Shown: in pieces, positions 1-64,000 of the stretch | Layout: every line of letters begins with the position of its first letter | Position numbering within the stretch: the stretch's first letter is position 1 | Position numbers and translations under genes: made by a program | DNA from: Entomortierella parvispora E1425 | Lineage: Eukaryota; Fungi; Mortierellomycota | Length of the DNA: 64,000 bases | Assembly (NCBI GenBank): GCA_020891255.1 | Contig: BQFW01000006.1 | Coordinates: forward strand, 1,612,001 to 1,676,000 | Direction of reading: 5' to 3' | Notes under the pieces: generated by a model | The model's input: the letters and a program-made list of their open reading frames with translations, nothing else | Databases searched by the model: none | What the model was told of the DNA's origin: nothing

Positions 1-31
1 GTCGATCATTTGTTTGTTCCCCCCAACTTAC

Positions 32-777
32 AACGCGGTACCAGCAGGGCTGGCCACGGCGAGTCTTGCTGTTGTCCATGATATCGTCAGAGACCAAGAA
101 GAAAGCTTGGAGCTATACAGAGTCGCAAAAACAAAAGAAAAAAGTCATCGTGTCAGAAAGAGATCAAAGACAGAAAGCGAGATAAAAAGCTGAAAAAAAA
201 CAACGAAGCAGGCAACTTACCCACTCAATGCACCAGCCCAAAAGGTTGGCCTTGAAGATCTCCTCCTTGGACAAAGGCTCGCCGCGCTTGAGGATGCGGA
301 GAGTCTCGGCAACGGTCAAACCACGGTTCATCTTGCCTATAAACAATTGACATGTGTAACGATTTAGTATTCTGCTATTTCCTCGCATTTGTTCAATATG
401 GAAATCCCTCTAGAGTTCAACTGACATCGTTTTGGATGATGTCTCTCTGATGATCCAAGTCAAGCTCCTGCTACGGCAACTCACCTCCAAGAACGTTGTG
501 GCGCATGGACTAGAAAGGCAAAGAGAAAGAATAACATGTTAGAATGGTATCTCAGAGATCATTGAAGTGGTGTAGAAGCAAGTTTATGAGGTTTTGAAGT
601 GTGTGAGTGCAGATTGTATGAGTGAGAGTAAGATGTAAATGAGGATGAGGATGAACTTCTTACACGCTCGAACCACTCGATGGCATTCTCGGGGATGCGG
701 AGGGATCGCAAGTGGCTGAGGAGCTCCTCGGCGAGGACGGGGAAGACGTCGTTGAATTCCTTGACAGCGTCAGTCAT
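32..777 (-). CDS. ERG20: Farnesyl pyrophosphate synthase, 5' part; gene runs off the left edge
   Basis: Exons 777-664, 509-485, 336-221 and 112-32 with GT-AG borders splice to [12 protein letters not shown]...LGGKMNRGL...[32 protein letters not shown]. This has the first Asp-rich motif DDIMD and the RRGQPCW motif of FPPS. Confidence 0.95.
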
Positions 778-1526
778 TGTGAGGTATTTTTGAGGATGAG
801 AGGGAAGAGTGGGAAAGAGATGATGAATGGAAAGAGATTGAATGAGCGAAAAGACCGACGCTTTTTTATTTTGGCACAGAATGCGAGCGGAGGTATGATA
901 GGGACGAGACAAGGGAAGGATTCTTGGTCGTGGGAAGAGAACGTCGCCCGTCCCTTTGCCCTCAGGCACAGATCAACAGTCACCCTCCCGCGCAGTGATT
1001 GGCCCGTGCCATTGTCATGCAACTCACAACGGTTCTTTTCCGTCTGCTCTGTCTGCATGCATGCTACTCTCTCTCTCTTTCCCAATTGCTTTTCTCTGAA
1101 CGTGTCGGGCTTGAGCTCATCACCCGATAGTAATGCCGCGACTTCTAGGCAATCATTCTCTCTAGATATTCCCTTTTGTTCCTTTCTTTCTTGTCTCTCT
1201 CCATGACGTGGTTCAATTAATAGTTCATTCTGAAAAATGTGATCAGGAGACCACGGGTGCCAGAGGTGGGGTGATGGACGACTATGGATAGTCGCGGATG
1301 GGAGAACGCGTGGTGCAATGTAGGTCAAAGTAGATTCTACGTGTAACAAGGAGAGTAGAGGCTTGGACATCTCGAATAGCGCTGGGTCCAAACTAGATAG
1401 TCTACTTCGATCAAACACCACTGCGGACGCCATGACAATACACAAAGGACAAAGATCCAGCTGGTCCTTTCGGCTATCACTTTTTTTTTTTTTTTTTTTT
1501 TTTTGCTTGTTCTTTCATGCTCTAAT

Positions 1527-2777
1527 CTAGTAGCCTCCTTGGTAGTATCCTCCTTGGTTAGGCGGTGGCATGTTATATTGTGGTGCTGGATAGTCTCCAT
1601 AGGCACCTCCGGGGGTGTATCCATTGACCTGTCCCTGATTGTGCCAGCCCTGGGGTGGGATAGAGCTCATTCGCTTGTTGATCGCACTCGTGAATCCAGG
1701 ATTCGGTGGATAGTATCCCAATTCTTCCCCTCCTCCTCCGCCACCACCTCCGTATTGCGAAGAATTGTCAAACTGTCCCTCTAAACAATGACGGGGGAAG
1801 ACGCCCTTGATGCCGCCTCTCGTGTTATTAACGCCCATACACCAACCATCGTCATACTCCTGCAAGATCGTGACCGAGTCTCCGAGGTTGATCTCAATCT
1901 CATCTGCCAACGCGGGCGTGTAGGTCGATCTCACACTAAACGTCCCCAGGGGCTTGGTCGGTGTCATCGGAAGGCTCTCCTTGGCCTTGGACGCCTCGGA
2001 GATCTTTGCGTAGGGGTTGTTATGGTTGAATTGAGCCGTCTGCTGCAAGAGAGCCGTGGCAAGGTTCTTCTTCCTTCGATGGCGACAGAACGCGACACCG
2101 CCTAGGGCGAAAACGATCAGACCTCCAACAATGCCCAGGCCAATAAAGACCTTCTCGGATACTTTGGTCGGTACCCCTGATCCATCATCCGATGAAGGTG
2201 AAACGGAGGGTGATGCTGAATCTGTTGAACTGGATCCTGGGCTGGCCACTGGTGCTGAAGCAGAGTGTGCGTTCGAAGAAGAGTGTGTTGTCTTGGACGG
2301 TGATGGATTAGGATTAGGATTAGAAGGGGGGCTAGAGGAAGGACTCGGGTTGGGATGAGGTGCGGGGTTTGGATTCGGGATCGTAGGCGTTGGTTGCGGA
2401 TGAGGAGAAGAAGGGCCAGGCAGGGTGCTTGGTTCAGGGTCTGGATTCTGAGTGGATGGAGGTAGAGCTACTGGTGATGATTTTGGGTGCGACGTTTGGA
2501 CAGGAGCTGGAACTACTGGAGGCTCTACAGCAGGTGGAGCAGCGACGGGAGAGATATTGTGCGCAGGAGGAGAAGGAGGAGGAGAGAGGGAAGAAAGTGG
2601 AGGAAGCTGAAATTGTCTCTTTCGGAAATACGATGATCGCGTTGCTCGGGCGACTAGTTCCAGTTGGTTCAGCTTGCCGTCGTTGTCGTTGTTGGGGAGA
2701 GGATGTGCTTCTGTGGACAAGGAGAGGAGGGCGAGGAAGGCAAGGACTGCCAAGGTCGATTGGGGGTTGAACCGCAT
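1527..2777 (-). CDS. Single-pass membrane protein with signal peptide, Pro/Ser-rich ectodomain, TM helix and cytosolic SH3 domain (416 aa)
   Basis: Intronless ORF with hydrophobic N-terminus, FRKR dibasic site, PNPNP/Ser-rich tract, TM VFIGLGIVGGLIVFALGGVAFC followed by RHRRKK, and SH3 signature YTPALADEIEINLGD...YDDGWCMG...GVFPRHC. Confidence 0.9.
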   Translation of the reverse strand: MRFNPQSTLAVLAFLALLSLSTEAHPLPNNDNDGKLNQLELVARATRSSYFRKRQFQLPPLSSLSPPPSPPAHNISPVAAPPAVEPPVVPAPVQTSHPKSSPVALPPSTQNPDPEPSTLPGPSSPHPQPTPTIPNPNPAPHPNPSPSSSPPSNPNPNPSPSKTTHSSSNAHSASAPVASPGSSSTDSASPSVSPSSDDGSGVPTKVSEKVFIGLGIVGGLIVFALGGVAFCRHRRKKNLATALLQQTAQFNHNNPYAKISEASKAKESLPMTPTKPLGTFSVRSTYTPALADEIEINLGDSVTILQEYDDGWCMGVNNTRGGIKGVFPRHCLEGQFDNSSQYGGGGGGGGEELGYYPPNPGFTSAINKRMSSIPPQGWHNQGQVNGYTPGGAYGDYPAPQYNMPPPNQGGYYQGGY

Positions 2778-3183
2778 AGGGTTGGTGTGGGGTCGTTAAA
2801 CCTTTTGTTGTCAAAAAAAAACAAGAAAAAAAGGTCGTGAAGGGTGGCGAGAATTCGGGGATGGACGCGAAAGTGGGGGGAGTCCTGAGAAGTTCTGTTT
2901 AAAAGAGAAAAAAAAGACAGACAGACGACGGTCGCTGAAAGTGAAGGACAAGGTCTGGGTAGCGTACAGTACAACGGGATCCAAAAATAAGTTAATTAAT
3001 TGCGAGGTTGATTGTAGCGTGGATCGAATACCAGACTAATGGGAGGCTATCTCGCTTGTTTACATTGACACGCTGTACTTACAAGAAAGAGGGGGGGATG
3101 TAGGACGAGGGGGATAGGTCAAGAACGAAGAAAAAGTGAAGGAAAGAGAGGAAAGGGAGCGGAAACAAAAAAGGTCGTTGTGC

Positions 3184-3217
3184 GAGTAAGCACTGAGGAG
3201 TAAGCACTGAGGAGTAA
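3184..3217 (+). repeat. Tandem 14-bp duplication (GAGTAAGCACTGAG)x2 plus a partial copy
   Basis: Read directly at 3184-3197, 3198-3211 and 3212-3217. Confidence 0.85.
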
Positions 3218-4067
3218 TCACAAGCACACTAGACCAGCAGATGGGCAAGGAATTTAAAAAAAGGAACTAGGAAATAAAACAAGGCACGAACGGAGCGTTG
3301 CTTTGCTCTGGACAATAGTAGGCGACAATAAAACTGAACGGAAAGAGTGGAAGGGTGACCTGTCTGTGTTGTCTGTGTGAGCGATGCAGGAGGTGGTTCA
3401 ATGGGTCAGGAGAAAATGGAGTAGTCTTTAGACGCGGGTGTTGCGTTGCCACGATGATTGTGTGAGCAATTGTGCACGGATCCGGAACAGAAACACCCAC
3501 AGAGGAGTGCTGCAGGAAGGTCCCTTTCAGTGGGAGGCCAGCAAAGAAAGCAAGGAGATGACACAACTGGTACAGACGGAGGCAGCACTTTTTTGGGGCG
3601 GGAATGTCGTAAACGAAGGTGCAATATGAAAATACAAAAAGAAAGAAAAGAGGGGAGGACTTGCACTGCAGCAGTCGGGGTATGTGTCTCCAGCGTGTCG
3701 CCCGAGATTGGCGCACGAACAAGGTTGGCCAGGGGCGCCTGCCTGTAATTGTCTCCGCAATGAATGACCCAAAAATTGGGGTCCAGGTCCAGCGCCACCA
3801 AAATGACTTGGGTCACATGATCGATAAGCCACCCTAGCAAGCTTATATCACAGAGAAAAATTTTCCCAGTGTGTTTTGTTCTTTGTCCTTCACCCACATC
3901 CTTCCTTTGTACCAAGGGTAAGTCCGTCGATCTGCTTGATACTCTCCTCCCCTTCATTCCTCCTATTCGCCGCCGATCGCGTTGACATTGCCGGATTCAT
4001 AGGTCATAGTCAAATACTCTTTGACCCGTGCCTTCGTACCGAGCCTTGTCTTCCATCGGTGGACTAT

Positions 4068-4196
4068 TCGCGTTATTGTGAATGATGATTCCAACTTTGT
4101 CTTCATTTTATCTTATCGACCATGGTGAAACTTTTACATTCCTTCGCTGAGGAGTGTCATACTTGCCAGTATAATCCACTGACCCACATAATGCGA
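4068..4196 (+). ncRNA. Candidate box C/D snoRNA, target not identified (intron 1 of host)
   Basis: C box ATGATGA 4082-4088, internal CTGA 4147-4150, D box CTGA 4179-4182. A 12-bp terminal stem (4068-4080 with 4185-4196) has one bulge and one G-U pair. Confidence 0.7.
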
Positions 4197-4405
4197 CCCA
4201 CAACTTGATCCCAATCCACTTGCAAAGAAATGTATGTTGATCATGTATCTAACCTGTACATTCTATCGTCTGCGAACAGGTCTTTGTTTCGATCTTTCTG
4301 ATAATTCGGAAGGTTTCCTCACCTTGGCCCGCGGTTGACCAAGATGTAACGAGATGGTGAGTTTGAATCACAATTTGGCATTTGCCATTGTTGTGTGACA
4401 GGATT

Positions 4406-4586
4406 TTGAATGATGAAGATCTTTAATTCGCAGTTTCCACCGAAAGGACCATGTTTAAGAACATTCACAGCCTCTTCCATCTCATCTCGAGTGTCAGTGA
4501 AGCGATCAGAGAGCAGTATGCCATCGTCGAGTGCTGTGGATGGATCTTTCCTGATGATGGACTTAACTTCCTTGGATGTCTGATCA
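4406..4586 (+). ncRNA. U14: U14 box C/D snoRNA (intron 2 of host)
   Basis: C box ATGATGA 4410-4416. Domain A ATTCGCAGTTTC 4426-4437 is antisense to conserved 18S GAAACUGCGAAU. Domain B CTTCCTTGGATGT 4567-4579 is antisense to 18S ACAUCCAAGGAAG and directly precedes D box CTGA 4580-4583. These are the diagnostic U14/snR128 elements. Confidence 0.93.
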
Positions 4587-4863
4587 CTATTCTCGACACA
4601 ATTTTTTTTTCTCCTTTCAATCAATTGCTCATGGTATTCAATATCAGATCGCTAACCGCCTTTCGATTTGTGTTCAGTCTTTAGATACCCTCGTTGATCA
4701 CATCTTGTCTTTCCAGTCCACAATCAACCCGTCTTCTCAAGGTAATAACAACGTCGATTTTTGGACATTTGAACATCCATCGAATAAGGTGGAAGGTGGG
4801 GGTTATCACAAAGGATCGCGTTCACAGGAGAATAAAAGGAAAGAAAAAAAGAGAGGGGGAAGA

Positions 4864-4964
4864 ATTTCAATGATGAAATTACATTTTATAATTCTTTGAT
4901 AGGAAAAGCCGTCTTATAGTCCCTAAGATACTGAGGACATGACGAGAAAATGTTTTCTGAAAAT
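4864..4964 (+). ncRNA. Candidate box C/D snoRNA (intron 3 of host)
   Basis: Boxes in canonical order: C ATGATGA 4870-4876, D' CTGA 4931-4934, C' ATGACGA 4939-4945, D CTGA 4957-4960. An external stem (4826-4839 with 4966-4979) has 13 of 14 positions paired, including one G-U. Confidence 0.72.
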
Positions 4965-5325
4965 ACCTTCTGTTCTCCTTCGTGTTCGTGATCTCTTTTG
5001 TGAGGTTTTTCCCAGAGAGGGGGAAAATGAGGGCAGGAGGGTCTTCGAGTCCATCGCAATGAATTTTACAGACTCTAACGTCAAATACTTCAATTTATTC
5101 CGAACAGATTCACTTCAAGAATACAGGCTCCTTGTTACAGAAATCGTTTAAGGTAAGTTCAATCTCAAGATTTGTAGTCAAGGTGCTTGAAGCGAAATAA
5201 TAAAAAAAACGTTGAAAAATACCTTTTCTTGAATTGAAGTCGATGAGGCAGCGTGATGTTCATGATGAATGCAGCAGACATTGTTTAAATCTGCACAGCG
5301 GCGAAGATCTTGAAGGTCCATTGAG

Positions 5326-5370
5326 TCACGTGATATGCATATCATGTGATTTCAGTTCGTTATCACGTGA
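5326..5370. promoter_or_regulatory. Imperfect 24-bp palindrome and two TCACGTGA E-box (bHLH) sites upstream of the tRNA
   Basis: TCACGTGATATGCATATCATGTGA at 5326-5349, and a second TCACGTGA at 5363-5370. Function is inferred only. Confidence 0.4.
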
Positions 5371-5419
5371 TTATATTTGTATTTAAATGTCTGAGAAACA
5401 TAACCGATAAGTGATCAAG

Positions 5420-5491
5420 GCTAACATAGTATAATGGTTAGTATATCTCGTTGTGGCCGAGACGATCCTGGTTCGATTCCAGGTGTTAGCA
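5420..5491 (+). tRNA. tRNA-His (GTG), intronless
   Basis: Acceptor stem GCTAACA/TGTTAGC, anticodon arm TCTCG-TTGTGGC-CGAGA, T-arm CCTGG-TTCGATT-CCAGG, discriminator A, and Pol III terminator TTTTT at 5499-5503. Confidence 0.97.
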
Positions 5492-6094
5492 CACTTACTT
5501 TTTGCATTTTCGGATAGTCCACTTTTGCTGCTGTAGGCTACTCCACAAATGCAGGAGCGCAAAAGAGATCCGCGTGCGCTTCATACTTTTTTAGATGTCC
5601 CGAAAATGGCTCCATTGTGCTCAAGGCTATGTTTTTATTGGACGCTTGTGTTAGACGGGTACTTCTGGGCTAGTATCGCAAGCATCGCAAGGCTAGGATT
5701 CTTGTCGCTGCACTTGTTTTAGCTACGCGTCCTGACCATTTAGAGTCAGAGGAAATATATGCCAGGTATCGATGTTTTAACACCGTTCTACATGGGGCAA
5801 CTGGGTGCCTCGACCTATTGCTATGGTTTGGAAGAATACCATACCAGTATATGATTATATGATTGGGGGGATGACTGAGTTGGTACCAGGGCTTTAGAAC
5901 AAGTACACGAGTTAGAATCACCTCAGCAAGCGCATTCTCATTCACCACTAAATAATATCCCACGCCTGCAACATGCTCAAAAACATTTCTTAGAAATGGT
6001 GCCAAGTTCAAGACGTTTCAATAAGTATATTATGAAGTAAATGTTACAGGGTATTATTTCAGATAAAAGTACATGAGATAGTGGAACGGAAGCC

Positions 6095-7112
6095 CTACGG
6101 GCGTTGTTGAGAAGGAAGGGAAGTCAAAGGGGATGAGGATGAAGATGAGGCCGAATGAATGCTCGAGCCTACAAATTGGTCCTCTGCCACTGTCTCTTGG
6201 TACTTTGGCGGCAAGGCCTCTCCGAGAAGGATATTGTGTTGTGGATCATTTAACGCATCCGATTCTGTCTTTGGCATATAACTTGGCAACTCATTGTCCC
6301 TGGCAAGGATTTCCTCATCAGAAGCGTGTGGGTCGGATGCAGGATGGTCATGGAACGAATGCTCGTCAATATGATCAATAGTCGTCAAATCTACTGTCCA
6401 GCACGGCAATCCCAAGTTGAACCGATAGGCCATTCGTGTCATCCTGGTGCCCACCGTGTGGTGCCTGGGACGCAGTCTGTAAAGGACTCCGTAGCGAACC
6501 ATATCCTGATTGTTGAATGTTTGCAACAGTTCCTGAATGCTCTTTTGTGCCTATTCAGAACAAATTTGGTTTCATGGTTTCACAGAGAAAATGAGGGGAC
6601 AACAGATTAGCCAATATACGGGATGGAAGGAAGTGATACATGGTCTGCAACCTTGCTGTCCAAGGATGGCCGGAAAAGGGTGTGGGAAAACCGGAAAAGA
6701 GGTTTGTTACCTTCTCCAACCGTGCGAGAAACGACATCTTGGATACAAAGGTCAGGATCATGACCGCAATCACCCCCAAGACCCACAGTTTCCCGTCGCT
6801 GACATGGAGTGCCAGGAGCGTGATGACAAAGGCGATAAAAAAGACAAGGACAGAAACCACGGAGGCCACATAGGTGTAAGTCGACGGGAAGTGCAAGTTG
6901 AGGTGTTCCTGAAGGCTTTTGACTCGGACTTGAAACAGCTCCACAGGGTACTCTCCGAGAGGAATTTGAGAAGTAGCAACGCTGAGGTCGATGACTTGCC
7001 CTTGTTCTTGTTGTTGAGGTGTATGTTGTTCTTGTTTTTGTGAGGACCCTTGCAGGTCCAGTGTGGGTCTCCTGAAAGTAAGTAATAGTGGCAGAGAGCG
7101 AAGGATAGGCAT
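6095..7112 (-). CDS. Hypothetical two-TM membrane protein (~285 aa) with C-terminal PY motifs
   Basis: Exons 7112-6711 and 6550-6095 join in phase 0 across a GTAACA...ATAG intron. There are two hydrophobic helices, and LPSY and PPKY in the tail. The start codon is uncertain. Confidence 0.7.
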
Positions 7113-7737
7113 GGTTGGTCAGAGTCTGTGCGCTGCTGTGAGGGGGTGAAAGGTGGTGCGCTAGCAGCGAATGGGTCAGGTGTGAGCTGCAGGGGTAAAT
7201 GTGGAAAAGCAAATGAATGAATGAATGAATGAAAAAGGAAAACAAGAAAGGAAAGAAAGAGGCAGCACCCTCCTCCAAATGGACGTTGTGTGCGCTCAAA
7301 GGGGGTCCGAACGCGCTGTGCTCTCTCCTTCCTTGGGATGTTGGCAGCCAGAACAGGAAGAACAGTGCGGCCCCTTTGCTCCTGTTTTCCATCATCCATA
7401 TCCATCATCGATCTTTCTTTTTCAGTAGCTCGACAATCATTCTTTGTCGGGAATGATCTTCAGCGACGATAACCATTTAACAACAATGTCACTGACACGG
7501 GCGGCAACGGTTTGGGCAGCAGGGCAGGGTTCAGATGGGCCAATCGCGCACGTTCGCAATGATGCGATATCTGAACTGCTCCTGTCAGCCCTGATGAATT
7601 ACATGTAATCAACATGTAATTGACCAAGAACCTGAAGCACGTGACCTAATGCACAGCCCTTAATACATGCCAGATCTCTATGGCATTCCTGTTCCTGCAT
7701 TCTCCTTAATCCCACAACAAAAACCCACCATATAGCC

Positions 7738-8428
7738 ATGAACGCGCTCAAGGTAGAAGCCAGTAGTTTTCTCTGCTGTGGTGTATCAGCGTACTTTGTA
7801 TTGTGTCACTGACTCGTATTGCCGCATGCATAGACCTCAACAAGATCAATAACCGGAATCAGCCGGAGGTACACTTCTGCGGCTGCATCGACATCGGCCT
7901 CGACTACAACCACCACAAGCTCCAGGAAGCGGGAAAGCTTGGATCCTGCGACCAACACAGATAAATTCCTTGTCGGGACACCTCACCCAGTATCAAACTT
8001 GCGGCCTGTGCTGTATCCGGTTCCCAAAAATGAATCAGAGGATGATCGGATCTTTCGGGAAAGGCGAGAGCGTGTCGATGCCTTCAACCAGAACTTTTGG
8101 GTCAACAACAACACCATGTTTAACAAGGCGAAGGCTGAGTACGAGGCAAAGAGTAAGTTTCAGAGACGTCTCACTGTATGGAGGCCAATCTTGGACACGC
8201 CCGTTCCCCATGTTTTAACAAGTAGGACTTCATTATCTCTCTCCTGATTTAGTTCGCGCACAGAATGGGAATGTAGCGGTGACAACAGAGGAGCTTTCAG
8301 TATTCTACAAGGACTTTCTGGATAAAGCATATGAGCGCCAAATGAACTACAACAGACAGTGGTGGGTGGAGAACATCGGGCTCTTACTTCCCGCCGCCAA
8401 AGCAGCCGTCAGGAAGTGGACAAGGTAG
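7738..8428 (+). CDS. COA8: Cytochrome c oxidase assembly factor 8 / APOPT1 (DUF2315) homolog
   Basis: Exons 7738-7752, 7834-8152 and 8253-8428. An Arg/Ser/Thr-rich presequence precedes VGTPHPVSNLRPVLY, FNQNFWVNNNTMF and EELSVFYKDFL...QMNYNRQWW, which match the family motifs. Confidence 0.85.
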
Positions 8429-8496
8429 ACAGCATAACAAAAGAAAATAAATGCAGTATGTATGTACACTTTATTTTCGAGGGCGATCATTTGGAC

Positions 8497-9309
8497 TTAG
8501 AGCTTGGACTTGAGTTTATCGGCACCAAGAGCAAACTCGTCCCAGTTGGGCTTCTCTCGACTCGCGAAAGCGCCAATGCCATGGGCAGCTTCTTCGGACG
8601 CGATCATCTTGGCGAACGCTTCACGAACATATCCTGTGACTGCATGTGGGTTACCACCGCGGCTGTCGACAGTATCAACCAGTAGCTTCACGTCCCTCAT
8701 GGCTCCAGGACCGCCCAGAAGTAACAGATCGACATACTCTTGCACTTTTTTGTCAAGGCTCTCTTGATCCTCCGCCACGGCAGTAACGAATCCAACACGG
8801 TAAGCTTCTTGAGCCGAGACGCGTTCGCCAGAAAGCATGTACTGCTTGGAGCGGAAAGCGCCGAGCTGAGGGACAATAATCTCGGAGATCAGTGCCGGAA
8901 TCAATCCTCGGTGAACCTCGGGCATGCTAAAGTAGGCCGATGGGTGGACAATACGGAAGTTGCAAGAAAAAACGATACCGACACCGCCTCCCAAGGCAGG
9001 GCCGTTCATCCTGCAGACAGTGGGCTTGGGACTGCGAGACAGGGTCGTGAACATGGATAGGGTCGACGCAACGGGGTTCATAGCCGTAGGGGTATCATCC
9101 TGTGGAGTGAGGTCCATGCCAGTACAAAAGTATTTGCCGTTACCAGTGATAACAATCACTCTGACAGCGACGTCGTCGATCGCCGAGTTGAGAAAATCGA
9201 TAAGCTGGCTGACCATGGGACCCGAGAGCGCGTTTCCGCGCTTAGGTCTGTTCAAGGTGATGACCGCGGTTGCGCCTTGCTTGCTGTAAAGAATATCATT
9301 TTCAGACAT
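8497..9309 (-). CDS. Enoyl-CoA hydratase/crotonase of LiuC/AtuE (glutaconyl-CoA hydratase) type, with PTS1 (270 aa)
   Basis: Intronless. Motifs ITLNRPKRGNAL, FCTGMDL, GPALGGGVG and PEVHRGLIPALIS. Ends KLKSKL-stop and has no mitochondrial presequence. Confidence 0.9.
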   Translation of the reverse strand: MSENDILYSKQGATAVITLNRPKRGNALSGPMVSQLIDFLNSAIDDVAVRVIVITGNGKYFCTGMDLTPQDDTPTAMNPVASTLSMFTTLSRSPKPTVCRMNGPALGGGVGIVFSCNFRIVHPSAYFSMPEVHRGLIPALISEIIVPQLGAFRSKQYMLSGERVSAQEAYRVGFVTAVAEDQESLDKKVQEYVDLLLLGGPGAMRDVKLLVDTVDSRGGNPHAVTGYVREAFAKMIASEEAAHGIGAFASREKPNWDEFALGADKLKSKL

Positions 9310-10035
9310 TATGGAATTCTGGTTGCCGTGGAAGAAAAGATGAAGAGGCGGATGAAATGAATGAACGGATGGATGACCTGTGGGAATGGGACAATGCAAA
9401 CATGAACAGATGTTGGACACTTTACGCAGTGAGCGTTGGCGCCACGTGATACAGACTATTTCGCCACAATTGTCACTTCTCGGTCCGCAGGTTCCCTACT
9501 CAGGACCAAGCATAGAATGCTGTAGGTCAAATGGGTGGATGGAAGCCTGTACTTGTACCTGCAATGTGGACTCTTGAGAGGGGTAGATTCGATGTTGAAG
9601 AGGATTAGCCCAAGGTTGACGCGCTGCTAGCGCGGCGGGGTTGTTCACTTCGGGGCCAAAGGGCATGTTCGCTTCAAGGGCAAAGACAAGACGCGCCTGC
9701 TCTCGAGGTCACTTCCTTCCCCCCACACCTTCCCCCCACATCCCCAACGGCAGCCGCAACGAAGAGACAGTTCAGGACTCGCCGGCTCTGCAGGGCGCAC
9801 ATGGATGAGTGCGAATGAATCGCTCTGCCTGACTGCCCCCATGGAGTCGCGTCGTTCTCGCGGTGATCACGCGCGGGTGTCACTTTGTCCGCTCTCTGCT
9901 CAATCCATCCGCTCATCTCCACTCCCCCATTTCCTCCTTTACCCCTCTTGCATCTTTTTCTTCTTTTCTCTCCTTTCCTGTTCTTGCATCCATTCAGTTT
10001 TCCTCTTCTCCTCACAACCCTCCTCTCATTCTGCG

Positions 10036-12196
10036 ATGAGCCACATCATTGACCCTTCGCAGAGGAACCCACCTCCCAACCGCAGGGCGGTCGGGGATGA
10101 ATTCAGCTCCACTCAACCAAGCGTGGCTCCCCATCTCGGCCACCACTCCAAGCCCACAAAGTCAAAGATTAACACCAAGTCTCCAGAGTATATCGCCAAC
10201 TACAAGGAGATGTTGGAGATGGTCGATCAACTCAACGAGCGCCTCCAAGAAGCCACCTTCCAGGGAGCCGATCGATTGCTGGAGCTCCATCACAAGCGCG
10301 GCTCCATCCTCGGTAAGTATACCTGATCCGCACATTGCAGCAGCAGTTGCTGTTGGCGAGCCGAGCTATGCTTATTCATTATTCCTTTGCTGTTGTCTTT
10401 ACGTAGCTCGTGACCGCCTAGAGTTGCTTCTCGATGACGACTCTCCTTTTCTGGAGCTGTGCCCACTTGCCGGATACGGTCAAGACGACATGACGATCGG
10501 AGGATCCCAGGTTGCTGGTATCGGTTTGGTCTGGTAAGCTCCAGGTCCTTAAGTGCATATGCTTGCCAGCCCCAGCCGATGGGCTCCAGAACTAACCAGT
10601 CTTCGTTCTCTTCTATGATAGTGGTGTTGAGTGCATGGTTTCAGCCAATGTTCCAACTCTTCAGGGTGGTGCTTCCAACGCCACCACTCTTGCTCGCGGC
10701 GAGCGCCTCGGTCGTATTGCCTGGGAGAATCGCCTTCCTCACATTCAGCTCGTACAGTCTGTAAGTGCATGCAATAGCTAAGGCCGCGAGGGATTTCTGC
10801 GATAGTAGATCATGTCTCTGACCTACTATATTCTTTTCCACTCCTAGGCTGGAGCCAACCTGGCGCAGCAGTCCCGCGTGTTCCATCCTGGTGGGGCTGT
10901 CTTCCGTCACTTGGCAGAGAGGTAAAGCGAGAGTGTTTCTGAGCACTAAATGGAAATGTGAATTGTGGAGGAAATAGCAAGAGTAATTAACAGGCTGGTA
11001 TTTCAATGTAGATCAAAGGCAGGACTTCCTTCTGTTGCCGTCGTTTTCGGAAACTCAACTGCTGGAGGTGCCTATATCCCCGGCATGAGTGACTACAGCA
11101 TCTTGGTCAAGGTATGCAATTTTTTTTGTAAAATGACATCTGTTCCTTACGCTTTCAGTTGCTAACTCGACAATACTTTTGTCGGTTCTAGGGTAAAGCT
11201 CAAGTGTTCTTGGGCGGACCACCTCTGGTCAAGATGGCTACCGGTGAGATTACAGATGCCGAGACTTTAGGCGGAGCTGACATGCACAGTCGTAAATCCG
11301 GTGTGTCTGATCAGCTGGCTATGGATGAGTACCATGCCATTTCTATGGCTCGTGAGTTCGTCTCGGGATTGAACTGGACCAAGCAAGGCCAATTGCCCAT
11401 TCGCCATCTCAAGGGTCTTTTTGATCAGCCTCTCTACGACCCTGACGAGATTTTGGGTATCGTGAGCGCCAACATTCGTATCCCCTTCGATGCCATCGAG
11501 GTCATTATCCGTTTGGTGGATGGTTCTCGATTCACTCAGTTCAAGCCTCTATACGGACCCAATCTGATCTGTGGTTGGGCTACCATCCACGGTATCTCTG
11601 TCGGAATTCTCGCCAACAACAACGTGCTCTTCCCACCCGAAGCCAACAAGGCAACGCAGTTTATTCAGCTCTGCAACATGCGCGATACCCCAATCTTGTA
11701 CCTTCACAATATTACCGGATTCATGGTGGGCAAGAAGTACGAGGAAGAGGGTATCATCAAGGCTGGTTCTCGATTCATCAACGCTGTGTCCAATTCGCAG
11801 GTCCCATGCATTACGATTGTGATGGGTGCCAGTTACGGGGCTGGCAACTACGCCATGGCTGGACGTGCTTACAACCCCCGGTTCCTGTTCTCATGGCCCA
11901 ACAGTAAGTGCTCGGTCATGGGAGCAGAACAATTGACGGGAGTGCTTGACATTGTGATGCGTGACTCTGCCAAGAAGTCTGGCAAGGTCATTGACGAGGA
12001 GATGGCCAAGGCATCGATGGAGATGTTCCAGTCGATGGTCGAAAGCGAGTCGGATGTGTACTGGACCAGTTCGCGTTGCATCGATGACGGTGTGATTGAC
12101 CCCCGTGAGACACGTACGATCCTCGGCTTCTGTCTATCTGTGTGCTACAACACCCCAGTCAAGGGTGGTAACCTCTATGGAGTGTCCCGCATGTAA
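10036..12196 (+). CDS. Biotin-dependent acyl-CoA carboxylase, carboxyltransferase (beta) subunit, AtuC/AccD-like (573 aa), C-terminal SRM
   Basis: Six exons: 10036-10312, 10407-10533, 10622-10760, 10848-10921, 11012-11111 and 11192-12196. Motifs [42 protein letters not shown] and [16 protein letters not shown]. Ends GVSRM-stop. Confidence 0.93.
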
Positions 12197-12419
12197 GTAG
12201 TGAGGGTGCAGCAAGAGCATACAAATAAATAAAGATTGATCTCAAAAAATCGCGTCTGAAGCGCGTGTCACAAAACTGAGCCAAAAAAAAAAAGAAAGGC
12301 AAAGCAGCCAAAGACAGTCCGTCCACACGAAGAGAGAGGAAAAAAAGCCTCCTCCCCTTTTGTTTCAATCCCTTCTTCAACACTCACATTTCCCGGCACA
12401 GACAAGACACATTTCCACC

Positions 12420-13805
12420 ATGCCCATCAATCTGCATGACATTGAGAAGTTTGACGAGACCCGCCTGCGGATCCGGCATCTGCATTTCGCCATTACAGAA
12501 GAGGCGCGCCAGCTCAAGAACTGGATCAATGCCATGGCCATCTTTACTTCTTATTTGGCGCCTCTCATACTAGCCTCACAAAAGAATGAGGTTCCTGCCG
12601 AAGCCGCCTCGTCTTCAGCGACTTCAAAAGACTCTGAGGCACCACCCGGTACCCGTCACGATGAGGATTCGTCTCTGGTAGCAGATGTTATTCGTGGGGA
12701 CACAGCATTGACTGCAAAGGACGTCAATTATATCCAGTACTCCATTTCGACCATGGTCCGTTACGCGCCCTCTCCAGCAGAGGCCAACGTCATCTACATG
12801 TTCTTTCTCCAGCAGTGTCAACTCCCGATCCGGAACGACGATACGATCGATACTTGTCTGATCTCTCTCATCTACCAGTACGCCCAAGCCAAGGAGGATC
12901 CCGAGCTTCAGGACAAGGGACTTGATCTCATCAAGGTGGCACTTGAGCGTGGGATTGGTTTGCCTTCCTATCAATCGCGCAAGTCCCAGCCCAAGAACAG
13001 ATTGCAATACCCACAGAAGGAGACCATTTTGGCCAGTGTCAGCAAGCCTATCTTGATCCGACACAGCTTGCAAATCACCGAGGACGGCCTTGCACTAGAG
13101 ACTCGGCAGCCACAGGCTCGTCCGTCTCCACAACGACGACAGATTCCACAGACCATCAATACTCGGCCGCAGCAACAACAGCCACCGCAGCAACAACCTT
13201 TGCAAGAGCGCCGACAGGGTCAAGAGCGGCCTCCTCGTTCTGGCCAAGGTGTGCGACCACGAAACTCTGTTCCAACAAATACGCCGCAGCAAGACGCACC
13301 CAAACTGTCTCCTCGATCCAGCACTGCTGCCAAAGATGGTAAATTCAACAAGGGTAGCGCCGAGGGACCTGCCTCTGACATCCGTGGCCCATCGCGTGAA
13401 AAGAAGGCGTTCAACAGGGGCTATAACACTGTTTCAACGGACTCTACAGACGAGTTTATGTACGTACCGTTTGAAGGTGCAGGCCGAAGAGGTCGCGGTG
13501 GCGGTCTTGGCAGCGGTCGTGGTGGTCGTGGTGGTCGTGGTGGCTTCCGAGGCGACTTTGGCGGAGGACTTCCGATGGGGCCACCCCGTGAAGTGAAGTT
13601 TGTCCCTGCATCCACGAATACGATGCCCAAGACATATCATCATGAAGATGAGGCTGACAAGACTGTAGTTGGCAGCGACGTTAAGGCTGCCGTTGCTCCC
13701 AGTGAAGACTTGGCTTCTGAACTTGTGCGTGGTGTGGAGGACATGAAGCTCAATGACCAAAAGCCACAAGAAAACAAGAAGGAGCAGGACGAAACACAGG
13801 TCTAA
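12420..13805 (+). CDS. Hypothetical protein (461 aa): helical N-terminal domain, Gln/Pro/Arg-rich linker, RGG box
   Basis: Long intronless ORF with GRRGRGGGLGSGRGGRGGRGGFRG near the C-terminus. No family recognised. Confidence 0.75.
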   Translation: MPINLHDIEKFDETRLRIRHLHFAITEEARQLKNWINAMAIFTSYLAPLILASQKNEVPAEAASSSATSKDSEAPPGTRHDEDSSLVADVIRGDTALTAKDVNYIQYSISTMVRYAPSPAEANVIYMFFLQQCQLPIRNDDTIDTCLISLIYQYAQAKEDPELQDKGLDLIKVALERGIGLPSYQSRKSQPKNRLQYPQKETILASVSKPILIRHSLQITEDGLALETRQPQARPSPQRRQIPQTINTRPQQQQPPQQQPLQERRQGQERPPRSGQGVRPRNSVPTNTPQQDAPKLSPRSSTAAKDGKFNKGSAEGPASDIRGPSREKKAFNRGYNTVSTDSTDEFMYVPFEGAGRRGRGGGLGSGRGGRGGRGGFRGDFGGGLPMGPPREVKFVPASTNTMPKTYHHEDEADKTVVGSDVKAAVAPSEDLASELVRGVEDMKLNDQKPQENKKEQDETQV

Positions 13806-15060
13806 AGAAAGAGAGATGTAATAAACCACACGCGTTTCGCTCTTCATGCAATGACAATGGCCATGATAGAAAAAGAAGCAAACCAAAAAAAAAAAAAAAA
13901 ACGACGCGCTTGTTTTCTTTGGAGTGAACCACAGGTGATGCATGCATGAGACTCATTTGTGCGCGTTCAAAATGGGCCATTGGTGGCTGTTGACGCGTCC
14001 CTTTTGCACCAAGGGCTGAAGGGAAAGAGAAAAAGAGAAAAGCGAGCAATGGAGAAAGGGCCAAGCAGGGCAACCAGGCCCGGTCTGGAGGCAGCGAGAG
14101 AGAGCGAGAGAAGAGAGAGGCTGGGAAGGAAAAAAAATCAGAAACCATCGCGGACAGTGATTCGACGGATTGACGTGACAGCGCAGAAAAGACGCCAATA
14201 ACAGCTCGCCTTGGCTGGGTCTCGGTTGTTTTTGGCTCTCACAGCGGTGGATGCCTCTTCCCTTTTTACCCTCTCACCTTCCCCCCATACCTTGAGTGCT
14301 TGCTTGGTTGCTTGCTTGCCTGCATCGTGTGTCGCGCCTAGTCGAACCTGCGCCCCCTTCTCTCTCGCCGCCTTTGCTCTCTTTGCCTTTGCATGCTCTC
14401 CGTCCTTGCCCATTGTCCAACCCTCTTTATCTCTCCACTGCCTGACTGTGTTGTAGTTGGTGTGAGCAGCTCCAGTGTAAGTGGCAGTTGACCTCCAAAC
14501 GCGCGTACCATCCGTACCATCGGCCATCCCCCAGACAATCGGCTGGGCTTTCCTCGCTCACAAACACTTGCCCATCCTCATACACACGACCCTGCGGTCA
14601 AGTCCTTGACTGAGCGTCAGCACGACGTGAACACGACATCAACACGGGTGGCGGACGTGTCTGCCGCTCTTTTTTTTCTATTCTTCCCTTTCCCTTCCTT
14701 TTCGAACCGTCTGTTTCTTTCTGTCCAACTGCTTCTTCCTCTTTCCCTACCTCCAGTTGGGATTGCGGTCTGCTCCTTGTCCTCCCCCCCCCCTCCCTGC
14801 CTGTTTTTCTATTATTTTTCTTATTTTTTTTGCCCTTTCTGAAAGACAGCAAGAAAGCAAAGAAAAAAAAAACCTTCTTTGCTCAGCATTGGATTGGTCA
14901 TTTGGTTTTCAAATTACATTGCATGTCCGTTTCATTATTCTTTTCTTTCTCCCATTTCTCATTTTCACGTATTTTATAAAATCAGGCATCATCATAGATT
15001 CCTTCCTGTCGGCAAGTGTTTTCATCTTCAAAGTGCCTGTAACGCTCATCTTGTGCCGCC

Positions 15061-18000
15061 ATGGACCTGAAGCTATTGCTGTCGCCAGTGCAGAAGGAGT
15101 CCGAGGCCAACTCGGCCTCGACTTCCCAGAACAACAGCTATGTAGAGCACGCGACTGAAGGCCAGCCAATTTGGCGGCACCCATCGCAACAGCAACAGCA
15201 GCAGCAACCGCCTCAGCATCAGCAAGGATACGAGGATCAGCATCGTCATCATCATCCACAATATCCTCATCGTCCTCAGCAGCAGCAGCATCGTCAGCCA
15301 GAGCGAGAGCCATATGATCCACGCGAGCCTCAGCAATCCTTTAACCCTCAACATCCCCAAGATCAACGCGCGCCGCTCCAAGGACAGCCGCAGTACATCT
15401 CCCACCAAGGCCGTCTCCAAGGTAAGTCTTCATGGCCAAGCATCGTCTCTTTGATATCAAGAGATTTCGCGTGTTGGACACGACATTGACTTGCTGGCGT
15501 TTGTGTTGGGCATTAATGTGCCATTTTAACGTGATAGCTTTCGAGGGTCCTGGAGCAGAAAGACCTTCGGTCTATGCACCGCAGCCGGACCGACACGCGT
15601 ATTATGACAGTGCATCATCGTCACGCGGCCAACCTTTGGGCTCGGACAGGAGTATGGGCCATCCTGTGGATCATGGGACGTCGTATCGTCAAGAATATCG
15701 ACCTTCTGGAGTACGAACACCCCCGCCAAGAAACCCTGCTTTGGTCCCGCCGCTGTTGTCCGTATCAGCATCGACTCCCTTGACAGGAGAGTCGCCCCAG
15801 CCCCCGCAATATTTTGTGCCCACGCACAAGCCAACACCCGCTTACGCTGCACCTCCAGCAGGGTTGAACCTCTCCTCGTTCGGCTTTATGTTGATGGAGA
15901 AACGAGACCGTGAGCGCGAGGCCATGGAGCGTGCAAATAGGACATTTCTCAGAGGAGAGGCTTCGTCTGCTTTGAGAGAGTCTGGACCCATCGCGGATCG
16001 ACCCTCCAGGACCTCGTCGCCTGCGCAGGATGATGCACGTAGAGGGCAGCACGCGCCTTATTCAACGTACGAACAACAGCCATTTGGACACCAGGGCCCG
16101 CCTTCCTCCCGGGACTATTCCGACTATGGCCATTATCCACCGGCTACATCTCACCACCACCCCTCCCACTACCACAGCAGTGGTAGCACCAACATTGGCA
16201 CGATGGACTCTTTCCAGAGCCGTCCACAGGTAACCAAGGTGGCGCCTTTCTTGTTATTATTGATCCATGACGAGACGGCAGTGGACGTTCTGCAGCACTT
16301 GCGATCACGGGAAGAAAGAGTCATTTTTTTGTCTTATGCCAAATACGCCACCAACATTTGCATTTTTTTAATGAGACTGACCCGACTCAAACTCTCTTCA
16401 TTCGTGCTACTGAACGCGTGCGATGTCCTTAGGAGTACGGCCACGATGCCCAAGGATCGTACCTACAACACCAACCATCACATTTGCAGCAGCAGCAGGG
16501 GCGTGCAATGAGTCCAAGCATGGCGGATAGGCCTCGGTTTGCCAATGCCAACCTCTCTGTATTTAGACAAAATGCCGCAGAGGACAGTGATGGCAATGCA
16601 AGTGTATCCTCGAGTGGAAGTCTGAAGCGGCGGAGACGTCCTAATAAGACTTCTGACGGCAAGCGGTCGCTCTTGACAGGGTCTGCTCTTGGAGGTGAAT
16701 CGGGACTCTATCCAATGGCGAGAACGCCCTCTCAGGGCTCGTATGAGGGTCAAGCAGGCTTCTATGACGACGACGATTCATCGGATGAGCAAATCAACGT
16801 CAGGAATGGTCTTCAAGGCCTGAATTTGCAGAAGTCAACAAAGGCATCAGGTACGATACCGAGAAGAATCATCCTCAGTTATCTGCAATTTTAACTCATC
16901 AAGACGTCACATTTTTATTAGTGACCTCCCGTGCCAAGAAGCCCAGGAAAAAGGCAGAGCGTCCGTTCAAGATTGGTGAACTTGTCGAGTCCATGAAGTC
17001 TGACACGGATGGCACCTGGTTCGCTGGTCGTGTTCTGGATCTGGAGGATGATCCTCATGATCACATCAACCCCAAGTCTGTCCTTATCCACTTTGAAGGC
17101 TTTTCGCCTCATCACGACGAGTGGGTCAAGCCAAATCAACTGCGTGCTTGTTCGACTGGAAGCAGTTTTCTTCGTTATGGCCCCTCGGGTCATGAGGCGG
17201 CCGAGAATTGGACCGCTTACGAAAAGTTTTACCACTCGGATTTGGGGCGTGTGGCCCGTCGACATACAGGACTGGCATATGATCGTCGGATGTTACTCCA
17301 CAAATGTCAATGCAACTCCAACCCAGAAGAGCGTCATCACCCTGAACAGCCGGAGCGACTTGTTGAGATCCTTTGCCAGTTCCAAAAGTTGGGCATGCTG
17401 AGTCTCGTCAAATGGGTCCAGGGACGCGAAGCCACGATCGAGGAATTGATCGCCGCCCACACGGATACACACGTCCGAAACTATTGTTGTACTGCCGCTG
17501 AAAACAAAAGATACGCTAGGGAGAACAACATTGACGACCCAGATCTGAACACTGAGGATAGTGTTGACGAGGAGCCAGATGAGGTCGAGGAAGCCCCTAC
17601 AGCCCAGGCGACTGTCGAAGATGAAGAAGCAGGCTCCAAGAAGGTTGTAAGACGTGGGCGACCTAGGAAAGGAACCCGTGGTAGCATTCTTGTACCTACG
17701 ACAGCCACCAGTGTGGATCCCTTAGCTGAAACAACTCCGGAAACAGCAGGAGCCCATGCAAGCGAGGACTCTGAGATGACAGGACCAACATCACCCACAA
17801 CTTTCAAAGAGGGCATGGATATTGATCTTCACTCGCCCGCTCTTGGAAGACGGCGTTCCAGCATGCGAGGCTCTGCCTTGAGAATGTCGTCACTTGTTAG
17901 TATGTCGTCAACCCTGTATGCCCAAAAGGAAGAGGATCTGCTACCTGAGGCTATCAAAGCGTCCTTGGCTCCAGAGGACGAGGACGATGATGACGACAAG

Positions 18001-19878
18001 ACGAACCACGCGGGTCCTGCCCCAAGTGAGGCCGCTGCCGCTGTCGCCGGAGGAATGGATCCCGCCGAAGCAAGCAAGTTGACTGGCTCGCCTCAAATGA
18101 TACCCAAATTTGATTCAAAGGACGACATTCCAGTAAAGAATGAGACGAGCGAGAGGACACGCCCTGAGCGCCGACGTCTTTCAGCAATCGACACACAAAA
18201 GGCGATCAACGACCCTGTTGCCAAATCAGAGGCATCCCCAGCTGGCGTTCGCACAGGGAAGGACCCCATTTCTCCCAAGGAATCGAGTGTCGTCTCTCCT
18301 CTTAGATCCTCTAGTAGGAATATCTCTGCAGAGATTGTTGTGCCACAAAAGGAAAAAGAGTCACCAGAAAAGAAGGCCGGCAACGACAAAGCTGAACAGG
18401 CACCCAAGGAACTTGTCGCGGCAAAGACTCCAATTAAGAAGAAAGGGTACAAGGCCGTTTCCCCTACGCCTGTCCCCTCAAGCGATGCGGTGGCAATCAG
18501 ACCTCCAGGATTGACGTTTACCATGAGTTGTGGACAATTGGGAATTGCTGTCGATACAACATGGAGTCCGTACCACTCTAGTACAGCAGCCAAGGTTGCA
18601 ACTGGATCCTTGATTACACTGGTCGACCAAGTAGTCACTGGACGTTGCAAAAACGGATTCGCTATCATTCGCCCTCCAGGCCATCACGCTGAAGAGGACG
18701 AGGCCATGTAAGGAAATATTTCGTTTACTCTGTTTATTCAATGTTCATCATGTTTCGAAAAAGGCCAAGGTACTAATGTACCTTCTCATTTGCAAACACA
18801 GGGGATTCTGTTTCTTTAACAACGTCGGCGTGGCAGTGAATCTGACACTACAAAGATACCCTCTGACTGTTCAAAAGATTCTTATTATTGACTGGGATGT
18901 GCAGTAAGTTTTGTTGCTGCAGAGACATGTTATTCTGGCATTTGCCTTGGAGATCATTTTGAACTTACGGAGCATTTTTTTTTAAACCGTAGCCATGGAA
19001 ACGGAACTCAGCAGATCTTTTACGAGAACCCCAATGTCTTGTACATTTCTTTGCATCGATGGGACAATGGGCACTTTTATCCTTTCACAGGGGCTCCAGA
19101 TGAGTGCGGTGAAGAAGCTGGCGAAGGCAGGAATGTGAACATTGCTTGGTCATCCTATGGTCGAGGTAAGCCTCGATAATCATTGCTAGTCTTTTGATTC
19201 TGCCTTGTAATGAGATTTGTTTACTAACATTACTCTCCTACTTTTTAGCTCAAGCAATGGGAGATGTAGAGTACATTGCTGCTTTCTGGTATGTGTTGCT
19301 TCCGATCGCGAGACAGTTCCAGCCCGACCTGGTAATGGTGTCAGCAGGATTCGATGCAGCGGATGGCCATGCTTCCAATGTAAGTCTATAAAAATTTGAT
19401 CCGAGTTCTCATTCACTGCCATTTCTAACTCAATGTTGTTCGACATCTTTAGATTGGAGGATACACCGTATCACCTCAAGGATTCGCCATTCTCACCCGA
19501 CTGGTACAGACCCTAGCAGGAGGCCGTGTCATTCTGTCCTTGGAGGGCGGTTATGAATTTGAACCGCTTGCTCTTTCGGCAGCGGCCTGTCTCGAGGAAT
19601 TACTTCCGCACTCCCTTTTGCCAGCGACTGCACCTACTCGTGCATTCCCTTTTGCCTCCTTCCAAGGGACGCTGAACAGTGTCAAGCCCAACGCAATGGC
19701 GGTCTCCTCCCTGCACCAGGTCCTCAAATACCAACAAAAATACTGGAAGTTCCCAGCTGAGGTATTGAACCCAAGTTTCCGGTTCCAACTTCCACAAGAG
19801 TGGAAGGCCAGCAACAGCCTGGCCACTCGTCCGAGAAGGGAGAGGGCGACGCGAAAGAAGGGGGGTGCACTCGATTAA
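15061..19878 (+). CDS. Class II histone deacetylase (HDAC4/5-like fold) with Tudor-knot domain and large intradomain insertion (~1362 aa)
   Basis: Eight exons: 15061-15421, 15538-16229, 16433-16850, 16922-18707, 18802-18903, 18993-19165, 19249-19379 and 19453-19878. Motifs TGLAYD, RPPGHHA, GFCFFNN, DWDVHHGNGTQ, SAGFDA and LEGGY. The 5' exons are less certain than the catalytic ones. Confidence 0.92.
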
Positions 19879-20131
19879 GGAACTCGATAATAACAAAAAG
19901 AAAAAGAAACACCACCGCCGCCACCACACACAGCAACCAACCATATAAGAGGAATACAGTCATACGAGGTCATCTAAAATGTCAAAAAGTGGTGCCCGAT
20001 GAACGGCGCCACACTCCAAGCTGCAACCCAAAGAATAATAAAACAATGTTGCCCAAAAAAAAAAAAAAAAAAAAAGTGTTGGAGGGTACCAGAGCAGGTT
20101 TCTTTTATGGCGTGGGTATGTTGAGCAAATA

Positions 20132-22596
20132 TTAGTTCTTTCCGAGGATATGATAGATCATCTTTGTGACGAATGGGGACAGAACCTGTTCCTCGCGTTG
20201 GTAGAACGACTATGATATATATAAAAAAAAGGGTCAGAAATCAATGGTCCAAAAAAACAAGATACTCCACGTTTCTCTCAATACGGTTACCATAATCAGA
20301 GACATGGCAAAGGAGAACGTCATGACCTCCCAATGCTTGACACCCTTGACCCAATTTTTGCGGTATAAGATCTTGTAAAGACTCTCTGCAGCCTTGGGAG
20401 CCACATACATGGCCAACTCTGCGCGTCTTTGCTCCTGCTCGACCATGATGGCCGATCCCGCACAGGTCAATCCAAAGAGCCAGTAGATGTATTTGCTGTT
20501 GCCGACGGGGAGGCCTGCATTCAAGACGTTTCGGTGAGCGCAGATCTGGGCCTGATAAAGGGAAACAAAAACGGCGAAAAAGACGGAGGATCGCAGCGTG
20601 TTGAAACTCGTCTTGGATGCCACATTCACAGGACTAAGAGAAAAGGAAAAGAAAAAAAAGAGGAAATTAGAGGAAAAAATAGATAGTCTGGTAACAAAGC
20701 AATGGTAGTCAAGATCATCGGGGTCATTCAACTCCCAAAACGCTGATTCGTACTCCTTGAGCAATCTCTTTGTTCTCAGGACAAGTAGCGGCACAAAGTT
20801 GAGGGTAGCATAGACGGGGAAGATGGATTTGGTCACATCGATCAATCGCTCCACGCTGTTGACCGTGCAAGAGTCCTTGCTGGGGTGAAAGACTGCACAG
20901 GTCAGGACTGATGCGTTCTCGGGAATGGCGGACACTACTTCCAATGTCCTGGCTGTGGGTTTGTATTTGTTGACCATGTCTCTCAACATCCTCAAGTCCA
21001 AGGGGAATCCACGAACCGTCGCCCTGTTAAAGGCAAGCATTTCTGGTGTAACGCGGCTAGTCTTGTTCATGAAACCAAAAAACTCTTTTGGGATCGTGTC
21101 CGGATGCATCTACAACAAGCAAGAACAACCTTTAGATACTTGGATCTCCCTCCTGTCCAGTTTGTCCATGTTGGAGGCGCATCAGCTTTGTACTTACTGC
21201 GAACGCGTACAGGACTTGAGCGGATCCAATGGCAAAGAGAACCGCATCTCCGTGCCGGAAAGAAAACTGTCCGCGGTATTTGCCTGCATTGTAGACGCCT
21301 TGCATCGAACTAGCGAAAATTTTCACGAGTCGAGAAAGAAAAAAAAGATCCCGTTGGATATAAGAATTTGTCATCCCGTATGTATACCCTTGGGCCCTAC
21401 TTTGCCCATCTTTCTTTTTTTTTTTTTCCGAGAAAAAGGTTTTTGTGTTGCAGAATCATAAATGGGCTCTGGCAAATAGACACTCACCGGACAAACATTT
21501 GCTGGGTGAAGGTGACTCGACGTTCTGGAGACTCTACAAAAAGAGCAAGGCCAGCAATGGCGCCTTACCCATATTTTTTTCACAAGAGCGGTTCTCAAAA
21601 GTTAGATGTGGGGAGAGAAAGAGGTGGTTGGAGAGAGTAACGAACAATGTCAGACTTGATCGTCGAATGGGTTACTGTTACATACCAGCAATGGCTCCGT
21701 TGATCCTATCGTCCTTTCCACGATACAACTTGAGTCCGTTGTTGACAAACTTCCATAGAAAAGAAAACAGACCGAAAAACGTTCCAATCCGGATGGCGTC
21801 CTGTCCCATGAAGGCATCCTTGAGGAGACCAGCAAGTGAGCCCCTATTTTTTTTTTATCAGAAACATATAAAGCAGCTTGTTACTGTCAGTTCAAAACAT
21901 CCCGATCTGTTTTTTTGTCTAGGCTTATTCTTACCGCCCCTTCATCAGCTTGATCAGACCCAAACAAAAGTTGACAATCGCCTTCATGCCGTAGGAAACA
22001 GTTCCAGAACCTAATGAAAGAGATAAAGATATCAGGTCAGGCTCCACCCCCTCAAATTGATCTCTGGTGGAAGCACATGCAATCCCGATAACAATGCATC
22101 CCGAGCAGGACCTACGAATTGCGCCCAGGGTGGCATGTTTCAACACGCCCTCATAGGTATCACAACGGGCCGAGAGATGAGGGATCGACACGCCAGACTT
22201 GTAGTTTTTGCACTTTTCAGCCGCTTCCAAACCTTCGGGGGTGCGGTACCCCTTTGGCCTCTTGCCATTGATCCAGCCTGATCGATCTTCAGCATATTTC
22301 TTATGTTTGCTGCGACGATTCGTCGATTGGTGTCGATCCTTGGAGGAACGTGCTTGATCCTCGGCAGCAAGGGGAGTTGGCAGTACGGGCGCTTCTGCGC
22401 TGGTCATTAACAAGGCTCTGTCCAAATCGGCAATAATGTGGGTGGAGGATGATCGAGACAGTGGCCGAGAGGATCCGTCCGCAGTGGCGTAGGAGGAGGA
22501 GGAAAGGGAAGAGGACGACGAGGAAGAGGAGGGAACTGAAATGTCTGCTGCGTCGACAGCATCTGCTGGGTCGATGGATGGCGGATGGTCTGCCAT
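20132..22596 (-). CDS. TMEM135: TMEM135 family (peroxisomal/mitochondrial) membrane protein, multi-exon
   Basis: Segments FGLFSFLWK, NGAIAG, AIGSAQVLYAF, HPDTIPKEFFGFM, FPVYATLNFVP, RRAELAMYVAPKAAES and YQREEQVLSP fit the family. Internal exon borders were only partly traced. Confidence 0.8.
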
Positions 22597-23227
22597 GGGA
22601 ATGAAGGAAGGGGGAGAAGGAGGGAGATGGGGGGCAAAGAGATGAGGGATGGGTCCAGCGATGACAAGAAAAGAGGGACAATGAAGACAAAAGAGACAGA
22701 ACAGGAACAAAGGCAAGAAAGACAGAGAGTGAATTGTGCGTCCGTGCATTGGCCCAGATAAGCATGCGGCCTGGGCCGTGGTTGGCTGGGCTCCAAAGAC
22801 GATGCAAAAGCGGTTTGAAATCCCAATTGCGCGTCTGTGGCGTGTCTGCATCCTGGACAATGTGTGGATGTAAAGTGTGGGGATGGCACTGTGGAGAAGA
22901 GTTCATGTTCAGCCCTGTCTTCTTTTCCTCTTTTCCTGTCTTGTCTTGGATCCTGCTTTCCTTCTTTCTTTCTTTCTTTGCCTGTTCAAAACTTCGAGTC
23001 TGTGGGCAGATCGAAGCTTGTCTGCCTGTGCCTCGCGCTACTGAAATAAACATTGTGCTCTGGTTTACTGTATCTCCCTTTTACAAGGGTGCAAGGGGAC
23101 ATGTCCCTGTGCACACAACCCTGATTTGATCTGAGGGTGGATGAACTTTTTATTGCACCTGTTGTCATTCTGGGGAAAGTACTTTCGGTTGTTATAAGAG
23201 CGCCATTGTTGTCGCAACGCTCTCCGT

Positions 23228-25666
23228 TCACTTTGTCATGGATCTGGTTGAACGCGATCGATTCGGCGCAGGACTATTGCTGTTCCTGGAAGTCGCTCGA
23301 AGTCGTCGAGAATTGTTCCCAAGAGCAGACCTGGTAGAGTCTTCAGTCGCAATGGAAAAAGTCTCGCCTTCATCAAAACGGACCATCGACAACGAATCAA
23401 CGGTACTTCCCATGGAGTCACTGACTTCTGACGCGTCATCTCCATGTCCACCTCCAGTACCAGCGTGCATCTGCCAGGTTGTAGGCGAAGGTGCCGACGG
23501 GGATAGTACTACCTCAGAAAAGACTTCTGGATGCAGGTGTTGGTGCTGATGAGCATAGTGGCGGTCGGTTGACTTCTGACGCTGTCCTTGTGTGTGTGGC
23601 TGCTGCTCCTGCTGCTGCGGTTGCTTCATCAAGAGATTGCAAGCGTTGCAGAGATTCTCTTCCTGAGGTCCTTTTCGCCAAATGGGGGTAGAGGTCACGC
23701 CACAGAGATGGCATGGGTCGTGTTCAGCCTGGGTACGATGAATCTTGATCGTGCCGTCCTTGGCCGTGAAGAATGGACGGGGCTTTCCATGAAGTTTTTG
23801 GCTAAAAAAGATAAAGGGAGAAAACATTCTCAGTTTCACAGACTGATACTTGGTCTTTTGTTCCAACATCATCCGAAAAATGGACTCTTTCCTTCTATCT
23901 TCTATATCTGTCTCTCTCTCTCTCTCGATCACTTACTAGAGTCCGCAGGCATTGCAAAGAAGGATCCGACCTTCTGGGCATCTCCTCCAACTGGGTGTGG
24001 CACGGGTATGGCAATTGAAGCAATACTTTGGATCGGGATCCATAGCCTGGAGTTCTTGCTTGCTCAAATTTCTGCGCGGGTACTCTCCATTCTTGGACGA
24101 CAGAGATAGATTCTCGGAGACCATACCCAACGGCTGAGAGAGAGCAAGAGTATAGTGATCGCTATAGGAAGGATCGTGGTTGCTATGGCAAGAGAGTTGG
24201 TGGTGCGATTGACCTCCCTGTTGGTGCTGGTCCTGATAGTTTGTTGAATAGGATCCCTCGGAAGAACCAAAAATGGATGGGTATGCTGTTGTTGTCGAAA
24301 GAGGCGTATAAGAAGTGTATCCCAAATCATGACCGTTCATGTCGGCCGCAATAGCTGCTGAAGCGGCATCACTTAGGGACAAGTGTGTCGATGGCATGTA
24401 GCCTAACTGCGAGGATGATCCCGAGTACATATGGCCTGGATTGCCGTTGGACTGACCAAGATGCATTTGGTTATAGGAGTCATGATCGCGATGGAGACGC
24501 CTCGATGGATCTGGGTAAGGATATGAGTCTAGTGGATGCTGTCGATGGTGAAGATGGTGCTGGTGGTAAGAAGGTTGTTGTATTGACTGGTATGGCTGCG
24601 ATGGGCCAAAATAGCACTCTTGGTCGTGACCCGCGTCAACAGGGGAGAGCACAGACATCATATTTGGTGGCGTGGCGGTTGATTTTCGGACGCGTTTGGA
24701 GCGCGAGGATCGAGCAACTTGTCCACTATGACTGTGGCCCAAGGTTGGTGACCATGATTGCAGCCCTGGGTCCAACTGGGAGTAGTGCTCTTGATAGTGC
24801 TGAGGGTATCGTGGCTCTGGATGGATGTCATCAAATGGAGGCAGCAGTGATGTTCCAGTGTTGGATCCCGACGACCATTCTAGAGCAGTGAGTCCTCCAT
24901 CAAATGGCTTTTCGCTTGGAATGAAGCTACTGCCACCCGCGACGGTCTCGACTCTGCAGGCGAGGTTACTTCTGTAGGTCGATTCATCGGGCCGGGTACG
25001 CGTTTCCAGCTCATCATAGGGGTTCCAGTTTGGTTCCAGGGGAGGGTCATCCAAATGGCTCTGGAACACAAGAGGTGAACCCACGGCCTCAAATGCTGGA
25101 GGCGACCGATGCCCATTCTCGATCGTGGGCTGAGAGGGGATTTTGCCTCCGCTGGCGATATCTCCATCAGTGGAAACGCTTCGGGGCTCTTGTCCAGCGC
25201 GGTTCTCACTGTCTGGGAGCTGTGTGTCGGATTCGGATAGGATAGGCAGCAGGATCTCGACCTTGGCAGGCACCAAGGTGCTTACGACTCCGTTGTTGAT
25301 GTTCTCAAGGCCACCATTGACAGGGATGGTGAGGAGTGGAAGAGGATGCGGTGACAGGCTTTCTGACATATCTATAGATGGCGCTGGTGACTCGAGGTGG
25401 GAGGCTGGCCCACCGCCATCGTTAGCATTGGCTTGGGAGCATGGGACCTTCAATCGCTTTCGCTTGTCGAGTTCCGAGTCCAGACTGATCCCAAGTCCAA
25501 GGGACCCTTCTGTTGTTGTCGTTTTTGTTGTAGCTGTTGTTGTTGTTGTTGTTGTTGTTGCTGTATCTGCGCCGGACACTGATGTCAAGGCTGGCCGGGT
25601 CAAACTTTGGCACGGCTGATGGCCCAGATCGAGTTGACGTTTTGATGGATTCTCCTCGTGCGGCAT
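23228..25666 (-). CDS. GATA transcription factor with two zinc fingers (~767 aa)
   Basis: Exons 25666-23937 and 23801-23228. Finger 1 is CFNC-x18-CNAC (24022-23945) and finger 2 is CHLC-x17-CNAC (23713-23639). Confidence 0.9.
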
Positions 25667-26571
25667 GAGGCTATAGATGGAGGGGAGATGTGGAAGAGAG
25701 AGGACAGTGTATATGTGTGCTTGTGAGTGAATGCGCGTGCATACAGAGGGGTAGAAAAGAAAGTGGATGTAAGGATCAGAGAGAGAGAGAGCAAAGTGAA
25801 AGGCATCGCAGACTCGGAGCCTGTTTAAATAGCAAAGCCTGAAGACAGGCTGGTTGCCATTGCGTGCTGTTCCCTACTGATCTGCTTTGCCGACCCATTG
25901 TATTCCCTGCATCCCGTTGTGCTGTGTCTGAGTCCTGGATGTTCACTCGGGTGATAGCAATCCACTCAATGTCTCTCTCGTTCTCTCTTTCCTTCTCTCC
26001 TCTGGCCCCATCCATTGGATTACCTGGAAAGAAGAACAACGCAGCGGGCCAAAGTCATTGCTCTCCTCCACTGCCTGATCACCTCGTCTACAAATGCGTA
26101 TGGTTACTGATCAAACAGTCATAAGAAAAAATAAACCCGACGTGTTCATCCAGTGGACTGTGGGCTCGGCTGCTATCCGTGGCCACTGGCAAAAAAGGAA
26201 AACAGCAACTATGGAGGACCAAGAGACACGGTCGCAAACTGGCATGTTTTCCCGGAAAAGACAAGGAAAGGTCAAAAGGTAGTCCCCATCTTCCGGCTCT
26301 CTCTCTTCCTCCTCCTCAGCAAAAAGCAGAGCCAAAAAAGCAAAGGGTGCTCAAGAGGAAGATGGGGCAAGGAAATTAAGCCTTTTCTTCAACAGCTTTC
26401 ACCGCATCCAGAGATATAGTCGGAGATGGTTTCTCTTAATGCCAAGGGTATGGCGCCTATCCTGTACACTCAATCTCTGATTCCTTCAATCTGTAAAGTC
26501 ATTTACAATGAAGAAAAAAAAGCAGCTATTGTTCGTTTATTATTCTTATCCTTCATTCCTGACTGTTGATT

Positions 26572-29500
26572 CTATTCGTGATAAATCCAGGCATTCGCTA
26601 AACTAGCGGCTCGGAGCTTGCTCAGCTCGGCATTGGTCTGATTCCCGCCCCAGTAGAGACTTTCACTCGACAAAAAGTCAATGGTGGCCAAGCACAGTCT
26701 CTGCCACGGACCTTGATCATCTGTCGACTCTGTCTTGTTGGCTCGAGAGGACGACGAGGAGCAAGAAGACACAGAGGAAGACTGCTGCTGTTGTTGATGG
26801 AGGTTTATCGTGATTTCATCGATTTCGTCCTCCACCTGAACCGGCGACCGACGCCATTCTCCCTCACGCCAGACTCCTTTGCTCCACGGTCCTTGCTCTC
26901 GGAGCAACGTCATGATGGTGGGTGTCATTCGAGCCGAGTGCAATTCCTGCGGTCGATTCAGGGCCTGAACCAAAGGCGAGCTTCGATTGTCATCAGAGAG
27001 AAAGAGTCCACAGGCCATATGACAGAGCGAGAGGAGCTCTTGCTTAAGCAAGTTGTCTTGTCGGATCCTTTCCTCAGACCGATACTGTTGATATACCAGT
27101 GCCTCCTCCTCCAAAGCGCGTCGCAGTTGCTCCTGTTGCTGCTCTTGCTGCTGCTGCTGCTGCTGCTGTTGATGCTCCCAGTCCATCTCTTCATTCTCAA
27201 CTGTTGGGCTTGCACTCTCTGTCATGGCATTCACCGCGCCATGAACACCATGAGGACAGGAACGCTGTTTGGGATCTGAGGTGTCTTTAGATCGAGAGTC
27301 ACGTCGAGTCCTTCGCACGCTATCACCAGCGTTCAGTTCCTCTGAGACTGAGGAGGCAAACGGCAAACACAGCAGAGGGCGGCGATGGGGACGATGGCGG
27401 CGGCGCTGTGGCATGGAAGCCAACCAAAGCCTCTGGATTGCCTGGCGAAATCGATTTCGGACGACATTAGGCACGATGGTGTAAGGATACTGGGATGCAA
27501 AGGCAGTCGAATGAGATGCACAGCTGCATGGGTAGCTATTGCTGCTGTTGCTGCGGCTACGAGGAGCTTGAGGAGTTGCGGACAAGGACGCGCTGGAAAC
27601 ATTGGACGGAGGGGGCAGCTGTTGTAGAGGCTCTACCAAAGGGGTTGGTAAAACGATGGGCATGCGACTGGGATCAGCCAACGTCGGTCGAGCACTGTGG
27701 TGTTGCTGGATCCGATTATAGAGCGCGACCAGATCGCTCAAACAGCGGTGCCACAGCATCAACTGAAAATAGTTGGACATGCGCGTCGGAGGCTTGACCA
27801 CACTCTGCCTCGTCCTTCTCACACTTGCGTTTGGGGCCGAGGATGACAAGGAGTTTGAGGTCTGGACAATGATAACGGGCGAAAGTATGTGCAGGAACGG
27901 TCCCAGGACCACGGAGCAATCTTGATGCATCTTTTCCGCAAACACGGCATCGACCGGATCTTGAGTCTTGGAGGCCTTGCCGAATCCGTCCTCAATGCTG
28001 GCTGTGACATACCGCGCACAGTTGATCACAGCCCGACGGTGGTGAAGAACGACCAAGTTCGGGTCAAAGAGTAGGTTCACGATAGCCTGGAATCGTTTCA
28101 AGGGTAGAGGTCCCCTCCAGTCTCCAAGGACGTTGTTGTCTGCCTCGACCAAAGAGACACTGGAGGAACCCGATCGGAGACTGACTGTTGAAGGAGAAGC
28201 CGAGGAAGGACTTGAGAACAATGATGTCCTTGGAGACAACATCATGTCTCGTTCGCAGGCCTGGCCGTTGTCGAGCTCACCCTCATTCACCTCGCCATCA
28301 TTGCCGGTGGCTTTCATTCCGAGCATGCTGTTTCGCGAAGGCGGCGTGATCAGATGGACCGGTAGACCTTTGGCCATGAGATTCAGAAATCGGATAGCTT
28401 GCGCGGACCAGTACGTACTCCTGGACTCACTTCTGGTTGGCATGAGCTTTCGAGGTTCCATCGAAGTAGACCGGTGCTGAGGAGAATGAGCAAGGTAAGG
28501 GCCCTGGTATGACCGAAGATGATAGCCATGCTGTTGCAATGGTGACAGCTGCTGCTGATTATGATGCTGTGTCTGCCCAAGATAGGGCATCAAGTGGCCG
28601 TGATAAGCAGGCCGCACTGCACCAGGCGAAGGCGACGACGACGACACTGACAACCTTGCCAATCGTTCCTCTTGCTCCATCCGATCAAACTCCCGCCGCA
28701 GCTCCGCCTCCATCTCGGCCCTCGCCTCTAGCTCATCCCGTCGATACAGAATCCTGACGGCCTCGAATCCGAACCGCTGGGGCCCAGTCATGTAACGGCG
28801 TACTTCAAAGCCCATGGTGCTGGAAACCTGACACAGTTTCCATAGATCGCCAGGGCTCAAAAAGTCTAGCAGGTATACAAAGACATCGACTGGCAGATCC
28901 AAGGGCGAGAAGCAGGACACGTAATACGGCGGCAACCTGGGCCCGAGGATAGATGCGGCAGTAGCGTTGACAGCAAGGGTAGTAGAGAGGGCCATATGAT
29001 CCTGATCCTGTGCTCCGAGACTCTCTTCTTCCTTTGGAGAGTAGTGTTGGTGATGGTGGTGGTTGACAAATTGTTTCCAAGAGAGTGGGTGATCGGATGC
29101 AGCCGTTGTTGTGTCCATGGTCGCACTGTTGGTTTGAGTTTGTACCCGTCCTTGTTGTACATCGGTCAGGTTTTGTTTCGATTTGTGTTGCTGTTGCTGT
29201 TGCTGCTGTGGTTGGTGTGGAAACGGTGCGCATGCCGGGCGGAGCGTGTTGTCGTTGTCGTCTTGGACCTTGTTGTTGTTATTGACATGGCTTATTGTGG
29301 AAGAGGGAGGGGAATGGGGTCGAGTGGCGACATTCTTGCGGACACAAGGGCGACAGCTGCTGTTGGATCGCTCTACGTGGTTTGTCCCTGAAGGCAAAGT
29401 GGGGTGTGGAAGATGACTGACATGGCTTGTTCCCCTGATTGATCGTCTCTGCTGCAGATGCTGCTCATGAGGCTGCAGCTGATGATGCTCCTTGGGGTGT

Positions 29501-29673
29501 GGCGGAACCTCCTCCTCCCCATCCTGATTGGCATGGTCGACAAGAGATCGAGCATCGTTGGAGCAGGGAGGACAAGGGTCACAGCAGGACATGTCTTCGC
29601 TTGGGCTCACGACTATGTATCGATCAGGTCGAAAATGTCGATGAAAAGTTCTCTTGATTCGTCGTAGAGACAT
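26572..29673 (-). CDS. F-box protein (~1033 aa), largely low-complexity
   Basis: Intronless ORF from MSLRRIKR with F-box LDLPVDVFVYLLDFLSPGDLWKLCQVS (~28905-28790) and poly-Gln tracts. Confidence 0.8.
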   Translation of the reverse strand: MSLRRIKRTFHRHFRPDRYIVVSPSEDMSCCDPCPPCSNDARSLVDHANQDGEEEVPPHPKEHHQLQPHEQHLQQRRSIRGTSHVSHLPHPTLPSGTNHVERSNSSCRPCVRKNVATRPHSPPSSTISHVNNNNKVQDDNDNTLRPACAPFPHQPQQQQQQQHKSKQNLTDVQQGRVQTQTNSATMDTTTAASDHPLSWKQFVNHHHHQHYSPKEEESLGAQDQDHMALSTTLAVNATAASILGPRLPPYYVSCFSPLDLPVDVFVYLLDFLSPGDLWKLCQVSSTMGFEVRRYMTGPQRFGFEAVRILYRRDELEARAEMEAELRREFDRMEQEERLARLSVSSSSPSPGAVRPAYHGHLMPYLGQTQHHNQQQLSPLQQHGYHLRSYQGPYLAHSPQHRSTSMEPRKLMPTRSESRSTYWSAQAIRFLNLMAKGLPVHLITPPSRNSMLGMKATGNDGEVNEGELDNGQACERDMMLSPRTSLFSSPSSASPSTVSLRSGSSSVSLVEADNNVLGDWRGPLPLKRFQAIVNLLFDPNLVVLHHRRAVINCARYVTASIEDGFGKASKTQDPVDAVFAEKMHQDCSVVLGPFLHILSPVIIVQTSNSLSSSAPNASVRRTRQSVVKPPTRMSNYFQLMLWHRCLSDLVALYNRIQQHHSARPTLADPSRMPIVLPTPLVEPLQQLPPPSNVSSASLSATPQAPRSRSNSSNSYPCSCASHSTAFASQYPYTIVPNVVRNRFRQAIQRLWLASMPQRRRHRPHRRPLLCLPFASSVSEELNAGDSVRRTRRDSRSKDTSDPKQRSCPHGVHGAVNAMTESASPTVENEEMDWEHQQQQQQQQQEQQQEQLRRALEEEALVYQQYRSEERIRQDNLLKQELLSLCHMACGLFLSDDNRSSPLVQALNRPQELHSARMTPTIMTLLREQGPWSKGVWREGEWRRSPVQVEDEIDEITINLHQQQQQSSSVSSCSSSSSRANKTESTDDQGPWQRLCLATIDFLSSESLYWGGNQTNAELSKLRAASLANAWIYHE

Positions 29674-30477
29674 GGCTCGATCCAGGAGTTGGGGACAAGA
29701 GCAAAAAAAAAAAAGGAAGGATTGTGCAAACAGTATAACAACGAAAAAAGGAAAACAGACAGACCGTATTATAAAGCTCAAGAGGAACAAGAAGACTGAA
29801 AGGAAAGAGGAGATCGGTGGCGACACGAACGAGACTCAAGGGTGGATGAAGGCGAAGAAAGAAGAAACCGCCGAGAGGTACTCACTCCACGAGAGAGAGG
29901 GAGAGAGACGGAGAAGAGTGGAGATATATCTCTCGCACTAGGGAATGAAGGGGTTGAGATTTTGGACGAGGAGACAGTGGAAGAAAAAGAGGAAGAAGAA
30001 GGAAAAGGTGTGGTTGTTGTTTGAAAATAGAGGTGTGGAAAACGAACAGGAGACCATGAAAGATTGGCCCAAACTGAAGAAAGAAGCCAAAGAAAGAGGA
30101 GGATGGGGCGATGGATACAAGCTGTCAAAGAGCGGCAGCATCGCGTCTGATCACTGTCGCTCGGCAGAAGCGATCCAAGGTTAAATCGGATGGGCTTTGA
30201 AAAAGTCTCGGCCTGGGCCAAGCACCAGACAAAAAGAAAAAAATAAACACAAGGACACAAGAGCGAGGGCGAGGGTCCTGAGATACGCAATCCTAGAGTC
30301 AAAACGAACAAAAGGGCATGGCATGGACGTAGTGACCCTCAGGGTCTCTTTTTTTTTTCTTTCTGAAAAAGTTCTTTATGGGTTTATCATGTAGATTGCG
30401 TTAATGATGATTACTGTACAAGGGGTTGAGAAGAGAGGTGAAAGATAATCTGTAAGGATGTAGGGAGAGTGGGGCCT

Positions 30478-31555
30478 CTAATGGCCAGAACCCTCGCCAA
30501 TCTCGACACCGTTGGTGGCGCCAAAGGCCTTCTTGAGCTCGCCATAGGTGACAAACTGCATAGAGGTCAAAGTTCCGACCATGAGCACACGGGGTCCAAG
30601 TCCCAAGAACAAGCCTCTGAAGCCCAGTTCCTTGCCAAGACCCATCAAGCGGGCCATGACAGATCCAGTGCCTGAGGTCTTGTTGATCTTGGACAACAAC
30701 GTATCAGCAGGCTGAGAGACAACAGCTGCGGCGGCACCGGCGATCAAACCTGCGACCAAGTTCACATTCGTCATGGCTCCGGACGACAAGTTCTCCTTGG
30801 GTCCCACGCGCTTCAAGATCTGTTCCGTAGCGTGTTCAAAGACCACAAACTTGGCCATGGTATAAGGAACCTGCTTGAAGACAATGGGTCCGAATCCGGA
30901 ATAGAATCCGCGCACGCCTTCCTCTCTCAAAATCCTGGAGAATCCCGAAACAAGGCCAGTTGCAAAAGTGGGTTGGGACACCAATCGGATACGAGTCGCC
31001 TCCAAAGGACAGAGCATCACATCCGCAAAGAATTCTGCAACACCGGAAGCTCCCAAGTAGATCGCCGTCCGGTTCTGGACCGCCTTGTCGTAACCGACTT
31101 GGTCAATGAGAATCTTCTTCCAGAGTTCGTATCCACCGAATTTACCGGCCCCCTGGAAAAAGTATCCGATAAACGTAGGTCCGAATCCTGTCAAGAGTGC
31201 GCGGGGGCCTTCAGCTTTGATCACTTGGCGGAAAGAGGCTGCCATACCCTTGTTGTAGATACCGGGCTCAAGTTGCATACGAGTCTTGACAACATCTACA
31301 AGCGGAGGAGTAGGGGGAGTTGAAGCGCCATTAGTCGTGCGAGCAGGCTGACAGAGGATCGTGGGACAAAAAACCAAAGAAATAAAATAGAAGCAGGGCT
31401 TTAGACATAGGGGTGACATTCTTACCAATGGGTGTCATAGAGCCGTGAGTGACTCCACAGCTGATGGCACCGGCGAGTGCAAAGCGAGCATAGAGAGCAG
31501 CACCAGTGGGTGCCATTGCAATAGCTTGAGGGTCCTTAAGAACAGGGGTAGCCAT
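30478..31555 (-). CDS. MIR1: Mitochondrial phosphate carrier (315 aa)
   Basis: Exons 31555-31426 and 31295-30478. Carrier signatures [21 protein letters not shown] and QPADTLLSK, plus [10 protein letters not shown]. Confidence 0.95.
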
Positions 31556-32371
31556 AGTGAGAGACGGTTGTGGATAAGGAAGAGGGAGGAAAGTAGGTAG
31601 AAGGGAAGGAGAGAAGGAAAGAAGAGGAAAGAGGAAAGAGGAAGAGGCGTGACGGAGCACGAAAGAGAAGAGTGGGAATGGGATACTACTAGAGAAGAGG
31701 GATGGAAGTGAAAGTGAAAGGAAAAGAGCACAAAGCGCTTCTTTTATACGATCGAGGTAAAGGTCGTCCACAACTGGTCCGGGAAGAACGGATAATTGTT
31801 TGGCAAGTTGTGTGTTGATGATGATGTTTAGATAGTAGATAGAGGAGGAAGGCAAAAAAATGACCTCAAGCGAGGCAAAACTTGTGCTTGTGATGACATG
31901 CGCTGCAACTCGGGCCAGGGCAGAGAAAGAGGCCGATGGATGACGGTTGAGAGCAATTGGGCCAGTCGGCCCTGCAGTGGGGTGCACAGACAGCACGAAC
32001 AACGCGTAAAAGTGCCGCCGATTGCCAGTCCGAAATCACCCCGTCTGAGACAGGACGGGATCACGGTGGGATGCCCTCTCTGCTCCGCCCAACCAGGACG
32101 CCCGCAGCAATCAGACATGACGTCCCAAGAGGAGAGATCCTTCTTCTCCAGCACAAGGTTCATCTTGTTTCCGGGGAATGTGTGTCAGTGCTGGCTTTGT
32201 CTCTCCACTCGTCCACAGTGTATCTTCACCGGCCCCATTCATCCAGGTAAGACAAGAGCTGTTGCAGAAAATGGCAGATAGCCATGTAATTTATGTTTAT
32301 GGTACATGAGAGGGGAGTTTTTGGGAGTGGCAGTTGTGTTTTTCTTTCTTTCCTTCTTGCCGGCTCGGTCT

Positions 32372-35146
32372 TTACCTTGACCATAACCGCACAGTCGAGT
32401 CTTGTCCACCCGAAGCCAGCACTGAGTCGCTAAACCGTACGCTTTCGACAAAATTAGTATGTCCTGTGTAGTAGGAATGCTGTTGCGCAATCCGATCAAA
32501 AATCTAGAAACAGACAAGCTTGCATTAGTCAACTATTCAATTCTGTCAACTTCCTCCACAGATGGAAGCCATCGTACGATATGTTATCTTCATTTACCTT
32601 GAGACTCTCTCCAGATCCGACAATGATTTTTGAAGCATCAAACCGCAAACTCTTGACAGGATCTTCATACTGTAGGATTTCCTGGATGCCACCTGTTCTC
32701 AAATCCCAGATCTATCAGAAAAGTAGCCCCGTTAGTTTTCTGACGAGTACATCGTCATGGGTTATCAAACGAGAGGGAGGGAGGGGGGTCTTTTTTTTTT
32801 TTTTTTTAGCTTACTCGGACGCTCTTGTCAATGCTTCCACTGATAACATGGTAATCATCAAACTGAAGAGATGTAACTGGGCCAGTATGGCCAATCAGTG
32901 TCCGGTGAGGTTGTCCAGAACGAACTATGATAGTAGTGTGTCAACTCAGCAATTAGCAACCTAACAAGCTTGTTTGCGCTGCTGAATATCATATCTGGGT
33001 GACTCCAAGACTTACGATCCCACATGCGAATGGCTCCATCAATAGTTCCACTGCAAAGAGCATATTGGAAATACTGCAGGCTGCCCACATAACTGTAGTC
33101 CTTCAGGTCCAAGTCCATCCAGTCCGACCATGAGTTGGAAGTTCCCATGGCCCATAGCAAATCCATAGTAGTAACACATTGGCCCGTGGTCAGATCCCAT
33201 TCCTTGATTGTCTTGTCATTTGACCCAGACACCTACAAAATATAGCGTATATGAGTATCGTGAACCGAGTTTGCAATCTTCATATATAGTGCATATGCAT
33301 ACCAGTTTTTGATCCTCAAAGTATAAGCAGGTCACAGGTCCCATATGACCATGCAAGGTGTTGGTCCAGCAATCATCCAGTGCGTTCATAGTATCAGTAG
33401 AAGGTCTTGAGTAGTCTTCCAGACCCTCCACATTAGTTCCGTCCGTCTTGTCGCCATTTGATTCTGATGATGATGAGGAGGATGGACGCTGTGTTGCCTG
33501 TGCATGGTTCAAATCAGCCAAGTTCCAAGTTCTGATAGTGCTGTCCCGTGATCCAGTTACAAGGATGCTTTGATCAATCTGCATGCATTCTACGTAGTCC
33601 TCATGACCAGGAAGCTGACCCAAGCACTTGAAAGTGGTGAGGTCCCAGACACGGGTTGTGTTGTCCTTTGATGCAGTCACTAAGGTACCGTATGGTCCAT
33701 TCAGGTCCAGGCAGGTCACAACGCCGTCATGGCCATAGAATGTATGTATACAAGTGCCTGAATCCCGAGTTTCCTCTCTGTATCCAAGTTGTAGAGCTAT
33801 GAGGAAAGAGATAGACGTCCATATAAGAATAAAACTCAAGGAGTGAACGGCCATTCGTGATCTCGAAAAGTCTAAAAGTTGTCTTACGTTCTCCATCCGA
33901 TGCCTTTGTTCCTTCCGAAACAGTTGCCAATTTGTCATTGATATCTTCCACTGCAATTTCAAAGAGATTTTGCAGGAGTTAGTCTTCTGGTAATGGAATC
34001 GAGGTACGGTCCTATTTTAAAGTCGACTCACAGGTATCCGCAAGATCATCCTCTCGCTCTGAGAGTTTGCTCAGTTTGTATCCAAGGTTGGTCTGCCTAG
34101 CCACCAAGGTCTCAATTGATGCAGCCACTTGTCCTAATTCTGCTTGAATCATGGCCTATCCATGGGAGCCAAATGCCGGTTAGCCTCATCCAGTCGACTT
34201 TCAGTGCACTCAAGAAGGGCAGGCAAGGCGTATACCTTTTGCGTCTGTAGTTTAACCTGCTCCTTGATTGTCCTTTCTCGCTCATTCAGAAGGGAAGAAA
34301 ATGCCCGATTGGGATCCTCTTCATCCACTGATTACGATCGCAGAAACGTAGAGGTCAGATTGGCTGGATCCAAAATTGCTGTCATCCAATGCATGACGAT
34401 AGATATTGAGCATTACCTTCGCCATAGCCAGTCTTCCTCCGCCTGTGATGGCCCTTTCCCTTCCTCCCGTTCTTTGAGCTATGTCCTGGATATGATGCCT
34501 TGAATCCCTGGAAGAGTGACACTCTAGCAACAGGTTCAGGAATATCCTCTGCAAGCAATTGGTCTGCAGGCAATGGAATGGCAGGTCGAGCTCCTGTCAA
34601 AGCCAATGCCTGGGCATTAGCTGTGGCCCTTTTGAGGTAATGTGTAGCCATCAGATGGGGTGCCATTCCTGAGAGTCCTGTCAAAGATGCAATTCCTGTG
34701 AGATCTCCCTTGACCGCCTGGGCCGTTAAGGGCGAAAAGACGATGCTGCTGGTGGTTGAAAGGGTATTCCGGGCAGAAGAGGCGAAGTCCGAGACGTCAA
34801 AGGCATGGAGCAATTCCATGATGCGATGACGAGGCTGCTGCAATCCAGAAGACACCATCGACGACAATGACCGGCCAGTGGCCGAGATGCCAGAGATGGT
34901 CTGCGAAAAGACGGTGCCAGGCTGTCCATGAGTGGTTCCATTGGGCGATGGTGCGTGTCCTGGGGTGGGTGGAGGCGGTCCTGAGCTAGCGCCGTTGGAG
35001 TCTGCGGGTGGTGTAGTCGTAGTGGTGGGGGCAGAGCGTCTGCGGGAGGCCGAGTTGGCGAGCATGGTGCGTTCGGGGCCTGATGGCAGACTGGAAGCGA
35101 ATGGAGCCAGGGGTCGAGTGGGCTCGGATTGGAATGCAGTCGACAT
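32372..35146 (-). CDS. MDV1: Mitochondrial/peroxisomal fission adaptor, Mdv1/Caf4 family (N-terminal extension, coiled coil, WD40 repeats)
   Basis: [11 protein letters not shown]-terminal motif, a coiled-coil region, and WD40 repeats ([51 protein letters not shown]-stop at 32372). Multi-exon. Confidence 0.8.
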
Positions 35147-36148
35147 GGAAGACGAAGGATACCCCAGAGAGGGTGGAATAGATTAGAGCCAGAGAGTGAC
35201 TGGCCTGGCTCTGGGTCTGGGTCTGTCGGACTTGGCGTGTCGCCTCGGATGGGGGGAGTTAGGCTGGCTGTTGGGTCCTGGCCGGGATCCTGGGGTGTGG
35301 CGTGGGAAGGGTGAAGGGATAGACGAAGGAAGGGACGAAGGAAGGAAGGGAGGGGAAAGGGAGGAGGAGAAAAGGAGAACACACACTCGTTCTCTCTTTC
35401 TGGCCTTGTGTCTTTTGCTTTACTCCACGGGGCTTTTCTATGGTTCTCTCGCAGGATGGATGGGCGTTGGTTCTGGTCAATTGCAATTGCACTTGAGCTT
35501 CCATCCTCTTCCTTCTTTCTTTCTCTCTTCTCTTTCTTGTCCTTTTTCGAGTTGTTCTGTTTGCTAAGCATCCTTCACACAGCCCAGCAGCCACCCGGAC
35601 ACACACACATGCATAAACACAACTCCAAGCACAAGCATGTCCAGGACACCAGAAAAAAAAAAGTTGTGGGGAACGCGACAAGGGCTCTCGGCATTGGTCA
35701 GGCAGGCAGAAAAGAGGGTTGGTTTTGCAGCTGCTCTCTTCTCTTCATTTCATTCATACAAACAAATTGCCTTTCAGAGCCTCAATTGACTTTATGTCCT
35801 CTTTTGGATTGGATGCAAGGGTCCACTTGAATAAAAAAGCGCGGCTAAAATAAAAAAGAATAGTACTCGACAAAACCATCAAGAATCTCTCCAATGCTCT
35901 TGCCCCTGTCCTGGTTCTCTTCCCACTCCCACTGGGGTCTGCGCCATCTTTCGTCACTATCACAACTCAGCCACGCAGCGCAAAAAGGAGTACGGACGTG
36001 GCAGCCGTGATAGCAAAGGACATTCCTGACGCACAGATCCAATGGACTCAAGGGGCAATGGACGTTTGTCCCCTTTCTTCTTTCTTTCTTTTCCACTCCT
36101 CTTCATTCCATTCGCATATCTTTTCACAACTCTTATTCTCCTTTCCCC

Positions 36149-39100
36149 ATGTCCTTCATCGCTTTCCGGAGGAGGTTCTTGATCCTGCTGGTCCCAGTGA
36201 TCAACTTCCTCTTTCTCTTTCTCTTTGTATTTTCTCCTTCTTCTCTTCCCCGACTTCCCAAGAGCCTTTCCGTCCCACCAAAGTCCGGAGCCCGTCTCGT
36301 GCCCGAAGAGCCAGAACCCTTTGAACGCATTAGTTTTTTGCAAGGACAGGATTCTTCAAAAAACCCAAGCGCAGCGGCTTCTGATGTACCTTCAGATGCA
36401 CTTTCAGGAGCAGCCTACCTCATGGAGCAACGGAAACAAGTGCAAGGGATCCGGCTCACGCCTTTGCCAGACAGTCTAATTTCCACCTACCAGCCGGGAT
36501 ACCTCAGAGACTTGAGCGCGGCTATGACAACAAAACCCGCTTCTGAACCGCCGTCTGAGGCACCATCTGAGGCACCGTCTGAGCTGCCTTCTGAGCCTGC
36601 TTACGATATTGATAAGGATCCGACGACAAAGTTCCTTACATTTCTACCCCACTCTGGTTTCCATAATCAGCGGACAGAGCTCGAGAACGCGTTGCTCCTC
36701 GCACGTCTCTTGAACAGAACGTTGATCATGCCCAAGGTCTATCTCGGACCCCCCATGCCCTGGCTCGTCTTTCGACATTTACATTCTCGCCTGCTGTACC
36801 AGAACAAGATTGGATTGGATCATTGCAGGGCCATCATCGAACTTCAGGAGGCCGAGGAGGAATCGGAGGAAGAGCTAGGTCAAAATGAGGAGAAGCCAAC
36901 ACCACCATTACGGAAAGAGCACTACGAAAATACAGACCAGCCACCACTGGCTCCTCCCCCGCAGGTCATGGAACAGCCACCACAAGAGCAGCAACAGCAG
37001 CAGCCACCACCCCAAGGTCCACCAACGGAGCCATCTCAGACTCAGCTTTACCATCACCACCATCACCAGTTAACTCATGATCAACCCCAACGCCCGCCTG
37101 TGCAGAGTGCTGAGGACATCATCTCCCCTGTACTGCGAGAGGTCATGTCGCTTGAAGATCAAATTCGTGCAGAGAAAGATACTGACGAATCGAACCAGGT
37201 ATCTTTGGATCCAAACACAACAGCGGACGATGATGCAGACGAGCAGTTGGACGATGAGTCGAGGGAGGAAACAGATTTGCAGTCAGATTACTCTGGATCT
37301 CTGGATGATGACTCCAGTACTTCGATGGAAGAGGAGGTGGAAGAAGAAGAAGACCCAGAGGATTCGCCTTCCTGGATAGAAGAAGCCGATGAAGAAGAGG
37401 AAGAAATGGGAATAGCGACCGGAGATAATCCTCAAGATATCCTGGACCTTGAGTTGGATCAGTCCGGAGAGGAATACGAACCAGAAGTAGAGGACTGGGA
37501 AACGATCAAAGAAGGAGAAGAAGGAGAAGGGGAGGAAGAAGCCGATTTCGGGGAGCTACCTATTGGGATCGAGGATGACGACGAGGAAGAGGAGGACGAG
37601 ATGGACCTTGCAGCGCGACGTTACAGAAAAGACTGGGGGCAGGACCCGTTTTCCTTGCCGATTCAGAGGGAGCGACCACGCCGAACAAGAGGAAGGCAGC
37701 TGTCTCAGCTGGAAGACTCTGAAGTGGCGTGGCCTCTTTACCTACCCGTGGACTCGACCCTCCGGGAAGAAAAACCGCGCTTATGGAAGAGATCGTTCAT
37801 AGACGAGAGACCTGGAAGTCAACAGCAGGATGTCCAGGTTCAGGAGCAAGCGACAGGCCCTCGCTTCCAGAAACGCCAAATACCACAACAATTCCCACTT
37901 CAGGAACTGCCCCAACCCATTGTCCCCTCTGCCCCCCTTCCAGCGACACGAAAGCCAAAGCGACGGATGAAATGGAGTCCACTCCCGACAGAATGTCTCC
38001 AGTACGAGTCATGGACCATGACTGACTGGGACCTATTTTTCAACTTGGATCCATTGCGTCGATATGTGCGCATTCTTACCAGGGAGTCCATGTCGATGGC
38101 GTATCTCGAATCTCGATTTAATATCACTATGCCAAAGGACCCGGAGCCTATACCAAGTAATTCAACATCCAACGGAACAGCCTCCACGGACGGGTCAGAT
38201 GAAGCGCACGAGAGTGAGATCGGCCTCGGAGAGGACGACATCAGTGCCAGTGAGGAGGCTGAAGAAGGCGAAGGCGAGGAGGGTGAAGAGGAAGCCGAAA
38301 AGGTGGTACCTCTACTTAGAACTGAAGGCGATGTTCTGTTTTTCGACGACTCCAATCTTTACGACTACAGGTTCACCGAGAACCCAGATGATCCAGAGTC
38401 TCTGAGAACGCGGGCCAAGTTTGGACAAGAGTTTACTATAGAGACGATGAAGAACAGACCGGAGCGGTTGATTCATCTAGGATCGATGTTTGGAACAGGG
38501 CGGGTAAGCATCGAATCTCTGGAAAATAAGGCCTGGCTGTTGACCATCAAGGACCACTTGATCTTGAGGACGGAGATCCTACAGGCTACCAGCCAAAGGA
38601 TTGCAGACAGGATCAGTGGTACTGCACATCCCGCAGAAGGCGGAGGCACCCTAGAAGAGCAGCGGCCGAAAAAAGATGCGATGGAGTCTGGATTTGTCGG
38701 GATTCACATCCGGATGTCGGATGGGCACTTTTCGTTGTCTGCCCGAGATACGATTGAGAACATTCGACAAGAGTTGTTGTGGCAGACTGGGGTCAGCGAG
38801 GGCAACGAGGCTGGCCATGGCTCAGCAGAAAAAGGGGTGCCTCCAAACGCGGGCTCTGATTCCTCGTACAACATGCCCCCTGCACAGAAAATGCAAGACC
38901 GCCTTTCAATCGAGCAGTGCCGTGCACGGGCACTGGACCATCACAGAAACCTGCAATTGTTCCTTGAGCAACAACGACAGGAGAAGCAGCAAAGGCAGCA
39001 GCAGCAGCAGCAGCAGCAGGGCCAAGAAAACCCAATTCCTCTAGCGCAGCAGCAACAGCAACAACAACAACAGCAACACACGTTTTCCCACAGAGTTGTT

Positions 39101-39439
39101 GAAAGCAATGCAAGCCCGCCCAGACGCAGATCCAATGGTCGCTACACTCCCATATATCTTGCTACAGACGCGCACCAACCTCGGTCCAATCCCATCTTTG
39201 ACAAGCTGTTCGAGTCCTTTGACTGCATTTTCACCCTGGATGACTTTACAGAGGACCTGGAGCCTTTACATCGATTCCGCAATCCCGAGGATGGGACATT
39301 GATGGCCAAGTTTTTGATTCCAATGGTGGACGCCATGGTCGTGGCCAAGGCCGCGGCCTTCTTTGGAACCCCTGCAAGTACCTTTTCCAACTATATACTG
39401 AAGCAACTTCGACCTGCGTACACAGGCCTTTATGACTAA
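36149..39439 (+). CDS. Type II membrane GDP-fucose O-fucosyltransferase-like (CigA-type) protein with long acidic inserts (1096 aa)
   Basis: N-terminal signal anchor, then LPHSGFHNQRTELENALLLARLLNRTLIMP, FVGIHIRMSDGHF, IYLATD and DAMVVAKAAAFFGTPASTFS. Confidence 0.8.
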   Translation: MSFIAFRRRFLILLVPVINFLFLFLFVFSPSSLPRLPKSLSVPPKSGARLVPEEPEPFERISFLQGQDSSKNPSAAASDVPSDALSGAAYLMEQRKQVQGIRLTPLPDSLISTYQPGYLRDLSAAMTTKPASEPPSEAPSEAPSELPSEPAYDIDKDPTTKFLTFLPHSGFHNQRTELENALLLARLLNRTLIMPKVYLGPPMPWLVFRHLHSRLLYQNKIGLDHCRAIIELQEAEEESEEELGQNEEKPTPPLRKEHYENTDQPPLAPPPQVMEQPPQEQQQQQPPPQGPPTEPSQTQLYHHHHHQLTHDQPQRPPVQSAEDIISPVLREVMSLEDQIRAEKDTDESNQVSLDPNTTADDDADEQLDDESREETDLQSDYSGSLDDDSSTSMEEEVEEEEDPEDSPSWIEEADEEEEEMGIATGDNPQDILDLELDQSGEEYEPEVEDWETIKEGEEGEGEEEADFGELPIGIEDDDEEEEDEMDLAARRYRKDWGQDPFSLPIQRERPRRTRGRQLSQLEDSEVAWPLYLPVDSTLREEKPRLWKRSFIDERPGSQQQDVQVQEQATGPRFQKRQIPQQFPLQELPQPIVPSAPLPATRKPKRRMKWSPLPTECLQYESWTMTDWDLFFNLDPLRRYVRILTRESMSMAYLESRFNITMPKDPEPIPSNSTSNGTASTDGSDEAHESEIGLGEDDISASEEAEEGEGEEGEEEAEKVVPLLRTEGDVLFFDDSNLYDYRFTENPDDPESLRTRAKFGQEFTIETMKNRPERLIHLGSMFGTGRVSIESLENKAWLLTIKDHLILRTEILQATSQRIADRISGTAHPAEGGGTLEEQRPKKDAMESGFVGIHIRMSDGHFSLSARDTIENIRQELLWQTGVSEGNEAGHGSAEKGVPPNAGSDSSYNMPPAQKMQDRLSIEQCRARALDHHRNLQLFLEQQRQEKQQRQQQQQQQQGQENPIPLAQQQQQQQQQQHTFSHRVVESNASPPRRRSNGRYTPIYLATDAHQPRSNPIFDKLFESFDCIFTLDDFTEDLEPLHRFRNPEDGTLMAKFLIPMVDAMVVAKAAAFFGTPASTFSNYILKQLRPAYTGLYD

Positions 39440-39983
39440 AAGAACCAATTATTATACCCAATCATGCTCATGTTTGTCACTTTGCTGTCTCGAGTTTTAA
39501 CCAAGGAAGAAAAAGGCAACGCCAATATTCCAAGTCCTGTCTTCCCCCTTGCTCAAAAGTTCATAGATCATTACTTGTCTCTCCGCGTCAGAGCATGACG
39601 CCCACCATCGAGGTATTCACACATGCCCAGGGGGGATATCCGCATCACGCGGCAAGGGGAAGAAGGGGTTCTAAAGTTGATCTACTTCGATTCCACAAAA
39701 ACATCTAGACACTTGGCAGTAGAGCGTAGGAAAAAATTTGGTGGCCATCGCGTTTCGTGTTTGATTTTTTTTTTGTCCCGCTGTGCATGGGCGCTTTCTG
39801 CCTTATCATAAAAAGAGCAAGTTCTTTCCATGCAACCCCAAGAACGAGAACTCATCCTTACTGCCACACCCCCTCACTTTCTCTTATAAAAACCCACTTG
39901 TTCTTCACAGTGTTTTTTTTTTCATTCTTTCACTATACTCAAAACCCCTACACACATCTCAAGTCCCACACAATACTTTTGCT

Positions 39984-41913
39984 ATGACCAACTCCACTCA
40001 TATCCACGAAGAGAATGCCGCGGCCCCGAGCGGATCCTTGTCGACATTGTCGCCTATCCTTTCAAGCAAGGCAGCCGCCGCCTTGGACGGTCCTGAATAT
40101 GTCCCCGAGAGTATCTATGTCACCTTTGATTCTTGGACCAATTGGGGTGGGAATCTGACCTATCAGCCCGAAAGGACCTTCCATCCAAAGACCCTGGGGG
40201 ACCTCAAGACCATTGCCCGATTGGCCAAGACCCACGGCAAGAAAATCCGTTGCACAGGAAGCGGCCACTCTTGGAGCTCGACCGCTGTCTCGAAGGATTA
40301 TCTCGTCTCGACGCGAGAGATGGACAAGGTCTCCCCACCCGTGCACAACCCGGAAGGGCCATGCGAGGGAGGGGATGGTTGGACGGTGACAATTGAAACT
40401 GGAGTCCTGATTGAGGACCTGGATCTCTATCTGCGACAGCACAATCCACCTTTGACCTTGCCCTCGAACGTCCTAGTTGGCTGTGTAAGTTTACGGCCCT
40501 GTATACCAACGAAAGAAAAAGAAAAAAAAACCCCTCCATCTGGACCCAGGTCAGCATGCTCAAACTTTTCTCTCTCTCTCTTTTGATTCTTTAGGTTCGA
40601 TATGGAGGTGTTTTGACCATGGGAACCGTAAGTCTTGCGCCTCGATCCTCAAACCTGTCTATTGTCTCTACCGCAATTTTTCTAACGCATGGCGCTACCT
40701 ATTCTCAATCATAGCACGGTGCATCCGTCAACTCGAGCACCATGAGTGACATGGTCACTGAGATGACCATTGTCAACGCTCACGGTGAATTGGTCACGTA
40801 TTCGGAGGCCGTTGACCCCGAAGCGTTCAATGCCGCCTGTTTGAACCTGGGGCTTCTCGGGCTTATCTACACCGCCACCTTGAAAGTAGAATTGATGCAG
40901 ACCCGAATGCGCGTCAGAGATTCTTACCCCCGGTTGGATTCCATCTTCAATACCTCCGACCCATCCGCCTCCGGGTTGAAACTCAAGAGCATGGTCCTTC
41001 AACAGGACTCGATCGAGTTCATCTACTGGCCCTTCAAGCGCTTTGGTCAAGAGACCTTCAACGAACATATCTGGTGCAAACAATGGGCACGCACTACAGA
41101 CCTGGTCCCCGAGGGAGAGGAGGCCGAGGCCAGAAAGAAACTTCTTGCGGAACGGCCCCCCAGTGTGGATCATCCGTTCTTTGCCAGTTTCCATGTCGGT
41201 GAGGAAATTATGGAGATCCCAGACGCGATCCATTTCCCATTCGGAGATGGAAAGTCCACTGTTTTGGACACTGGTATCGCCATGAAGGTGGACCCAGATT
41301 TCAAGAATGTCATCGAGGCATTTTCTGAGCTTGTGGAGAAGGTAATGTCTTGACCTATTTGTACCAAAGACTTCCATCTTTTTCTTTTATTTCAAGCGAC
41401 TAACTTTCATGGCCACCACCTATCTCTCCAATTTTCTTGCCAATAGAACTACGAGTTCTCGCGTAGTATGCCCGAGCGCATGGGCACAGCTCTCGAGTTG
41501 CGATTTATCAGGTCTTCCAACAAGATGCTCTCCCCCGTCTATGATGAGGACCCAGAGGCAATTTTTGCCATGGTGAACCTGATGGCTCTCAGCGGCACCC
41601 CTGGATTTGAAGAGTTAGCGGCTGCTACTATGGCCAACTGGATCCATCGCTACAATGCCAAGTAAGAGATGTTTTGGACGGAGGCATAGCTGTGTCTCGT
41701 TGCTCTCAATACCAGCTAATAATCCGACTTTTTTTTTTTTTTTTGTCATCTAGACCCCATTGGGCCAAGATGTGGGAAGCAACTCCAGGAGTTGTTCCTT
41801 ATCTTCGCCAAGAGTATGGGCCTCGAATCGCTCGATTCAACAAAGTCCGAAAGGTCCAGGATCCTTTGGATATGTTTGTCAACGCGACGTTCGAGGAGTT
41901 TATCCGCGATTGA
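39984..41913 (+). CDS. FAD-linked oxidase of the D-arabinono-1,4-lactone / L-gulonolactone oxidase family
   Basis: Exons 39984-40484, 40595-40627, 40715-41341, 41447-41661 and 41754-41913. Motifs NWGGN, GSGHSWS (the covalent-FAD His position), GGVLTMGTHG, ELRF and KPHWAK. Confidence 0.9.
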
Positions 41914-42470
41914 GTCTACAACGAGTTATTATAGCAACAGTTTTTTTTTTTTGAAAATCCACAGAGGTTATGTATTTGAACCACACCGATAAAAGTCCGG
42001 GAATAAACAGGTTTCTATAGCCTTTTGATCCTGTAAAAGATGGAGATTGCCCAGATGGGGAAGAGGAGGAGAGAAGGAGAATGGAGGAAGGCTTGTGGCT
42101 TTTCATGGTGGCAAGAAAAGATCATTTTGATGTTCAATCGAGGACAATGGTCGAGAGACTGTGCTGTCAGACAGCAAAGCGGCGAGGCGAGGATATAAAA
42201 GAGTCCAATGGCCAGGAAAGCGTCTCCAGCTGAGCCTCTCCTGGTATTGAAGCGTGGGGACCTTGGACTTAGTCTTCATCCACCCAGTCCTATGATGAAA
42301 CAAGAAACAAAAATGTTGCATTAGTATCCAGCTAGTGTCCACGCATCCAGTCCATCCAGTCTAGTTTTTCAGTATCGCTTCCACTCACTAGTTATCAAAG
42401 GAAACGTCAAGGAGACAAAAGGGTATTTTAATTAGTGAAAATAGATCATCCACAAAGCAGCCACCGCTCT

Positions 42471-43048
42471 CTAAACATATTTTTGCGTACCATTCTCACG
42501 TCTGACTTGGTCTTCTTCCTCTGGTGTAAAGTCGTTCGTGATGTTGAAGGTCTTTCGAATCTCCTCTGGTGATTTGGCCTTGATCATATTGGCGACGGTC
42601 TTGCAAGTCAGATCCAGCAACGGTTTGATGTCCAAGTAATTTGCAGCCTATTTTTTTTTTTAAACAAAAAAAGTGGTGCCTGGTCAATGGATCTGAGATA
42701 TTAAAGGGCCACAGCAGTTTCAGCATTGGTGCACAGCTTCTTCACGCATACCCAGATCAGCTCGAGCAGAGTGCCTTGGTCAACCTTGCAGTATTCCAGG
42801 TCCCATTCGCCAATCTCTGCAGCGACATCGTCGTTAGCATTTTGGAAATCAGGGTCGTCGCGGTGATGAGCGCAGTATTCAATGACCTTTGTGAGGATGG
42901 GACCTGATACGTTGGGCAAAGGAATGGCCTGACCCACTTCGCCAATGTCCTCGAGCATGAGCTTGAGTAGCATGCTCTTGTCGGCAATGTCGCGGTCAAT
43001 GAGGAATTCGGTGCCCTCGGAGGAGGTGAGGAGGATCTGGGATGACAT
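42471..43048 (-). CDS. SKP1: SKP1 family protein (divergent paralog); 3' end ambiguous
   Basis: Exons 43048-42752 and 42647-~42471. Motifs [41 protein letters not shown] and [20 protein letters not shown]. Confidence 0.9.
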
Positions 43049-43163
43049 TAAGGGAGGATGGAATGAGTGGAGGGGGGAGGGAGGGAGGGAAAGAGAGAGA
43101 GGAGGAAGGCTGAGCTGTAAGACGGAGAGGAGAAGAGAGAGAGTGTGGAGAAGGGAAAAGAAA

Positions 43164-43278
43164 GAGAAGAGAAGAGAAGAGAAGAGAAGAGAAGCCAGTC
43201 CATGGACACACGCAGTCAAAGCAAAGCAAAGCAAAGCAAAGCGCACGCGTGCTTGATCCAGGGATCCAGGGATCCAGG
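43164..43278. repeat. Cluster of short tandem repeats: (GAGAA)n, (CAAAG)5, (GATCCAGG)3
   Basis: Read directly at 43164-43193, 43217-43241 and 43255-43278, in the SKP1/ECH1 divergent intergenic region. Confidence 0.85.
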
Positions 43279-43561
43279 GCAGCCCTCAAAGGGACGTTCT
43301 TTGGGCAGAAAGAACAAGATGTGGATGTGTTGCCACCAACCACCGACCAGGACGACGCGTCCTAGCTGGGTCCTGCCTTCTCTCTTGTGCAGTGTCATGA
43401 CTACGGGAGAGGGGAGATCCCACTTTCCACGGACACATATTACATCGACAGACTGAAGACAACAATCACATGATGTATATCGGCTTGATTTCGTCCCTTC
43501 CCCGCCGATCACTTCCTTTTCGCTGGTCTCTTTCTCCACTCGCTGAACTGAACAAACTCTT

Positions 43562-43603
43562 TGCACACTGCACACTGCACACTGCACACTGCACACTGCA
43601 CAC
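43562..43603 (+). repeat. Perfect heptamer array (TGCACAC)6
   Basis: Six exact copies about 175 bp upstream of the ECH1 ATG. Confidence 0.95.
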
Positions 43604-43776
43604 ACGCTTCGGTCCAACACTCGATCCTTGCCGTCTGTCCCTGTTCTCTTTCACCGCGGTCGTCTCGTTTTTATACCTCCTTCTCTTTCCCTCCCTCTCC
43701 CTCTTCTCTTTTTTTTTCACTTCAGCTCCCTTCTGTCCCTTCCCTTCCTTCATCCTCATCTCTCCCATTCCTCACC

Positions 43777-45171
43777 ATGCCAGAGTACAAGTTCGAAACC
43801 CTCAAGGTCACATTCCCCGCCCCTTTCGTCGCCCATGTCGAACTCAACCGCCCCAAGAAGTTGAATGCCATCGACACAGCCATGTGGGCTGATATCCGCT
43901 CCGTCTTTGATACCCTTAGAGACGATCCCGAGGTCCGTGCCATCGTCCTCTCTGGATCCGGACGCTGCTTCACCAGCGGACTCGATTGTACGTTGAAACT
44001 TGACTGTTGTTTCAATGGTTCAATGGTTCAATCTCGTTGCACCGTTTAGGACGTGGGAACCGTCGGAACCGTCAGTTTCTGACCGGCCCTTCTTTTGCAC
44101 CATAGTGTTTTCCATGAACCTTCCTATTGTCGAGGATGATGCCTCTCGCACTGCCTTCAAGATTCGCCCCTACCTCAGAGTAAGATCAAATTGAAAAAAA
44201 GGGTCCCTTTCAGCTTCGGGTCAATCAATCAATTGGGGGGTTCTGATCTAGATGTGCTCGTTGTGTTTAGAACTTGCAAGCCTCCCTGAGTTCCATTGAG
44301 CTGTGCGACAAGGCCGTTGTTGCTGCGATCCACGGACCCTGCATCGGTGGTGGTATCGATATCACAACCGCCTGTGATATCCGTTATGCCTCCAAGGACG
44401 CTTACTTTTCTGTCAAGGTAAAGAGAACCTGACGCTTATTATTGTTCATGGAATGTACAGCAAACAAGTCCCTGACACGCGAGTTTTCCATGTATTATTT
44501 GGTTTATTAGGAGGTTGACATTGGTCTTGCTGCCGATGTTGGCACTCTCCAGCGCTTGCCCAAGGTTGTCGGTGACGGTAGCTGGGTTCGCGAGCTCTGC
44601 TTGACTGGTCGCAAGTAAGTCACTCTGCCCTCCGATCTGCCCGATCTGTCTGTAGTAGACCATGACTGCAGCCAATCTGATGATTTTTCCATTTTTCTTG
44701 AATAGTTTTGACGCCAAGGAGGCCTTGGAGCACGGCTTCATCTCCAAGCTGGTGGAGGACCCCGCCAAGGTTTTGGCCGAGGCCATTGCCACTGCCACAC
44801 TCATTGCTGAAAAGTCGCCCGTTGCGGCCATTGGCACCAAGTAAGAGAAAATCTCCCAGATTTCTTACATGAAACTCTCAAGTGGTACTAATGTTCCCTA
44901 TTTGCCTTTAATCTAGGCACCTGTTGAACTACTCTCGTGACCACGGTGTCCAAGAGGGTTTGGATTACACTGCGGCATGGAACATGGTCATGTTGACTAC
45001 ACCTGTAAGTGTTTTGATCTTCTCTGTGAGGTGGATTGGTTGAGCTTGCACTGCAGACTGTAGATACGACGCTGAACAACGCGTTTTTTTTACTTCACTG
45101 TGAAATAGGATCTTCCTGCAGCAGCAGCAGCGCACATGCAAAAGACCAAGGCTACGTTCGCCAAGTTGTAG
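43777..45171 (+). CDS. ECH1: Peroxisomal delta(3,5)-delta(2,4)-dienoyl-CoA isomerase
   Basis: Multi-exon. Motifs [37 protein letters not shown] and [21 protein letters not shown]. Ends FAKL-stop (PTS1). Confidence 0.93.
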
Positions 45172-45554
45172 AATAGGGGCAAAGTGCCAAAACAAATGAA
45201 AATCAAACCTGATCGATTGGATCTACGCTCAGGACTGGGTTAGCAAGGCCCACGATCAAAAATACCTTAATTGCTTTTGACCTGGAGAGTGAGAGAGGGG
45301 TTGTGGCAGGTGTAGAAGCAGTGTCACTGCTGTGCAGCGGCGAGTGCGACTGGGAGTTGTTCTTTATTTGCTGTGTGTATGAGATGTGTGAGAGTGAGGG
45401 AATCAGAGACCGAGATGGGCGGATGCACAAACTCAGTTCAGGGAGAAGGGGGTGTACCAGCAGCAATATAGGAGCCACGTCCCAAATGGTCATGTCTGTG
45501 ACGTGGCAACGAAGAAAGAGGCGCCACTGGCACACCTTGCACTGACTACATGTG

Positions 45555-45589
45555 CACTGGCACACTGGCACACTGGCACACTGGCACAC
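45555..45589 (+). repeat. Octamer array (CACTGGCA)4 plus a partial copy
   Basis: Read directly upstream of SEC31, with one more isolated copy near 45527. Confidence 0.9.
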
Positions 45590-46141
45590 CACTCGAGGAC
45601 GACGAACGAGATGGAGCAATGGCGCGTTCTTGACCAGGCCCCTTTCTTTTTTTAATTTTGTCTTCTTCTTCTTCTTTTCCCTTCATCACTCTTTCTCGCT
45701 CTCTCTCCCTCTCCTCTTGTTCTCATCATCATCCCCGTCTTCCTCTTGTTCTTCCCTTGCTGATCTTGTTTGACGCGTTGGATCCGATCAGCTGTAAGCA
45801 TCCAACTCTACCATCCAGCCTAATTCAGTCAGCAGCCCAGGCAATCAATCAGTCGCACGACCAACCATTCATCATCAGCCAAATCTAATCCGACAGTGAC
45901 CATGGAACATTGCAAACACACAGACGCAGACACAGCAGACGGGATGACGGGAAGATACCCTTGATGACCCTGTTGCATGTTTTTCTAACCTCGGTTTTCT
46001 CCTTGTCTGCATGGCCCCTTAGTCTCTCCCTTCGTTATCATCTAAAGCTCAGGAGGACTCTACACACCACTGATCGATCCATCTCCTCTCCCCCTCCCTC
46101 TCACCCCACACACCACTTCATCCACCCCACGCGAGAGCATC

Positions 46142-49100
46142 ATGAGGCAAAAGACCATCTCGAGGACCTCGACCTTTGCCTGGAGCCCAGGCCAGCACCC
46201 ACCTCTGCTCGCTACAGGAACCGTTGCTGGAGCCTTTGATGCCAACTTTTCAAATGCATCCCAGCTCGAGCTTTTTGACCTGAACCTGTCCGACAAATCA
46301 CCCGAGGCGATCGACTTGACACAACCCGCCGGTGTCGTCTCTTGCAATGCTCGGTATCGTGCAACGTTCCCACTTTCGCCCGAAAAATGACATCACAAGG
46401 AGGGACGAAATGAATGGCATATTGACCATTACTGCTACTTTGCATTTAGATTCAACCGCTTGGCATGGGCAAAACCTACAGTTGACCGTCCCTACGGAAT
46501 GATTGCTGGAGGAATGGAAAACGGAGAGCTCAACCTGTGGGATGCCAACGCCATCCTCAATGGAAGGTAGGCGATTGGACCATTGCCAGGAAAAATTGCA
46601 GCAGCTGAGCACCTCATACACGCGGTACTCATCGAGACCGTTACTGTCTTTATCCTATCATCTTATCATATAGCACCGATGTCTTGTTCTCCAAGCAAAA
46701 TAACCACTCTGGTCCTGTCCGCGGCCTGCACTTCAATCCCTTCCAGCAGAACCTTCTTTCTTCAGCTTCAAGCAACGGAGAGGTAACTTCGAGTACCGTC
46801 TTTCATGACAAACAGAGACCAATGTCAACGCCAGCGCGTGGATGAACCAAACGGATGACCACCCTCAACTGCTGCTGACGCTACCGCTGTATTTTTCAAT
46901 AGATTTTCATCTGGGATCTTGGTAACTTGGCCAAGCCTTACACACCAGGCGCAAGGTCCTCAAAGCTTGAAGACATTACCTGTGTTGCATGGAACAACCA
47001 TGTTCAGCACATTTTGGCTACCAGTTCTACAACAGGATACACCGTCGTCTGGGATCTCAAATCCAAGAGAGAGGTCCTTACTCTCTCGTACCCTGGCGCT
47101 AGTGTCGGAGGTATGGGAAGCATGGGTAACTTGGGACAGGCCAGCCGTCGCGGAATCACAGCCATCGCATGGAACCCAGATGTCGTAAGTTTATCAGTGC
47201 AGTTGCCAGCAAGTTCAAGAAGCACGATGCCTTGTCGTTAATCTAACGTGATTTCCTCTGAACTAGGCCACTCAAATCATCACCGCTACTGAGGATGACA
47301 ACAACCCTGTAATTTTGGTCTGGGATCTTCGCTATGCTCATGCCCCAGAAAAGGTACCATTTCTTACCAATGAATAACTGATTGTCATTGACGCGCAAGT
47401 CCAAACGCTGATCACTGTTTTCATTTTTAAACTATCGTGTCAAAAGACTCTCACAGGACACACCAAAGGAATCTTGTCATTGTCATGGTGCCAACAAGAT
47501 TCCGAGCTTTTGCTCTCAGCCGGCAAGGATTGCCGCTCGCTCTGCTGGAATCCCAAGTCTGGAGAGATCATTGGCGAGGTAGGTTTTTTCCGGATTTTCT
47601 GCAAATCTCACTGCTGTTGTCGGTGACTCTAACGTGCCTCCACTCCTGGCCCCCCTGTAGCTTCCTCAAAGCTCGAACTGGACATTTGACATTGACTGGT
47701 GCCCCCGCAACCCAGATTTGTTGGCCTCGGCCTCGTTCGATGGAAAGGTTAGTATTGGATAATGAATCCTGGTAGCTTCGGTTCTAAAAGCAGCGACTTA
47801 TATTCCTTTTTATACGCTCATTAGATCAATGTCCACTCTATTCAATCGACCCATGAGACAGAGCCTGCTGCCGCTAGTCATGTTCACCAGGAGTCTCATG
47901 ACCCATTCGCAGCACCACAGTACCCTTCTCAAAGCACCAGTGGCACCATTTCATTGAAGCAGCCCCCAAAGTGGCTTCGCAGACCAGTGGGAGCAACTTT
48001 TGGATTCGGAGGAAAGCTCGCCATCTTCAGGAACAAGCCAGCACCTCCACTGAACCTTCCACCAGGTGCACCCGCTCCTGTTGGCGTGCCTACAATCATC
48101 TCATCAGTGACATTGGTGGATGTGGTTACTGAGCCTGAGCTGATTCAAAGGGCAGCCGACCTCGAACTTGCCTTGGAGCAAAAGACCTTGGACAAGTTCT
48201 GTGAGGCCCGTAGCCAGACCAACCTCCCTACCTCAGAATACTGGAGCGTTTTGCGTGCTCTTTTTGAGGCCAATCCTCGCGAGCAACTGGTTCACCACCT
48301 TGGTTTCGATAAGCAGGAGATGGTTGATCAGGTCGCTGCCTTGACTCGCCAGATGAGCATTAGCAGTAACCCTTCAGTGACCTCGCCCGCTGTTGAGGCT
48401 CTTCAAAACCAGCGTGGATCAACTGCAGAGATGAATGCGCTGTTCTCGGCAGGAGGTCACGATCAACAGACCGCGGAGGACACTTTTAGCGGATACCCAG
48501 CTGGACCTGTTTCGACCGAGTTCAAGCCCAAGCCCTTGGACCCATTCCAGATCTACCCTGATTCAGACACGGATATCGACAAAAAGATCACTCGCTGCAT
48601 CGTTGCTGGCGATTTCGACTCGGCTGTCAATGTCTGTCTTCATGATGGTCGTCTTTCGGATGCTCTTGTCCTCGCTATCTGCGGAGGCCCCGAGCTCTTG
48701 GAGCGTACTCAGCGTGCCTACTTTGAACGCCGCGCTGCTTCAACTCCCTACATCCGACTCTTGCAGAGCGTCGTCACTGGTGATCTTGAAGATGTTGTCC
48801 GCAACGCTGATTTGGCTGACTGGCAGGAGATCGTCGTTATTTTGTGCACTTTTGCTCGCCCTGACGAGTTTGGAAAGCTGTGCGAGTCCCTTGGTAACAG
48901 ACTCGAGCAACAATGGATCAAGAAGGCCGAGACTGGAGAGGCCGCTGATGAACTCCGCGGTAATACTGTCCTCTGCTACTTGGCTGCCGGTAACTTGGAG
49001 CGCGTCGTGGCCATCTGGATCCGGGAACAGGAGGAAGAGAATGCTCAGCAGATTTACAGCCCTACCGGTGCGTCCGATTACGAGCGTAATGCTCGTTCGC

Positions 49101-50388
49101 TTCAGGCCTTTATCGAGAAGGTGACTGTCTTCCGCAAGGCCATTGACTACGTGGATGTCGCTATTGCTGGCAACCCCAACGAGGATCAACCTGAGGAGCA
49201 GGATGGTCACCACAAGCTGGCTGCATTGTACGACAAGTACACCGAGTACGCAGAGATCATGGCTGCTCAAGGTCGCCTTTCGACTGCCATCGAGTACTTG
49301 AACTTGACTCCAGTCGACTACCGCAACCACGACTCTCTTGCTGTGATGCGCGACAGATTGTATCACTCTGGCGTGGATGTGGGCAAGATCCCTGCCCCTG
49401 AGTTCCCTTTCGAGCCCGTGTACGTGATGGCCGAGGGCGAGTTCCAGCAGCAACATCAGCAGCAGCAGTACCAACAACAGCTCCAGCAGCAACAACAGCA
49501 GCAACAGCAGCAATATGGTCAACAGCAGCAGCATCAGCCACTGCAGCAACAGGGTTACCAGCACAACCAATACCAGCCTCAGCAGCAGCAACAACAACAG
49601 CAGTACCAGCCCAACCAGTACCAACCTGTTCAGAACAACTACGGTGCCGCCCAAAGCAGCCCCTATGGAGTTCCCGCTGCCTCGCCCTTTGGTAATGTCG
49701 GTTATAACAATGCTGGATACCAGCAGCAGCCTCCCCCACCCCAGCCCCTGGCGCCTCCCCCAACCCAGTTCAAGCCCCCTCAGCAGAACGACTACCGTCC
49801 ACCTCAACCCCCAGTGGCAAACGCCCAAGTTCCTGCTGTCCCAGCCTATGGAGGTTATGCTCAGCCTGCGGCACCACCAACCTTCAATCAGCCAGGATTC
49901 CCAGCTCAGAACGACACTGGATACAGTGGTCTCTACAACCAGCAGCAGGCTGCTCCAGTGGAGAGAACCCGATCCGCCGAGCTCCCACCATCTCAGCGTA
50001 AGGACACTGGCAACTGGAACGACCCCCCAGCCGTCCCTATCCCCAACGCCACCCGCCGCCCCGCAGCAGCAGCAGCAGCACTCAACAAGGCTCAGTTCAA
50101 CTCGCCTTTCCCTGGTAGCCCAGCTGTCGGAAACAACCCTATGGGTGGCACTCCACCACCTCCCCAGGCCGCGTATGGTCAGCCTCCTCAGCCATCCACG
50201 TTGCCACCTCCACCCATGATGGGCGCCCGTGCTCCACCCCCAGCGGTTTCTTCCCCCTACTCCCCTGTCCCAGCAGCCTCGCACTTGCCTCCTCCACCTC
50301 CCACTAATGCCGGAGGTGCCATGTCTCCCCGTTACGCTAACCAGCGCCCTCAACAGCCTGGATTCCAGAACTTTGGAAACCAACCAGG

Positions 50389-50420
<32 letters not shown>

Positions 50421-51177
50421 CCTATGGACAGCCCGGCCAGCAACAACAGCAGCAGCCTTACCAGCAACAGCCACAACAGGGCTATGGCCAGCAGTCCCCC
50501 AGCCCTAACCCCTATGCTCCTCAACAGAATGCAGGACCCATGGGAGGCATGGCCAGTGGAATGCCCCAGGTGCTTCAGCAGCGACCTTTGACCCCTGCTG
50601 CACCCCCAACTCCCCCAGAGCCTGTCAAGTCAAGACATCGTAAGTTATATGATAGTTGAGAAGCCGCAGTGTCGCAACCGTGACTAGAAGTATTGACGCC
50701 CCTTTTGTTTTCTTGTTACGCCACAGCCGCAGGAGATAGGACCCACATTCCCGCAGGACAAAAGTTGATTTACTCTGTGCTTGCCAGCGAATTGGCCCTT
50801 GCTCGTCAATACGCCACTGTAGGTTGAAGCGACCGCAGTTTATCCATGAATTTATTGTTTTTTTTCCTTGCAGAGAGGAAAGGATGCTGACCAAAACACG
50901 ACATTTATTTTTGAAATGCCATTAGCCTGCAGCCAAGAGACCATTGGACGATGCGGAAAAGAAGCTGAACGTTTTGTTTGACATGTTGAACAATGAGGAG
51001 GTGTCTGCACCTGTAGTGGATCAGATGCTCCTGTTGGCCCAAGCACTTCAGGCCAAGAACTATAACTCTGCATACCAAATCCACCTGGAGCTTCATTCGA
51101 CCCGTACAGATGAAGTCTCGAGCTGGATGACAGGTGTGAAGCGTCTGATCGTGGATAATGCAAGGATCGTTCAATAG
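46142..51177 (+). CDS. SEC31: COPII outer coat protein Sec31
   Basis: N-terminal WD40 ([25 protein letters not shown]), [22 protein letters not shown], alpha-solenoid, Pro/Gln-rich region, and C-terminal [14 protein letters not shown] domain. Multi-exon. Confidence 0.96.
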
Positions 51178-51705
51178 AAGGAACCAAATCCGACTCTCTT
51201 GCCCCCACTATATGACCCCCCCCCCCCTTTGAAAAGTTTTTGTAACGACGTGAAGTGAACGCTATGGAAAAAAAGGTGTTATCGAACCGACCAGATGGTT
51301 ATACTTGCTTACGGAATAAAGGCAGCCCCTTTCATCACAGAACGGACCAATGTCTACAAACCTTGTTGGAAGTAAACAAAGAGATGGGAATGTCAGTATG
51401 GAACAGAGCCGTCCTGTGAACGGAAAAGAAAAAAACAGTCGATAACGTTCTTAACTGGTTGAGACGTCAATCGAAAAGTACGCGTCTCACCCATAGACTG
51501 GAACCGGGAAATCTCTTTTCAAGGAAAAATATATGGGAAGGATGGGGCGCACGGTCCTCGTTATTGAACGATTTATAAAGGACAGGCAGCCCCCTCTCTT
51601 TCCTCATCCCCCAAGATACATACATACATACATCAACACACTCTCTTGCAAACTCGCTTCACCACCACTACCACCACCACCACCACCACTCAAAACAATA
51701 CTACC

Positions 51706-52467
51706 ATGGCATCTCAACCAGCTCAGGATATGGTCGGCAAAGTCGCGTTCATCACCGGCTCTGCTAAGAACATGGGCAAGCACTTTGCCATTGCTCTGGC
51801 CAGGCGTGGGTGTGACATTGTGATCCACCACCGCAAGGATGTAGCTGAGGCCGATAAGACGGCCCGGGAGATCCAGTCGCTCGGTCGTAGGACGTTGATT
51901 GTCCAGGGAGATCTCACGTCCGTCTCTGTGATTGAGCAGATCTTTGCCCAGATCAAGGCGACGTTTGGTCATTTCGATATTGTGATCAACAATGCAGGTG
52001 TGGTCCTCAAGAAGCCCATGACCCAGATCTCGGAGGCAGAGTACGATTCCGTCTTTGCGATCAATGCCAAGGTGCCTTTCTTTATTATGAAGGAGTGTGC
52101 CAAGGGCATGGCCGATAACGGACGTGTGATCAACATTGGTACGACCTTGTTGGCGATCACGACCGGTGAGTATTCGGCGTACGCTGGATCCAAGGCGCCC
52201 TTGGAGGATTTCACCAGGGCTTTGGCCAAGGAGGCCGGTGCCCGTGGTATCACCGTCAACACGATCGCGCCCGGTCCCATCGACACTCCCTTCTTCTATG
52301 GACAGGAGACCAAGGAGTCGACCCAGCTGTTTGCGTCCTTGTCGGTGGCGAACCGCTTGGGTGATGTCAAGGACATTGTGCCCGTGGTCGAGTTCATTGC
52401 CTCGCCTGCCGCTCAGTGGATCACTGCCCAGACCATCTTTGTCAACGGTGGTGTCACTGCCCGTTAA
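51706..52467 (+). CDS. Classical short-chain dehydrogenase/reductase (253 aa), bacterial-like
   Basis: Intronless. Motifs TGSAKNMG, NNAG, YAGSK (YxxxK), PGPIDTPFF and QTIFVNGG. Confidence 0.92.
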   Translation: MASQPAQDMVGKVAFITGSAKNMGKHFAIALARRGCDIVIHHRKDVAEADKTAREIQSLGRRTLIVQGDLTSVSVIEQIFAQIKATFGHFDIVINNAGVVLKKPMTQISEAEYDSVFAINAKVPFFIMKECAKGMADNGRVINIGTTLLAITTGEYSAYAGSKAPLEDFTRALAKEAGARGITVNTIAPGPIDTPFFYGQETKESTQLFASLSVANRLGDVKDIVPVVEFIASPAAQWITAQTIFVNGGVTAR

Positions 52468-52939
52468 GGAGGATGACCTCTTTTTTTCTCGCAACGAAAG
52501 CCAATCTCTCTCTTTCTCTCCCCTTACGACCGTGTACAGACTGTTATGCTTATGATTACGACTCTAATGTGCTCATGAAATAATGAAAGATAGCAAATAA
52601 GGAAGCAAGGAAGCAAAGAAAGAAAGAAAGAAAGAAGAAGAGCTCATTTCAACCCAGCTCTTTTAGTTGCAAAATAAAGAATAAAAATAAAAAACCTCGA
52701 CTAATTTAGTCGTCATCCATTGGTGGCCAGTCCTATGACTTTGTGTGCCTTTCCTTTGCGCACGTTCGAACCCCCCTCGGCTTGGCTTCTTTGCCCCCTG
52801 TTTGCATGCTTCCTCCTTGATCACTCTGTTCATTCACTTCATTTCCCCTGCTCTTGTCATTCCTCTGCACCACCCGTTCCCCATCCGCATCCTCCTTTGC
52901 GCCATCAGCACTCGTGCATTCTAGAACGTATTTATAGCC

Positions 52940-55035
52940 ATGGGTAAAGACGCGCCGACTCTTTTGTTCTTTCCTTTTGACCACACAAACGTCGCGTCTA
53001 AAAGGGTCCAACAACGTCTTCTTCGATAGGGTCGCAAACCAGTAAGCAGGATCCAGCCATCGATGCATGTTTACTGGATTTCCCCGAGAATGAACGCACG
53101 CATGTTCTCGCCCTCTTTGACAAACTCGTGGCCGCCTCCAAGACTACCGATGACGACGAAAGACATCATAAAGGAGCCGACGAGGATTCGATTGACCCGC
53201 AACATTTCACCGCCTACTTCAATCCTTTGCTCCCACCGACGCTCCTGACCTGTTTTAGGGTCACGATGCAACTCCATTCCTCTATCCACGTCCATAAGCC
53301 CAGCGAGGATATCTCCGCAATGGACCCCAATACCCTCGGCGGGAGCGCTGCTCTTCAAAGCGGGACCGCTAGTGGAGGTGGCAGTGCTGCCAAGAGTCAA
53401 CGAAGAAGTGCCATGAGACGGTCGACCTCGGTCGATTCTGGATCTCGCATCTCGAAATATGGCTGGGTCATGACGATCCATCGACTGTCCAAGACCAGCA
53501 TCGAGGAGCAGGCTGGACTGAGTTTCATGCTGCAGACCCATGATCGGTCTCTGGAGAGCTTTGTTGCGAATGTGACGAGGGCCGTAATGGCCTTTTGGTT
53601 GGCGGGCGAGGTCAAATCATGGAGAGACATCCCAGAGAAGGATATGGAGACAACGGCCGAGTTTTTGTTGACACGACAACTGCAGCAGCAGCAGGAGCAG
53701 CAGCAGGGCTTGACGGAACTAGACGATGATTTCGGAACGGCGTCGTCCTCACCAAAGTCGACGCGTGCGATGGCGGCTCAGGAGTGGCTAGAGTCGGCTC
53801 AAAAGCGAGACAAGAATGGAAACCCCAGCACCAAGGAACTGAGTCGATCGGCCTTTTTGAACTGGTACCAAAAGACGGTCGAGTATCAGATCCTGTTTAC
53901 AATCTTGATCCAGAATCTCTTTTTGGGTCCTTCAACCTTGGTCGAGACAAAGAAAGGCGACACAGAGGGCACAGGCGCGGGGAAGAGGATCAAGATGGAA
54001 CCCGAGCTGGAGAATCGCCTGTTGCAAAAGAACTATATTGCACCCAGAATCAAAGGGGGCTTGGATGTGGCCCCTCATTACTCGCGACTGTTGTCGGTGG
54101 TCGATTTCTTTCAGCTGCGATATGCTTTGCCTTCACCTGCCTACAGTATGAATCCTTCCTTTGGATCGACGAAAAAGCAAGGGAATTCGTCAGGGACCTC
54201 GGCTGGAGGTGGTATGGACCCGGCCATGGGATCTGAATCCAGTCGGGCATGCCCTCCCTTGCGACTCTTGTTCTCCTCCAAGACCTCTGGAGCTTCATTC
54301 TCGACCCTATTGCAAAAGATCATGTACCAGGGACCGACATTGGTGGTCATGAAAGATGAGGACGGCTATATCTTTGGAGCGTACGCGGATCAGGATTGGG
54401 AGCAGGGACCGAAGTTCTTTGGAACGGACAGGAGCTTTTTGTTCTCGATTCGACCCAAGTTGCGGATCTATCGGCCGAGTCGCGTAAACAACAATTTCCA
54501 GTACCTGGATTCGGGCACCAAGACTCTTCCTAATGGTAACGAGGCGCTGCGTTGAAGAAAAGAAAAGGCCTTTTCATTGTTGCCGATGCGTGGATGAACT
54601 AACTCATTGTTATTTTGACAATGTCCCCCCTGCAGGGATGGGTTTTGGAGGCCAGCTGCGCTACTTTGGACTGTGGCTGGCAAGTGATTTTCAGTCGGGA
54701 CAATCTGCTGCTGAACCGCTCTGCTCGACCTATCAGTCTCCTCGACTTTCCAAGCAGCAAAATTTCAAGTTGGATGAGATGGAAGGTAAGGTGTTGATCT
54801 CGATTCCGGTCGGGATAAAAAAAAAACTCTCAAAAAAAAACCTGGGCTAACATTTTATTGTGGGTATCCAAATCTAGTGTGGCAAGTGCACCCATCCGTA
54901 ATGGAAAGACCTGATTCACCCAAGAATTCGGCCATGGACGCTCACCCAGATGCCGTCGCGCTTTTGGAGATGGCCAACCGAAAGATGTACTCGAAGGATG
55001 TGCGGGCTCCAGAGAATCATTATGATAGCGACTAG
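52940..55035 (+). CDS. TLDc-domain protein (Rtc5/MEAK7-like) with predicted N-myristoylation
   Basis: Exons 52940-52943, 53030-54535, 54636-54785 and 54878-55035 give MGSQTSK at the N-terminus. TLDc motifs LLFSSKTSGASFS, GYIFGAY, FFGTDRSFLF, GMGFGG and LDEMEVW. Confidence 0.85.
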
Positions 55036-55167
55036 ATTAAACCAGGATGCATTCTCGGAGAACGCAAAGCGAAACATCTTCAGAGGGAGCGTATAAAGAG
55101 TTCATACAAATCGTATTTATGAGATTGTATTTTGGGATCACGGACTACATATCTGTGGGATGGGGTC

Positions 55168-56854
55168 TCATTCGCAAGCCAGTTTGGCGTCAAAGCTCGT
55201 AAGTGCAAACGCAAACGCTTGGAATGGGGTCATGGGGTATTGGCAATCCATGGTGAATGTATCCTGCGAGGTCCTTCCGAACTGCATGATGATATAGTCC
55301 ACTAATAAAACCAACGTGAGTAAAGGTTAGTCCTGGAACAGCAGCGTACGAAAGCTGCAACTCAATCGGTCTCCCTTTAAGATATTGTCCTTACAGTCAT
55401 TGTCATGAACAATTTGAAAATTTTTGACAGACGCCAATGTCACCCGCCCGCCAAAGTTGAGGACGAAGGAGTTGGTGTCTATAGAGGGGAAAGAAGAAGT
55501 CAAAAGGTGTCAGACGATACCCCTCCACAGGGACGAAATTTCCTTCCTTTCCTATGAGGAACGTAGCGTAATACCGTCGTTCCACTGTGGACTCTTGTTC
55601 CTGAGGACGAGTAGATCTGACATGTCCCCGTCAGTCATGCGACCAATCAACGTGTCTTTGACCAAAGTTGGCCTCCGCTCCGCCATTTCTCCGTCAATGG
55701 TCATGGTATTCATGAGAATGGTCATCTTTCTAGGTCCTTTGAGCCCCAAGACGTTTGGATTCTAAATTTCGAGGCACAATGAATGATTGAGTTCACAGCT
55801 TGCTACATTTTATCATCCTGCCTGGCTGACTTTTTCTTCTCTCTCGCTGAGCCCACAACAAACTTACGTAGATAACGGCGCCAAGTTCTTGTCGCACTGG
55901 CACATGGTTGCCCTCCTTTTCTTCGTTCAAGTTTCCGTCCTCCTCAAAGTCATGATGGCGTTGGTGGCTCGAGTCCACTCCGCCCCCTCCACTACCAGAA
56001 AAAGGGTTCCGTCCATTGGAATAGACATTAAAGGCCGTTCCCAAAAAGTTGGACCTCAGTTTCCCCAATACACCATACTGGGTATCTGTAGCCTTCCGGT
56101 CATGAAAGTCGTTCGAAGAAGCCCCTCCAGATCCTGGACTAGTTCCATTTGGATTCATACTTTCCGCGCTCTCACTGGTGATGGCATAGTAGGATCCTCG
56201 ACTCCGCTTCTTCTTGGCGGCCCTCAGAAGAAACACGCTCCGTGGTCTTTCGGGGTCCTCTAGTGAAAGCTCGTAGGTCGGATAGAGTCGCCTGTCCATG
56301 CCCTCGTTCTTTCGTACAATCACACACATAAACTTTTTACCCTGCGGTACAGGCCTAGAAGGATGGATTGAGGTCAGTCAGACTGAATCAAGTGGGTTCT
56401 TTCTCCGTCTTTTCCTTCACACAGAAAAAACAAATAGCGGGAGTCGCTCCAGAAAGCGCAAAACAAAAAAAAAACAAGAACATTACGACATGAGGGTATC
56501 GTGCAGGAGCTTGGGGGTCATTAGATCCAGCTGAGGCCCAAAGCTGAACTGGGGTGTATTGTGGGCTGTAGGCTGGTTAATGATATAAGGCTCCGGGAGC
56601 GGAGACGGTGCTGGGTTGATTAGAGCTTCTGGCTGACCTGCCCCCGTGTCCTCGTCGTCTAGGTTGCTAGAATCTTGGCGAGCGGCAGCGGTTGGGTTGG
56701 GAGGGGTGTGGGGTTGGTAGTCAGAGTTGAGACTATCGCCATGGTTGTGGCCATGGGAAGAAGCGTCCGGGTGGTGGTGGTGACTGAACGCGCTTGCGCT
56801 TGTCCCACCGCTCGGGTACGCGTGAGCATTCCGTTGCTGTGGGTGATGAGCCAT
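55168..56854 (-). CDS. Tubby family protein
   Basis: Motifs [52 protein letters not shown] and MQFGR, with the diagnostic FDAKLACE-stop. Multi-exon. Confidence 0.92.
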
Positions 56855-57130
56855 GAAAGTTGAATGGAAGGAACGTGCGAGATGGGTCAGGAGTCTATGA
56901 GGAAGAAAGAATAGGGGAGTGAAGGATTGAGAGTTGAGAGAATGAAAGAAAAGTAAGAAAGGAAGGAGTGTTGCCGAGGCAAGGGAAGGGGGAAGGGACA
57001 AGACAAAGCAATGCGAGGCAAGGGGCGCATGTGCATCAAATGGTCAGACATGCATGCGTCCAATTGTCTCCCCACTGAAATCCCGAATAAATAATAAATT
57101 TAGCGCGATTCAGTTTCAGCGCTGCCCTTC

Positions 57131-57673
57131 TTGTTTGGAGTCGGCCAGGAAAGGCCTTTCATCGCCTCTAACTCTCAGCCACATGCGCAGGTGATGTTCG
57201 GTCTTCACATCGAGGTGAACACAACTGAAAACCTCCTCCAGAAGGTCCTACGAAAGGGCCGTAGGAAGAAACAACCGGCCCGCACTCCCCTTTTATTTAC
57301 TGATTTTGCGTTGTCTCTCATGAAAGTTTTACGAATATGCTCTAGGCGGCCCACTTCAACGGCCACTCAGACCGAGAATGTCGAATTTGGGTTCAGCTCA
57401 GGCCAACACAAATATTTCACTGTCTCTCCTCCACCAGCAAGCACGCATGCGCAACTCGTGTTTGTAGCCCAGGTGAAAATCAAAATAATCGATGCCTTGC
57501 TAGCATGGGCGCTTACGAAGGTGGAAAGGACCCTGCAGGAGGAGAAAGCTGAGTTCGACCAGAAGCAAGGACAAATGCATGATGTCCAAGCAAAGCTCGA
57601 GGAGCAAAAGAAGGCCCCCGAGGCTTTGAAGTGTCTCTGGATCAGCTCACCGTTGCTGCGACGAGTCCCTTGA
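57131..57673 (+). other. Unassigned 180-codon open frame ending in a coiled-coil-like segment; possible gene relic
   Basis: The ORF track starts it at TTG. The 3' part KVERTLQEEKAEFDQKQGQMHDVQAKLEEQKK looks protein-like, but no convincing ATG or splice model was found. Confidence 0.2.
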
Positions 57674-57898
57674 AGACGGAGAGCTATTGTTTGCAATAAG
57701 AGAGAGAGGTAGAGATTGCAATTAGCGAGGTGGCGGCAAAGAGATCAGATATCTTTTTCTTGCTCTCTGCCGTTTCTTTGACTCACAGCTGCAAATATTA
57801 TTCTCCGAACTATTGTAGACCCTATCTCTCTTCTCTTCTCCCCCATTCCCATTGCCCCCTTCCATTCTCAACTAACTGCACGCTCACTGCTCATTCTC

Positions 57899-59025
57899 AT
57901 GTCGTCCTTACCTCGCACCTCATTTAGACCCTGCATTGACCTTCATTCCGGACAGGTCAAGCAGATTGTCGGTGGCTCTCTGAACGACAGCGACGCCTCC
58001 CAACTCAAGACCAACTTTGTTTCAACGTAAGTGCCTGGATGTACTCGCTCTTTGCTACATACCCCAGCTTTTGCATCTGTAGACACGCAGACAGACCTTT
58101 TCTGTTTCCCAAGTTCTAATCAGCAATCCTGGTGCCGATAGAGAACCCCCATCATACTACGCGCAATTGTACCGTGAAAACAGGCTGACAGGAGCTCATG
58201 TCATCAAACTGGGACCCGGAAATGACAATGCAGCAAAGGAATGTCTCCGTACTTGGCCAGGTAAAGAGATAAAGAGAGATGATTGATCTGCTTTGATCTT
58301 GACCTTGTCATACCCAAGAAATATAATCTAATGCCCTCTTCATTCCTTTGTTTTTTCTAGATGGTCTTCAGATTGGAGGCGGAATCACACTCGAGAATGC
58401 CCAGGCATGGATCGACGCTGGAGCTGCAAAGGTCATTGTTACATCCTTTCTTTTTCCAGGAGCAAAGTTTTCATTGGAGCGGTTACAGGCCATTTCCAAG
58501 GCTGTAGGCAAAGATAGACTTGTGGTCGATGTGAGCTGCAGGCGGAGGGGTTCAGAGTGGGTCGTGGCCATGGACAAATGGCAGACTATGACTGATATGA
58601 ACGTGAACCAGGAATCGCTGGCGATCTTGGCCGAATATTGCTCAGAGTTCTTGGTCCATGCTGCAGATATCGAGGGATTGTGCAAAGGAATCGATGAGGA
58701 TCTTGTCAAAGGTTAGTGCAAAGAGAAGAAGGGCACCTGTGGACTCGGATAAAAATATCGGAGATGGTATGGTAATGGTATTAACGGTGCTTGCTTGCTT
58801 TGCCTGTCTGAAATAGCTCTGGGAGAATGGACGACGATTCCCACCACGTACGCAGGAGGGGCGAATGCATTGAGTGATCTTGCACTGGTCGATAGACTGT
58901 CGCACGGCAAGGTTGATTTGACGTATGGCAGTGCGCTGGATGTGTTTGGCGGCAAGACGGTGCGCTTTGCAGACTGTGTCGCGTGGAATCATCAGAGCAG
59001 CCAGCCTGCAGAGAGTGCAGAGTGA
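57899..59025 (+). CDS. HIS6: ProFAR isomerase (histidine biosynthesis)
   Basis: Four exons. Motifs [57 protein letters not shown] and [13 protein letters not shown]. Confidence 0.96.
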
Positions 59026-59297
59026 GAGCAGAGCAACAAAATAAAAAAAAAGAACGCTTTCAAAACACGTGACCTGATCCCTCCACGCAGCACATGCATC
59101 TCCGAACTCCTCCCACGACGTCTCTCACCCTATCGAAATTTCGGATCGTGTTTTCCGAGCCCCCCAGCGTCCGACCGCCCCTTCCTCGCCCTGCACGTCG
59201 TCCGCATCCCCATCTGTCCATTACATCCATCTCTTCCCTTTCATCTCCCCTCCCTCTCTCCACTCTTCCCTTCCCCCCCCTCAACTAGCTCGCCATC

Positions 59298-62220
59298 ATG
59301 TTGCGCGCCTTATCAAAGACAAGTCGCGTCGCCCTTCGCCAGGCCGGAGGTAAACACCGCCCGCATCTCAATCCGCTCCGGATCAGTCTCTGTCTCTCTC
59401 CTCTCTCTCTCTTTCTCTCTTCCTCGGAGCATATCCCCTTTCAGGGCAGCATATGAATGGTGTGCCTGGATCAGTCCAGACCTGTCATCATGCTTCAATC
59501 CACCCTCTCAGACCTTGGACTACGTAGACAGACTGGATACATCCCGACAACTTCATCACTCGCCCTGCATCGCGCCCGTCTTTTCTTTTTCCGGAGTGAT
59601 CGGATCTCGGACATGATGCAAGGGCCCGGATTCTCTTTCAGATTGGACAGGATCCCGAATCATTTGAGCGCTACTCTGGCGCCTTCTTTTTCATCCGACA
59701 ACAGGGCACCATCCTGGGTTTTTATTGTCATTCCTACTCGATGCTGACCTGATCCGCTCACTATTGCTCGCTCTGTCACGTATATAGCTCCTCGTCAGTT
59801 CCGCACCTCTGCCGTCGTCAAGAACGAGGTTGAGGTCTTTGTTGATGGCAAGGCTGTCAAGGTCGAGGCTGGATCGGCTGTTATCCAGGCCTGCGAAAAG
59901 GCCGGTGTTCATATCCCCCGCTTCTGTTACCACGAGCGTTTGTCCGTTGCTGGAAACTGCAGAATGTGCTTGGTCGAGGTCGAAAAGTCGCCCAAGCCCG
60001 TCGCCTCGTGCGCATTCCCCGTTATGCCCGGAATGAAGATCAAAACCGACTCAAAGTTGGTCAAGAAGGCTCGTGAGGGTGTCATGGAATTCCTGTTGGC
60101 CAACCATCCTTTGGATTGCCCCATTTGCGACCAGGGAGGAGAGTGTGATCTTCAGGACCAGTCTGTTCGCTACGGTTCCGACCGTGGTCGTTTCACCGAG
60201 GTTGTTGGCAAGCGTGCTGTCGAGGACAAGGAGTTGGGACCTCTGATCAAGACCACCATGACCCGTTGTATTCACTGCACCCGTTGCGTCCGTTTCGCTA
60301 ACGAAGTTGCCGGATTCCAGGATCTCGGAACCTCTGGACGCGGTAACGACATGCAGATCGGAACTTATATCGAGAAGACCATGAACTCTGAGGTACGTTT
60401 TTATCTGGCGAGTGGTCCTTGTTCTTGTTGATTGCACGGGTAGAATCTAATCGGCTATTTTTCTTTTTTTTTTCTTCTCCTTTTCCCCTATGTTATTTTG
60501 GACTCTGATCGACAATTGTATTGCATTGGACATACTGGATTCGCCTCATGGATCAAATGAATCGCCCTATTTGCGCCTCAGTTGTCTGGAAACTTGGCTG
60601 ATGTCTGCCCCGTTGGAGCTCTTCTCGCCAAGCCTTACACCTTCAACGCCCGTCCTTGGGAGCTTAAGAACACCGAGTCTATCGATGTCTTGGATGCCCT
60701 TGGATCCAACATCCGTGTCGACTCTCGCGGTGTGGAGGTCATGCGTATTCTCCCCCGCTTGAACGAGGAGATCAACGAGGAGTGGATCTCTGACAGAACT
60801 CGCTCTGCCTATGACGGTCTCAAGACCCAGCGTTTGACTACCCCCATGGTTCGCAAGGGTGATACCTTCGTGAACGTCAACTGGGCTGAGGCTTTGAACA
60901 AGGTTGCCTCCGAGATGAAGGCTGCTGGCCCCAGTATTAAGGCCGTTGCTGGTCAGTTGGCCGATGCTGAGACTTTGGTCTCCCTCAAGGATCTCGTCAA
61001 CACTCTTGGCTCAGAGAACGTCACTGTCGATAACCGTCGCCAGGATACCCCCGCTCACGGTGCAGACTTCCGTTCCAACTACTTGTTGAACTCCACCATT
61101 GCCGGTATTGAGCAGGCCGATGCCCTTCTTTTGATCGGTACCAACCCCCGTCACGAAGCCTCTGTCATGAACGCTCGTATCCGCAAGTCTTTCGTCTACA
61201 ACGGCTTGAACGTTGGTCTCGTCGGTGCTCCCGTCGACTTGACCTATGACTATGAGCACATTGGTGCCGACACTGCCTCTCTCGAGGCTTTGGTTTCTGG
61301 CAAGCATGCCTTCTCTGCCCAGTTGGCTTCCGCCAAGAACCCCATGATCATCATTGGAAGCGGTGTTAACGACTTGCCCGATAGCGAGTACGTTTTCTCC
61401 GCCGTCTCCAAGATTGTCGACCAGCACAAGGACAAGTTCTTCCAGGAGAACTGGAACGGTTACAACGTTCTCCAGCGCGTAAGTACACCTTTGGCTGATG
61501 GTGTAGTGATGGCTATGGCCTTTTTTTTTTTTTTTTTTTTTTTTACAACTCTGATTTCTAACAGTTTTATTTATATAATTTTGGATACGGATATAGGCTG
61601 CCAGCAGAGCCGCTGCTTATGATATCGGTTTCGTTCCCCAGGCCAAGGAGGCTGAGAAGGCCAAGTTTGTGTACTTGCTCGAGGCTGATGAGATCTCTGC
61701 CAGCGATATTCCCAAGGATGCCTTTGTCGTCTACCAGGGACACCACGGAGATGTTGGAGCTCAATACGCCGATGTGATCTTGCCAGGAGCCACCTATACC
61801 GAGAAGAGCGCCACATATGTCAACACGGAAGGACGTCCTCAGATGACCCGTGCTGCCGTTCCACCACCAGGTGCTGCTCGTGAGGACTGGAAGATTATCC
61901 GTGCCCTTTCGGAGGTTGCTGGTGCCACCCTTCCTTACGATGATGTTCACCAGGTCCGCGACCGTCTCCGTGACATTGCCCCCTCATTCGCTCACTACAA
62001 CGTTGTCGAGCCCAGCTCTGTGGCCGTTGCATCCTTGGGTCTCTCCACGCTGAACAAGTCTGGTGCCAAGTCCGCCAAGACCTTGTTGACGCCCGTGATC
62101 TCTGACTACTACATGACCGACTCTATTACCCGTGCCTCTTCAACAATGGCCAAGTGCTCTGTTGCTTTCTCAAAGGGAACCCACCGCCCAGAAGAGTCCG
62201 AGTTCAAGATCGAGGCTTAA
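59298..62220 (+). CDS. NDUFS1: NADH:ubiquinone oxidoreductase 75-kDa Fe-S subunit
   Basis: A presequence exon, then [51 protein letters not shown] and [13 protein letters not shown]. Multi-exon. Confidence 0.98.
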
Positions 62221-62578
62221 AAAACCACCCCTACAACCATGTACATCCAAGCGAAAATCATCACCACCCCCTCATCACACACCATCCCCCCATTCGAAAT
62301 AATGACCGACACCCACCCCCAAAACTAAAAACATTGAGGTAGACCTTGACCGGGCCAGGAGAAGGTCGGTCAACAAAAGAGTGAACACAAAAGAGAGAGA
62401 GAGAAGAATTTGAAAAATAGAATAACAAATCATTTGAAACATATCCGACCATTGACTGGGATGCCTGCATGTGTATGTTGCTCTTGAGCAAAGATGATGA
62501 ATACATCGGTAGGAGCTGGGCAAAGCCTTCAAGAGAATTACATGCTGGGTTTATTATGAACGTCTTGCTACTGTCTTC

Positions 62579-64000
62579 TTACATGTGGAACGATCCTCCT
62601 TGTTCCTGCGCCTGAGCCATTAATCGACGCCTTGACCGTGTGCGATAAGCGATCATGTCCTGCTCCGGCTCCATGAAAAGGCTCTGACTCTCCTCAGTCC
62701 CCCCTTCTCCCAAAGTCAGGTCGTCTCCATCGGGTGCATTTCGGCTGTACCGGATGCCAAAGTGCTTTGGCATCTCTGTATCGTCTCCAAAGAGCGCGCT
62801 CTCCTCCTCCAGATCATGGAGTTCTGACGGTTCCAAAGAGGGCAACCTCCTTAACCGAGGGGAGGACTCGTGCTCAAGAGCAGTGGAAGTCGTTGCCTCA
62901 GTTGAAGATGATCCTTGCTCCAATGTCTCCACAGCGCTAGTGTTTCCAAAGGTCGCTGCAGCAGCGGCAGCTGCCGTCTCGTTCTCGTCATGCAGGTTGT
63001 GGAGCTGTCGTCCGACAAGATATTCTTCGTCACGAACATATTGACCCCATCCTCGGATGATCTGAACCATCTCCTTGAGACCAACTGCTATCAGAACAAT
63101 AATCAAGAATGTTGGATAGGAATGTGCCATGATCTTTCCGCGAATGGGACCTTCAAGACCTAGCAAGACCAGAGAATTAAAAAAAAAAAAAATAAAAAAA
63201 ACAAAAAAAAGGAATTTCCATGGTTAAAAACTCAGGTCTTGTCACAGATATCAAAACAACATGATATTCTATGCTACGTGTCCAAAGATGACAATACCTT
63301 TGTACTGGATGACAGCCCAGGCCAGAGCAAGGGGACATGAAATCACCAGAAAAGATGCCATAATAGCAGGTAAGATGAGTCGACGGGTGGCCAGGCCTGC
63401 GTCCCACTGATGAACGTCTGCATTCACAAAGACCCTGTTCAAGTCTGCAATCAACGCGTTATCCGGCATCGCCGTCAGTATCCGATGGCAGATCTTCATA
63501 TAGATCAATCCCACCGCCCAGTTCACCACAAAGATCATGCCACCCTCGCCGTCCACTGCTGAACGCAAGGGCAAGATAAGGTACAGCTCCACCATGAGAC
63601 CCAGAGCCAAAGGTAAAATAATCCCGAAAGTGAGGACAAAGTACGCCAACTTGACGCCTGCCGTGACAACTCTCCAAACTGCCTTCAGTCGAGACTTGAG
63701 GTCCCTAGGTTGAAGTTCTTCGCCCATTTCTGCGGTCATGGTTGCCCTTGACCGCAGTTTAGCCAAAATCCAGTTGCCAGAGTACCAGATCCCAGCCAGG
63801 ACGTAGACTCCAGCAGTGATACAGTGAATGTCACGTATATGGTTCATGCCCGTCCACATGAAAATTGCTCGACCCACAACCACTATGCAGCAAAAAATTA
63901 ATGACATCACAGTAGGTTAGATCTTATAGTTCATAAAGAGACCCAACAGCGTTGCCAAGATATCATAGCGCTTTTAGAGCAGGCAAACTTACAGGGACAA
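62579..64000 (-). CDS. DOA10: 3' end of the Doa10/MARCH6 ERAD E3 ubiquitin ligase; gene begins beyond the right edge
   Basis: Multi-TM segments (GIILPLALGLMVELYLILP, NWAVGLIYMKI) and the conserved C-terminal element VRDEEYLVGRQLHNL. Confidence 0.85.

Follow-up and report, generated by a model that had tools for sequence, protein, structure and literature searches.

The question raised by this locus is whether a region without a credible open reading frame (ORF) conceals a snoRNA host gene and, if so, how its snoRNAs are released. Host genes of this type are already known from other fungi: Neurospora crassa cluster V, Schizosaccharomyces pombe mamRNA-snR107-U14 and yeast SNR190-U14. In N. crassa cluster V, CD16 (the snR190 homologue) and CD37 (the U14 homologue) are both intronic, within a UHG-like non-coding host (PMC2780460). 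In the 64-kb stretch of DNA analysed here (the window), which comes from a soil fungus of the family Mortierellaceae, the plus strand from approximately 3870 to beyond 5153 very probably constitutes a Pol II-transcribed, spliced, non-protein-coding snoRNA host gene with one box C/D snoRNA per intron. Its anatomy, its conservation pattern, its complementarity to rRNA and the absence of a coding signal are demonstrated below.

For comparison we used three metagenomic loci (L009, L007 and L005) and an in-genome paralogue on contig C5, all of which share the snoRNAs and their order with the locus. The remaining two of the five metagenome loci, L006 and L008, were left out; they contain tandem U14 copies and have nothing else in common with the window. 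An SH3 protein that flanks the locus has counterparts in many sequenced Mortierellaceae.

The original prediction had placed three consecutive introns, separated by exons of 45-77 nt, between 3918 and 5152. Sequence reading and a script located the introns at exactly the predicted coordinates, and the exons that follow them measure 77, 64 and 45 nt. The prediction stopped at 5152; directly after it, at 5153, lies GTAAGT, a fourth 5' splice site. The exons and introns are:

3870 to 3917, plus strand: exon 1, pyrimidine-rich, no ATG; approximate start, inferred from a TATA-like element; positions 3878-3917 are 95% identical to L009
3918 to 4279, plus strand: intron 1, 362 nt; 5' splice site GTAAGT, CTAAC starting at 4249, branch A to AG 27 nt
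4280 to 4356, plus strand: exon 2, 77 nt, non-coding; 79% identity and a 2-nt indel relative to L009; two of the three frames contain stops
4357 to 4677, plus strand: intron 2, 321 nt; 5' splice site GTGAGT, CTAAC starting at 4652, branch A to AG 22 nt
4678 to 4741, plus strand: exon 3, 64 nt, non-coding; 75% identity with L009; indel lengths not divisible by three
4742 to 5107, plus strand: intron 3, 366 nt; 5' splice site GTAATA (also present in L009 and L007), CTAAC starting at 5075, branch A to AG 29 nt
5108 to 5152, plus strand: exon 4, 45 nt, non-coding; its L007 counterpart measures 48 nt, with GTAAGT next to it at the same position

As predicted, introns 1-3 each hold one pair of C and D boxes, with ATGATGA beginning at 4082, 4410 and 4870 and a terminal CTGA at 4179, 4580 and 4957, each pair having a short terminal stem. 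The D box had been placed approximately 67 nt ahead of the branch point in introns 1 and 2, and the distances, counted from the D box end, are 67 and 69 nt; from D box start to CTAAC start they are 70, 72 and 118 nt in introns 1, 2 and 3, respectively. We scanned the window for the composite pattern of 5' splice site, C box, D box, CTAAC and AG. It matched twice, at exactly introns 1 and 3, and intron 2 was missed solely through the spacing limit. The mean in 100 second-order Markov resamples was 0.07 matches, so that the pattern is approximately 30-fold more common than expected by chance.

These splice signals would be incidental if the snoRNAs came from an unspliced polycistronic precursor cut by an endonuclease of the RNase III type, as in SNR190-U14 and in plants. 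There is precedent for such a route, since S. pombe U14 maturation is largely splicing-independent and S. cerevisiae snR190-U14 is processed by endonuclease cleavage (PMC11971394). The excess of the composite pattern over chance argues against it here, as do the related loci. All 11 snoRNA copies with readable intron ends in the five loci are flanked by a 5' splice site, CTAAC or CTAAT, and AG, despite surroundings that cannot be aligned, and the signals of intron 1 are kept in all four relatives. The spacing between D box and branch point is also regular, at 56-89 nt in most copies across the five loci. We therefore regard the unspliced precursor as highly improbable and favor a spliced host gene.

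The divergence of the exons bears on a further possibility, that the host encodes a protein or micropeptide and happens to carry snoRNAs in its introns, like many ribosomal-protein genes. Relative to L009, snoRNA 1 (intron 1) and U14 (intron 2) are 99.1% and 99.4% identical, as against 79% and 75% for exons 2 and 3 and 65-75% for the intron flanks; in L007, L005 and the C5 paralogue the snoRNAs alone align, and the splice signals persist. This is contrary to the outcome that the earlier note would have counted against the gene, boxes conserved no better than their flanks. Each internal exon does contain at least one open frame, and an ATG at the end of exon 2, present in four of the five copies, could begin a frame of approximately 36 codons through exons 3 and 4, as deduced by frame arithmetic on the separate exons. 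However, this ATG belongs to the exonic portion of the 5' splice site, and its retention may be due to that; in L007 the frame stops two codons beyond it. The indels of exon 3 relative to L009 sum to +1, and in L007, L005 and the C5 paralogue the exons are unalignable. ORFs in the region gave no Pfam match, and no frame is open across the exons, which were assessed one by one, in agreement with the earlier statement that there is no credible ORF. A coding host thus appears extremely improbable, and the non-coding interpretation fits exons that have diverged, with frame-shifting indels, around snoRNAs and splice signals that have been kept.

The snoRNA in intron 2 had been identified as U14, and this assignment was borne out by two intact domains complementary to 18S rRNA and by SNORD14 as its best, though sub-threshold, Rfam match. 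Its features are:

4407 to 4586, plus strand: U14 snoRNA, 180 nt; Rfam RF00016, 35.3 bits, E 9e-5
4410 to 4416 and 4580 to 4583, plus strand: C box (ATGATGA) and D box (CTGA), with a flanking TGA/TCA terminal stem
4426 to 4441 and 4567 to 4579, plus strand: domains A and B; the RNA also has a long internal stem domain

Domain A (4426-4437) pairs at 12 of 12 positions with 84-95 of the organism's own 18S rRNA (shuffle fraction 0.013) and is invariant in four species. Domain B adjoins the D box and pairs at 13 of 13 positions with 18S 411-423 (shuffle fraction 0.7%), and the fifth position from box D faces 18S C415, which we take to be yeast C414, the target of U14 domain B. We predict that this U14 would act in 18S processing and in 2'-O-methylation of C415, a role read from its complementarity. 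The gathering score of RF00016 is 64 bits, and U14 falls short of it solely through a 104-nt insertion that the alignment carries between domains A and B; alignment and covariation are further evidence for this RNA.

The snoRNA in intron 1 lies 219 nt upstream of U14 on the same strand, and snoRNA 1 followed by U14 is the order in L009, L007, L005 and the C5 paralogue. The earlier note had cited the linkage of U14 with snR190, and Rfam indeed places this RNA in the snR190/snR107 family, the usual partner upstream of U14:

4077 to 4188, plus strand: snoRNA 1, snR107/snR190/SNORD12 family; Rfam RF04328, 36.2 bits, E 2e-4, full length
4082 to 4088 and 4179 to 4182, plus strand: C box and D box
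4112 to 4115 and 4122 to 4128, plus strand: D' box (CTTA) and C' box
4136 to 4157, plus strand: hairpin
4162 to 4172, plus strand: putative domain-I antisense element

Its score is below the RF04328 gathering score of 44 bits, and RF04328 is also the best match of the counterparts in L005, L007 and L009 (31-40 bits). On a single strand of the locus, the best Rfam matches thus run from snR107 (E 2e-4) to SNORD14 (E 9e-5). The hairpin shows covariation in L005; a CTGA at 4147 lies inside its conserved loop and was rejected as a D' box. In this family, the first antisense element pairs with helix 73 of 25S and sets a G (G2483 in S. pombe, G2395 in yeast) five nt from D'. Here, clean pairing of the helix-73 element is confined to GTCTTC (4099-4104), opposite 25S 2528-2533. 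The stretch of the consensus that would pair with the G-run is absent, the register from D' stops short of G2523, and the expected G is missing from the fifth position from D'. The guide is in the same degenerate state in all five host-gene copies, and no methylation is predicted at 25S G2523. Pairing of the first guide with 25S 978-994 (17 nt, with four G-U pairs and one mismatch) was insignificant, with a G-U at the target position, and was discarded. The domain-I element would pair with 25S 324-334 in an 11-bp duplex, two of its pairs being G-U, and is changed at one position in L009 and L007; it is too distant from box D to guide methylation. Against rRNA, neither antisense element of snoRNA 1 is significant individually (shuffle fractions 0.12 and, for the domain-I element, 0.23). 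Since its helix-73 methylation guide is degenerate, snoRNA 1 probably acts as a 25S folding chaperone. Its likeliest state is that of yeast snR190, a chaperone that does not methylate (PMC8536666).

The snoRNA in intron 3 was identified from a guide match to the organism's own 25S rRNA and from weak Rfam matches:

4864 to 4964, plus strand: snoRNA 3, SNORD49-like
4870 to 4876 and 4957 to 4960, plus strand: C box and D box
4897 to 4911, plus strand: guide
4913 to 4916 and 4939 to 4945, plus strand: D' box (CTTA) and C' box, with an internal stem also present

The guide pairs with 25S 3004-3018 at 14 of 15 positions (shuffle fraction 0.03), placing C3007 at the fifth position from the degenerate D' box, with an A-C mismatch two positions away from this predicted target. 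L007 has an identical guide, D' and C', and its internal stem shows covariation. A CTGA at 4931 forms the loop of this covarying D'-C' stem and was rejected as a D' box. The match to SNORD49 (RF00277) scored 20.2 bits (E 0.14), below the gathering score of 37 bits, and the weak matches to SNORD49, Me28S-U3344 and SNORD61 all reflect the same antisense element. We presume C3007 to be the equivalent of human C4456, by our own numbering arithmetic and without alignment. SnoRNA 3 is accordingly predicted, from this pairing, to be a SNORD49-like guide that would methylate C3007, a conserved cytidine. The target of SNORD49 is the cytidine of a conserved large-subunit GUCGGCUC stretch, Cm4456 of human 28S rRNA (PMC9941101).

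Beyond exon 4, the region leads into a tRNA gene:

5153 to 5419, plus strand: fourth intron, of which the start (GTAAGT at 5153) is identified
5256 to 5401, plus strand: candidate snoRNA 4, an orphan C/D RNA read from the sequence; C box 5262-5268, D box 5391-5394, terminal stem of 3+3 bp
5420 to 5492, plus strand: tRNA-His (GTG); Rfam 64.8 bits, also ARAGORN

The boxes and the terminal stem suggest that the host gene possibly carries this fourth C/D RNA. It is a single copy, located 19 nt ahead of tRNA-His and outside the region covered by the relatives; its fold is no better than those of shuffles, and no convincing target was found in 18S, 5.8S/ITS, 25S, U2 or U6. A weak snR55/Z10 match (E 7) was dismissed, as it needs a GTGA D box and comes with neither terminal stem nor 18S match.

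Between candidate snoRNA 4 and tRNA-His there is no canonical branch site with an AG, and the only CTAAC of the fourth intron region (5421-5425) falls inside the tRNA. In an alternative arrangement, snoRNA 4 would be a separate unit with a 3' end set by the adjacent tRNA, and some members of the host gene, U14 especially, would have promoters of their own; the missing branch site speaks for it, as do the internal U14 promoters proposed in N. crassa and S. pombe. Inspection by eye of the sequence just ahead of U14 and of snoRNA 4 revealed neither a TATA-like nor a HomolD-like element, and the GTAAGT that follows exon 4 is conserved in L007; both observations argue against this arrangement. We consider such a mixed arrangement unlikely; that the abutting tRNA-His gene sets the 3' end of the last snoRNA is speculative. 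For the host gene as a whole, a candidate promoter precedes exon 1:

3812 to 3864, plus strand: putative promoter, with HomolD-like GTCACA at 3812-3817, AAGCCACC at 3826-3833, TATA-like TTATATC at 3843-3849 and RRPE-like AAAAATTTT at 3856-3864

GTCAC and AAGCCACC motifs occur upstream of all five related host-gene copies. In the genome, AGTCAC...AAGCCACC was found 30 times, compared to five for a control pattern; this count is for a relaxed pattern, and a strict-TATA version, which leaves out the window's own TATA-like element, gave no matches. Ribosomal or ribosome-biogenesis proteins were encoded by 5 of the 10 downstream ORFs tested, and the motif pair lies upstream of Spb1, RPS27a-ubiquitin, Gar1, RPS16 and one RRM protein. 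We infer that 3812-3864 works as a promoter. If the motif pair shared with ribosome genes acts here, snoRNA supply would be tied to ribosome production, and the pair is a lead that may connect snoRNA hosts with the ribosome regulon.

In the spliced host gene that we propose, transcription from such a promoter would yield a precursor whose exons serve as throw-away spacers. The core snoRNP proteins Snu13, Nop56, Nop58 and fibrillarin would presumably come together at the C/D motif in each intron, and, after lariat release and debranching, exonucleases would trim the RNA to the snoRNP boundaries. Transcription, splicing, snoRNP assembly, rRNA methylation and co-regulation with ribosome genes are thus expectations drawn from the features above.

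The proposed gene resembles N. crassa cluster V in having an snR190-family snoRNA upstream of U14, each in its own intron of a host with short ORFs only. In contrast, cluster V belongs to an ascomycete and has two snoRNAs, whereas at least three, perhaps four, are co-hosted here; the predicted methylation target of its CD16 guide is 26S G2357, whereas the corresponding guide here is degenerate; and its co-transcription was shown by RT-PCR, whereas that of the present locus is predicted. The S. pombe mamRNA-snR107-snoU14 gene (PMC11971394, PMC12508059) likewise has a non-coding precursor with an intronic RF04328 member, snR107, directly upstream of U14, and the second antisense element of snR107, like the putative one of snoRNA 1, is aimed at an unmodified 25S domain I stretch. 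However, S. pombe U14 lies in the 3' exon, its release aided by Pac1 cleavage of a junction hairpin, whereas U14 here is intronic; and neither methylation of G2483 nor binding of Mmi1 and Mei2, both properties of snR107, can be inferred for snoRNA 1. The S. cerevisiae SNR190-U14 dicistronic gene contains the same two families in the same order, but is intronless and its snoRNAs are freed by Rnt1 cleavage, unlike the spliced layout predicted here. Like this locus, vertebrate UHG, GAS5 and ZFAS1 have a pyrimidine-rich first exon and carry one conserved C/D snoRNA in each intron, between exons that are not conserved, and ZFAS1 (SNORD12/12B/12C) hosts orthologues of snoRNA 1. Their exons have no homology to those described here, and a 5'TOP start of the present exon 1 is at most putative. 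Vertebrate U14 resides in protein-coding hosts.

The linkage of snR190/SNORD12 with U14 and the layout of one snoRNA per intron are thus present outside Dikarya, which supports the view that the arrangement arose early in intronic form and that yeasts later lost the introns. More specifically, an snR190/SNORD12-type snoRNA and U14 may have shared one spliced non-coding host, with a HomolD-like ribosome-gene promoter module, at least since the Mucoromycota-Dikarya common ancestor, a tentative proposal to which we give somewhat less than even weight. If it is true, the all-intronic layout would be ancestral, and the intron-plus-exon form of S. pombe and the intronless form of budding yeast would be derived. 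Two published statements would then both need revision: one sees no evident conservation of the snR107-U14 locus outside Schizosaccharomyces (PMC12508059), and the other regards co-regulation of snoRNA and ribosomal-protein genes through HomolD as a feature of fission yeasts only (PMC4138321). The understanding of how snoRNA host genes work is unchanged by this locus.

The gene had been described as hidden, and at gathering thresholds Rfam indeed returned the tRNA only. All snoRNA matches at the locus fall under the gathering scores, which is why routine annotation would miss them. Threshold-based Rfam annotation is thus blind to essential snoRNAs, including U14, in this early-diverging fungus, and gene callers may report the locus as empty or as small hypothetical proteins.

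Introns carrying this pair of snoRNAs have precedents in other fungi. Cluster V of N. crassa is a UHG-like host in which the homologues of snR190 and U14 both lie in introns and are transcribed together (PMC2780460). The same snR190/snR107-U14 pair is retained, with different processing, in S. pombe and S. cerevisiae. Thus, the locus is of a kind already known; it belongs to an early-diverging lineage, carries additional cargo and has a paralogue.

The original prediction placed three consecutive introns here, with a C/D pair in each. Reading of positions 3300-5800, together with a script, confirmed the introns at these positions:

3918-4279, plus strand: intron 1 (GTAAGT; CTAAC at 4249; AG)
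4357-4677, plus strand: intron 2 (GTGAGT; CTAAC at 4652; AG)
4742-5107, plus strand: intron 3 (GTAATA; CTAAC at 5075; AG)

Each contains one ATGATGA and a terminal CTGA with a short closing stem. In the three introns, 22-29 nt separate the branch adenosine from the AG, and the start of the D box precedes that of CTAAC by 70, 72 and 118 nt in introns 1, 2 and 3, respectively. The exons measure 77, 64 and 45 nt, and directly after exon 4 comes a fourth GTAAGT (5153). When the 64-kb window was searched with a composite regular expression for a snoRNA inside an intron, there were two matches, at exactly introns 1 and 3, as compared to 0.07 on average in second-order Markov resamples.

Coding potential was judged exon by exon. 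Only one frame is open in exon 2, and the second codon of exon 3 terminates it. A potential frame of ~36 codons could start from an ATG at the end of exon 2, but it is not preserved in two metagenome relatives: indels disrupt it in L009, a stop codon in L007. No ORF of the region had a Pfam match.

The relatives were found by scanning metagenomes with a two-part U14 pattern. L009 is close (81% identity over window 2827-4795), L007 and L005 are more distant, and a paralogue of the locus, on contig C5 of the same genome, shares 92% identity in snoRNA 1 and 85% in U14.

Identity of parts of the locus to L009
snoRNA 1: 99.1%
U14: 99.4%
putative exon 1: 95%
exon 2: 79%
exon 3: 75%
short 5' flank of intron 2 (4357-4406): 90%
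most intron flanks: 65-75%

Both snoRNA 1 and U14 are therefore better conserved than exons 2 and 3 and most flanks, so that the prediction came through its own refuting condition of boxes no more conserved than the flanks. L007, L005 and the paralogue can be aligned in the snoRNAs only, yet in 11 of 11 readable cases, these copies included, the snoRNA is surrounded by a 5' splice site, CTAAC/CTAAT and AG of its own, as would be expected if the host is non-coding. In L007, all three snoRNAs keep their order, and GTAAGT again comes after the next exon (48 nt there, 45 nt in the window). The paralogue, likewise a non-coding host gene (~857.5-858.4 kb, minus strand; ~2260 down to 1290 on the minus strand of L012) has snoRNA 1 and U14 each in its own GTAAG...CTAAC...AG intron, and after these two introns only, AATAAA.

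At gathering thresholds, Rfam returned no match in the whole window besides tRNA-His. With E-value reporting on 3000-6500, SNORD14 (U14) matched 4407-4586 (35.3 bits, E 9e-5); a 104-nt insertion accounts for the sub-threshold score. In a scan of antisense matches against the genome's own rDNA, domain A (4426-4437) paired 12/12 with 18S 84-95 and domain B (4567-4579) 13/13 with 18S 411-423; domain B adjoins the D box, which puts 18S C415 at the fifth position. Since only ~1% of shuffled guides matched as well, the predicted U14 identity, read from these pairings, is secure although its Rfam score is below threshold. The insertion lies between the two 18S-binding domains (window 4442-4566) and brings the length of U14 to ~180 nt; it is nearly identical in L009 and forms a long internal stem with compensatory changes in L005.

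The same reporting gave an snR107 (RF04328) match at 4077-4187 in intron 1 (36.2 bits, E 2e-4). The family was described in 2025 as S. pombe snR107, which has yeast snR190 and human SNORD12 as orthologues and is in synteny with U14 (PMC11971394). The elements of snoRNA 1, all on the plus strand, are:

4082-4088: C box
4112-4115: D' (CTTA)
4122-4128: C'
4136-4157: hairpin, with a stem that covaries in L005
4162-4172: putative second antisense element, complementary to domain I of 25S at 324-334 (11 bp, including 2 G-U)
4179-4182: D box

In the snR107 family, helix 73 is normally the partner of the first antisense element, with a G five nt from D', whereas in snoRNA 1 only GTCTTC pairs (25S 2528-2533) and the part for the G-run is missing. 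Because this guide is degenerate in the same way in every Mortierellaceae copy, snoRNA 1 would be expected to act in the manner of a chaperone, the role demonstrated for yeast snR190 (PMC8536666), rather than in methylation.

In intron 3, snoRNA 3 (4864-4964, plus strand) is SNORD49-like, with weak Rfam matches to SNORD49, Me28S-U3344 and SNORD61 at ~4863-4962. Its guide (4897-4911) matches the genome's own 25S 3004-3018 at 14/15 positions (shuffle fraction 0.03), and the D' after it is degenerate (CTTA); from this match and position, 25S C3007 is the predicted methylation target. By numbering arithmetic, not alignment, we take C3007 to be human 28S C4456. Rfam aligns the antisense element of snoRNA 3 with that of SNORD49, which in humans targets 28S Cm4456 (PMC9941101).

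Upstream of all five copies (the window locus, L009, L007, L005 and the paralogue) we found GTCAC(A/G/C), AAGCCACC (inverted in L007) and a TATA-like element. The module, a putative promoter, spans 3812-3864 in the window:

3812-3817, plus strand: GTCAC motif
3826-3833, plus strand: AAGCCACC
3843-3849, plus strand: TATA-like element, followed by AAAAATTTT and pyrimidine-rich exon 1

AGTCAC(N3-33)AAGCCACC occurs 30 times genome-wide, as compared to 5 for the reversed control, a six-fold enrichment. Five of ten downstream ORFs tested encode Spb1, RPS27a-ubiquitin, Gar1, RPS16 and an RRM protein, so that the U14 hosts and these five ORFs have the motif pair in common. The GTCAC motif resembles the fission-yeast HomolD box, CAGTCACA (PMC4138321). 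This likeness and the ribosomal and biogenesis ORFs suggest, as a lead, that the host may be co-regulated with the ribosome regulon through a HomolD-like module, here in a non-ascomycete.

Downstream of the GTAAGT at 5153 lies a candidate orphan C/D snoRNA:

5256-5401, plus strand: candidate snoRNA 4 (ATGATGA, CTGA, 3+3 bp terminal stem)

The candidate is single copy, has an unremarkable fold and lies beyond the stretches covered by the relatives; no significant target was found in rRNA, U2 or U6. The tRNA-His (5420-5492) starts 19 nt past it, with no splice acceptor in between, and the sole CTAAC of the intron 4 stretch sits inside the tRNA. More speculatively, the tRNA gene may contribute to 3' end formation of the candidate.

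The window corresponds to 1612001-1676000 of contig C6 in a eukaryotic genome of 38.9 Mb. Just upstream of the host is a protein-coding gene:

1530-2777, minus strand: SH3-domain protein gene

The best matches of its product are from Mortierellaceae, the closest from Gryganskiella cystojenkinii (78%), so the family assumed in the original prediction is correct. The stretch between the SH3 gene and the host (2830-3760) is ~87% identical to L009, above the host's own intron flanks, and has GTAAGT on the minus strand near 3080. This stretch probably represents a 5'-UTR exon and intron of the SH3 gene, in which case the SH3 gene and the host may have a divergent promoter region in common. Mortierellaceae species each have two paralogues of the SH3 protein; a duplicated neighbor beside a duplicated host hints that a segment or the whole genome was duplicated long ago.

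The metagenome scan also recovered L006 and L008, contigs of unrelated organisms in which U14 passes the Rfam threshold. In L008, a SNORD53-like match lies between two copies of U14, which points to a tandem snoRNA cluster of another lineage.

Follow-up and report, generated by a model that had tools for sequence, protein, structure and literature searches.

Head-to-head genes for an enoyl-CoA hydratase ending in SKL and a carboxyltransferase (CT) ending in SRM raise the question of whether this soil fungus runs a biotin-dependent pathway in its peroxisomes. Eukaryotic biotin-dependent acyl-CoA carboxylases are described in mitochondria, plastids, and the cytosol, and we found no published report of a peroxisomal one in eukaryotes. 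An initial sequence-only reading of the locus had named no characterized example of such a system in fungi, and we likewise found no publication describing the tagged pair. The carboxylation route for methyl-branch removal is known from bacteria and mitochondria only, and the tagged pair recurs in fungi and protists. We consider it rather probable that the two proteins catalyze successive steps of a biotin-dependent "beta-methyl removal" from 3-methyl-branched 2-enoyl-CoA esters in peroxisomes.

A divergent hydratase and carboxyltransferase gene pair

Gene models and Pfam matches in the window (the whole 64-kb stretch of DNA analyzed) agreed on a head-to-head hydratase/carboxyltransferase pair separated by 726 bp, as had been proposed, and all motifs quoted earlier for both proteins were present in the translations. 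The hydratase gene (8497..9309, minus strand) is a single exon running from the ATG at 9309 to the stop at 8497 and encodes a 270-aa protein of the crotonase fold that ends in KSKL, with a Pfam ECH_1 match of 2.8e-39 and orthologues of 72-87% identity across Mortierellaceae. The CT gene (10036..12196, plus strand) encodes a 573-aa beta subunit of a biotin-dependent acyl-CoA carboxylase, starting at the ATG at 10036 and ending in GVSRM. Its 6 exons (10036-10312, 10407-10533, 10622-10760, 10848-10921, 11012-11111, and 11192-12196) are separated by 5 introns of 80-94 nt, all GT..AG, and the Pfam Carboxyl_trans match lies in exon 6 (1.7e-82). The protein is 90% identical to a Dissophora protein (P0003) that also has 573 aa. 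The borders of introns 1-3 were reproduced exactly by intron-less contigs of an approximately 88% identical relative (run X5), and transcript-like contigs of the same relative spanned the hydratase from 8461 to beyond 9315 and extended the CT back to 9690.

The divergent intergenic region between the 2 start codons (9310..10035) is a putative bidirectional promoter from which the pair may be regulated jointly. Extra in-frame ATGs occur 5' of the CT at 9805 and 9841 with no stop between, in a stretch rich in C and T whose length differs in the approximately 88% identical relative, and this stretch is read as the 5' UTR of the CT gene. A motif scan of this interval yielded no conserved motif: CCTCGG sites were absent, and 2 CGGN3TNA half-sites at 9861 and 9874 were not meaningfully above expectation.

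Active site of the hydratase

The active-site block of the hydratase (GGGVG...PE; 8917..8991, minus strand) places Gly111 at the position of rat Glu144 and, 20 residues on, Glu131 at that of Glu164, a single-Glu pattern shared with Pseudomonas LiuC and with hydratases encoded in bacterial AtuA contexts. AUH is marked by 2 catalytic Glu residues (GGGxE) and a mitochondrial presequence, neither of which is found here. The proposed LiuC/AtuE-type rather than AUH-type active site was thus borne out by GGGVG, the single Glu131, and the absence of a presequence, as a class assignment made by motif. Such single-Glu sites are thought to require a carboxylated substrate (PMC13689101). AUH was absent among the 60 best solved-structure matches to the hydratase, and an NCBIfam search gave no match at or above cut-off. 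The hydratase tree formed a 3-way split of a eukaryotic PTS1 clade (100% support), an AtuA-context clade (99%), and a LiuC clade (97%), and did not separate LiuC-like from AtuE-like ancestry of the eukaryotic protein.

Substrate pocket and phylogeny of the carboxyltransferase

We examined the substrate-pocket loop of the CT (FHPGG; 10881..10895, plus strand), in which Gly196 (10890-10892) aligns with PaGCC Gly162 and PaMCC Phe191, the register against 5ikl being set via P0240, a GCC-like protein aligned to 5ikl. The loop, VFHPGGAVF, has a 3-residue gap relative to all MCC structures in HMMER alignments, including 8j4z and 3u9r. GCC-type enzymes are recognized by a Gly at the PaGCC Gly162 position without the 3-residue insertion that precedes MCC Phe191, and they also carboxylate 3-methylcrotonyl-CoA (Jurado et al. 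2015, PMC4673880). The CT has this Gly and lacks the MCC insertion, and the MCC-beta hallmark of a Phe191-type residue with an FPDR[DE]HFG loop is absent from it. Among bacterial CTs, all in Liu contexts carried an FPDR[ED]HFG loop and nearly all in AtuA contexts carried a short F-x-x-GG loop, mostly F[IV]PGG; the Gly and short loop were kept throughout the eukaryotic CT clade.

In a CT tree of 98 rows, the MCC clade, comprising Liu-context bacteria and mitochondrial MCCB, was split from the rest with 100% support, as in an earlier tree. The eukaryotic clade (96%) was sister to Bacteroidota CTs (99%), and both fell within a 99% clade that is rich in AtuA-context CTs and adjoins, but is distinct from, the 5ikl-like GCC clade (100%). 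The genes neighboring those bacterial CTs encode AtuA, acyl-CoA dehydrogenase, an alpha subunit, and a hydratase. AtuA-context and Bacteroidota CTs were 54-56% identical to the CT, Pseudomonas LiuB was 46% identical, the GCC-like P0240 44%, and fungal mitochondrial MCCB 42-44%. On this phylogeny, the CT is neither a mitochondrial MCCB nor an AtuC orthologue and belongs to a clade that spans the eukaryotes and lies within the bacterial CTs. The 100% split and the missing FPDR[DE]HFG loop uphold the view that it is not of the mitochondrial MCCB type. Of the claim that it is AtuC-like, the GCC-type pocket signature stands and orthology does not, since the CT belongs to a separate sister clade; the idea of a Mortierellaceae feature gives way to a pan-eukaryotic one.

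C-terminal tripeptides and N-termini

As PTS1 we took a tripeptide of the form [SAC][KRH][LM] conserved in orthologues, which describes both the SKL of the hydratase (8500..8508, minus strand; ORF translation), a canonical PTS1, and the PTS1-like SRM of the CT (12185..12193, plus strand; gene model). Approximately 59 of 62 eukaryotic-range homologues of the hydratase end in [SAP][KR]L (38 SKL, 13 AKL, 3 PKL, 3 ARL, 1 SRL, and 1 PRL), and 111 of 120 CT homologues end in [SA]R[LMI] (96 SRM, 9 SRL, 4 ARM, 1 SRI, and 1 ARI). No bacterial relative of either protein had a PTS1-like end, and the bacterial CTs (80 loci and the nearest bacterial representatives) ended in [FWY]R[MHLFP]. Bacterial MCC and GCC betas also keep a G-V-x-R-M C-terminus, which makes a structural role probable, and the CT C-terminus may be inaccessible to Pex5. 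The -RM of SRM is ancestral and of bacterial origin, with the Ser at -3 as the only eukaryote-specific part, and the putative targeting signal of the CT therefore rests on 1 residue. The peroxisomal tags originally proposed hold in that the ends are conserved in approximately 100 eukaryotic orthologues of each protein and absent from all bacterial relatives, with the qualification that the -RM part of the CT tag is inherited. Few basic residues lie upstream of SRM.

Exposure of the CT C-terminus depends on the hexamer.

The absence of a mitochondrial presequence from both proteins was corroborated. The crotonase fold of the hydratase begins at residue 11, leaving no room for a presequence. The CT has a 27-residue extra N-terminus containing the acidic residues D6, D21, and E22; a median of 66 residues precede the RDRxxLLD motif in the eukaryotic CT clade, compared with 56 in bacteria and 96 in canonical MCCB, and acidic residues are common among the first 20 of the clade. 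By length and charge, these N-termini are like those of the bacterial proteins and unlike those of canonical MCCB.

Linkage of the pair and search for partner subunits

We identified the CT-hydratase pair head-to-head in Actinomortierella and, with a hydratase ending in AKL, in the basidiomycete Meredithblackwellia, whereas in the chytrid Rhizoclosmatium the 2 genes lie 4 kb apart. In Exophiala, the cluster around a CT ending in ARM comprises an alpha subunit as well as a CoA ligase and an HMG-CoA-lyase–hydratase fusion, both of which end in AKL. Linkage was therefore seen in 4 fungal phyla as well as in bacterial operons (laid out as CT-alpha-ECH or AtuA-ACAD-CT-alpha-ACAD-ECH), but the pairing was absent at the CT loci inspected in Lunasporangiospora, Mucor, Bifiguratus, and Balamuthia, so that the suggested two-gene cluster is recurrent without being universal. 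The ligase of Exophiala shares 43-48% identity with ligases that neighbor bacterial Liu clusters, a likeness that hints at short-chain substrates, and the HMG-CoA-lyase half of the fusion is 44-54% identical to genes in or beside such clusters.

The 64-kb window, searched for the alpha subunit by Pfam on the 10 largest ORFs and by tblastn, yielded neither an alpha subunit nor a lyase, ligase, AtuA, or ACAD; tblastn of the window gave no AtuA, ACAD, or alpha subunit, all of which the bacterial sister CTs do have nearby. A dedicated alpha subunit adjoins the CT in Exophiala and in bacteria, and none adjoins it in Actinomortierella, Mucor, Bifiguratus, Rhizoclosmatium, Balamuthia, Meredithblackwellia, or Lunasporangiospora. 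When the Exophiala alpha subunit was used as a homology query, the named matches listed came from Dikarya only, and none of these Dikarya alpha subunits had a PTS1. A PTS2 was considered in the alpha N-terminus, where a conserved RPPLFVAQLP fits R-x6-QL, and was rejected because several species have Pro in place of the Gln.

Proposed pathway and alternative explanations

In the pathway that we favor, SKL would direct the hydratase, and SRM the CT, into peroxisomes; the alpha subunit has no PTS1 in Dikarya and may be carried along by the CT. The CT would act as the beta partner in an alpha/beta carboxylase and carboxylate the gamma-methyl group of its substrate with CO2 taken from carboxybiotin; from its wide GCC-type pocket, isoprenoid-derived (geranyl-CoA-like) acyl-CoAs are expected, and probably 3-methylcrotonyl-CoA too. 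The single-Glu hydratase would then hydrate the substituted glutaconyl-CoA, with the new carboxylate replacing the missing general base, and an HMG-CoA-lyase-type enzyme encoded elsewhere would remove acetate or acetoacetate, so that ordinary peroxisomal beta-oxidation could go on.

The pair could instead be a working MCC beta and methylglutaconyl-CoA hydratase for leucine/isovalerate, perhaps the sole copies, moved out of mitochondria, with the GCC-type pocket tolerated and not used. This would agree with the acceptance of 3-methylcrotonyl-CoA by GCC-type enzymes, with JGI/KEGG-style labels of several hydratase orthologues (methylglutaconyl-CoA hydratase or liuC), and with the Liu-cluster likeness of the Exophiala lyase half and ligase. 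It would also agree with the canonical MCCBs retrieved by cluster look-ups and from the protein atlas, which came from Basidiomycota, Ascomycota, algae, and animals only (the named fungal representatives being all Basidiomycota), with no separate one from Mortierellomycota/Mucoromycota among the representatives retrieved. Mitochondrial MCC is known in Exophiala and other Ascomycota, however, and these fungi keep the second system beside it; the closest bacterial relatives of the CT lie in AtuA-type and not Liu-type contexts, and the Gly and short loop are conserved clade-wide. We regard this explanation as unlikely.

More improbable still is that the hydratase alone is peroxisomal, the SRM of the CT being an inherited structural end and the carboxylase cytosolic, with the 2 enzymes in different compartments. 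The untagged Dikarya alpha subunits and the region poor in basic residues before SRM speak for it, as do the -RM, -RF, and -RL ends found family-wide in bacteria (PaGCC, ARF; P0240, SRF) and the ARL end of a further protein, P0262. Yet the -3 residue is F/W/Y in all sister bacterial loci examined and S/A in 111 of 120 eukaryotic CTs, and the eukaryotic -1 residue varies among L, M, and I, as the PTS1 rule has it; partner enzymes bear strong PTS1s, and with the carboxylase elsewhere, a hydratase that requires its carboxylated product would be left without substrate. Mere coincidence of adjacency, with the crotonase an auxiliary beta-oxidation enzyme and the CT serving an unrelated carboxylation or decarboxylation, would fit the 4 genera in which the pair is apart. 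It is very hard to reconcile with recurrent linkage in 4 fungal phyla and bacterial operons, with a single-Glu active site that indicates carboxylated substrates, and with the fusion of the Exophiala hydratase to a lyase within a carboxylase cluster, and we give it very little credence.

More tentatively, and with somewhat less confidence than we place in the favored pathway itself, we suggest that eukaryotes ancestrally had a peroxisomal GCC-type alpha/beta carboxylase that, together with an HMG-CoA-lyase-type enzyme and a hydratase of the single-Glu kind, clears 3-methyl branches from isoprenoid-derived acyl-CoAs by carboxylation. Such a system would have been kept in most fungal phyla, Amoebozoa, and other protists, with the alpha subunit piggy-backing on the SRM-tagged beta.

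Implications

If the favored pathway holds, its carboxylase would represent the first biotin enzyme assigned to peroxisomes. In animals, alpha-oxidation is the route for 3-methyl branches; here, 3-methyl-branched acyl-CoAs (isoprenoid, phytol-like, or leucine-derived) would be handled in peroxisomes without it. HMG-CoA lyase is also peroxisomal in some organisms, for which the proposed pathway would suggest a reason. It would further give a function to a widely conserved family that is routinely mis-annotated as MCC/PCC/ACC beta or as plain enoyl-CoA hydratase. The Ascomycota cluster offers tractable systems in Exophiala, where the locus was inspected, and in Aspergillus and Penicillium, identified by alpha-subunit homology only. 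The pathway could also be relevant to terpenoid catabolism and to the engineering of oleaginous Mortierella.

Comparison with known systems

The best-scoring solved structures for the CT were MCC betas (human MCCB, 8j4z; P. aeruginosa LiuB, 3u9r), with an E-value of 3.9e-104 for exon 6. They share the fold and the N-terminal helix typical of MCC and GCC, whereas Phe191 with the 3-residue insertion, the FRM end, and, in eukaryotes, the mitochondrial presequence are MCC's own, and the tree splits them from the CT clade with 100% support. The folds of MCC and GCC are very alike, and structure prediction would not tell them apart.

Pseudomonas AtuC/GCC beta (5ikl; PMC4673880) is, like the CT, on the non-MCC side of the tree, with Gly at the Gly162 position and without the 3-residue MCC insertion. 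As the beta subunit it forms part of an alpha/beta holoenzyme whose carboxylation target is the gamma carbon of a 3-methyl-2-enoyl-CoA, a role proposed for the CT as well. In contrast to it, the CT is eukaryotic and intron-bearing, ends in SRM, has no AtuA/AtuD nearby, and is only 44% identical to the 5ikl-like protein, in a separate clade. The closest non-eukaryotic sequences (54-56% identity) are the uncharacterized CTs of AtuA-ACAD-CT-alpha-ACAD-ECH clusters in Actinomycetota, Bacteroidota, Myxococcota, and Acidobacteriota. These have a similar GG-containing short loop, mostly F[IV]PGG and FNYGG in the Bacteroidota nearest eukaryotes, together with the [EQ]S[AG]GA[DN]L motif, and genes for an alpha subunit and a hydratase of the single-Glu type lie at the same loci; these CTs differ from the window CT in being bacterial, in their [FWY]R[MHLP] ends, and in their operons with AtuA.

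The hydratase resembles LiuC (P. putida methylglutaconyl-CoA hydratase) and AtuE (P. aeruginosa, 4zu2), which act after a carboxylase, in its crotonase fold, in the Gly that replaces the general-base Glu, and in the 1 Glu left. It differs in its low identity to them (28-35%) and in belonging to a distinct eukaryotic clade with a C-terminal PTS1. The Exophiala dermatitidis cluster (L007) and its Ascomycota relatives differ from the window, which has the pair only, in the fusion of the hydratase to an HMG-CoA-lyase domain and in also clustering an alpha subunit, a PTS1-bearing CoA ligase, a Zn2Cys6 regulator, and an MFS transporter. Both members of the pair nevertheless have orthologues there: a CT of 49% identity ending in ARM and a hydratase domain of 36% identity with the same motifs, ending in AKL.

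Gene models of the divergent pair

The hydratase gene (ATG 9309 to stop 8497, minus strand) is an unbroken ORF of 270 aa with a crotonase fold, residues 11-258 matching Pfam ECH_1 (2.8e-39) and the C-terminus reading KSKL. The carboxyltransferase gene (ATG 10036 to 12196, plus strand) was modeled with 6 exons encoding 573 aa and ending GVSRM, its 5 introns all being GT..AG and 80-94 nt long, and 726 bp (9310-10035) lie between the 2 start codons. The ORF and the 6-exon model bear out the head-to-head SKL crotonase and SRM carboxyltransferase, 726 bp apart, proposed in the sequence-only reading. The Dissophora carboxyltransferase P0003, also 573 aa, is 90% identical to that of the window over its full length. 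No RNA runs of E. parvispora itself were listed, and support for splicing comes from X5, a run of an ~88% identical relative, in which intron-less contigs skip carboxyltransferase introns 1-3 at the exact borders 10311/10406, 10532/10621, and 10760/10848; an X5 contig also spans the hydratase. Both genes were found together on 1 genomic contig in each of 2 relatives.

In-frame ATGs occur at 9805 and 9841 (plus strand) with no stop before the carboxyltransferase start at 10036, and initiation at the upstream ATG would add a 77-aa extension that is Arg/Ser-rich and then very hydrophobic. We treated 9805-10035 as probable 5' UTR because it is CT-rich and because a relative's contig has 82 letters instead of 89 replacing 9936-10026, a length difference not divisible by 3. 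Within the shared intergenic region, 2 adjoining CGGN3TNA half-sites, CGGTGATCA and CGGGTGTCA, were located at 9861-9882; we take them to resemble yeast oleate-response half-sites, which is weak evidence since 45 such half-sites occur across the whole window.

Distribution, phylogeny, and pocket of the carboxyltransferase

Searching 5.8 billion proteins with carboxyltransferase exon 6, we identified orthologues at 62-96% identity in Mortierellomycota, Mucoromycota, Glomeromycota, Chytridiomycota, Zoopagomycota, aphelids, 1 basidiomycete, Amoebozoa, and other protists, and a further member, from Exophiala (Ascomycota), came from a search of 50%-identity representatives. Among those representatives, the closest non-eukaryotic sequences were bacterial, at ~56% identity. 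In a maximum-likelihood tree of 98 rows, the family divided at 100% support into a non-MCC clade and a 3-methylcrotonyl-CoA carboxylase (MCC) clade, the latter comprising bacterial members of classical Liu operons and eukaryotic mitochondrial MCCB, and another tree agreed with this split, which sets the window protein apart from mitochondrial MCCB as had been suggested. Within the non-MCC clade, geranyl-CoA carboxylase (GCC) beta subunits resembling PDB 5ikl formed a group of their own (100%), and the eukaryotic clade (96%) joined the remaining bacterial non-MCC sequences in a 99% clade, with those of Bacteroidota as its immediate sisters (99%).

A second carboxyltransferase paralogue, with ~83% DNA identity and the peptide VVMVKEKAFMF, was detected in related Mortierellaceae (runs X3, X4, and X5 over window 10135-12195) and is apparently expressed in X5; P0001, a protein with this peptide, ends in SRM too. 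Distant relatives included single-chain fusions: P0255 (1100 aa; biotin-carboxylase motif ILVANRGEIA at the start, carboxyltransferase from residue 611), P0249 (1153 aa; similar N-terminal motif, carboxyltransferase from residue 626), and P0341 (1168 aa), where a long N-terminal part precedes a carboxyltransferase with the short-loop signature.

Across 80 bacterial loci, carboxyltransferases adjacent to HMG-CoA lyase (order ACAD-CT-ECH-alpha-HMGL) had an FPDR[ED]HFG loop in all but locus L063, whose loop matches neither this nor the short type, and nearly all of those adjacent to AtuA (typically AtuA-ACAD-CT-alpha-ACAD-ECH) had a short F-x-x-GG loop, usually F[IV]PGG. The window loop is FHPGG. 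In the published criterion, MCC has Phe191 after a 3-residue insertion and GCC has Gly162 without it (Jurado et al. 2015, PMC4673880); in alignments to the solved structures, Gly196 of the window protein falls at this position with a 3-residue gap. Because of Gly196 and the missing insertion, the pocket is predicted to be GCC-type, yet the protein is no AtuC orthologue, so that the earlier label "AtuC-like" holds for the pocket but not for descent, the 5ikl-like subunits branching separately. One bacterial operon (ENA metagenome contig L010, 7831-20360) encodes a family-III CoA-transferase, a group-C carboxyltransferase, an alpha subunit, a hydratase, a 3-hydroxyacyl-CoA dehydrogenase, alcohol dehydrogenases, a P450 with ferredoxin, an ACAD, and a MaoC dehydratase, and resembles a full pathway for oxidizing some branched hydrocarbon or alcohol.

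Relatives and active site of the hydratase

Hydratase orthologues had the same spread across eukaryotes and also occurred in Thecamonas and 1 green alga, and the tree showed a 3-way split between this eukaryotic clade (100%), hydratases of AtuA-type clusters (99%), and LiuC of Liu operons (97%). In the active site, GGGVG is followed 20 residues on by P-E; the position of the general base Glu144 in rat crotonase is taken by Gly111, and the Glu164 equivalent is retained as Glu131. Pseudomonas LiuC and the AtuA-context hydratases share this single-Glu pattern, an arrangement described for AtuE and for LiuC of P. putida, where the extra carboxylate of the substrate is believed to stand in for the absent base and to restrict the enzymes to carboxylated substrates (literature summarized in PMC13689101). 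By its mechanism, the hydratase is therefore linked to a carboxylase. The same residues support the LiuC/AtuE type proposed for its active site. A second crotonase-family gene, with introns, lies at 43774-45000 (plus strand) and is presumably a dienoyl-CoA-isomerase (ECH1/Dci1)-type enzyme.

Gene linkage in other genomes

The head-to-head arrangement was also identified in Actinomortierella ambigua and in the basidiomycete Meredithblackwellia (185 bp between the genes; hydratase ending AKL, carboxyltransferase ending SRM), and in the chytrid Rhizoclosmatium 4 kb separate the carboxyltransferase from an orthologous hydratase. Adjacency was absent at the carboxyltransferase loci of Lunasporangiospora, Mucor, Bifiguratus, and Balamuthia. 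In Exophiala dermatitidis, the carboxyltransferase (ARM end) lies in a cluster with a BC-BCCP alpha subunit without PTS1, an AMP-forming CoA ligase (AKL end), one polypeptide (AKL end) in which the orthologous hydratase domain is joined to an HMG-CoA-lyase domain, a Zn2Cys6 regulator, and an MFS transporter. None of the relatives of this alpha subunit, from Chaetothyriales, Penicillium, Aspergillus, Talaromyces, and others, has a PTS1 end. Homology searches, in which Dikarya made up most of the results, yielded no alpha subunit, lyase, or canonical mitochondrial MCC from E. parvispora. Cluster-type alpha subunits of Chaetothyriales (E. dermatitidis cluster L007, 4038-6707, minus strand; P0418-P0445) carry R-P-P-L-F-V-A-Q-L-P right before the biotin carboxylase domain; we rejected this as a PTS2, the likeness to R-x6-Q-L being loose and Gln being replaced by Pro in several species.

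Putative targeting signals

PTS1-type ends were present in 111 of 120 eukaryotic relatives of the carboxyltransferase (96 SRM, 9 SRL, 4 ARM, 1 SRI, and 1 ARI) and in ~59 of 62 of the hydratase (SKL, AKL, PKL, ARL, SRL, or PRL). No bacterial relative fits: the hydratases have no PTS1-type ends, and the carboxyltransferases of the 80 loci and of the nearest representatives have [FWY]R[MHLFP] at the C-terminus, so the -R-M of the eukaryotic protein is inherited. Judged from these sequences, the eukaryote-specific change is Ser or Ala at -3, and the variation obeys the PTS1 rule. The putative peroxisomal signals noted in the original pair are conserved, although the hexamer may bury the conserved end of the carboxyltransferase. 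In length and charge, the N-termini of the eukaryotic clade are like those of bacteria; those of canonical MCCB representatives are ~30 residues longer, the first 20 mostly without acidic residues. The window protein has 27 extra N-terminal residues, common to 2 close relatives, and these include D6, D21, and E22.

Proposed pathway and comparison with known systems

The simplest account of the pair is a peroxisomal version of bacterial Atu/Liu logic, for which we infer compartment, substrate, and co-regulation. A 3-methyl-2-enoyl-CoA would be gamma-carboxylated, the carboxylated product would be hydrated, and lyase cleavage would yield products feeding peroxisomal beta-oxidation. Larger isoprenoid-derived substrates are favored because the pocket is predicted to be wide and the bacterial relatives are of the AtuA type. 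3-Methylcrotonyl-CoA stays a candidate, since the ligase and lyase of Exophiala are similar to Liu-associated genes and GCC also acts on methylcrotonyl-CoA (Jurado et al. 2015, PMC4673880), and a single enzyme set could serve both.

In full-text literature searches, we came across no account of a peroxisomal biotin carboxylase or carboxyltransferase, a fungal GCC-like pathway, a peroxisomal MCC or GCC, a PTS1-bearing biotin carboxylase, or a peroxisomal methylglutaconyl-CoA hydratase, in agreement with the initial statement that no such fungal system had been characterized; cited authors go no further than "acyl-CoA carboxylases" occurring in fungi and some green algae. The chemistry is already known; the novelty lies in the clade of eukaryotic proteins, the compartment predicted for them, and the way their genes are arranged.

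What the first reader, a model, noticed from the sequence alone, without database searches (positions are those of the whole stretch)
16966..17151. Tudor-knot/chromo-barrel reader fused directly in front of the HDAC domain
Seen: [10 protein letters not shown]...WFAGRVLD...[22 protein letters not shown] lies in the same exon as, and ~40 aa before, the start of the HDAC domain. Established: this pattern (HY/FxGW/F...DEWV) is the chromo-barrel of Esa1/MOF/Eaf3/MRG15, found in acetyltransferases or as a separate HDAC-complex subunit and binding methyl-lysine or nucleic acid. I know of no characterised HDAC with it in cis. Inference: a self-targeting reader-eraser, analogous to Rpd3S-Eaf3 in a single chain.
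Basis: partly seen in the sequence, partly recalled or inferred. Interest (0 to 1): 0.72.

Follow-up and report, generated by a model that had tools for sequence, protein, structure and literature searches.

The report
Histone-mark reader fused to fungal deacetylase
This soil fungus (family Mortierellaceae) and its whole phylum carry a histone deacetylase with a small Tudor/chromo-barrel "reader" domain built into the same protein just before the enzyme, an arrangement that no paper found in these searches describes and that may let the enzyme find its own chromatin targets.

Summary
Window 16966-17151 encodes a five-strand barrel in the same exon (16922-18707) as the start of a deacetylase domain.

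- **Pfam:** it misses its own cut-offs (Tudor-knot 17.1 of 20.8 bits).
- **Sequence profiles:** a 21-sequence family profile matches solved MRG2, MRG15, Eaf3, PHF20L1 and MSL3 barrels (E 2e-6 to 2e-4). It also matches a profile of segments most of which Pfam itself calls Tudor-knot (hhalign 98.8%).
- **Fold:** an AlphaFold model (pLDDT 88.7) matches almost only Royal-family folds.
- **Linker:** the 38 residues after the barrel form two conserved helices, not a loose linker.
- **Enzyme:** it is class IIa-like (HDAC4 is the best match, the CCHC zinc ligands are invariant) and keeps the catalytic tyrosine.
- **Distribution:** an exhaustive search found the fusion only in Mortierellaceae, Mucoromycotina and Glomeromycotina.
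- **Literature:** no paper found describes it.

Three of the four Eaf3/MRG15 cage positions are aromatic and the fourth is His. The barrel is acidic. Glomeromycotina have lost cage residues yet keep the domain.

Verdict: a real, lineage-wide new variant of a known kind. The binding function is inferred.

The parts
15061..19878 (+). Whole gene, 8 exons, predicted product 1362 aa. Exons: 15061-15421, 15538-16229, 16433-16850, 16922-18707, 18802-18903, 18993-19165, 19249-19379, 19453-19878 (stop 19876-78).
   Evidence: Splice sites read from the sequence. Exon products match spliced orthologues P0002, P0008 and P0011. Each downstream exon hits successive parts of Pfam PF00850.
15061..16850 (+). 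About 490 aa low-complexity (Q/H/P/S-rich) N-terminal region, exons 1-3, with one conserved island at 15735-15941.
   Evidence: No Pfam domain. Start 'MDLKLLLSP' and a 128-aa block (53% identity) are shared with the 1390-aa Lunasporangiospora orthologue P0011.
16936..16953 (+). Basic patch KKPRKK directly before the barrel; NLS-like by inference.
   Evidence: Read from the translation. Similar basic runs stand before the barrel in orthologues.
16966..17148 (+). Tudor-knot/chromo-barrel-like five-strand barrel. Model strands: 16981-16995, 17017-17046, 17077-17094, 17119-17127, 17140-17148.
   Evidence: AF2 model pLDDT 88.7, pTM 0.80. Foldseek and VIA top matches are almost all Royal-family folds: MRG2 56/56 residues at rmsd 1.6, Tb Tudor Z 8.2. 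Family profile against PDB sequences: MRG2 1.7e-6, MRG15 1e-5, Eaf3 3e-5. hhalign 98.8%.
17020..17115 (+). Span holding the positions equivalent to the Eaf3/MRG15 aromatic cage: F23 (17020-22), F47 (17092-94), F50 (17101-03), H54 (17113-15). Numbering is from 16954.
   Evidence: Alignments to Eaf3 and MRG2. Column table across 21 orthologues. Which residues form the cage in Eaf3 and MRG15 is from my own knowledge.
17149..17265 (+). Conserved linker with two helices (17200-17235, 17239-17262) joining the barrel to the catalytic domain.
   Evidence: Block-mean pLDDT 87-92 over most of the helices, 78 at the last residues. Nearly invariant G76, G79, W86, Y89, F92, Y93, S95. Weak likeness to the MBT inter-repeat arm (10.5 bits, not significant alone).
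17266..17484 (+). First segment of the class IIa-like HDAC domain. Holds three of the four class IIa structural-zinc ligands: Cys 17305-07, Cys 17311-13, His 17338-40.
   Evidence: Pfam PF00850. C-x-C and H are invariant in the 12-sequence orthologue alignment. Coordinates. The CCHC assignment by analogy with HDAC4 is from my own knowledge.
17485..18522 (+). 346-aa disordered insert inside the HDAC domain, in the class IIa-specific loop. Contains RRGRPRKG (17650-17673), [10 protein letters not shown] (17845-17874) and an acidic run (17974-17997).
   Evidence: Pfam match split at profile position 67/68. No large insert in Glomeromycotina; about 85 aa unaligned in Syncephalastrum and about 160 in Bifiguratus. 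Motifs.
18523..19875 (+). Rest of the HDAC domain and C-terminal tail across exons 4-8. Fourth zinc ligand Cys 18529-31, catalytic His-His 18682-87, catalytic Tyr of EGGY 19552-54.
   Evidence: Pfam PF00850 on every exon. Best single-domain solved match is HDAC4 at 344 bits, against HDAC6 266, Clr3 263 and Hda1 237. Motifs located.

Best explanation
**Shown.** The gene encodes a class IIa-type zinc deacetylase predicted to be catalytically competent. A Royal-family barrel of the Tudor-knot/chromo-barrel kind is fused, through a conserved two-helix connector, directly to the N-terminus of the catalytic domain. This architecture is conserved across Mortierellomycotina, Mucoromycotina and Glomeromycotina.

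**Inferred.** In Mortierellaceae and Mucoromycotina the acidic barrel uses a three-aromatic pocket (F23, F47, F50, plus H54) to hold a basic, probably methylated, lysine-bearing histone tail. The stiff connector would then place the active site next to the bound nucleosome, so that neighbouring acetyl-lysines are removed. That is reader and eraser in one chain. The barrel would fill the targeting role that the N-terminal adaptor region has in animal class IIa enzymes, and that the separate Eaf3 subunit has for Rpd3S. The mark that is read is unknown. The nearest sequence relatives read H3K36me3 (Eaf3/MRG) or H4K20me1 (MSL3).
For: - **Same exon:** one continuous ORF.
- **Barrel fold:** model pLDDT 88.7.
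- **Fold matches:** almost only Royal-family folds. Seven of ten Atlas neighbour rows are Tudor-knot clusters, MYST acetyltransferases among them.
- **Profile against PDB:** MRG2 1.7e-6, MRG15 1e-5, Eaf3 3e-5, PHF20L1 5e-5, MSL3 2e-4, MOF 7e-4.
- **hhalign:** 98.8% to segments, 8 of 11 of which Pfam calls Tudor-knot.
- **Cage:** three positions are aromatic in every complete Mortierellaceae and Mucoromycotina sequence.
- **Charge:** the barrel has net charge -1 to -9 in all 21 sequences, which fits a basic peptide ligand and not nucleic acid.
- **Connector:** it is conserved.
- **Enzyme:** catalytic His-His and EGGY Tyr are present. CCHC is invariant. HDAC4 is the best solved match.
- **Distribution:** the fusion is found in about 20 named species of three subphyla.
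Against: - No binding, localisation or expression data; no RNA run was listed.
- Pfam gathering thresholds are not met for any Royal-family model.
- The fourth cage wall (Trp in Eaf3/MRG15) is His here and varies elsewhere: E, Q, Y, H.
- Glomeromycotina have T, A or V at the first cage position and Met for the core Trp, yet keep barrel and connector. The function shared by the whole family may therefore not need a cage.
- The full-length fold failed (pLDDT 49.5), so the geometry between barrel and active site is unknown.
Confidence: 0.5

Rival explanations
1. The barrel is not a mark reader. It is a structural or regulatory module: it docks on the catalytic domain through the conserved helices, or it recruits a partner protein. 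Its role is to stabilise or gate the class IIa-type active site or to assemble a complex.
For: The connector is as conserved as the barrel. Glomeromycotina keep barrel and connector although cage positions are lost. The fourth cage wall varies. Many Royal-family domains serve as protein-protein modules (own knowledge).
Against: Three aromatic cage positions are strictly kept across Mortierellaceae and Mucoromycotina. The nearest sequence relatives are known methyl-lysine readers. No interdomain model of usable quality exists to show docking.
Confidence: 0.28
2. The barrel binds RNA or DNA, as reported for the Tudor-knot of Esa1 and the MOF chromo-barrel, and tethers the enzyme to nucleic acid.
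For: The closest Pfam model by name is 'RNA binding activity-knot of a chromodomain'. A basic patch stands just before the barrel. An AT-hook-like RGRPRK lies in the insert of 9 of 11 Mortierellaceae orthologues.
Against: The barrel itself is acidic in all 21 sequences, net -6 in the window. The basic elements lie outside it, and the RGRP core is missing from the four Mucoromycotina and Glomeromycotina orthologues checked that have an insert or the loop region; Absidia has one RGRP, but before the barrel.
Confidence: 0.1
3. The barrel reads a methylated non-histone protein. The enzyme would act mainly on non-histone substrates, as HDAC6 does, or serve as a scaffold, as vertebrate class IIa enzymes do.
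For: Class II enzymes often act off chromatin (own knowledge). PHF20L1 Tudor, one of the profile matches, reads methylated non-histone proteins (titles).
Against: NLS-like basic patches and an AT-hook-like motif point to a nuclear protein. The strongest full-domain matches are histone readers.
Confidence: 0.1
4. The fusion is an artefact: a chance motif, or a wrong gene model that joins two genes.
For: None beyond the sub-threshold Pfam scores.
Against: Barrel and HDAC start lie in one uninterrupted ORF and exon. The same order is found in independent genomes of three subphyla. The fold model has high confidence.
Confidence: 0.02

Closest known systems
Eaf3/MRG15/MRG2 chromo-barrel (H3K36me3 reader of Rpd3S and NuA4)
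   Same: Same fold and best full-domain sequence matches: MRG2 1.7e-6, rmsd 1.6 A over 56/56 residues, 25% identity. It shares the H-[YF]-x-G-[WF] ... D-E-W pattern and three aromatic cage positions. Like Eaf3, the barrel is linked functionally to a deacetylase.
   Different: Eaf3 is a separate subunit that carries an MRG domain and serves a class I enzyme (Rpd3). Here the barrel is covalently fused to a class IIa-like enzyme, there is no MRG domain, and the fourth cage Trp is His.
Animal class IIa HDACs (HDAC4/5/7/9)
   Same: Best solved match for the catalytic domain (344 bits). The class IIa structural-zinc ligands C-x-C, H and C are invariant. A long regulatory region lies N-terminal to the catalytic domain.
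   Different: The catalytic Tyr is kept (EGGY), whereas vertebrate enzymes have His (own knowledge). No Pfam family specific to the class IIa N-terminus was reported upstream of the barrel. A Royal-family barrel stands there instead. A 346-aa insert sits in the zinc-binding loop.
Esa1/MOF/Tip60 Tudor-knot and MSL3 chromo-barrel
   Same: Weak Pfam hits to Tudor-knot and MSL3_chromo-like. Profile hits to MSL3 (2e-4) and MOF (7e-4). MYST clusters are among the Atlas structural neighbours.
   Different: Those barrels are fused to, or work with, acetyltransferases (writers). Here the partner is the opposing eraser. This barrel is acidic, unlike a nucleic-acid binder.
KDM4/JMJD2 demethylases with double Tudor; HDAC6 with ZnF-UBP; Hda1/Clr3 with Arb2
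   Same: These are precedents for an eraser that carries a recognition domain in cis.
   Different: Different enzyme (KDM4) or a different, non-Royal recognition domain placed C-terminal to the deacetylase (HDAC6, Hda1/Clr3). None has a chromo-barrel in front of an HDAC domain (own knowledge; no counter-example in the paper searches).
MBT repeats (L3MBTL1/3, SCML2)
   Same: Best whole-sequence profile score (2.7e-7), summed over three repeats. The barrel shares the 'H-F-[DE]-G-[WF]' motif. The connector aligns weakly with the inter-repeat arm. Foldseek matches cover 95-100 residues.
   Different: There is a single barrel, not a repeat array. Each stretch scores only about 10 bits, and Pfam MBT matched just 1 of 21 members.

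Membership tests
Royal family, Tudor-knot/chromo-barrel type (Pfam PF11717 and relatives) | Five-strand SH3-like barrel fold | tested here: met
   AF2 model pLDDT 88.7 with five strands. VIA Z 7.3-8.2 with full coverage of small Tudor and chromo-barrel domains. Foldseek TM 0.85 by target to MRG2. Atlas neighbours are mostly Tudor-knot clusters.
Royal family, Tudor-knot/chromo-barrel type (Pfam PF11717 and relatives) | Score above Pfam's gathering threshold | tested here: not met
   Tudor-knot 17.1 bits against a cut-off of 20.8; SAWADEE 18.4 against 28; Agenet 14.7 against 27; MSL3_chromo-like 14.1 against 28. No Royal-family match above its cut-off was seen for any orthologue (best E 1.9e-5 to 2.8e-4).
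Royal family, Tudor-knot/chromo-barrel type (Pfam PF11717 and relatives) | Significant profile-level homology to accepted members | tested here: met
   Family profile against PDB sequences: MRG2 1.7e-6, MRG15 1e-5, Eaf3 3e-5, PHF20L1 5e-5. hhalign 98.8%, E 6e-17, to an alignment in which 8 of 11 segments match PF11717. Caveat: those segments were picked from hits of this family's own profile.
Royal family, Tudor-knot/chromo-barrel type (Pfam PF11717 and relatives) | Aromatic cage for methyl-lysine (four residues in Eaf3/MRG15) | tested here: inconclusive
   F23, F47 and F50 are aromatic. The fourth position is His in the window and varies elsewhere. Glomeromycotina lack the first.
Royal family, Tudor-knot/chromo-barrel type (Pfam PF11717 and relatives) | Binding of a methylated peptide or nucleic acid | not testable with these tools
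   Needs peptide arrays, ITC or gel shifts.
Class IIa histone deacetylases | Catalytic domain closest to HDAC4/5/7/9 | tested here: met
   Single-domain scores of orthologue P0091: HDAC4 344 bits, HDAC7 326, HDAC6 CD2 266, Clr3 263, HDA15 259, Hda1 237. No phylogeny was built.
Class IIa histone deacetylases | Structural zinc site C-x-C ... H ... C | tested here: met
   All four ligand positions are invariant in 12 orthologues. Window positions 17305-13, 17338-40 and 18529-31. Equivalence to the HDAC4 ligands is from my own knowledge.
Class IIa histone deacetylases | N-terminal adaptor region (MEF2-binding and glutamine-rich domain, 14-3-3 sites) | tested here: not met
   No Pfam family was reported on exons 1-3 or on the N-termini of full orthologues. 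A chromo-barrel stands there instead.
Class IIa histone deacetylases | Catalytic Tyr replaced by His (vertebrate class IIa) | tested here: not met
   EGGY is present at 19543-54, so the enzyme is predicted to be fully active.
Rpd3S-type reader-guided deacetylation | Class I Rpd3 catalytic subunit with separate Eaf3 and Rco1 reader subunits | tested here: not met
Only the logic, barrel plus deacetylase, is shared.

The most novel reading that the evidence does not exclude
Mucoromycota carry an ancient single-chain, methyl-lysine-guided class IIa deacetylase that is fully active (Tyr kept). It would be the first HDAC whose histone-mark reader is part of the catalytic polypeptide. It would also show a way of targeting class IIa enzymes unrelated to the animal MEF2 and 14-3-3 adaptor system. 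In Mortierellaceae it may be further tuned by a 346-aa insert in the zinc-binding loop that carries an AT-hook-like motif and a conserved cluster of basophilic-kinase-type serines.
Probability: 0.3. Interest if true: 0.72.

Novelty: new variant of a known kind. Interest (0 to 1): 0.56.

Why it matters
Coupling a reader to an eraser is a central idea in chromatin biology. For zinc deacetylases it is known through multi-subunit complexes such as Rpd3S with Eaf3. A covalent barrel-HDAC fusion kept for hundreds of millions of years in a whole fungal phylum offers three things:

- a simple, genetically tractable system for testing how mark reading steers deacetylation. Mucor and Rhizopus can be transformed, and Mortierella is an industrial oil producer;
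- an active class IIa-type enzyme, which bears on the long debate over what class IIa catalytic domains do;
- a natural comparison, because Glomeromycotina have eroded the pocket.

The barrel falls below Pfam thresholds, so domain-architecture surveys based on Pfam would miss the fusion. That may explain why no paper found mentions it.

Tried and rejected
- **Full-length fold.** Folding the insert-free Gigaspora orthologue P0091 with a 12-sequence alignment, to see how the barrel sits on the catalytic domain, gave mean pLDDT 49.5. The model is unusable.
- **RNA evidence.** No run was listed for window 15000-19900.
- **Atlas feature search.** The search on the barrel of P0002 gave no usable hit.
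- **Word-index searches.** P0019 residues 300-480 returned only one new relative, from Choanephora. The full-length alignment A3 was swamped by two-domain animal HDAC6, though it added Cetraspora, Acaulospora and Diversispora.
- **Literature.** Eight full-text searches, with one paper checked in each of two of them, found no description of the fusion.
- **MBT origin.** I considered an MBT-repeat origin for barrel plus connector. The support is too weak, about 10 bits per stretch.
- **PWWP or SETDB1-like unit.** I considered a barrel-plus-helices unit of this kind. Matches cover 82-89 residues but at rmsd about 4 A, so I do not claim it.
- **Not done.** There was no exhaustive check for unrelated Royal-domain-HDAC fusions elsewhere in eukaryotes, because no architecture search tool was on hand. 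The exhaustive HMMER search tests only homologues of this barrel.
Full report
**What is in the sequence**

The finding's peptide is encoded at 16966-17145 on the + strand, inside a 596-codon open frame at 16921-18711. Splice signals read from the sequence, plus spliced orthologues, give an 8-exon gene at 15061-19878 with a predicted product of 1362 aa. Exon 4 (16922-18707) holds the barrel, a 38-residue connector, the first part of a deacetylase domain, a 346-aa insert, and the next part of the deacetylase domain. The barrel-HDAC fusion therefore depends on no splice prediction. Pfam Hist_deacetyl matches exon 4 (1.3e-16), and exons 5-8 match successive parts of the same profile.

**Is the barrel real?**

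Pfam gives only sub-threshold hits on the isolated domain, all to Royal-family models:

| Model | E-value | Bits | Cut-off |
|---|---|---|---|
| SAWADEE | 0.0024 | 18.4 | 28 |
| Tudor-knot | 0.0052 | 17.1 | 20.8 |
| Agenet | 0.045 | 14.7 | 27 |
| MSL3_chromo-like | 0.049 | 14.1 | 28 |

A single-sequence search of solved structures gave Eaf3 (0.003), the eggless Tudor and MOF.

A word search found nine Mortierellaceae orthologues, 86-93% identical over the first 100 residues. They include Lobosporangium, Linnemannia and Gryganskiella, and all carry PF00850.

A profile of these sequences (A1) was run exhaustively against 1.84 billion representative proteins and gave 79 hits at E up to 1e-3. The hits that also contain an HDAC domain, found by local phmmer, come from three groups wherever a source names the organism; two short metagenome fragments carry no name:

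- **Mortierellaceae**
- **Glomeromycotina:** Gigaspora, Dentiscutata, Scutellospora, Racocetra, Cetraspora, Acaulospora, Diversispora
- **Mucoromycotina:** Bifiguratus, Syncephalastrum, Rhizopus, Absidia, Choanephora

The other hits that I scanned are multi-Tudor proteins that pass Pfam's own Tudor-knot or Chromo_MORC2 thresholds.

A 21-sequence alignment across the three subphyla (A2) gave these results:

- **Profile against PDB sequences:** MRG2 chromo-barrel 1.7e-6, MRG15 1e-5, Eaf3 3e-5, PHF20L1 Tudor 5e-5, MSL3 2e-4, MOF 7e-4, and L3MBTL3 2.7e-7 summed over its repeats.
- **AlphaFold model:** mean pLDDT 88.7, pTM 0.80, with five strands and two C-terminal helices.
- **Foldseek:** the top 50 matches are almost all Royal-family folds. 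MRG2 has TM 0.85 by target at rmsd 2.1.
- **VIA:** Z 7.3-8.2, covering whole small domains. Tb Tudor aligns 60/60 residues and MRG2 56/56 at rmsd 1.6 with 25% identity.
- **Atlas:** seven of ten nearest cluster rows are Tudor-knot clusters, MYST acetyltransferases among them.
- **hhalign:** 98.8% probability, E 6e-17, to an alignment of segments of which 8 of 11 match PF11717.

So the observation and the family assignment hold. The caveat is that no member was seen to reach a Pfam gathering score.

**The connector**

The stretch between barrel and HDAC domain is conserved. G76, G79, W86, Y89, F92, Y93 and S95 are nearly invariant. The model folds it into two helices, with block-mean pLDDT 87-92 over most of them. 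It aligns weakly with the arm between MBT repeats, which I treat only as a hint. In Absidia an extra low-complexity stretch separates the barrel from the connector.

**The enzyme**

Per-domain scores of the insert-free orthologue P0091 against solved structures place HDAC4 first:

| Solved match | Bits |
|---|---|
| HDAC4 | 344 |
| HDAC7 | 326 |
| HDAC6 CD2 | 266 |
| Clr3 | 263 |
| HDA15 | 259 |
| Hda1 | 237 |

The C-x-C, H and C positions that bind the class IIa structural zinc in HDAC4 (own knowledge) are invariant in 12 orthologues. The His-His pair and the EGGY tyrosine are present. This agrees with the scan's neighbouring note s1-185181. The insert sits in the class IIa-specific loop, and its length differs by lineage: no large insert in Glomeromycotina, about 85 unaligned residues in Syncephalastrum, about 160 in Bifiguratus, and 330-380 in Mortierellaceae.

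**How it may work**

Alignments to Eaf3 and MRG2 map the four Eaf3/MRG15 cage residues (own knowledge of which they are) onto F23, F47, F50 and H54.

- The first three are aromatic in every complete Mortierellaceae and Mucoromycotina sequence.
- The fourth varies: H, E, Q or Y.
- Glomeromycotina have T, A or V at the first position and Met in place of the core Trp.
- The barrel is acidic in all 21 sequences, net -6 in the window. This fits a basic histone tail better than nucleic acid.

My best reading, at 0.5, is a cis reader-eraser: the barrel holds a methylated or basic histone tail and the connector positions the active site beside it. The main rival, at 0.28, is a structural or partner-binding role that needs no cage. 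The Glomeromycotina erosion and the strong conservation of the connector favour that rival. Nucleic-acid binding and non-histone targets are less likely. An artefact is excluded.

**Known or new**

Eight full-text searches found no description of a Tudor or chromo-barrel-HDAC fusion, or of class IIa-type HDACs in early-diverging fungi. I also checked two papers directly:

- The eukaryote-wide chromatin survey mentions no such architecture in the passages I read.
- A survey of HDACs in 1451 species says only that HDAC4-type enzymes are missing from most fungi.

Public records call these proteins 'histone deacetylase 4/5' or 'hypothetical'. One Rhizopus fragment is auto-named 'Tudor domain-containing protein', so automatic pipelines see the barrel in places. 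I rate the finding a new variant of a known kind: the parts and the logic are known, while the covalent combination is undescribed and spans three fungal subphyla.

**Limits**

- No expression data; no RNA run was listed.
- No usable interdomain model.
- No phylogeny of the HDAC domain.
- No exhaustive search for unrelated reader-HDAC fusions in other eukaryotes.

Noticed in passing
window 17650-17673: AT-hook-like motif RRGRPRKG inside the disordered insert of the HDAC domain. The RGRP core is present in 9 of 11 Mortierellaceae orthologues and absent from the four Mucoromycotina and Glomeromycotina orthologues checked that cover this loop; Absidia has one RGRP, but before the barrel.
   Followed up: partly
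window 17845-17874 and flanks: The block '[23 protein letters not shown]' is nearly identical in all 11 Mortierellaceae orthologues, inside an otherwise fast-evolving insert. It looks like a cluster of basophilic-kinase sites and recalls the phospho-regulation of animal class IIa HDACs.
   Followed up: partly
window 15735-15941: A conserved island in the otherwise low-complexity N-terminal region (exon 2), 53% identical over 128 aa to Lunasporangiospora P0011. It matches no Pfam family.
   Followed up: partly
window 17485-18522; orthologues P0091, P0095, P0019: The insert in the class IIa zinc-binding loop differs by lineage: no large insert in Glomeromycotina, about 85 unaligned residues in Syncephalastrum, about 160 in Bifiguratus, and about 330-380 in Mortierellaceae.
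   Followed up: partly
orthologues P0091, P0057, P0126, P0129, P0130: Glomeromycotina orthologues have lost the first cage aromatic (T, A or V) and the core Trp (Met). Diversispora has also lost the H-F of the HFEGW motif. All of them keep the barrel and connector.
   Followed up: yes
public orthologues P0002, P0007, P0008, P0107, P0057, P0095: Several deposited gene models look faulty. Some have N-termini truncated relative to P0011 and this window. P0107 and P0095 lack the DWDxHHGNGTQ motif, and P0057 lacks a piece near the GGY region.
   Followed up: no
window 17149-17265: The connector ('L-R-Y-G-P-x-G-x-E ... W-x-x-Y') aligns weakly with the arm between MBT repeats of L3MBTL3 ('L-H-P-P-K-G-Y-K-E-E-E-F-N-W-Q-T-Y-L'). 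This is a possible trace of an MBT-like ancestry.
   Followed up: partly
window 20055-20076: A long A-run in the short spacer between the stop of this gene and the convergent minus-strand ORF at 20234-21109.
   Followed up: no

What the first reader, a model, noticed from the sequence alone, without database searches (positions are those of the whole stretch)
17266..19878. Class IIa-like (HDAC4/5/7/9-type) deacetylase in a fungus that keeps the catalytic tyrosine
Seen: HKCQC...HHPE and a distal MSCGQLG, then [35 protein letters not shown] and LSLEGGY (Tyr codon 19552-19554). Established: the CxC...H...C structural zinc site, the DTxW..HS..AA segment and MGDxEYLAAF mark class IIa HDACs, and vertebrate class IIa enzymes have His for Tyr (LEGGH) and are nearly inactive. 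Dikarya Hda1/Clr3 do not carry this zinc subdomain. Inference: an ancestral, catalytically competent class IIa enzyme retained in an early-diverging fungus.
Basis: partly seen in the sequence, partly recalled or inferred. Interest (0 to 1): 0.74.

Follow-up and report, generated by a model that had tools for sequence, protein, structure and literature searches.

The report
Animal-type (class IIa) deacetylase in fungus
This soil fungus has, beside its ordinary Hda1 enzyme, a second histone deacetylase whose catalytic part belongs to the "class IIa" family known from animals (HDAC4/5/7/9), so that family predates the split of animals and fungi and here still looks like a working enzyme.

Summary

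In a careful ML tree, the fungal clade groups with unicellular holozoans (Ichthyosporea, Corallochytrium) and animal HDAC4/5/7/9-type domains on one branch (100/99). Support stays at 99/96 after the zinc-subdomain columns are removed. AU tests reject joining it to Hda1 (p 0.007) or HDAC6 (p 0.001). The three zinc cysteines and their hairpin occur in all 49 family rows and in almost none of 24 other class II rows. The same genome has a separate Hda1/Clr3 orthologue with an Arb2 domain.

- Tyr is normal in invertebrate class IIa enzymes.
- MGDxEY and HPE are not class IIa-specific.
- One ascomycete (Neolecta) also carries the gene.
- The protein lacks the animal MEF2/14-3-3 N-terminal adaptor.

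Instead it has a Tudor-like module, shared with ichthyosporeans, and a 330-residue coding insert in the zinc-subdomain loop. Enzyme activity and zinc binding remain untested. Another agent of this scan already noted the Tudor fusion on this same window (s1-185189).

The parts
16508..16850 (+). Probable first coding exon (Ser/Asp/Arg-rich N-terminus). The ATG at 16508 is taken by homology; the true start could lie further upstream.
   Evidence: tblastn of annotated orthologues P0009, P0005, P0006 and P0010 onto the window. The donor G|GTACGA at 16850/16851 was read.
16922..18707 (+). Large exon. It holds the Tudor-like module, the N-part of the deacetylase domain with Cys-x-Cys...His, the long insert, the hairpin with the third Cys, and the RPPGHHAEE catalytic His-His.
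   Evidence: Open frame. PF00850 E 3.4e-16. Best solved relatives are HDAC4 chains, E 3e-27.
16966..17142 (+). Tudor-knot/chromo-barrel-like module directly before the deacetylase domain.
   Evidence: Weak Pfam hits: SAWADEE E 0.006 and Tudor-knot E 0.016. A profile of fungal pre-HDAC regions hits the same position in Ichthyosporea and Corallochytrium proteins at 38-52 bits and hits no animal N-terminus. Noted earlier as s1-185189.
17305..17340 (+). Cys128-x-Cys130 ... His139: three of the four putative ligands of the structural zinc.
   Evidence: They align with HDAC4 C667, C669 and H675. They are invariant in the fungal clade. The two Cys are present in 49/49 family rows against 2/24 and 0/24 other class II rows.
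17485..18513 (+). Insert of about 330-340 residues of low complexity, in the loop that leads to the zinc hairpin. It contains an AT-hook-like RRGRPRKG (17650-17673) and a conserved RRRSS...helix block (17842-17925).
   Evidence: It is coding, not an intron. Against a 91%-identical relative (L019) there are 88 synonymous and 39 non-synonymous codon changes, differences by codon position of 29/15/96, and no indels. It is disordered in the model except for one helix. It is much shorter in Mucorales, Umbelopsis and Neolecta.
18529..18531 (+). Cys536, the fourth putative zinc ligand, on a hairpin segment ([12 protein letters not shown]) that other class II enzymes lack.
   Evidence: It aligns with HDAC4 C751. 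The column is Cys in 49/49 family rows and a gap in 22/24 others.
18682..18687 (+). Catalytic His-His pair (RPPGHHAEE).
   Evidence: Translation and alignment.
18802..18903 (+). Exon 3 (GFCFFNNVG...IIDWDV-H). It holds the Asp and His ligands of the catalytic zinc; the His codon is split between 18902-03 and 18993.
   Evidence: PF00850 positions 121-151. Splice sites were read.
18993..19165 (+). Exon 4 (HGNGTQQ...GAPDECG...NVNIAW).
   Evidence: PF00850 positions 153-205, E 6.5e-18.
19249..19379 (+). Exon 5 ([10 protein letters not shown]...[10 protein letters not shown]). It holds the Asp ligand of the catalytic zinc at 19353-55.
   Evidence: PF00850 positions 206-244. A TACTAAC branch site lies at 19221-27.
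19453..19878 (+). Last exon (IGGY...LSLEGGY...), with the catalytic Tyr764 codon at 19552-19554 and the stop at 19876-78.
   Evidence: PF00850 positions 247-297. Coordinates were computed. It is 91-97% identical to the C-termini of orthologues.

Best explanation
The gene encodes a zinc-dependent lysine deacetylase. Its catalytic domain belongs to the same ancient family as animal class IIa HDACs (HDAC4/5/7/9), and that family is marked by a second, structural Cys-Cys-His-Cys zinc site.

**Origin.** The family was already present in the common ancestor of animals and fungi. It survives in Mucoromycota (Mortierellaceae, Mucorales, Umbelopsis, Bifiguratus, Glomeromycotina) and in Neolecta, beside the ordinary Hda1/Clr3 enzyme.

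**Activity (inferred).** All catalytic residues are kept, including the Tyr that vertebrates replaced by His. The protein is therefore most likely an active acetyl-lysine deacetylase.

**Targeting (inferred).** It is probably brought to chromatin by the Tudor-like module fused in front of the catalytic domain, not by the MEF2/14-3-3 adaptor of animals. The structural zinc subdomain probably shapes the rim of the active site. Its loop carries a long disordered insert with an AT-hook-like motif and basic-Ser motifs, which may serve regulation or docking.

**Shown versus inferred.** Shown: gene structure, family placement, residue conservation, coding status of the insert, and domain architecture. 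Inferred: zinc binding, enzyme activity, substrate, and the role of the insert.
For: **Gene and domain**
- Every exon matches PF00850.
- HDAC4 is the best solved relative of the exon carrying the zinc motifs and of the orthologue domain (324 bits, against Clr3 238 and Hda1 215).

**Phylogeny**
- Careful ML tree, 73 rows x 375 columns, LG+C20 PMSF: the fungal clade (100/98) joins Ichthyosporea/Corallochytrium and animal class IIa on one branch (100/99). That branch excludes Hda1, both HDAC6 domains and algal/protist class II.
- The branch keeps 99/96 support after the zinc-subdomain columns are dropped.
- AU tests reject fungal clade + Hda1 (p 0.007) and fungal clade + HDAC6 (p 0.001).

**Shared derived residues**
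- C128, C130, C536, G537, G540, T545 and Y734 are shared by 16/16 fungal rows and at least 31 of 33 holozoan rows (all three Cys in 33/33), and by at most 2 of 24 other rows.

**A separate Hda1 in the same genome**
- The paralogue at C10:~383 kb best matches Clr3/Hda1 among single-domain chains and has an Arb2-like domain, E 6e-25.

**Structure**
- AlphaFold model of the orthologue P0002: core pLDDT above 90.
- HDAC4/7 are the best structural matches: Z 53-57, rmsd 1.3-2.0 over 346-363 residues. HDAC6 CD2 reaches Z 51.7 and HDA15 Z 50.7.

**Catalytic residues and literature**
- The catalytic His-His, Asp/His/Asp and Tyr are all present.
- HDAC4 H976Y is highly active on acetyl-lysine (PMC13763078).

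**Named relatives:**
Against: - Raw identity barely separates the groups: 45-47% to class IIa-type domains against 42-44% to Hda1, HDAC6 CD2 and other class II. The assignment therefore rests on the tree and on shared derived characters.
- The tree is unrooted. Whether the CCHC site is derived in this family or ancestral to class II cannot be told.
- Hda1/Clr3 is represented by only two rows. Plant class II is represented by one alga. HDAC10, chytrids, Zoopagomycota, choanoflagellates and filastereans were not identified among the rows.
- No coordinates of the model could be read, so the zinc geometry was not measured.
- No RNA run was listed. The exon structure rests on splice signals and on orthologue models.
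- The animal N-terminal adaptor is absent.
Confidence: 0.8

Rival explanations
1. It is a diverged fungal Hda1/Clr3-type (or other non-IIa class II) enzyme that acquired the cysteines and hairpin independently, so the likeness to HDAC4 is convergent.
For: Overall identity to Hda1 (42-44%) is only a few points below identity to class IIa domains. Class II domains are all alike in fold, with Z above 50 for HDAC6 and HDA15 too.
Against: - The family branch keeps 99/96 support without the zinc-subdomain columns.
- The AU test rejects a clade with Hda1, p 0.007.
- The genome already has a canonical Hda1 with an Arb2 domain, and the window gene has no Arb2 domain.
- The hairpin insertion sits at the same place, with the same C-G-x-x-G pattern, in fungi, ichthyosporeans and animals.
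Confidence: 0.04
2. The gene is of class IIa type but reached Mucoromycota (and Neolecta) by ancient horizontal transfer from a holozoan, rather than by descent from the opisthokont ancestor.
For: The distribution in fungi is patchy. The exhaustive profile search listed only Mucoromycota and one ascomycete among the fungal-clade representatives. The Tudor-like + deacetylase architecture is shared with Ichthyosporea.
Against: - The fungal clade is not nested inside any holozoan group.
- Its internal order (Glomeromycotina, Mortierellaceae, Bifiguratus/Umbelopsis/Mucorales) follows fungal taxonomy.
- Branch lengths are ordinary.
- The gene has fungal-style introns with a TACTAAC branch site.
- Loss in Dikarya is a common pattern for genes shared by animals and early fungi.
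Confidence: 0.1
3. The enzyme is active but is not mainly a histone deacetylase. It may remove other acyl groups or act on non-histone proteins, as HDAC6, HDAC10 and HDAC11 do.
For: Class II enzymes have diverse substrates (PMC13763078, PMC7288346). No substrate evidence exists for this protein.
Against: - A chromatin-reader-like module and an AT-hook-like motif point to chromatin.
- In the trees the domain groups apart from every HDAC6-type row. No HDAC10 was identified among the rows, and no substrate-specificity residues were examined.
Confidence: 0.15
4. The locus is a pseudogene or a mis-joined model, and the long open insert is an unspliced intron.
For: No RNA run was listed. The insert is of low complexity and is disordered in the model.
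Against: - The insert shows purifying selection in frame: 88 synonymous against 39 non-synonymous changed codons, a third-position excess, and no indels over 330 codons.
- All exons are open, with canonical splice sites.
- Orthologues in five genera keep the same structure, with 91-97% identical C-termini.
Confidence: 0.03

Closest known systems
Animal class IIa histone deacetylases (HDAC4/5/7/9; invertebrate HDAC4 / HDA-4)
   Same: - The catalytic domain lies in the same clade.
- The Cys-x-Cys...His...Cys structural zinc residues and their hairpin align.
- These are the best structural matches.
- The catalytic Tyr is as in invertebrate members.
   Different: - There is no similarity to the animal N-terminal adaptor (MEF2-binding, 14-3-3 region), although that region is recognisably conserved from flatworm to mammal. 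There is no HDAC4_Gln domain.
- A Tudor-like module precedes the enzyme instead.
- The zinc-subdomain loop carries a 330-residue insert.
- Vertebrate members have His for Tyr and are nearly inactive.
Class IIa-type proteins of Ichthyosporea and Corallochytrium (Sphaeroforma, Creolimax, Chromosphaera, Corallochytrium; uncharacterised)
   Same: - Same family branch, the same zinc residues and Tyr.
- The same Tudor-like module lies directly before the deacetylase domain.
   Different: - The N-terminal regions are long and unrelated; one has RPEL repeats.
- They have no long insert in the zinc loop.
- Nothing is known of their function.
Fungal Hda1 / Clr3 (class II)
   Same: Same fold, the same catalytic residues and Tyr, a single deacetylase domain, about 42-44% identity.
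   Different: - Hda1/Clr3 lack the two N-terminal Cys and the Cys-bearing hairpin.
- They carry a C-terminal Arb2 domain, which the window gene lacks.
- They form a separate clade (100/98).
- The same genome has its own Hda1 orthologue.
HDAC6 / HDAC10 (class IIb)
   Same: Class II fold and catalytic residues. HDAC6 CD2 is the next-best structural match (Z 51.7).
   Different: HDAC6 has tandem catalytic domains and a zf-UBP finger, and no CCHC site. A clade with the fungal proteins is rejected (p 0.001).

Membership tests
Class IIa HDAC (HDAC4/5/7/9 type) | The catalytic domain groups with HDAC4/5/7/9 to the exclusion of Hda1/Clr3, HDAC6/10 and other class II enzymes. | tested here: met
   100/99 branch in the careful tree. 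Support is 99/96 without the zinc-subdomain columns. AU tests reject the alternatives. Caveat: Hda1 is represented by two rows, and no HDAC10 was identified.
Class IIa HDAC (HDAC4/5/7/9 type) | Structural zinc site: Cys-x-Cys, His and a distal Cys (HDAC4 C667, C669, H675, C751) on an extra hairpin. | tested here: met
   The residues align with HDAC4 and are invariant in the fungal clade. The three Cys and the hairpin are present in 49/49 family rows and practically absent elsewhere. This holds at sequence level only.
Class IIa HDAC (HDAC4/5/7/9 type) | The four residues really bind a second zinc ion. | not testable with these tools
   The structure tool returns no coordinates and models no metal. 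The only data are confidence values (pLDDT 75-97 in these segments) and a full-length superposition on HDAC4/7.
Class IIa HDAC (HDAC4/5/7/9 type) | N-terminal adaptor region (MEF2-binding segment, 14-3-3 phospho-serine sites, NLS; HDAC4_Gln in vertebrates). | tested here: not met
   Ten animal N-terminal regions find each other (E 1e-10 to 1e-288) but find nothing in the window protein or 17 fungal/ichthyosporean relatives at E <= 1. No Pfam family was found on the upstream exons.
Class IIa HDAC (HDAC4/5/7/9 type) | Catalytic Tyr replaced by His (LEGGH), giving low activity on acetyl-lysine. | tested here: not met
   The residue is Tyr, at 19552-54. This feature defines vertebrate members only; invertebrate and ichthyosporean members here have Tyr, as PMC7288346 also states.
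Zinc-dependent HDAC superfamily (PF00850), active form | His-His pair, Asp/His/Asp ligands of the catalytic zinc, and the transition-state Tyr. | tested here: met
   All are present at 18682-87, 18896-98, 18902-03+18993, 19353-55 and 19552-54. Activity itself was not tested.
Fungal Hda1/Clr3 | C-terminal Arb2 domain and placement in the Hda1/Clr3 clade. | tested here: not met
   The window exons have no Arb2 hit. The paralogue L006 has one, E 6e-25, and groups with a basidiomycete Hda1 (100/98). The AU test rejects joining the window clade to them.
HDAC6/HDAC10 (class IIb) | Tandem deacetylase domains and/or a zf-UBP finger; placement with HDAC6 domains. | tested here: not met
   The gene has one PF00850 domain and no zf-UBP. 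The AU test gives p 0.001 against a joint clade.

The most novel reading that the evidence does not exclude
The original class IIa enzyme of the animal-fungal ancestor was an active deacetylase guided by its own Tudor-like reader of histone marks. On this reading, the structural zinc subdomain evolved as a docking and regulatory surface long before MEF2 or SMRT/NCoR partnerships existed.

In Mucoromycota it would still work that way. It might dock onto the fungal NCoR-like Set3 complex (Snt1-Hos2), and be tuned by phosphorylation of the basic-Ser motifs in the giant loop insert.

Probability: 0.15. Interest if true: 0.8.

Novelty: new variant of a known kind. Interest (0 to 1): 0.6.

Why it matters
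Reviews present class IIa HDACs as animal signal transducers, and their catalytic domain is a puzzle: in vertebrates it is nearly inactive yet conserved. This finding bears on that puzzle in three ways.

1. **Age of the family.** The family, with its extra zinc site, is older than animals. It survives in a whole fungal phylum next to Hda1.
2. **A natural active version.** These fungal proteins are Tyr-bearing members in organisms some of which can be genetically manipulated (my own knowledge of Mucor and Mortierella, not checked here). They can be used to ask what the zinc subdomain and the enzyme activity were originally for, without MEF2, 14-3-3 or SMRT/NCoR biology in the way.
3. **Original architecture.** It suggests that the ancestral protein was a reader-plus-eraser fusion, and that this was replaced in animals.

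Two practical points follow. Antifungal or fungicidal HDAC inhibitors may meet an extra target with a class IIa-like pocket in Mucorales. And large comparative surveys that lump all class II enzymes into one orthogroup miss this split.

Tried and rejected
- **RNA evidence.** The look-up of sequencing runs listed no run, so read laying was not used and the exon model has no transcript support.
- **Word searches.** They were meant to fetch named Hda1/Clr3 proteins and Dikarya relatives of the Neolecta protein. Both lists filled with two-domain HDAC6 proteins, whose scores are summed. Only three near-identical basidiomycete Hda1 sequences came out, and no further Dikarya orthologue. This is not evidence of absence.
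- **hmmalign to the fungal profile.** It failed to align the N-terminal Cys-x-Cys of non-fungal sequences. A regular expression and a MAFFT alignment were used instead.
- **Foldseek.** The local alignment covered only the part after the insert. VIA-align was needed to span both halves.
- **Zinc geometry.** It could not be measured because model coordinates are not returned. The second structure job and complex prediction were not used, since neither would give the geometry.
- **Protein atlas search.** It only repeated the picture: chordate HDAC4/7 clusters are nearest by structure (TM 0.77) and the Arb2-bearing Hda1 cluster reaches 0.72.
- **Literature.** No paper in the library describes a class IIa-type HDAC in fungi or ichthyosporeans. 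The library lacks most subscription journals, so this is not proof of novelty.
- **Rejected readings.** These were a Hda1-type with convergent cysteines, a HDAC6-type, a pseudogene or unspliced intron, and contamination. Contamination is rejected because the gene lies inside a 38.9-Mb assembly on a long contig and has orthologues across Mortierellaceae.
- **Joined gene model.** Searches were made exon by exon by reference, or with orthologue protein ids. The joined translation was used only inside local scripts for alignment, tree building and local phmmer.


Full report
**What is there**

The window comes from a 38.9-Mb, 20-contig genome. The best protein hits agree: Gryganskiella, Mortierella, Linnemannia, Modicella and Lobosporangium.

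On the + strand, a gene of at least six exons runs from about 16508 to the stop at 19876-78. All five introns begin GT and end AG: 16851-16921, 18708-18801, 18904-18992, 19166-19248 and 19380-19452. One has a TACTAAC branch site. Each exon piece matches Pfam PF00850 in collinear order.

The catalytic His-His pair, the Asp/His/Asp ligands of the catalytic zinc and the Tyr are all intact.

Annotated orthologues from five genera map onto the same exons, with 91-97% identity in the last exon. No RNA run was listed, so the model rests on splice signals and orthologues.

**How searches were run**

Searches used single exons by reference or orthologue protein ids. The joined translation was used only in local scripts.

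**The zinc-site residues**

The large exon's best solved relatives are HDAC4 chains (E 3e-27). In that alignment Cys128, Cys130, His139 and Cys536 fall on HDAC4 C667, C669, H675 and C751.

All four are invariant in ten fungal orthologues from Mortierellaceae, Umbelopsis and Mucorales.

In a 73-row alignment, seven columns are shared by all 16 fungal rows and by at least 31 of 33 holozoan family rows (all three cysteines in 33/33), but by at most 2 of 24 other class II rows. These are the three cysteines, two glycines and a threonine of the hairpin, and one Tyr. The hairpin itself is a gap in 22 of the 24 other rows.

The His of HPE is general to class II. MGDxEY...AAF also occurs in this genome's Hda1 and in HDAC6 CD2.

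**Family placement**

An exhaustive profile search of 1.84 billion representatives and a word search supplied the rows. Some were named afterwards.

A quick tree of 149 domains and a careful tree of 73 domains (375 columns, LG+C20 PMSF) agree. The fungal clade has 100/98 support. Its members are:
- Mortierellaceae
- Bifiguratus
- Umbelopsis
- Mucorales
- the glomeromycete Dentiscutata
- the ascomycete Neolecta irregularis

On one branch (100/99), this clade joins Sphaeroforma, Creolimax, Chromosphaera and Corallochytrium, and also the animal HDAC4/5/7/9-type domains.

Outside that branch lie:
- this genome's Hda1, paired with a basidiomycete Hda1 (100/98)
- both HDAC6 domains
- class II enzymes of a streptophyte alga, a rhizarian, a euglenid and a second ichthyosporean paralogue

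The shared hairpin could drive this grouping, so the tree was rebuilt without the zinc-subdomain columns. The branch stayed at 99/96. AU tests reject a clade of the fungal proteins with Hda1 (delta lnL 45.7, p 0.007) and with HDAC6-type domains (delta lnL 60.3, p 0.001).

Raw identity separates the groups only weakly: 45-47% against 42-44%. The case rests on the tree and on shared derived characters. The tree is unrooted. Hda1/Clr3 is thinly sampled. HDAC10, chytrids, Zoopagomycota, choanoflagellates and filastereans were not identified among the rows.

**A separate Hda1**

The genome has seven PF00850 loci:
- four of class I type;
- one further class II-like gene on C7;
- the window gene;
- a gene at C10:~383 kb.

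The exon of the C10 gene best matches Clr3 and Hda1 among single-domain chains. That gene has an Arb2-like domain (E 6e-25) and no Cys-x-Cys or hairpin. The window gene is thus an additional paralogue, not a modified Hda1.

**Structure**

An AlphaFold model of the close orthologue P0002 used 136 aligned sequences; P0002 is 95-96% identical to the window protein over the conserved columns. The model has pLDDT above 90 over the core. It is disordered across the insert except for one helix.

Foldseek's first 28 matches are all HDAC4 or HDAC7. With VIA-align, HDAC4/7 reach Z 53-57 (rmsd 1.3-2.0 over 346-363 residues, spanning both halves of the domain). HDAC6 CD2 reaches 51.7 and HDA15 50.7. The atlas search gave the same order.

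Model coordinates are not returned, so the geometry of the four ligands could not be measured. Zinc binding remains an inference.

**How it differs from animal class IIa enzymes**

1. *Tyr, not His.* This is the rule outside vertebrates. Crab, ant, nematode and ichthyosporean members here have Tyr, and PMC7288346 states that His occurs only in vertebrate class IIa. The Tyr is therefore expected rather than exceptional. HDAC4 H976Y is highly active on acetyl-lysine (PMC13763078), so a natural Tyr form is predicted to be active.

2. *No animal adaptor.* The N-terminal regions of ten animal members recognise each other from flatworm to mammal. They find nothing in the window protein or in 17 fungal and ichthyosporean relatives.

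3. *A Tudor-like module sits just before the enzyme (16966-17142).* Pfam sees it only weakly. It was noted earlier on this window (s1-185189). A profile built from fungal sequences alone finds the same module, at the same position, in the four ichthyosporean/Corallochytrium proteins (38-52 bits) and in no animal N-terminus. That suggests reader-plus-deacetylase is the older architecture.

4. *A long insert in the zinc loop.* The loop leading to the zinc hairpin holds an insert of about 330-340 residues (17485-18513). It is real coding sequence. Against a 91%-identical relative from a metagenome (L019), 88 changed codons are synonymous and 39 are not; differences by codon position are 29/15/96; and there is no indel. 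The insert is far shorter in Mucorales, Umbelopsis and Neolecta.

**Novelty**

Database submitters already label several orthologues "Histone deacetylase 4" or "5", evidently from best hits.

No paper found in the library describes a class IIa-type enzyme in fungi or ichthyosporeans. The large survey of eukaryotic chromatin genes keeps all class II enzymes (HDAC4/5/6/7/9/10, yeast HDA1, plant HDA5/15/18) in one orthogroup.

I file the catalytic domain as a member of the class IIa-type clade. I file the whole protein as a new variant: it fails the adaptor criterion and has its own reader module and loop insert.

**Verdict**

- Enzyme activity, zinc binding, substrate and the role of the insert are inferred and need the experiments listed.

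Noticed in passing
window 17650-17673: An AT-hook-like motif (RRGRPRKG) lies inside the loop insert. It is kept in some Mortierellaceae orthologues (P0005, P0010) and lost in others (P0002, P0006). A GRP motif also sits at the N-terminus of the Backusella orthologue.
   Followed up: partly
window 17842-17925: A block in the insert ([28 protein letters not shown]) is nearly invariant across Mortierellaceae genera. The only confidently predicted element inside the otherwise disordered insert of the orthologue model is one helix (pLDDT about 86), which was not mapped onto this block. The block has basic-Ser motifs that look like kinase sites.
   Followed up: partly
P0164 (Chromosphaera perkinsii), residues about 474-491: This ichthyosporean class IIa-type protein carries RPEL repeats (PF02755, E 1.9e-9). 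In animals these are the actin-sensing motif of MRTF cofactors of the MADS-box factor SRF.
   Followed up: no
P0223, P0238, P0247, P0251 (unnamed representatives in the animal class IIa clade): Three related proteins have Phe, and one has Ala, at the catalytic Tyr/His position. The Tyr has thus been replaced more than once, and not only by His.
   Followed up: no
G000:C7:1094232-1095026 (L005): A further class II-like deacetylase gene in this genome (RPPGHHAQ...GGYCFLNNVAIAA...QEGGY) was not classified. It may be Hos3-like or of bacterial amidohydrolase type.
   Followed up: no
window 15432-16220: A long open frame rich in Pro, Ser, His and Tyr lies just upstream on the same strand. One orthologue model (P0006) extends further upstream than the others, so it is unclear whether this belongs to the same gene.
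   Followed up: partly
P0080 (Neolecta irregularis): The only Dikarya member found is annotated as a fusion with a DCW1 mannosidase on a 12-kb contig. This is probably two neighbouring genes merged by the gene caller. It sits on a long branch inside the fungal clade.
   Followed up: partly
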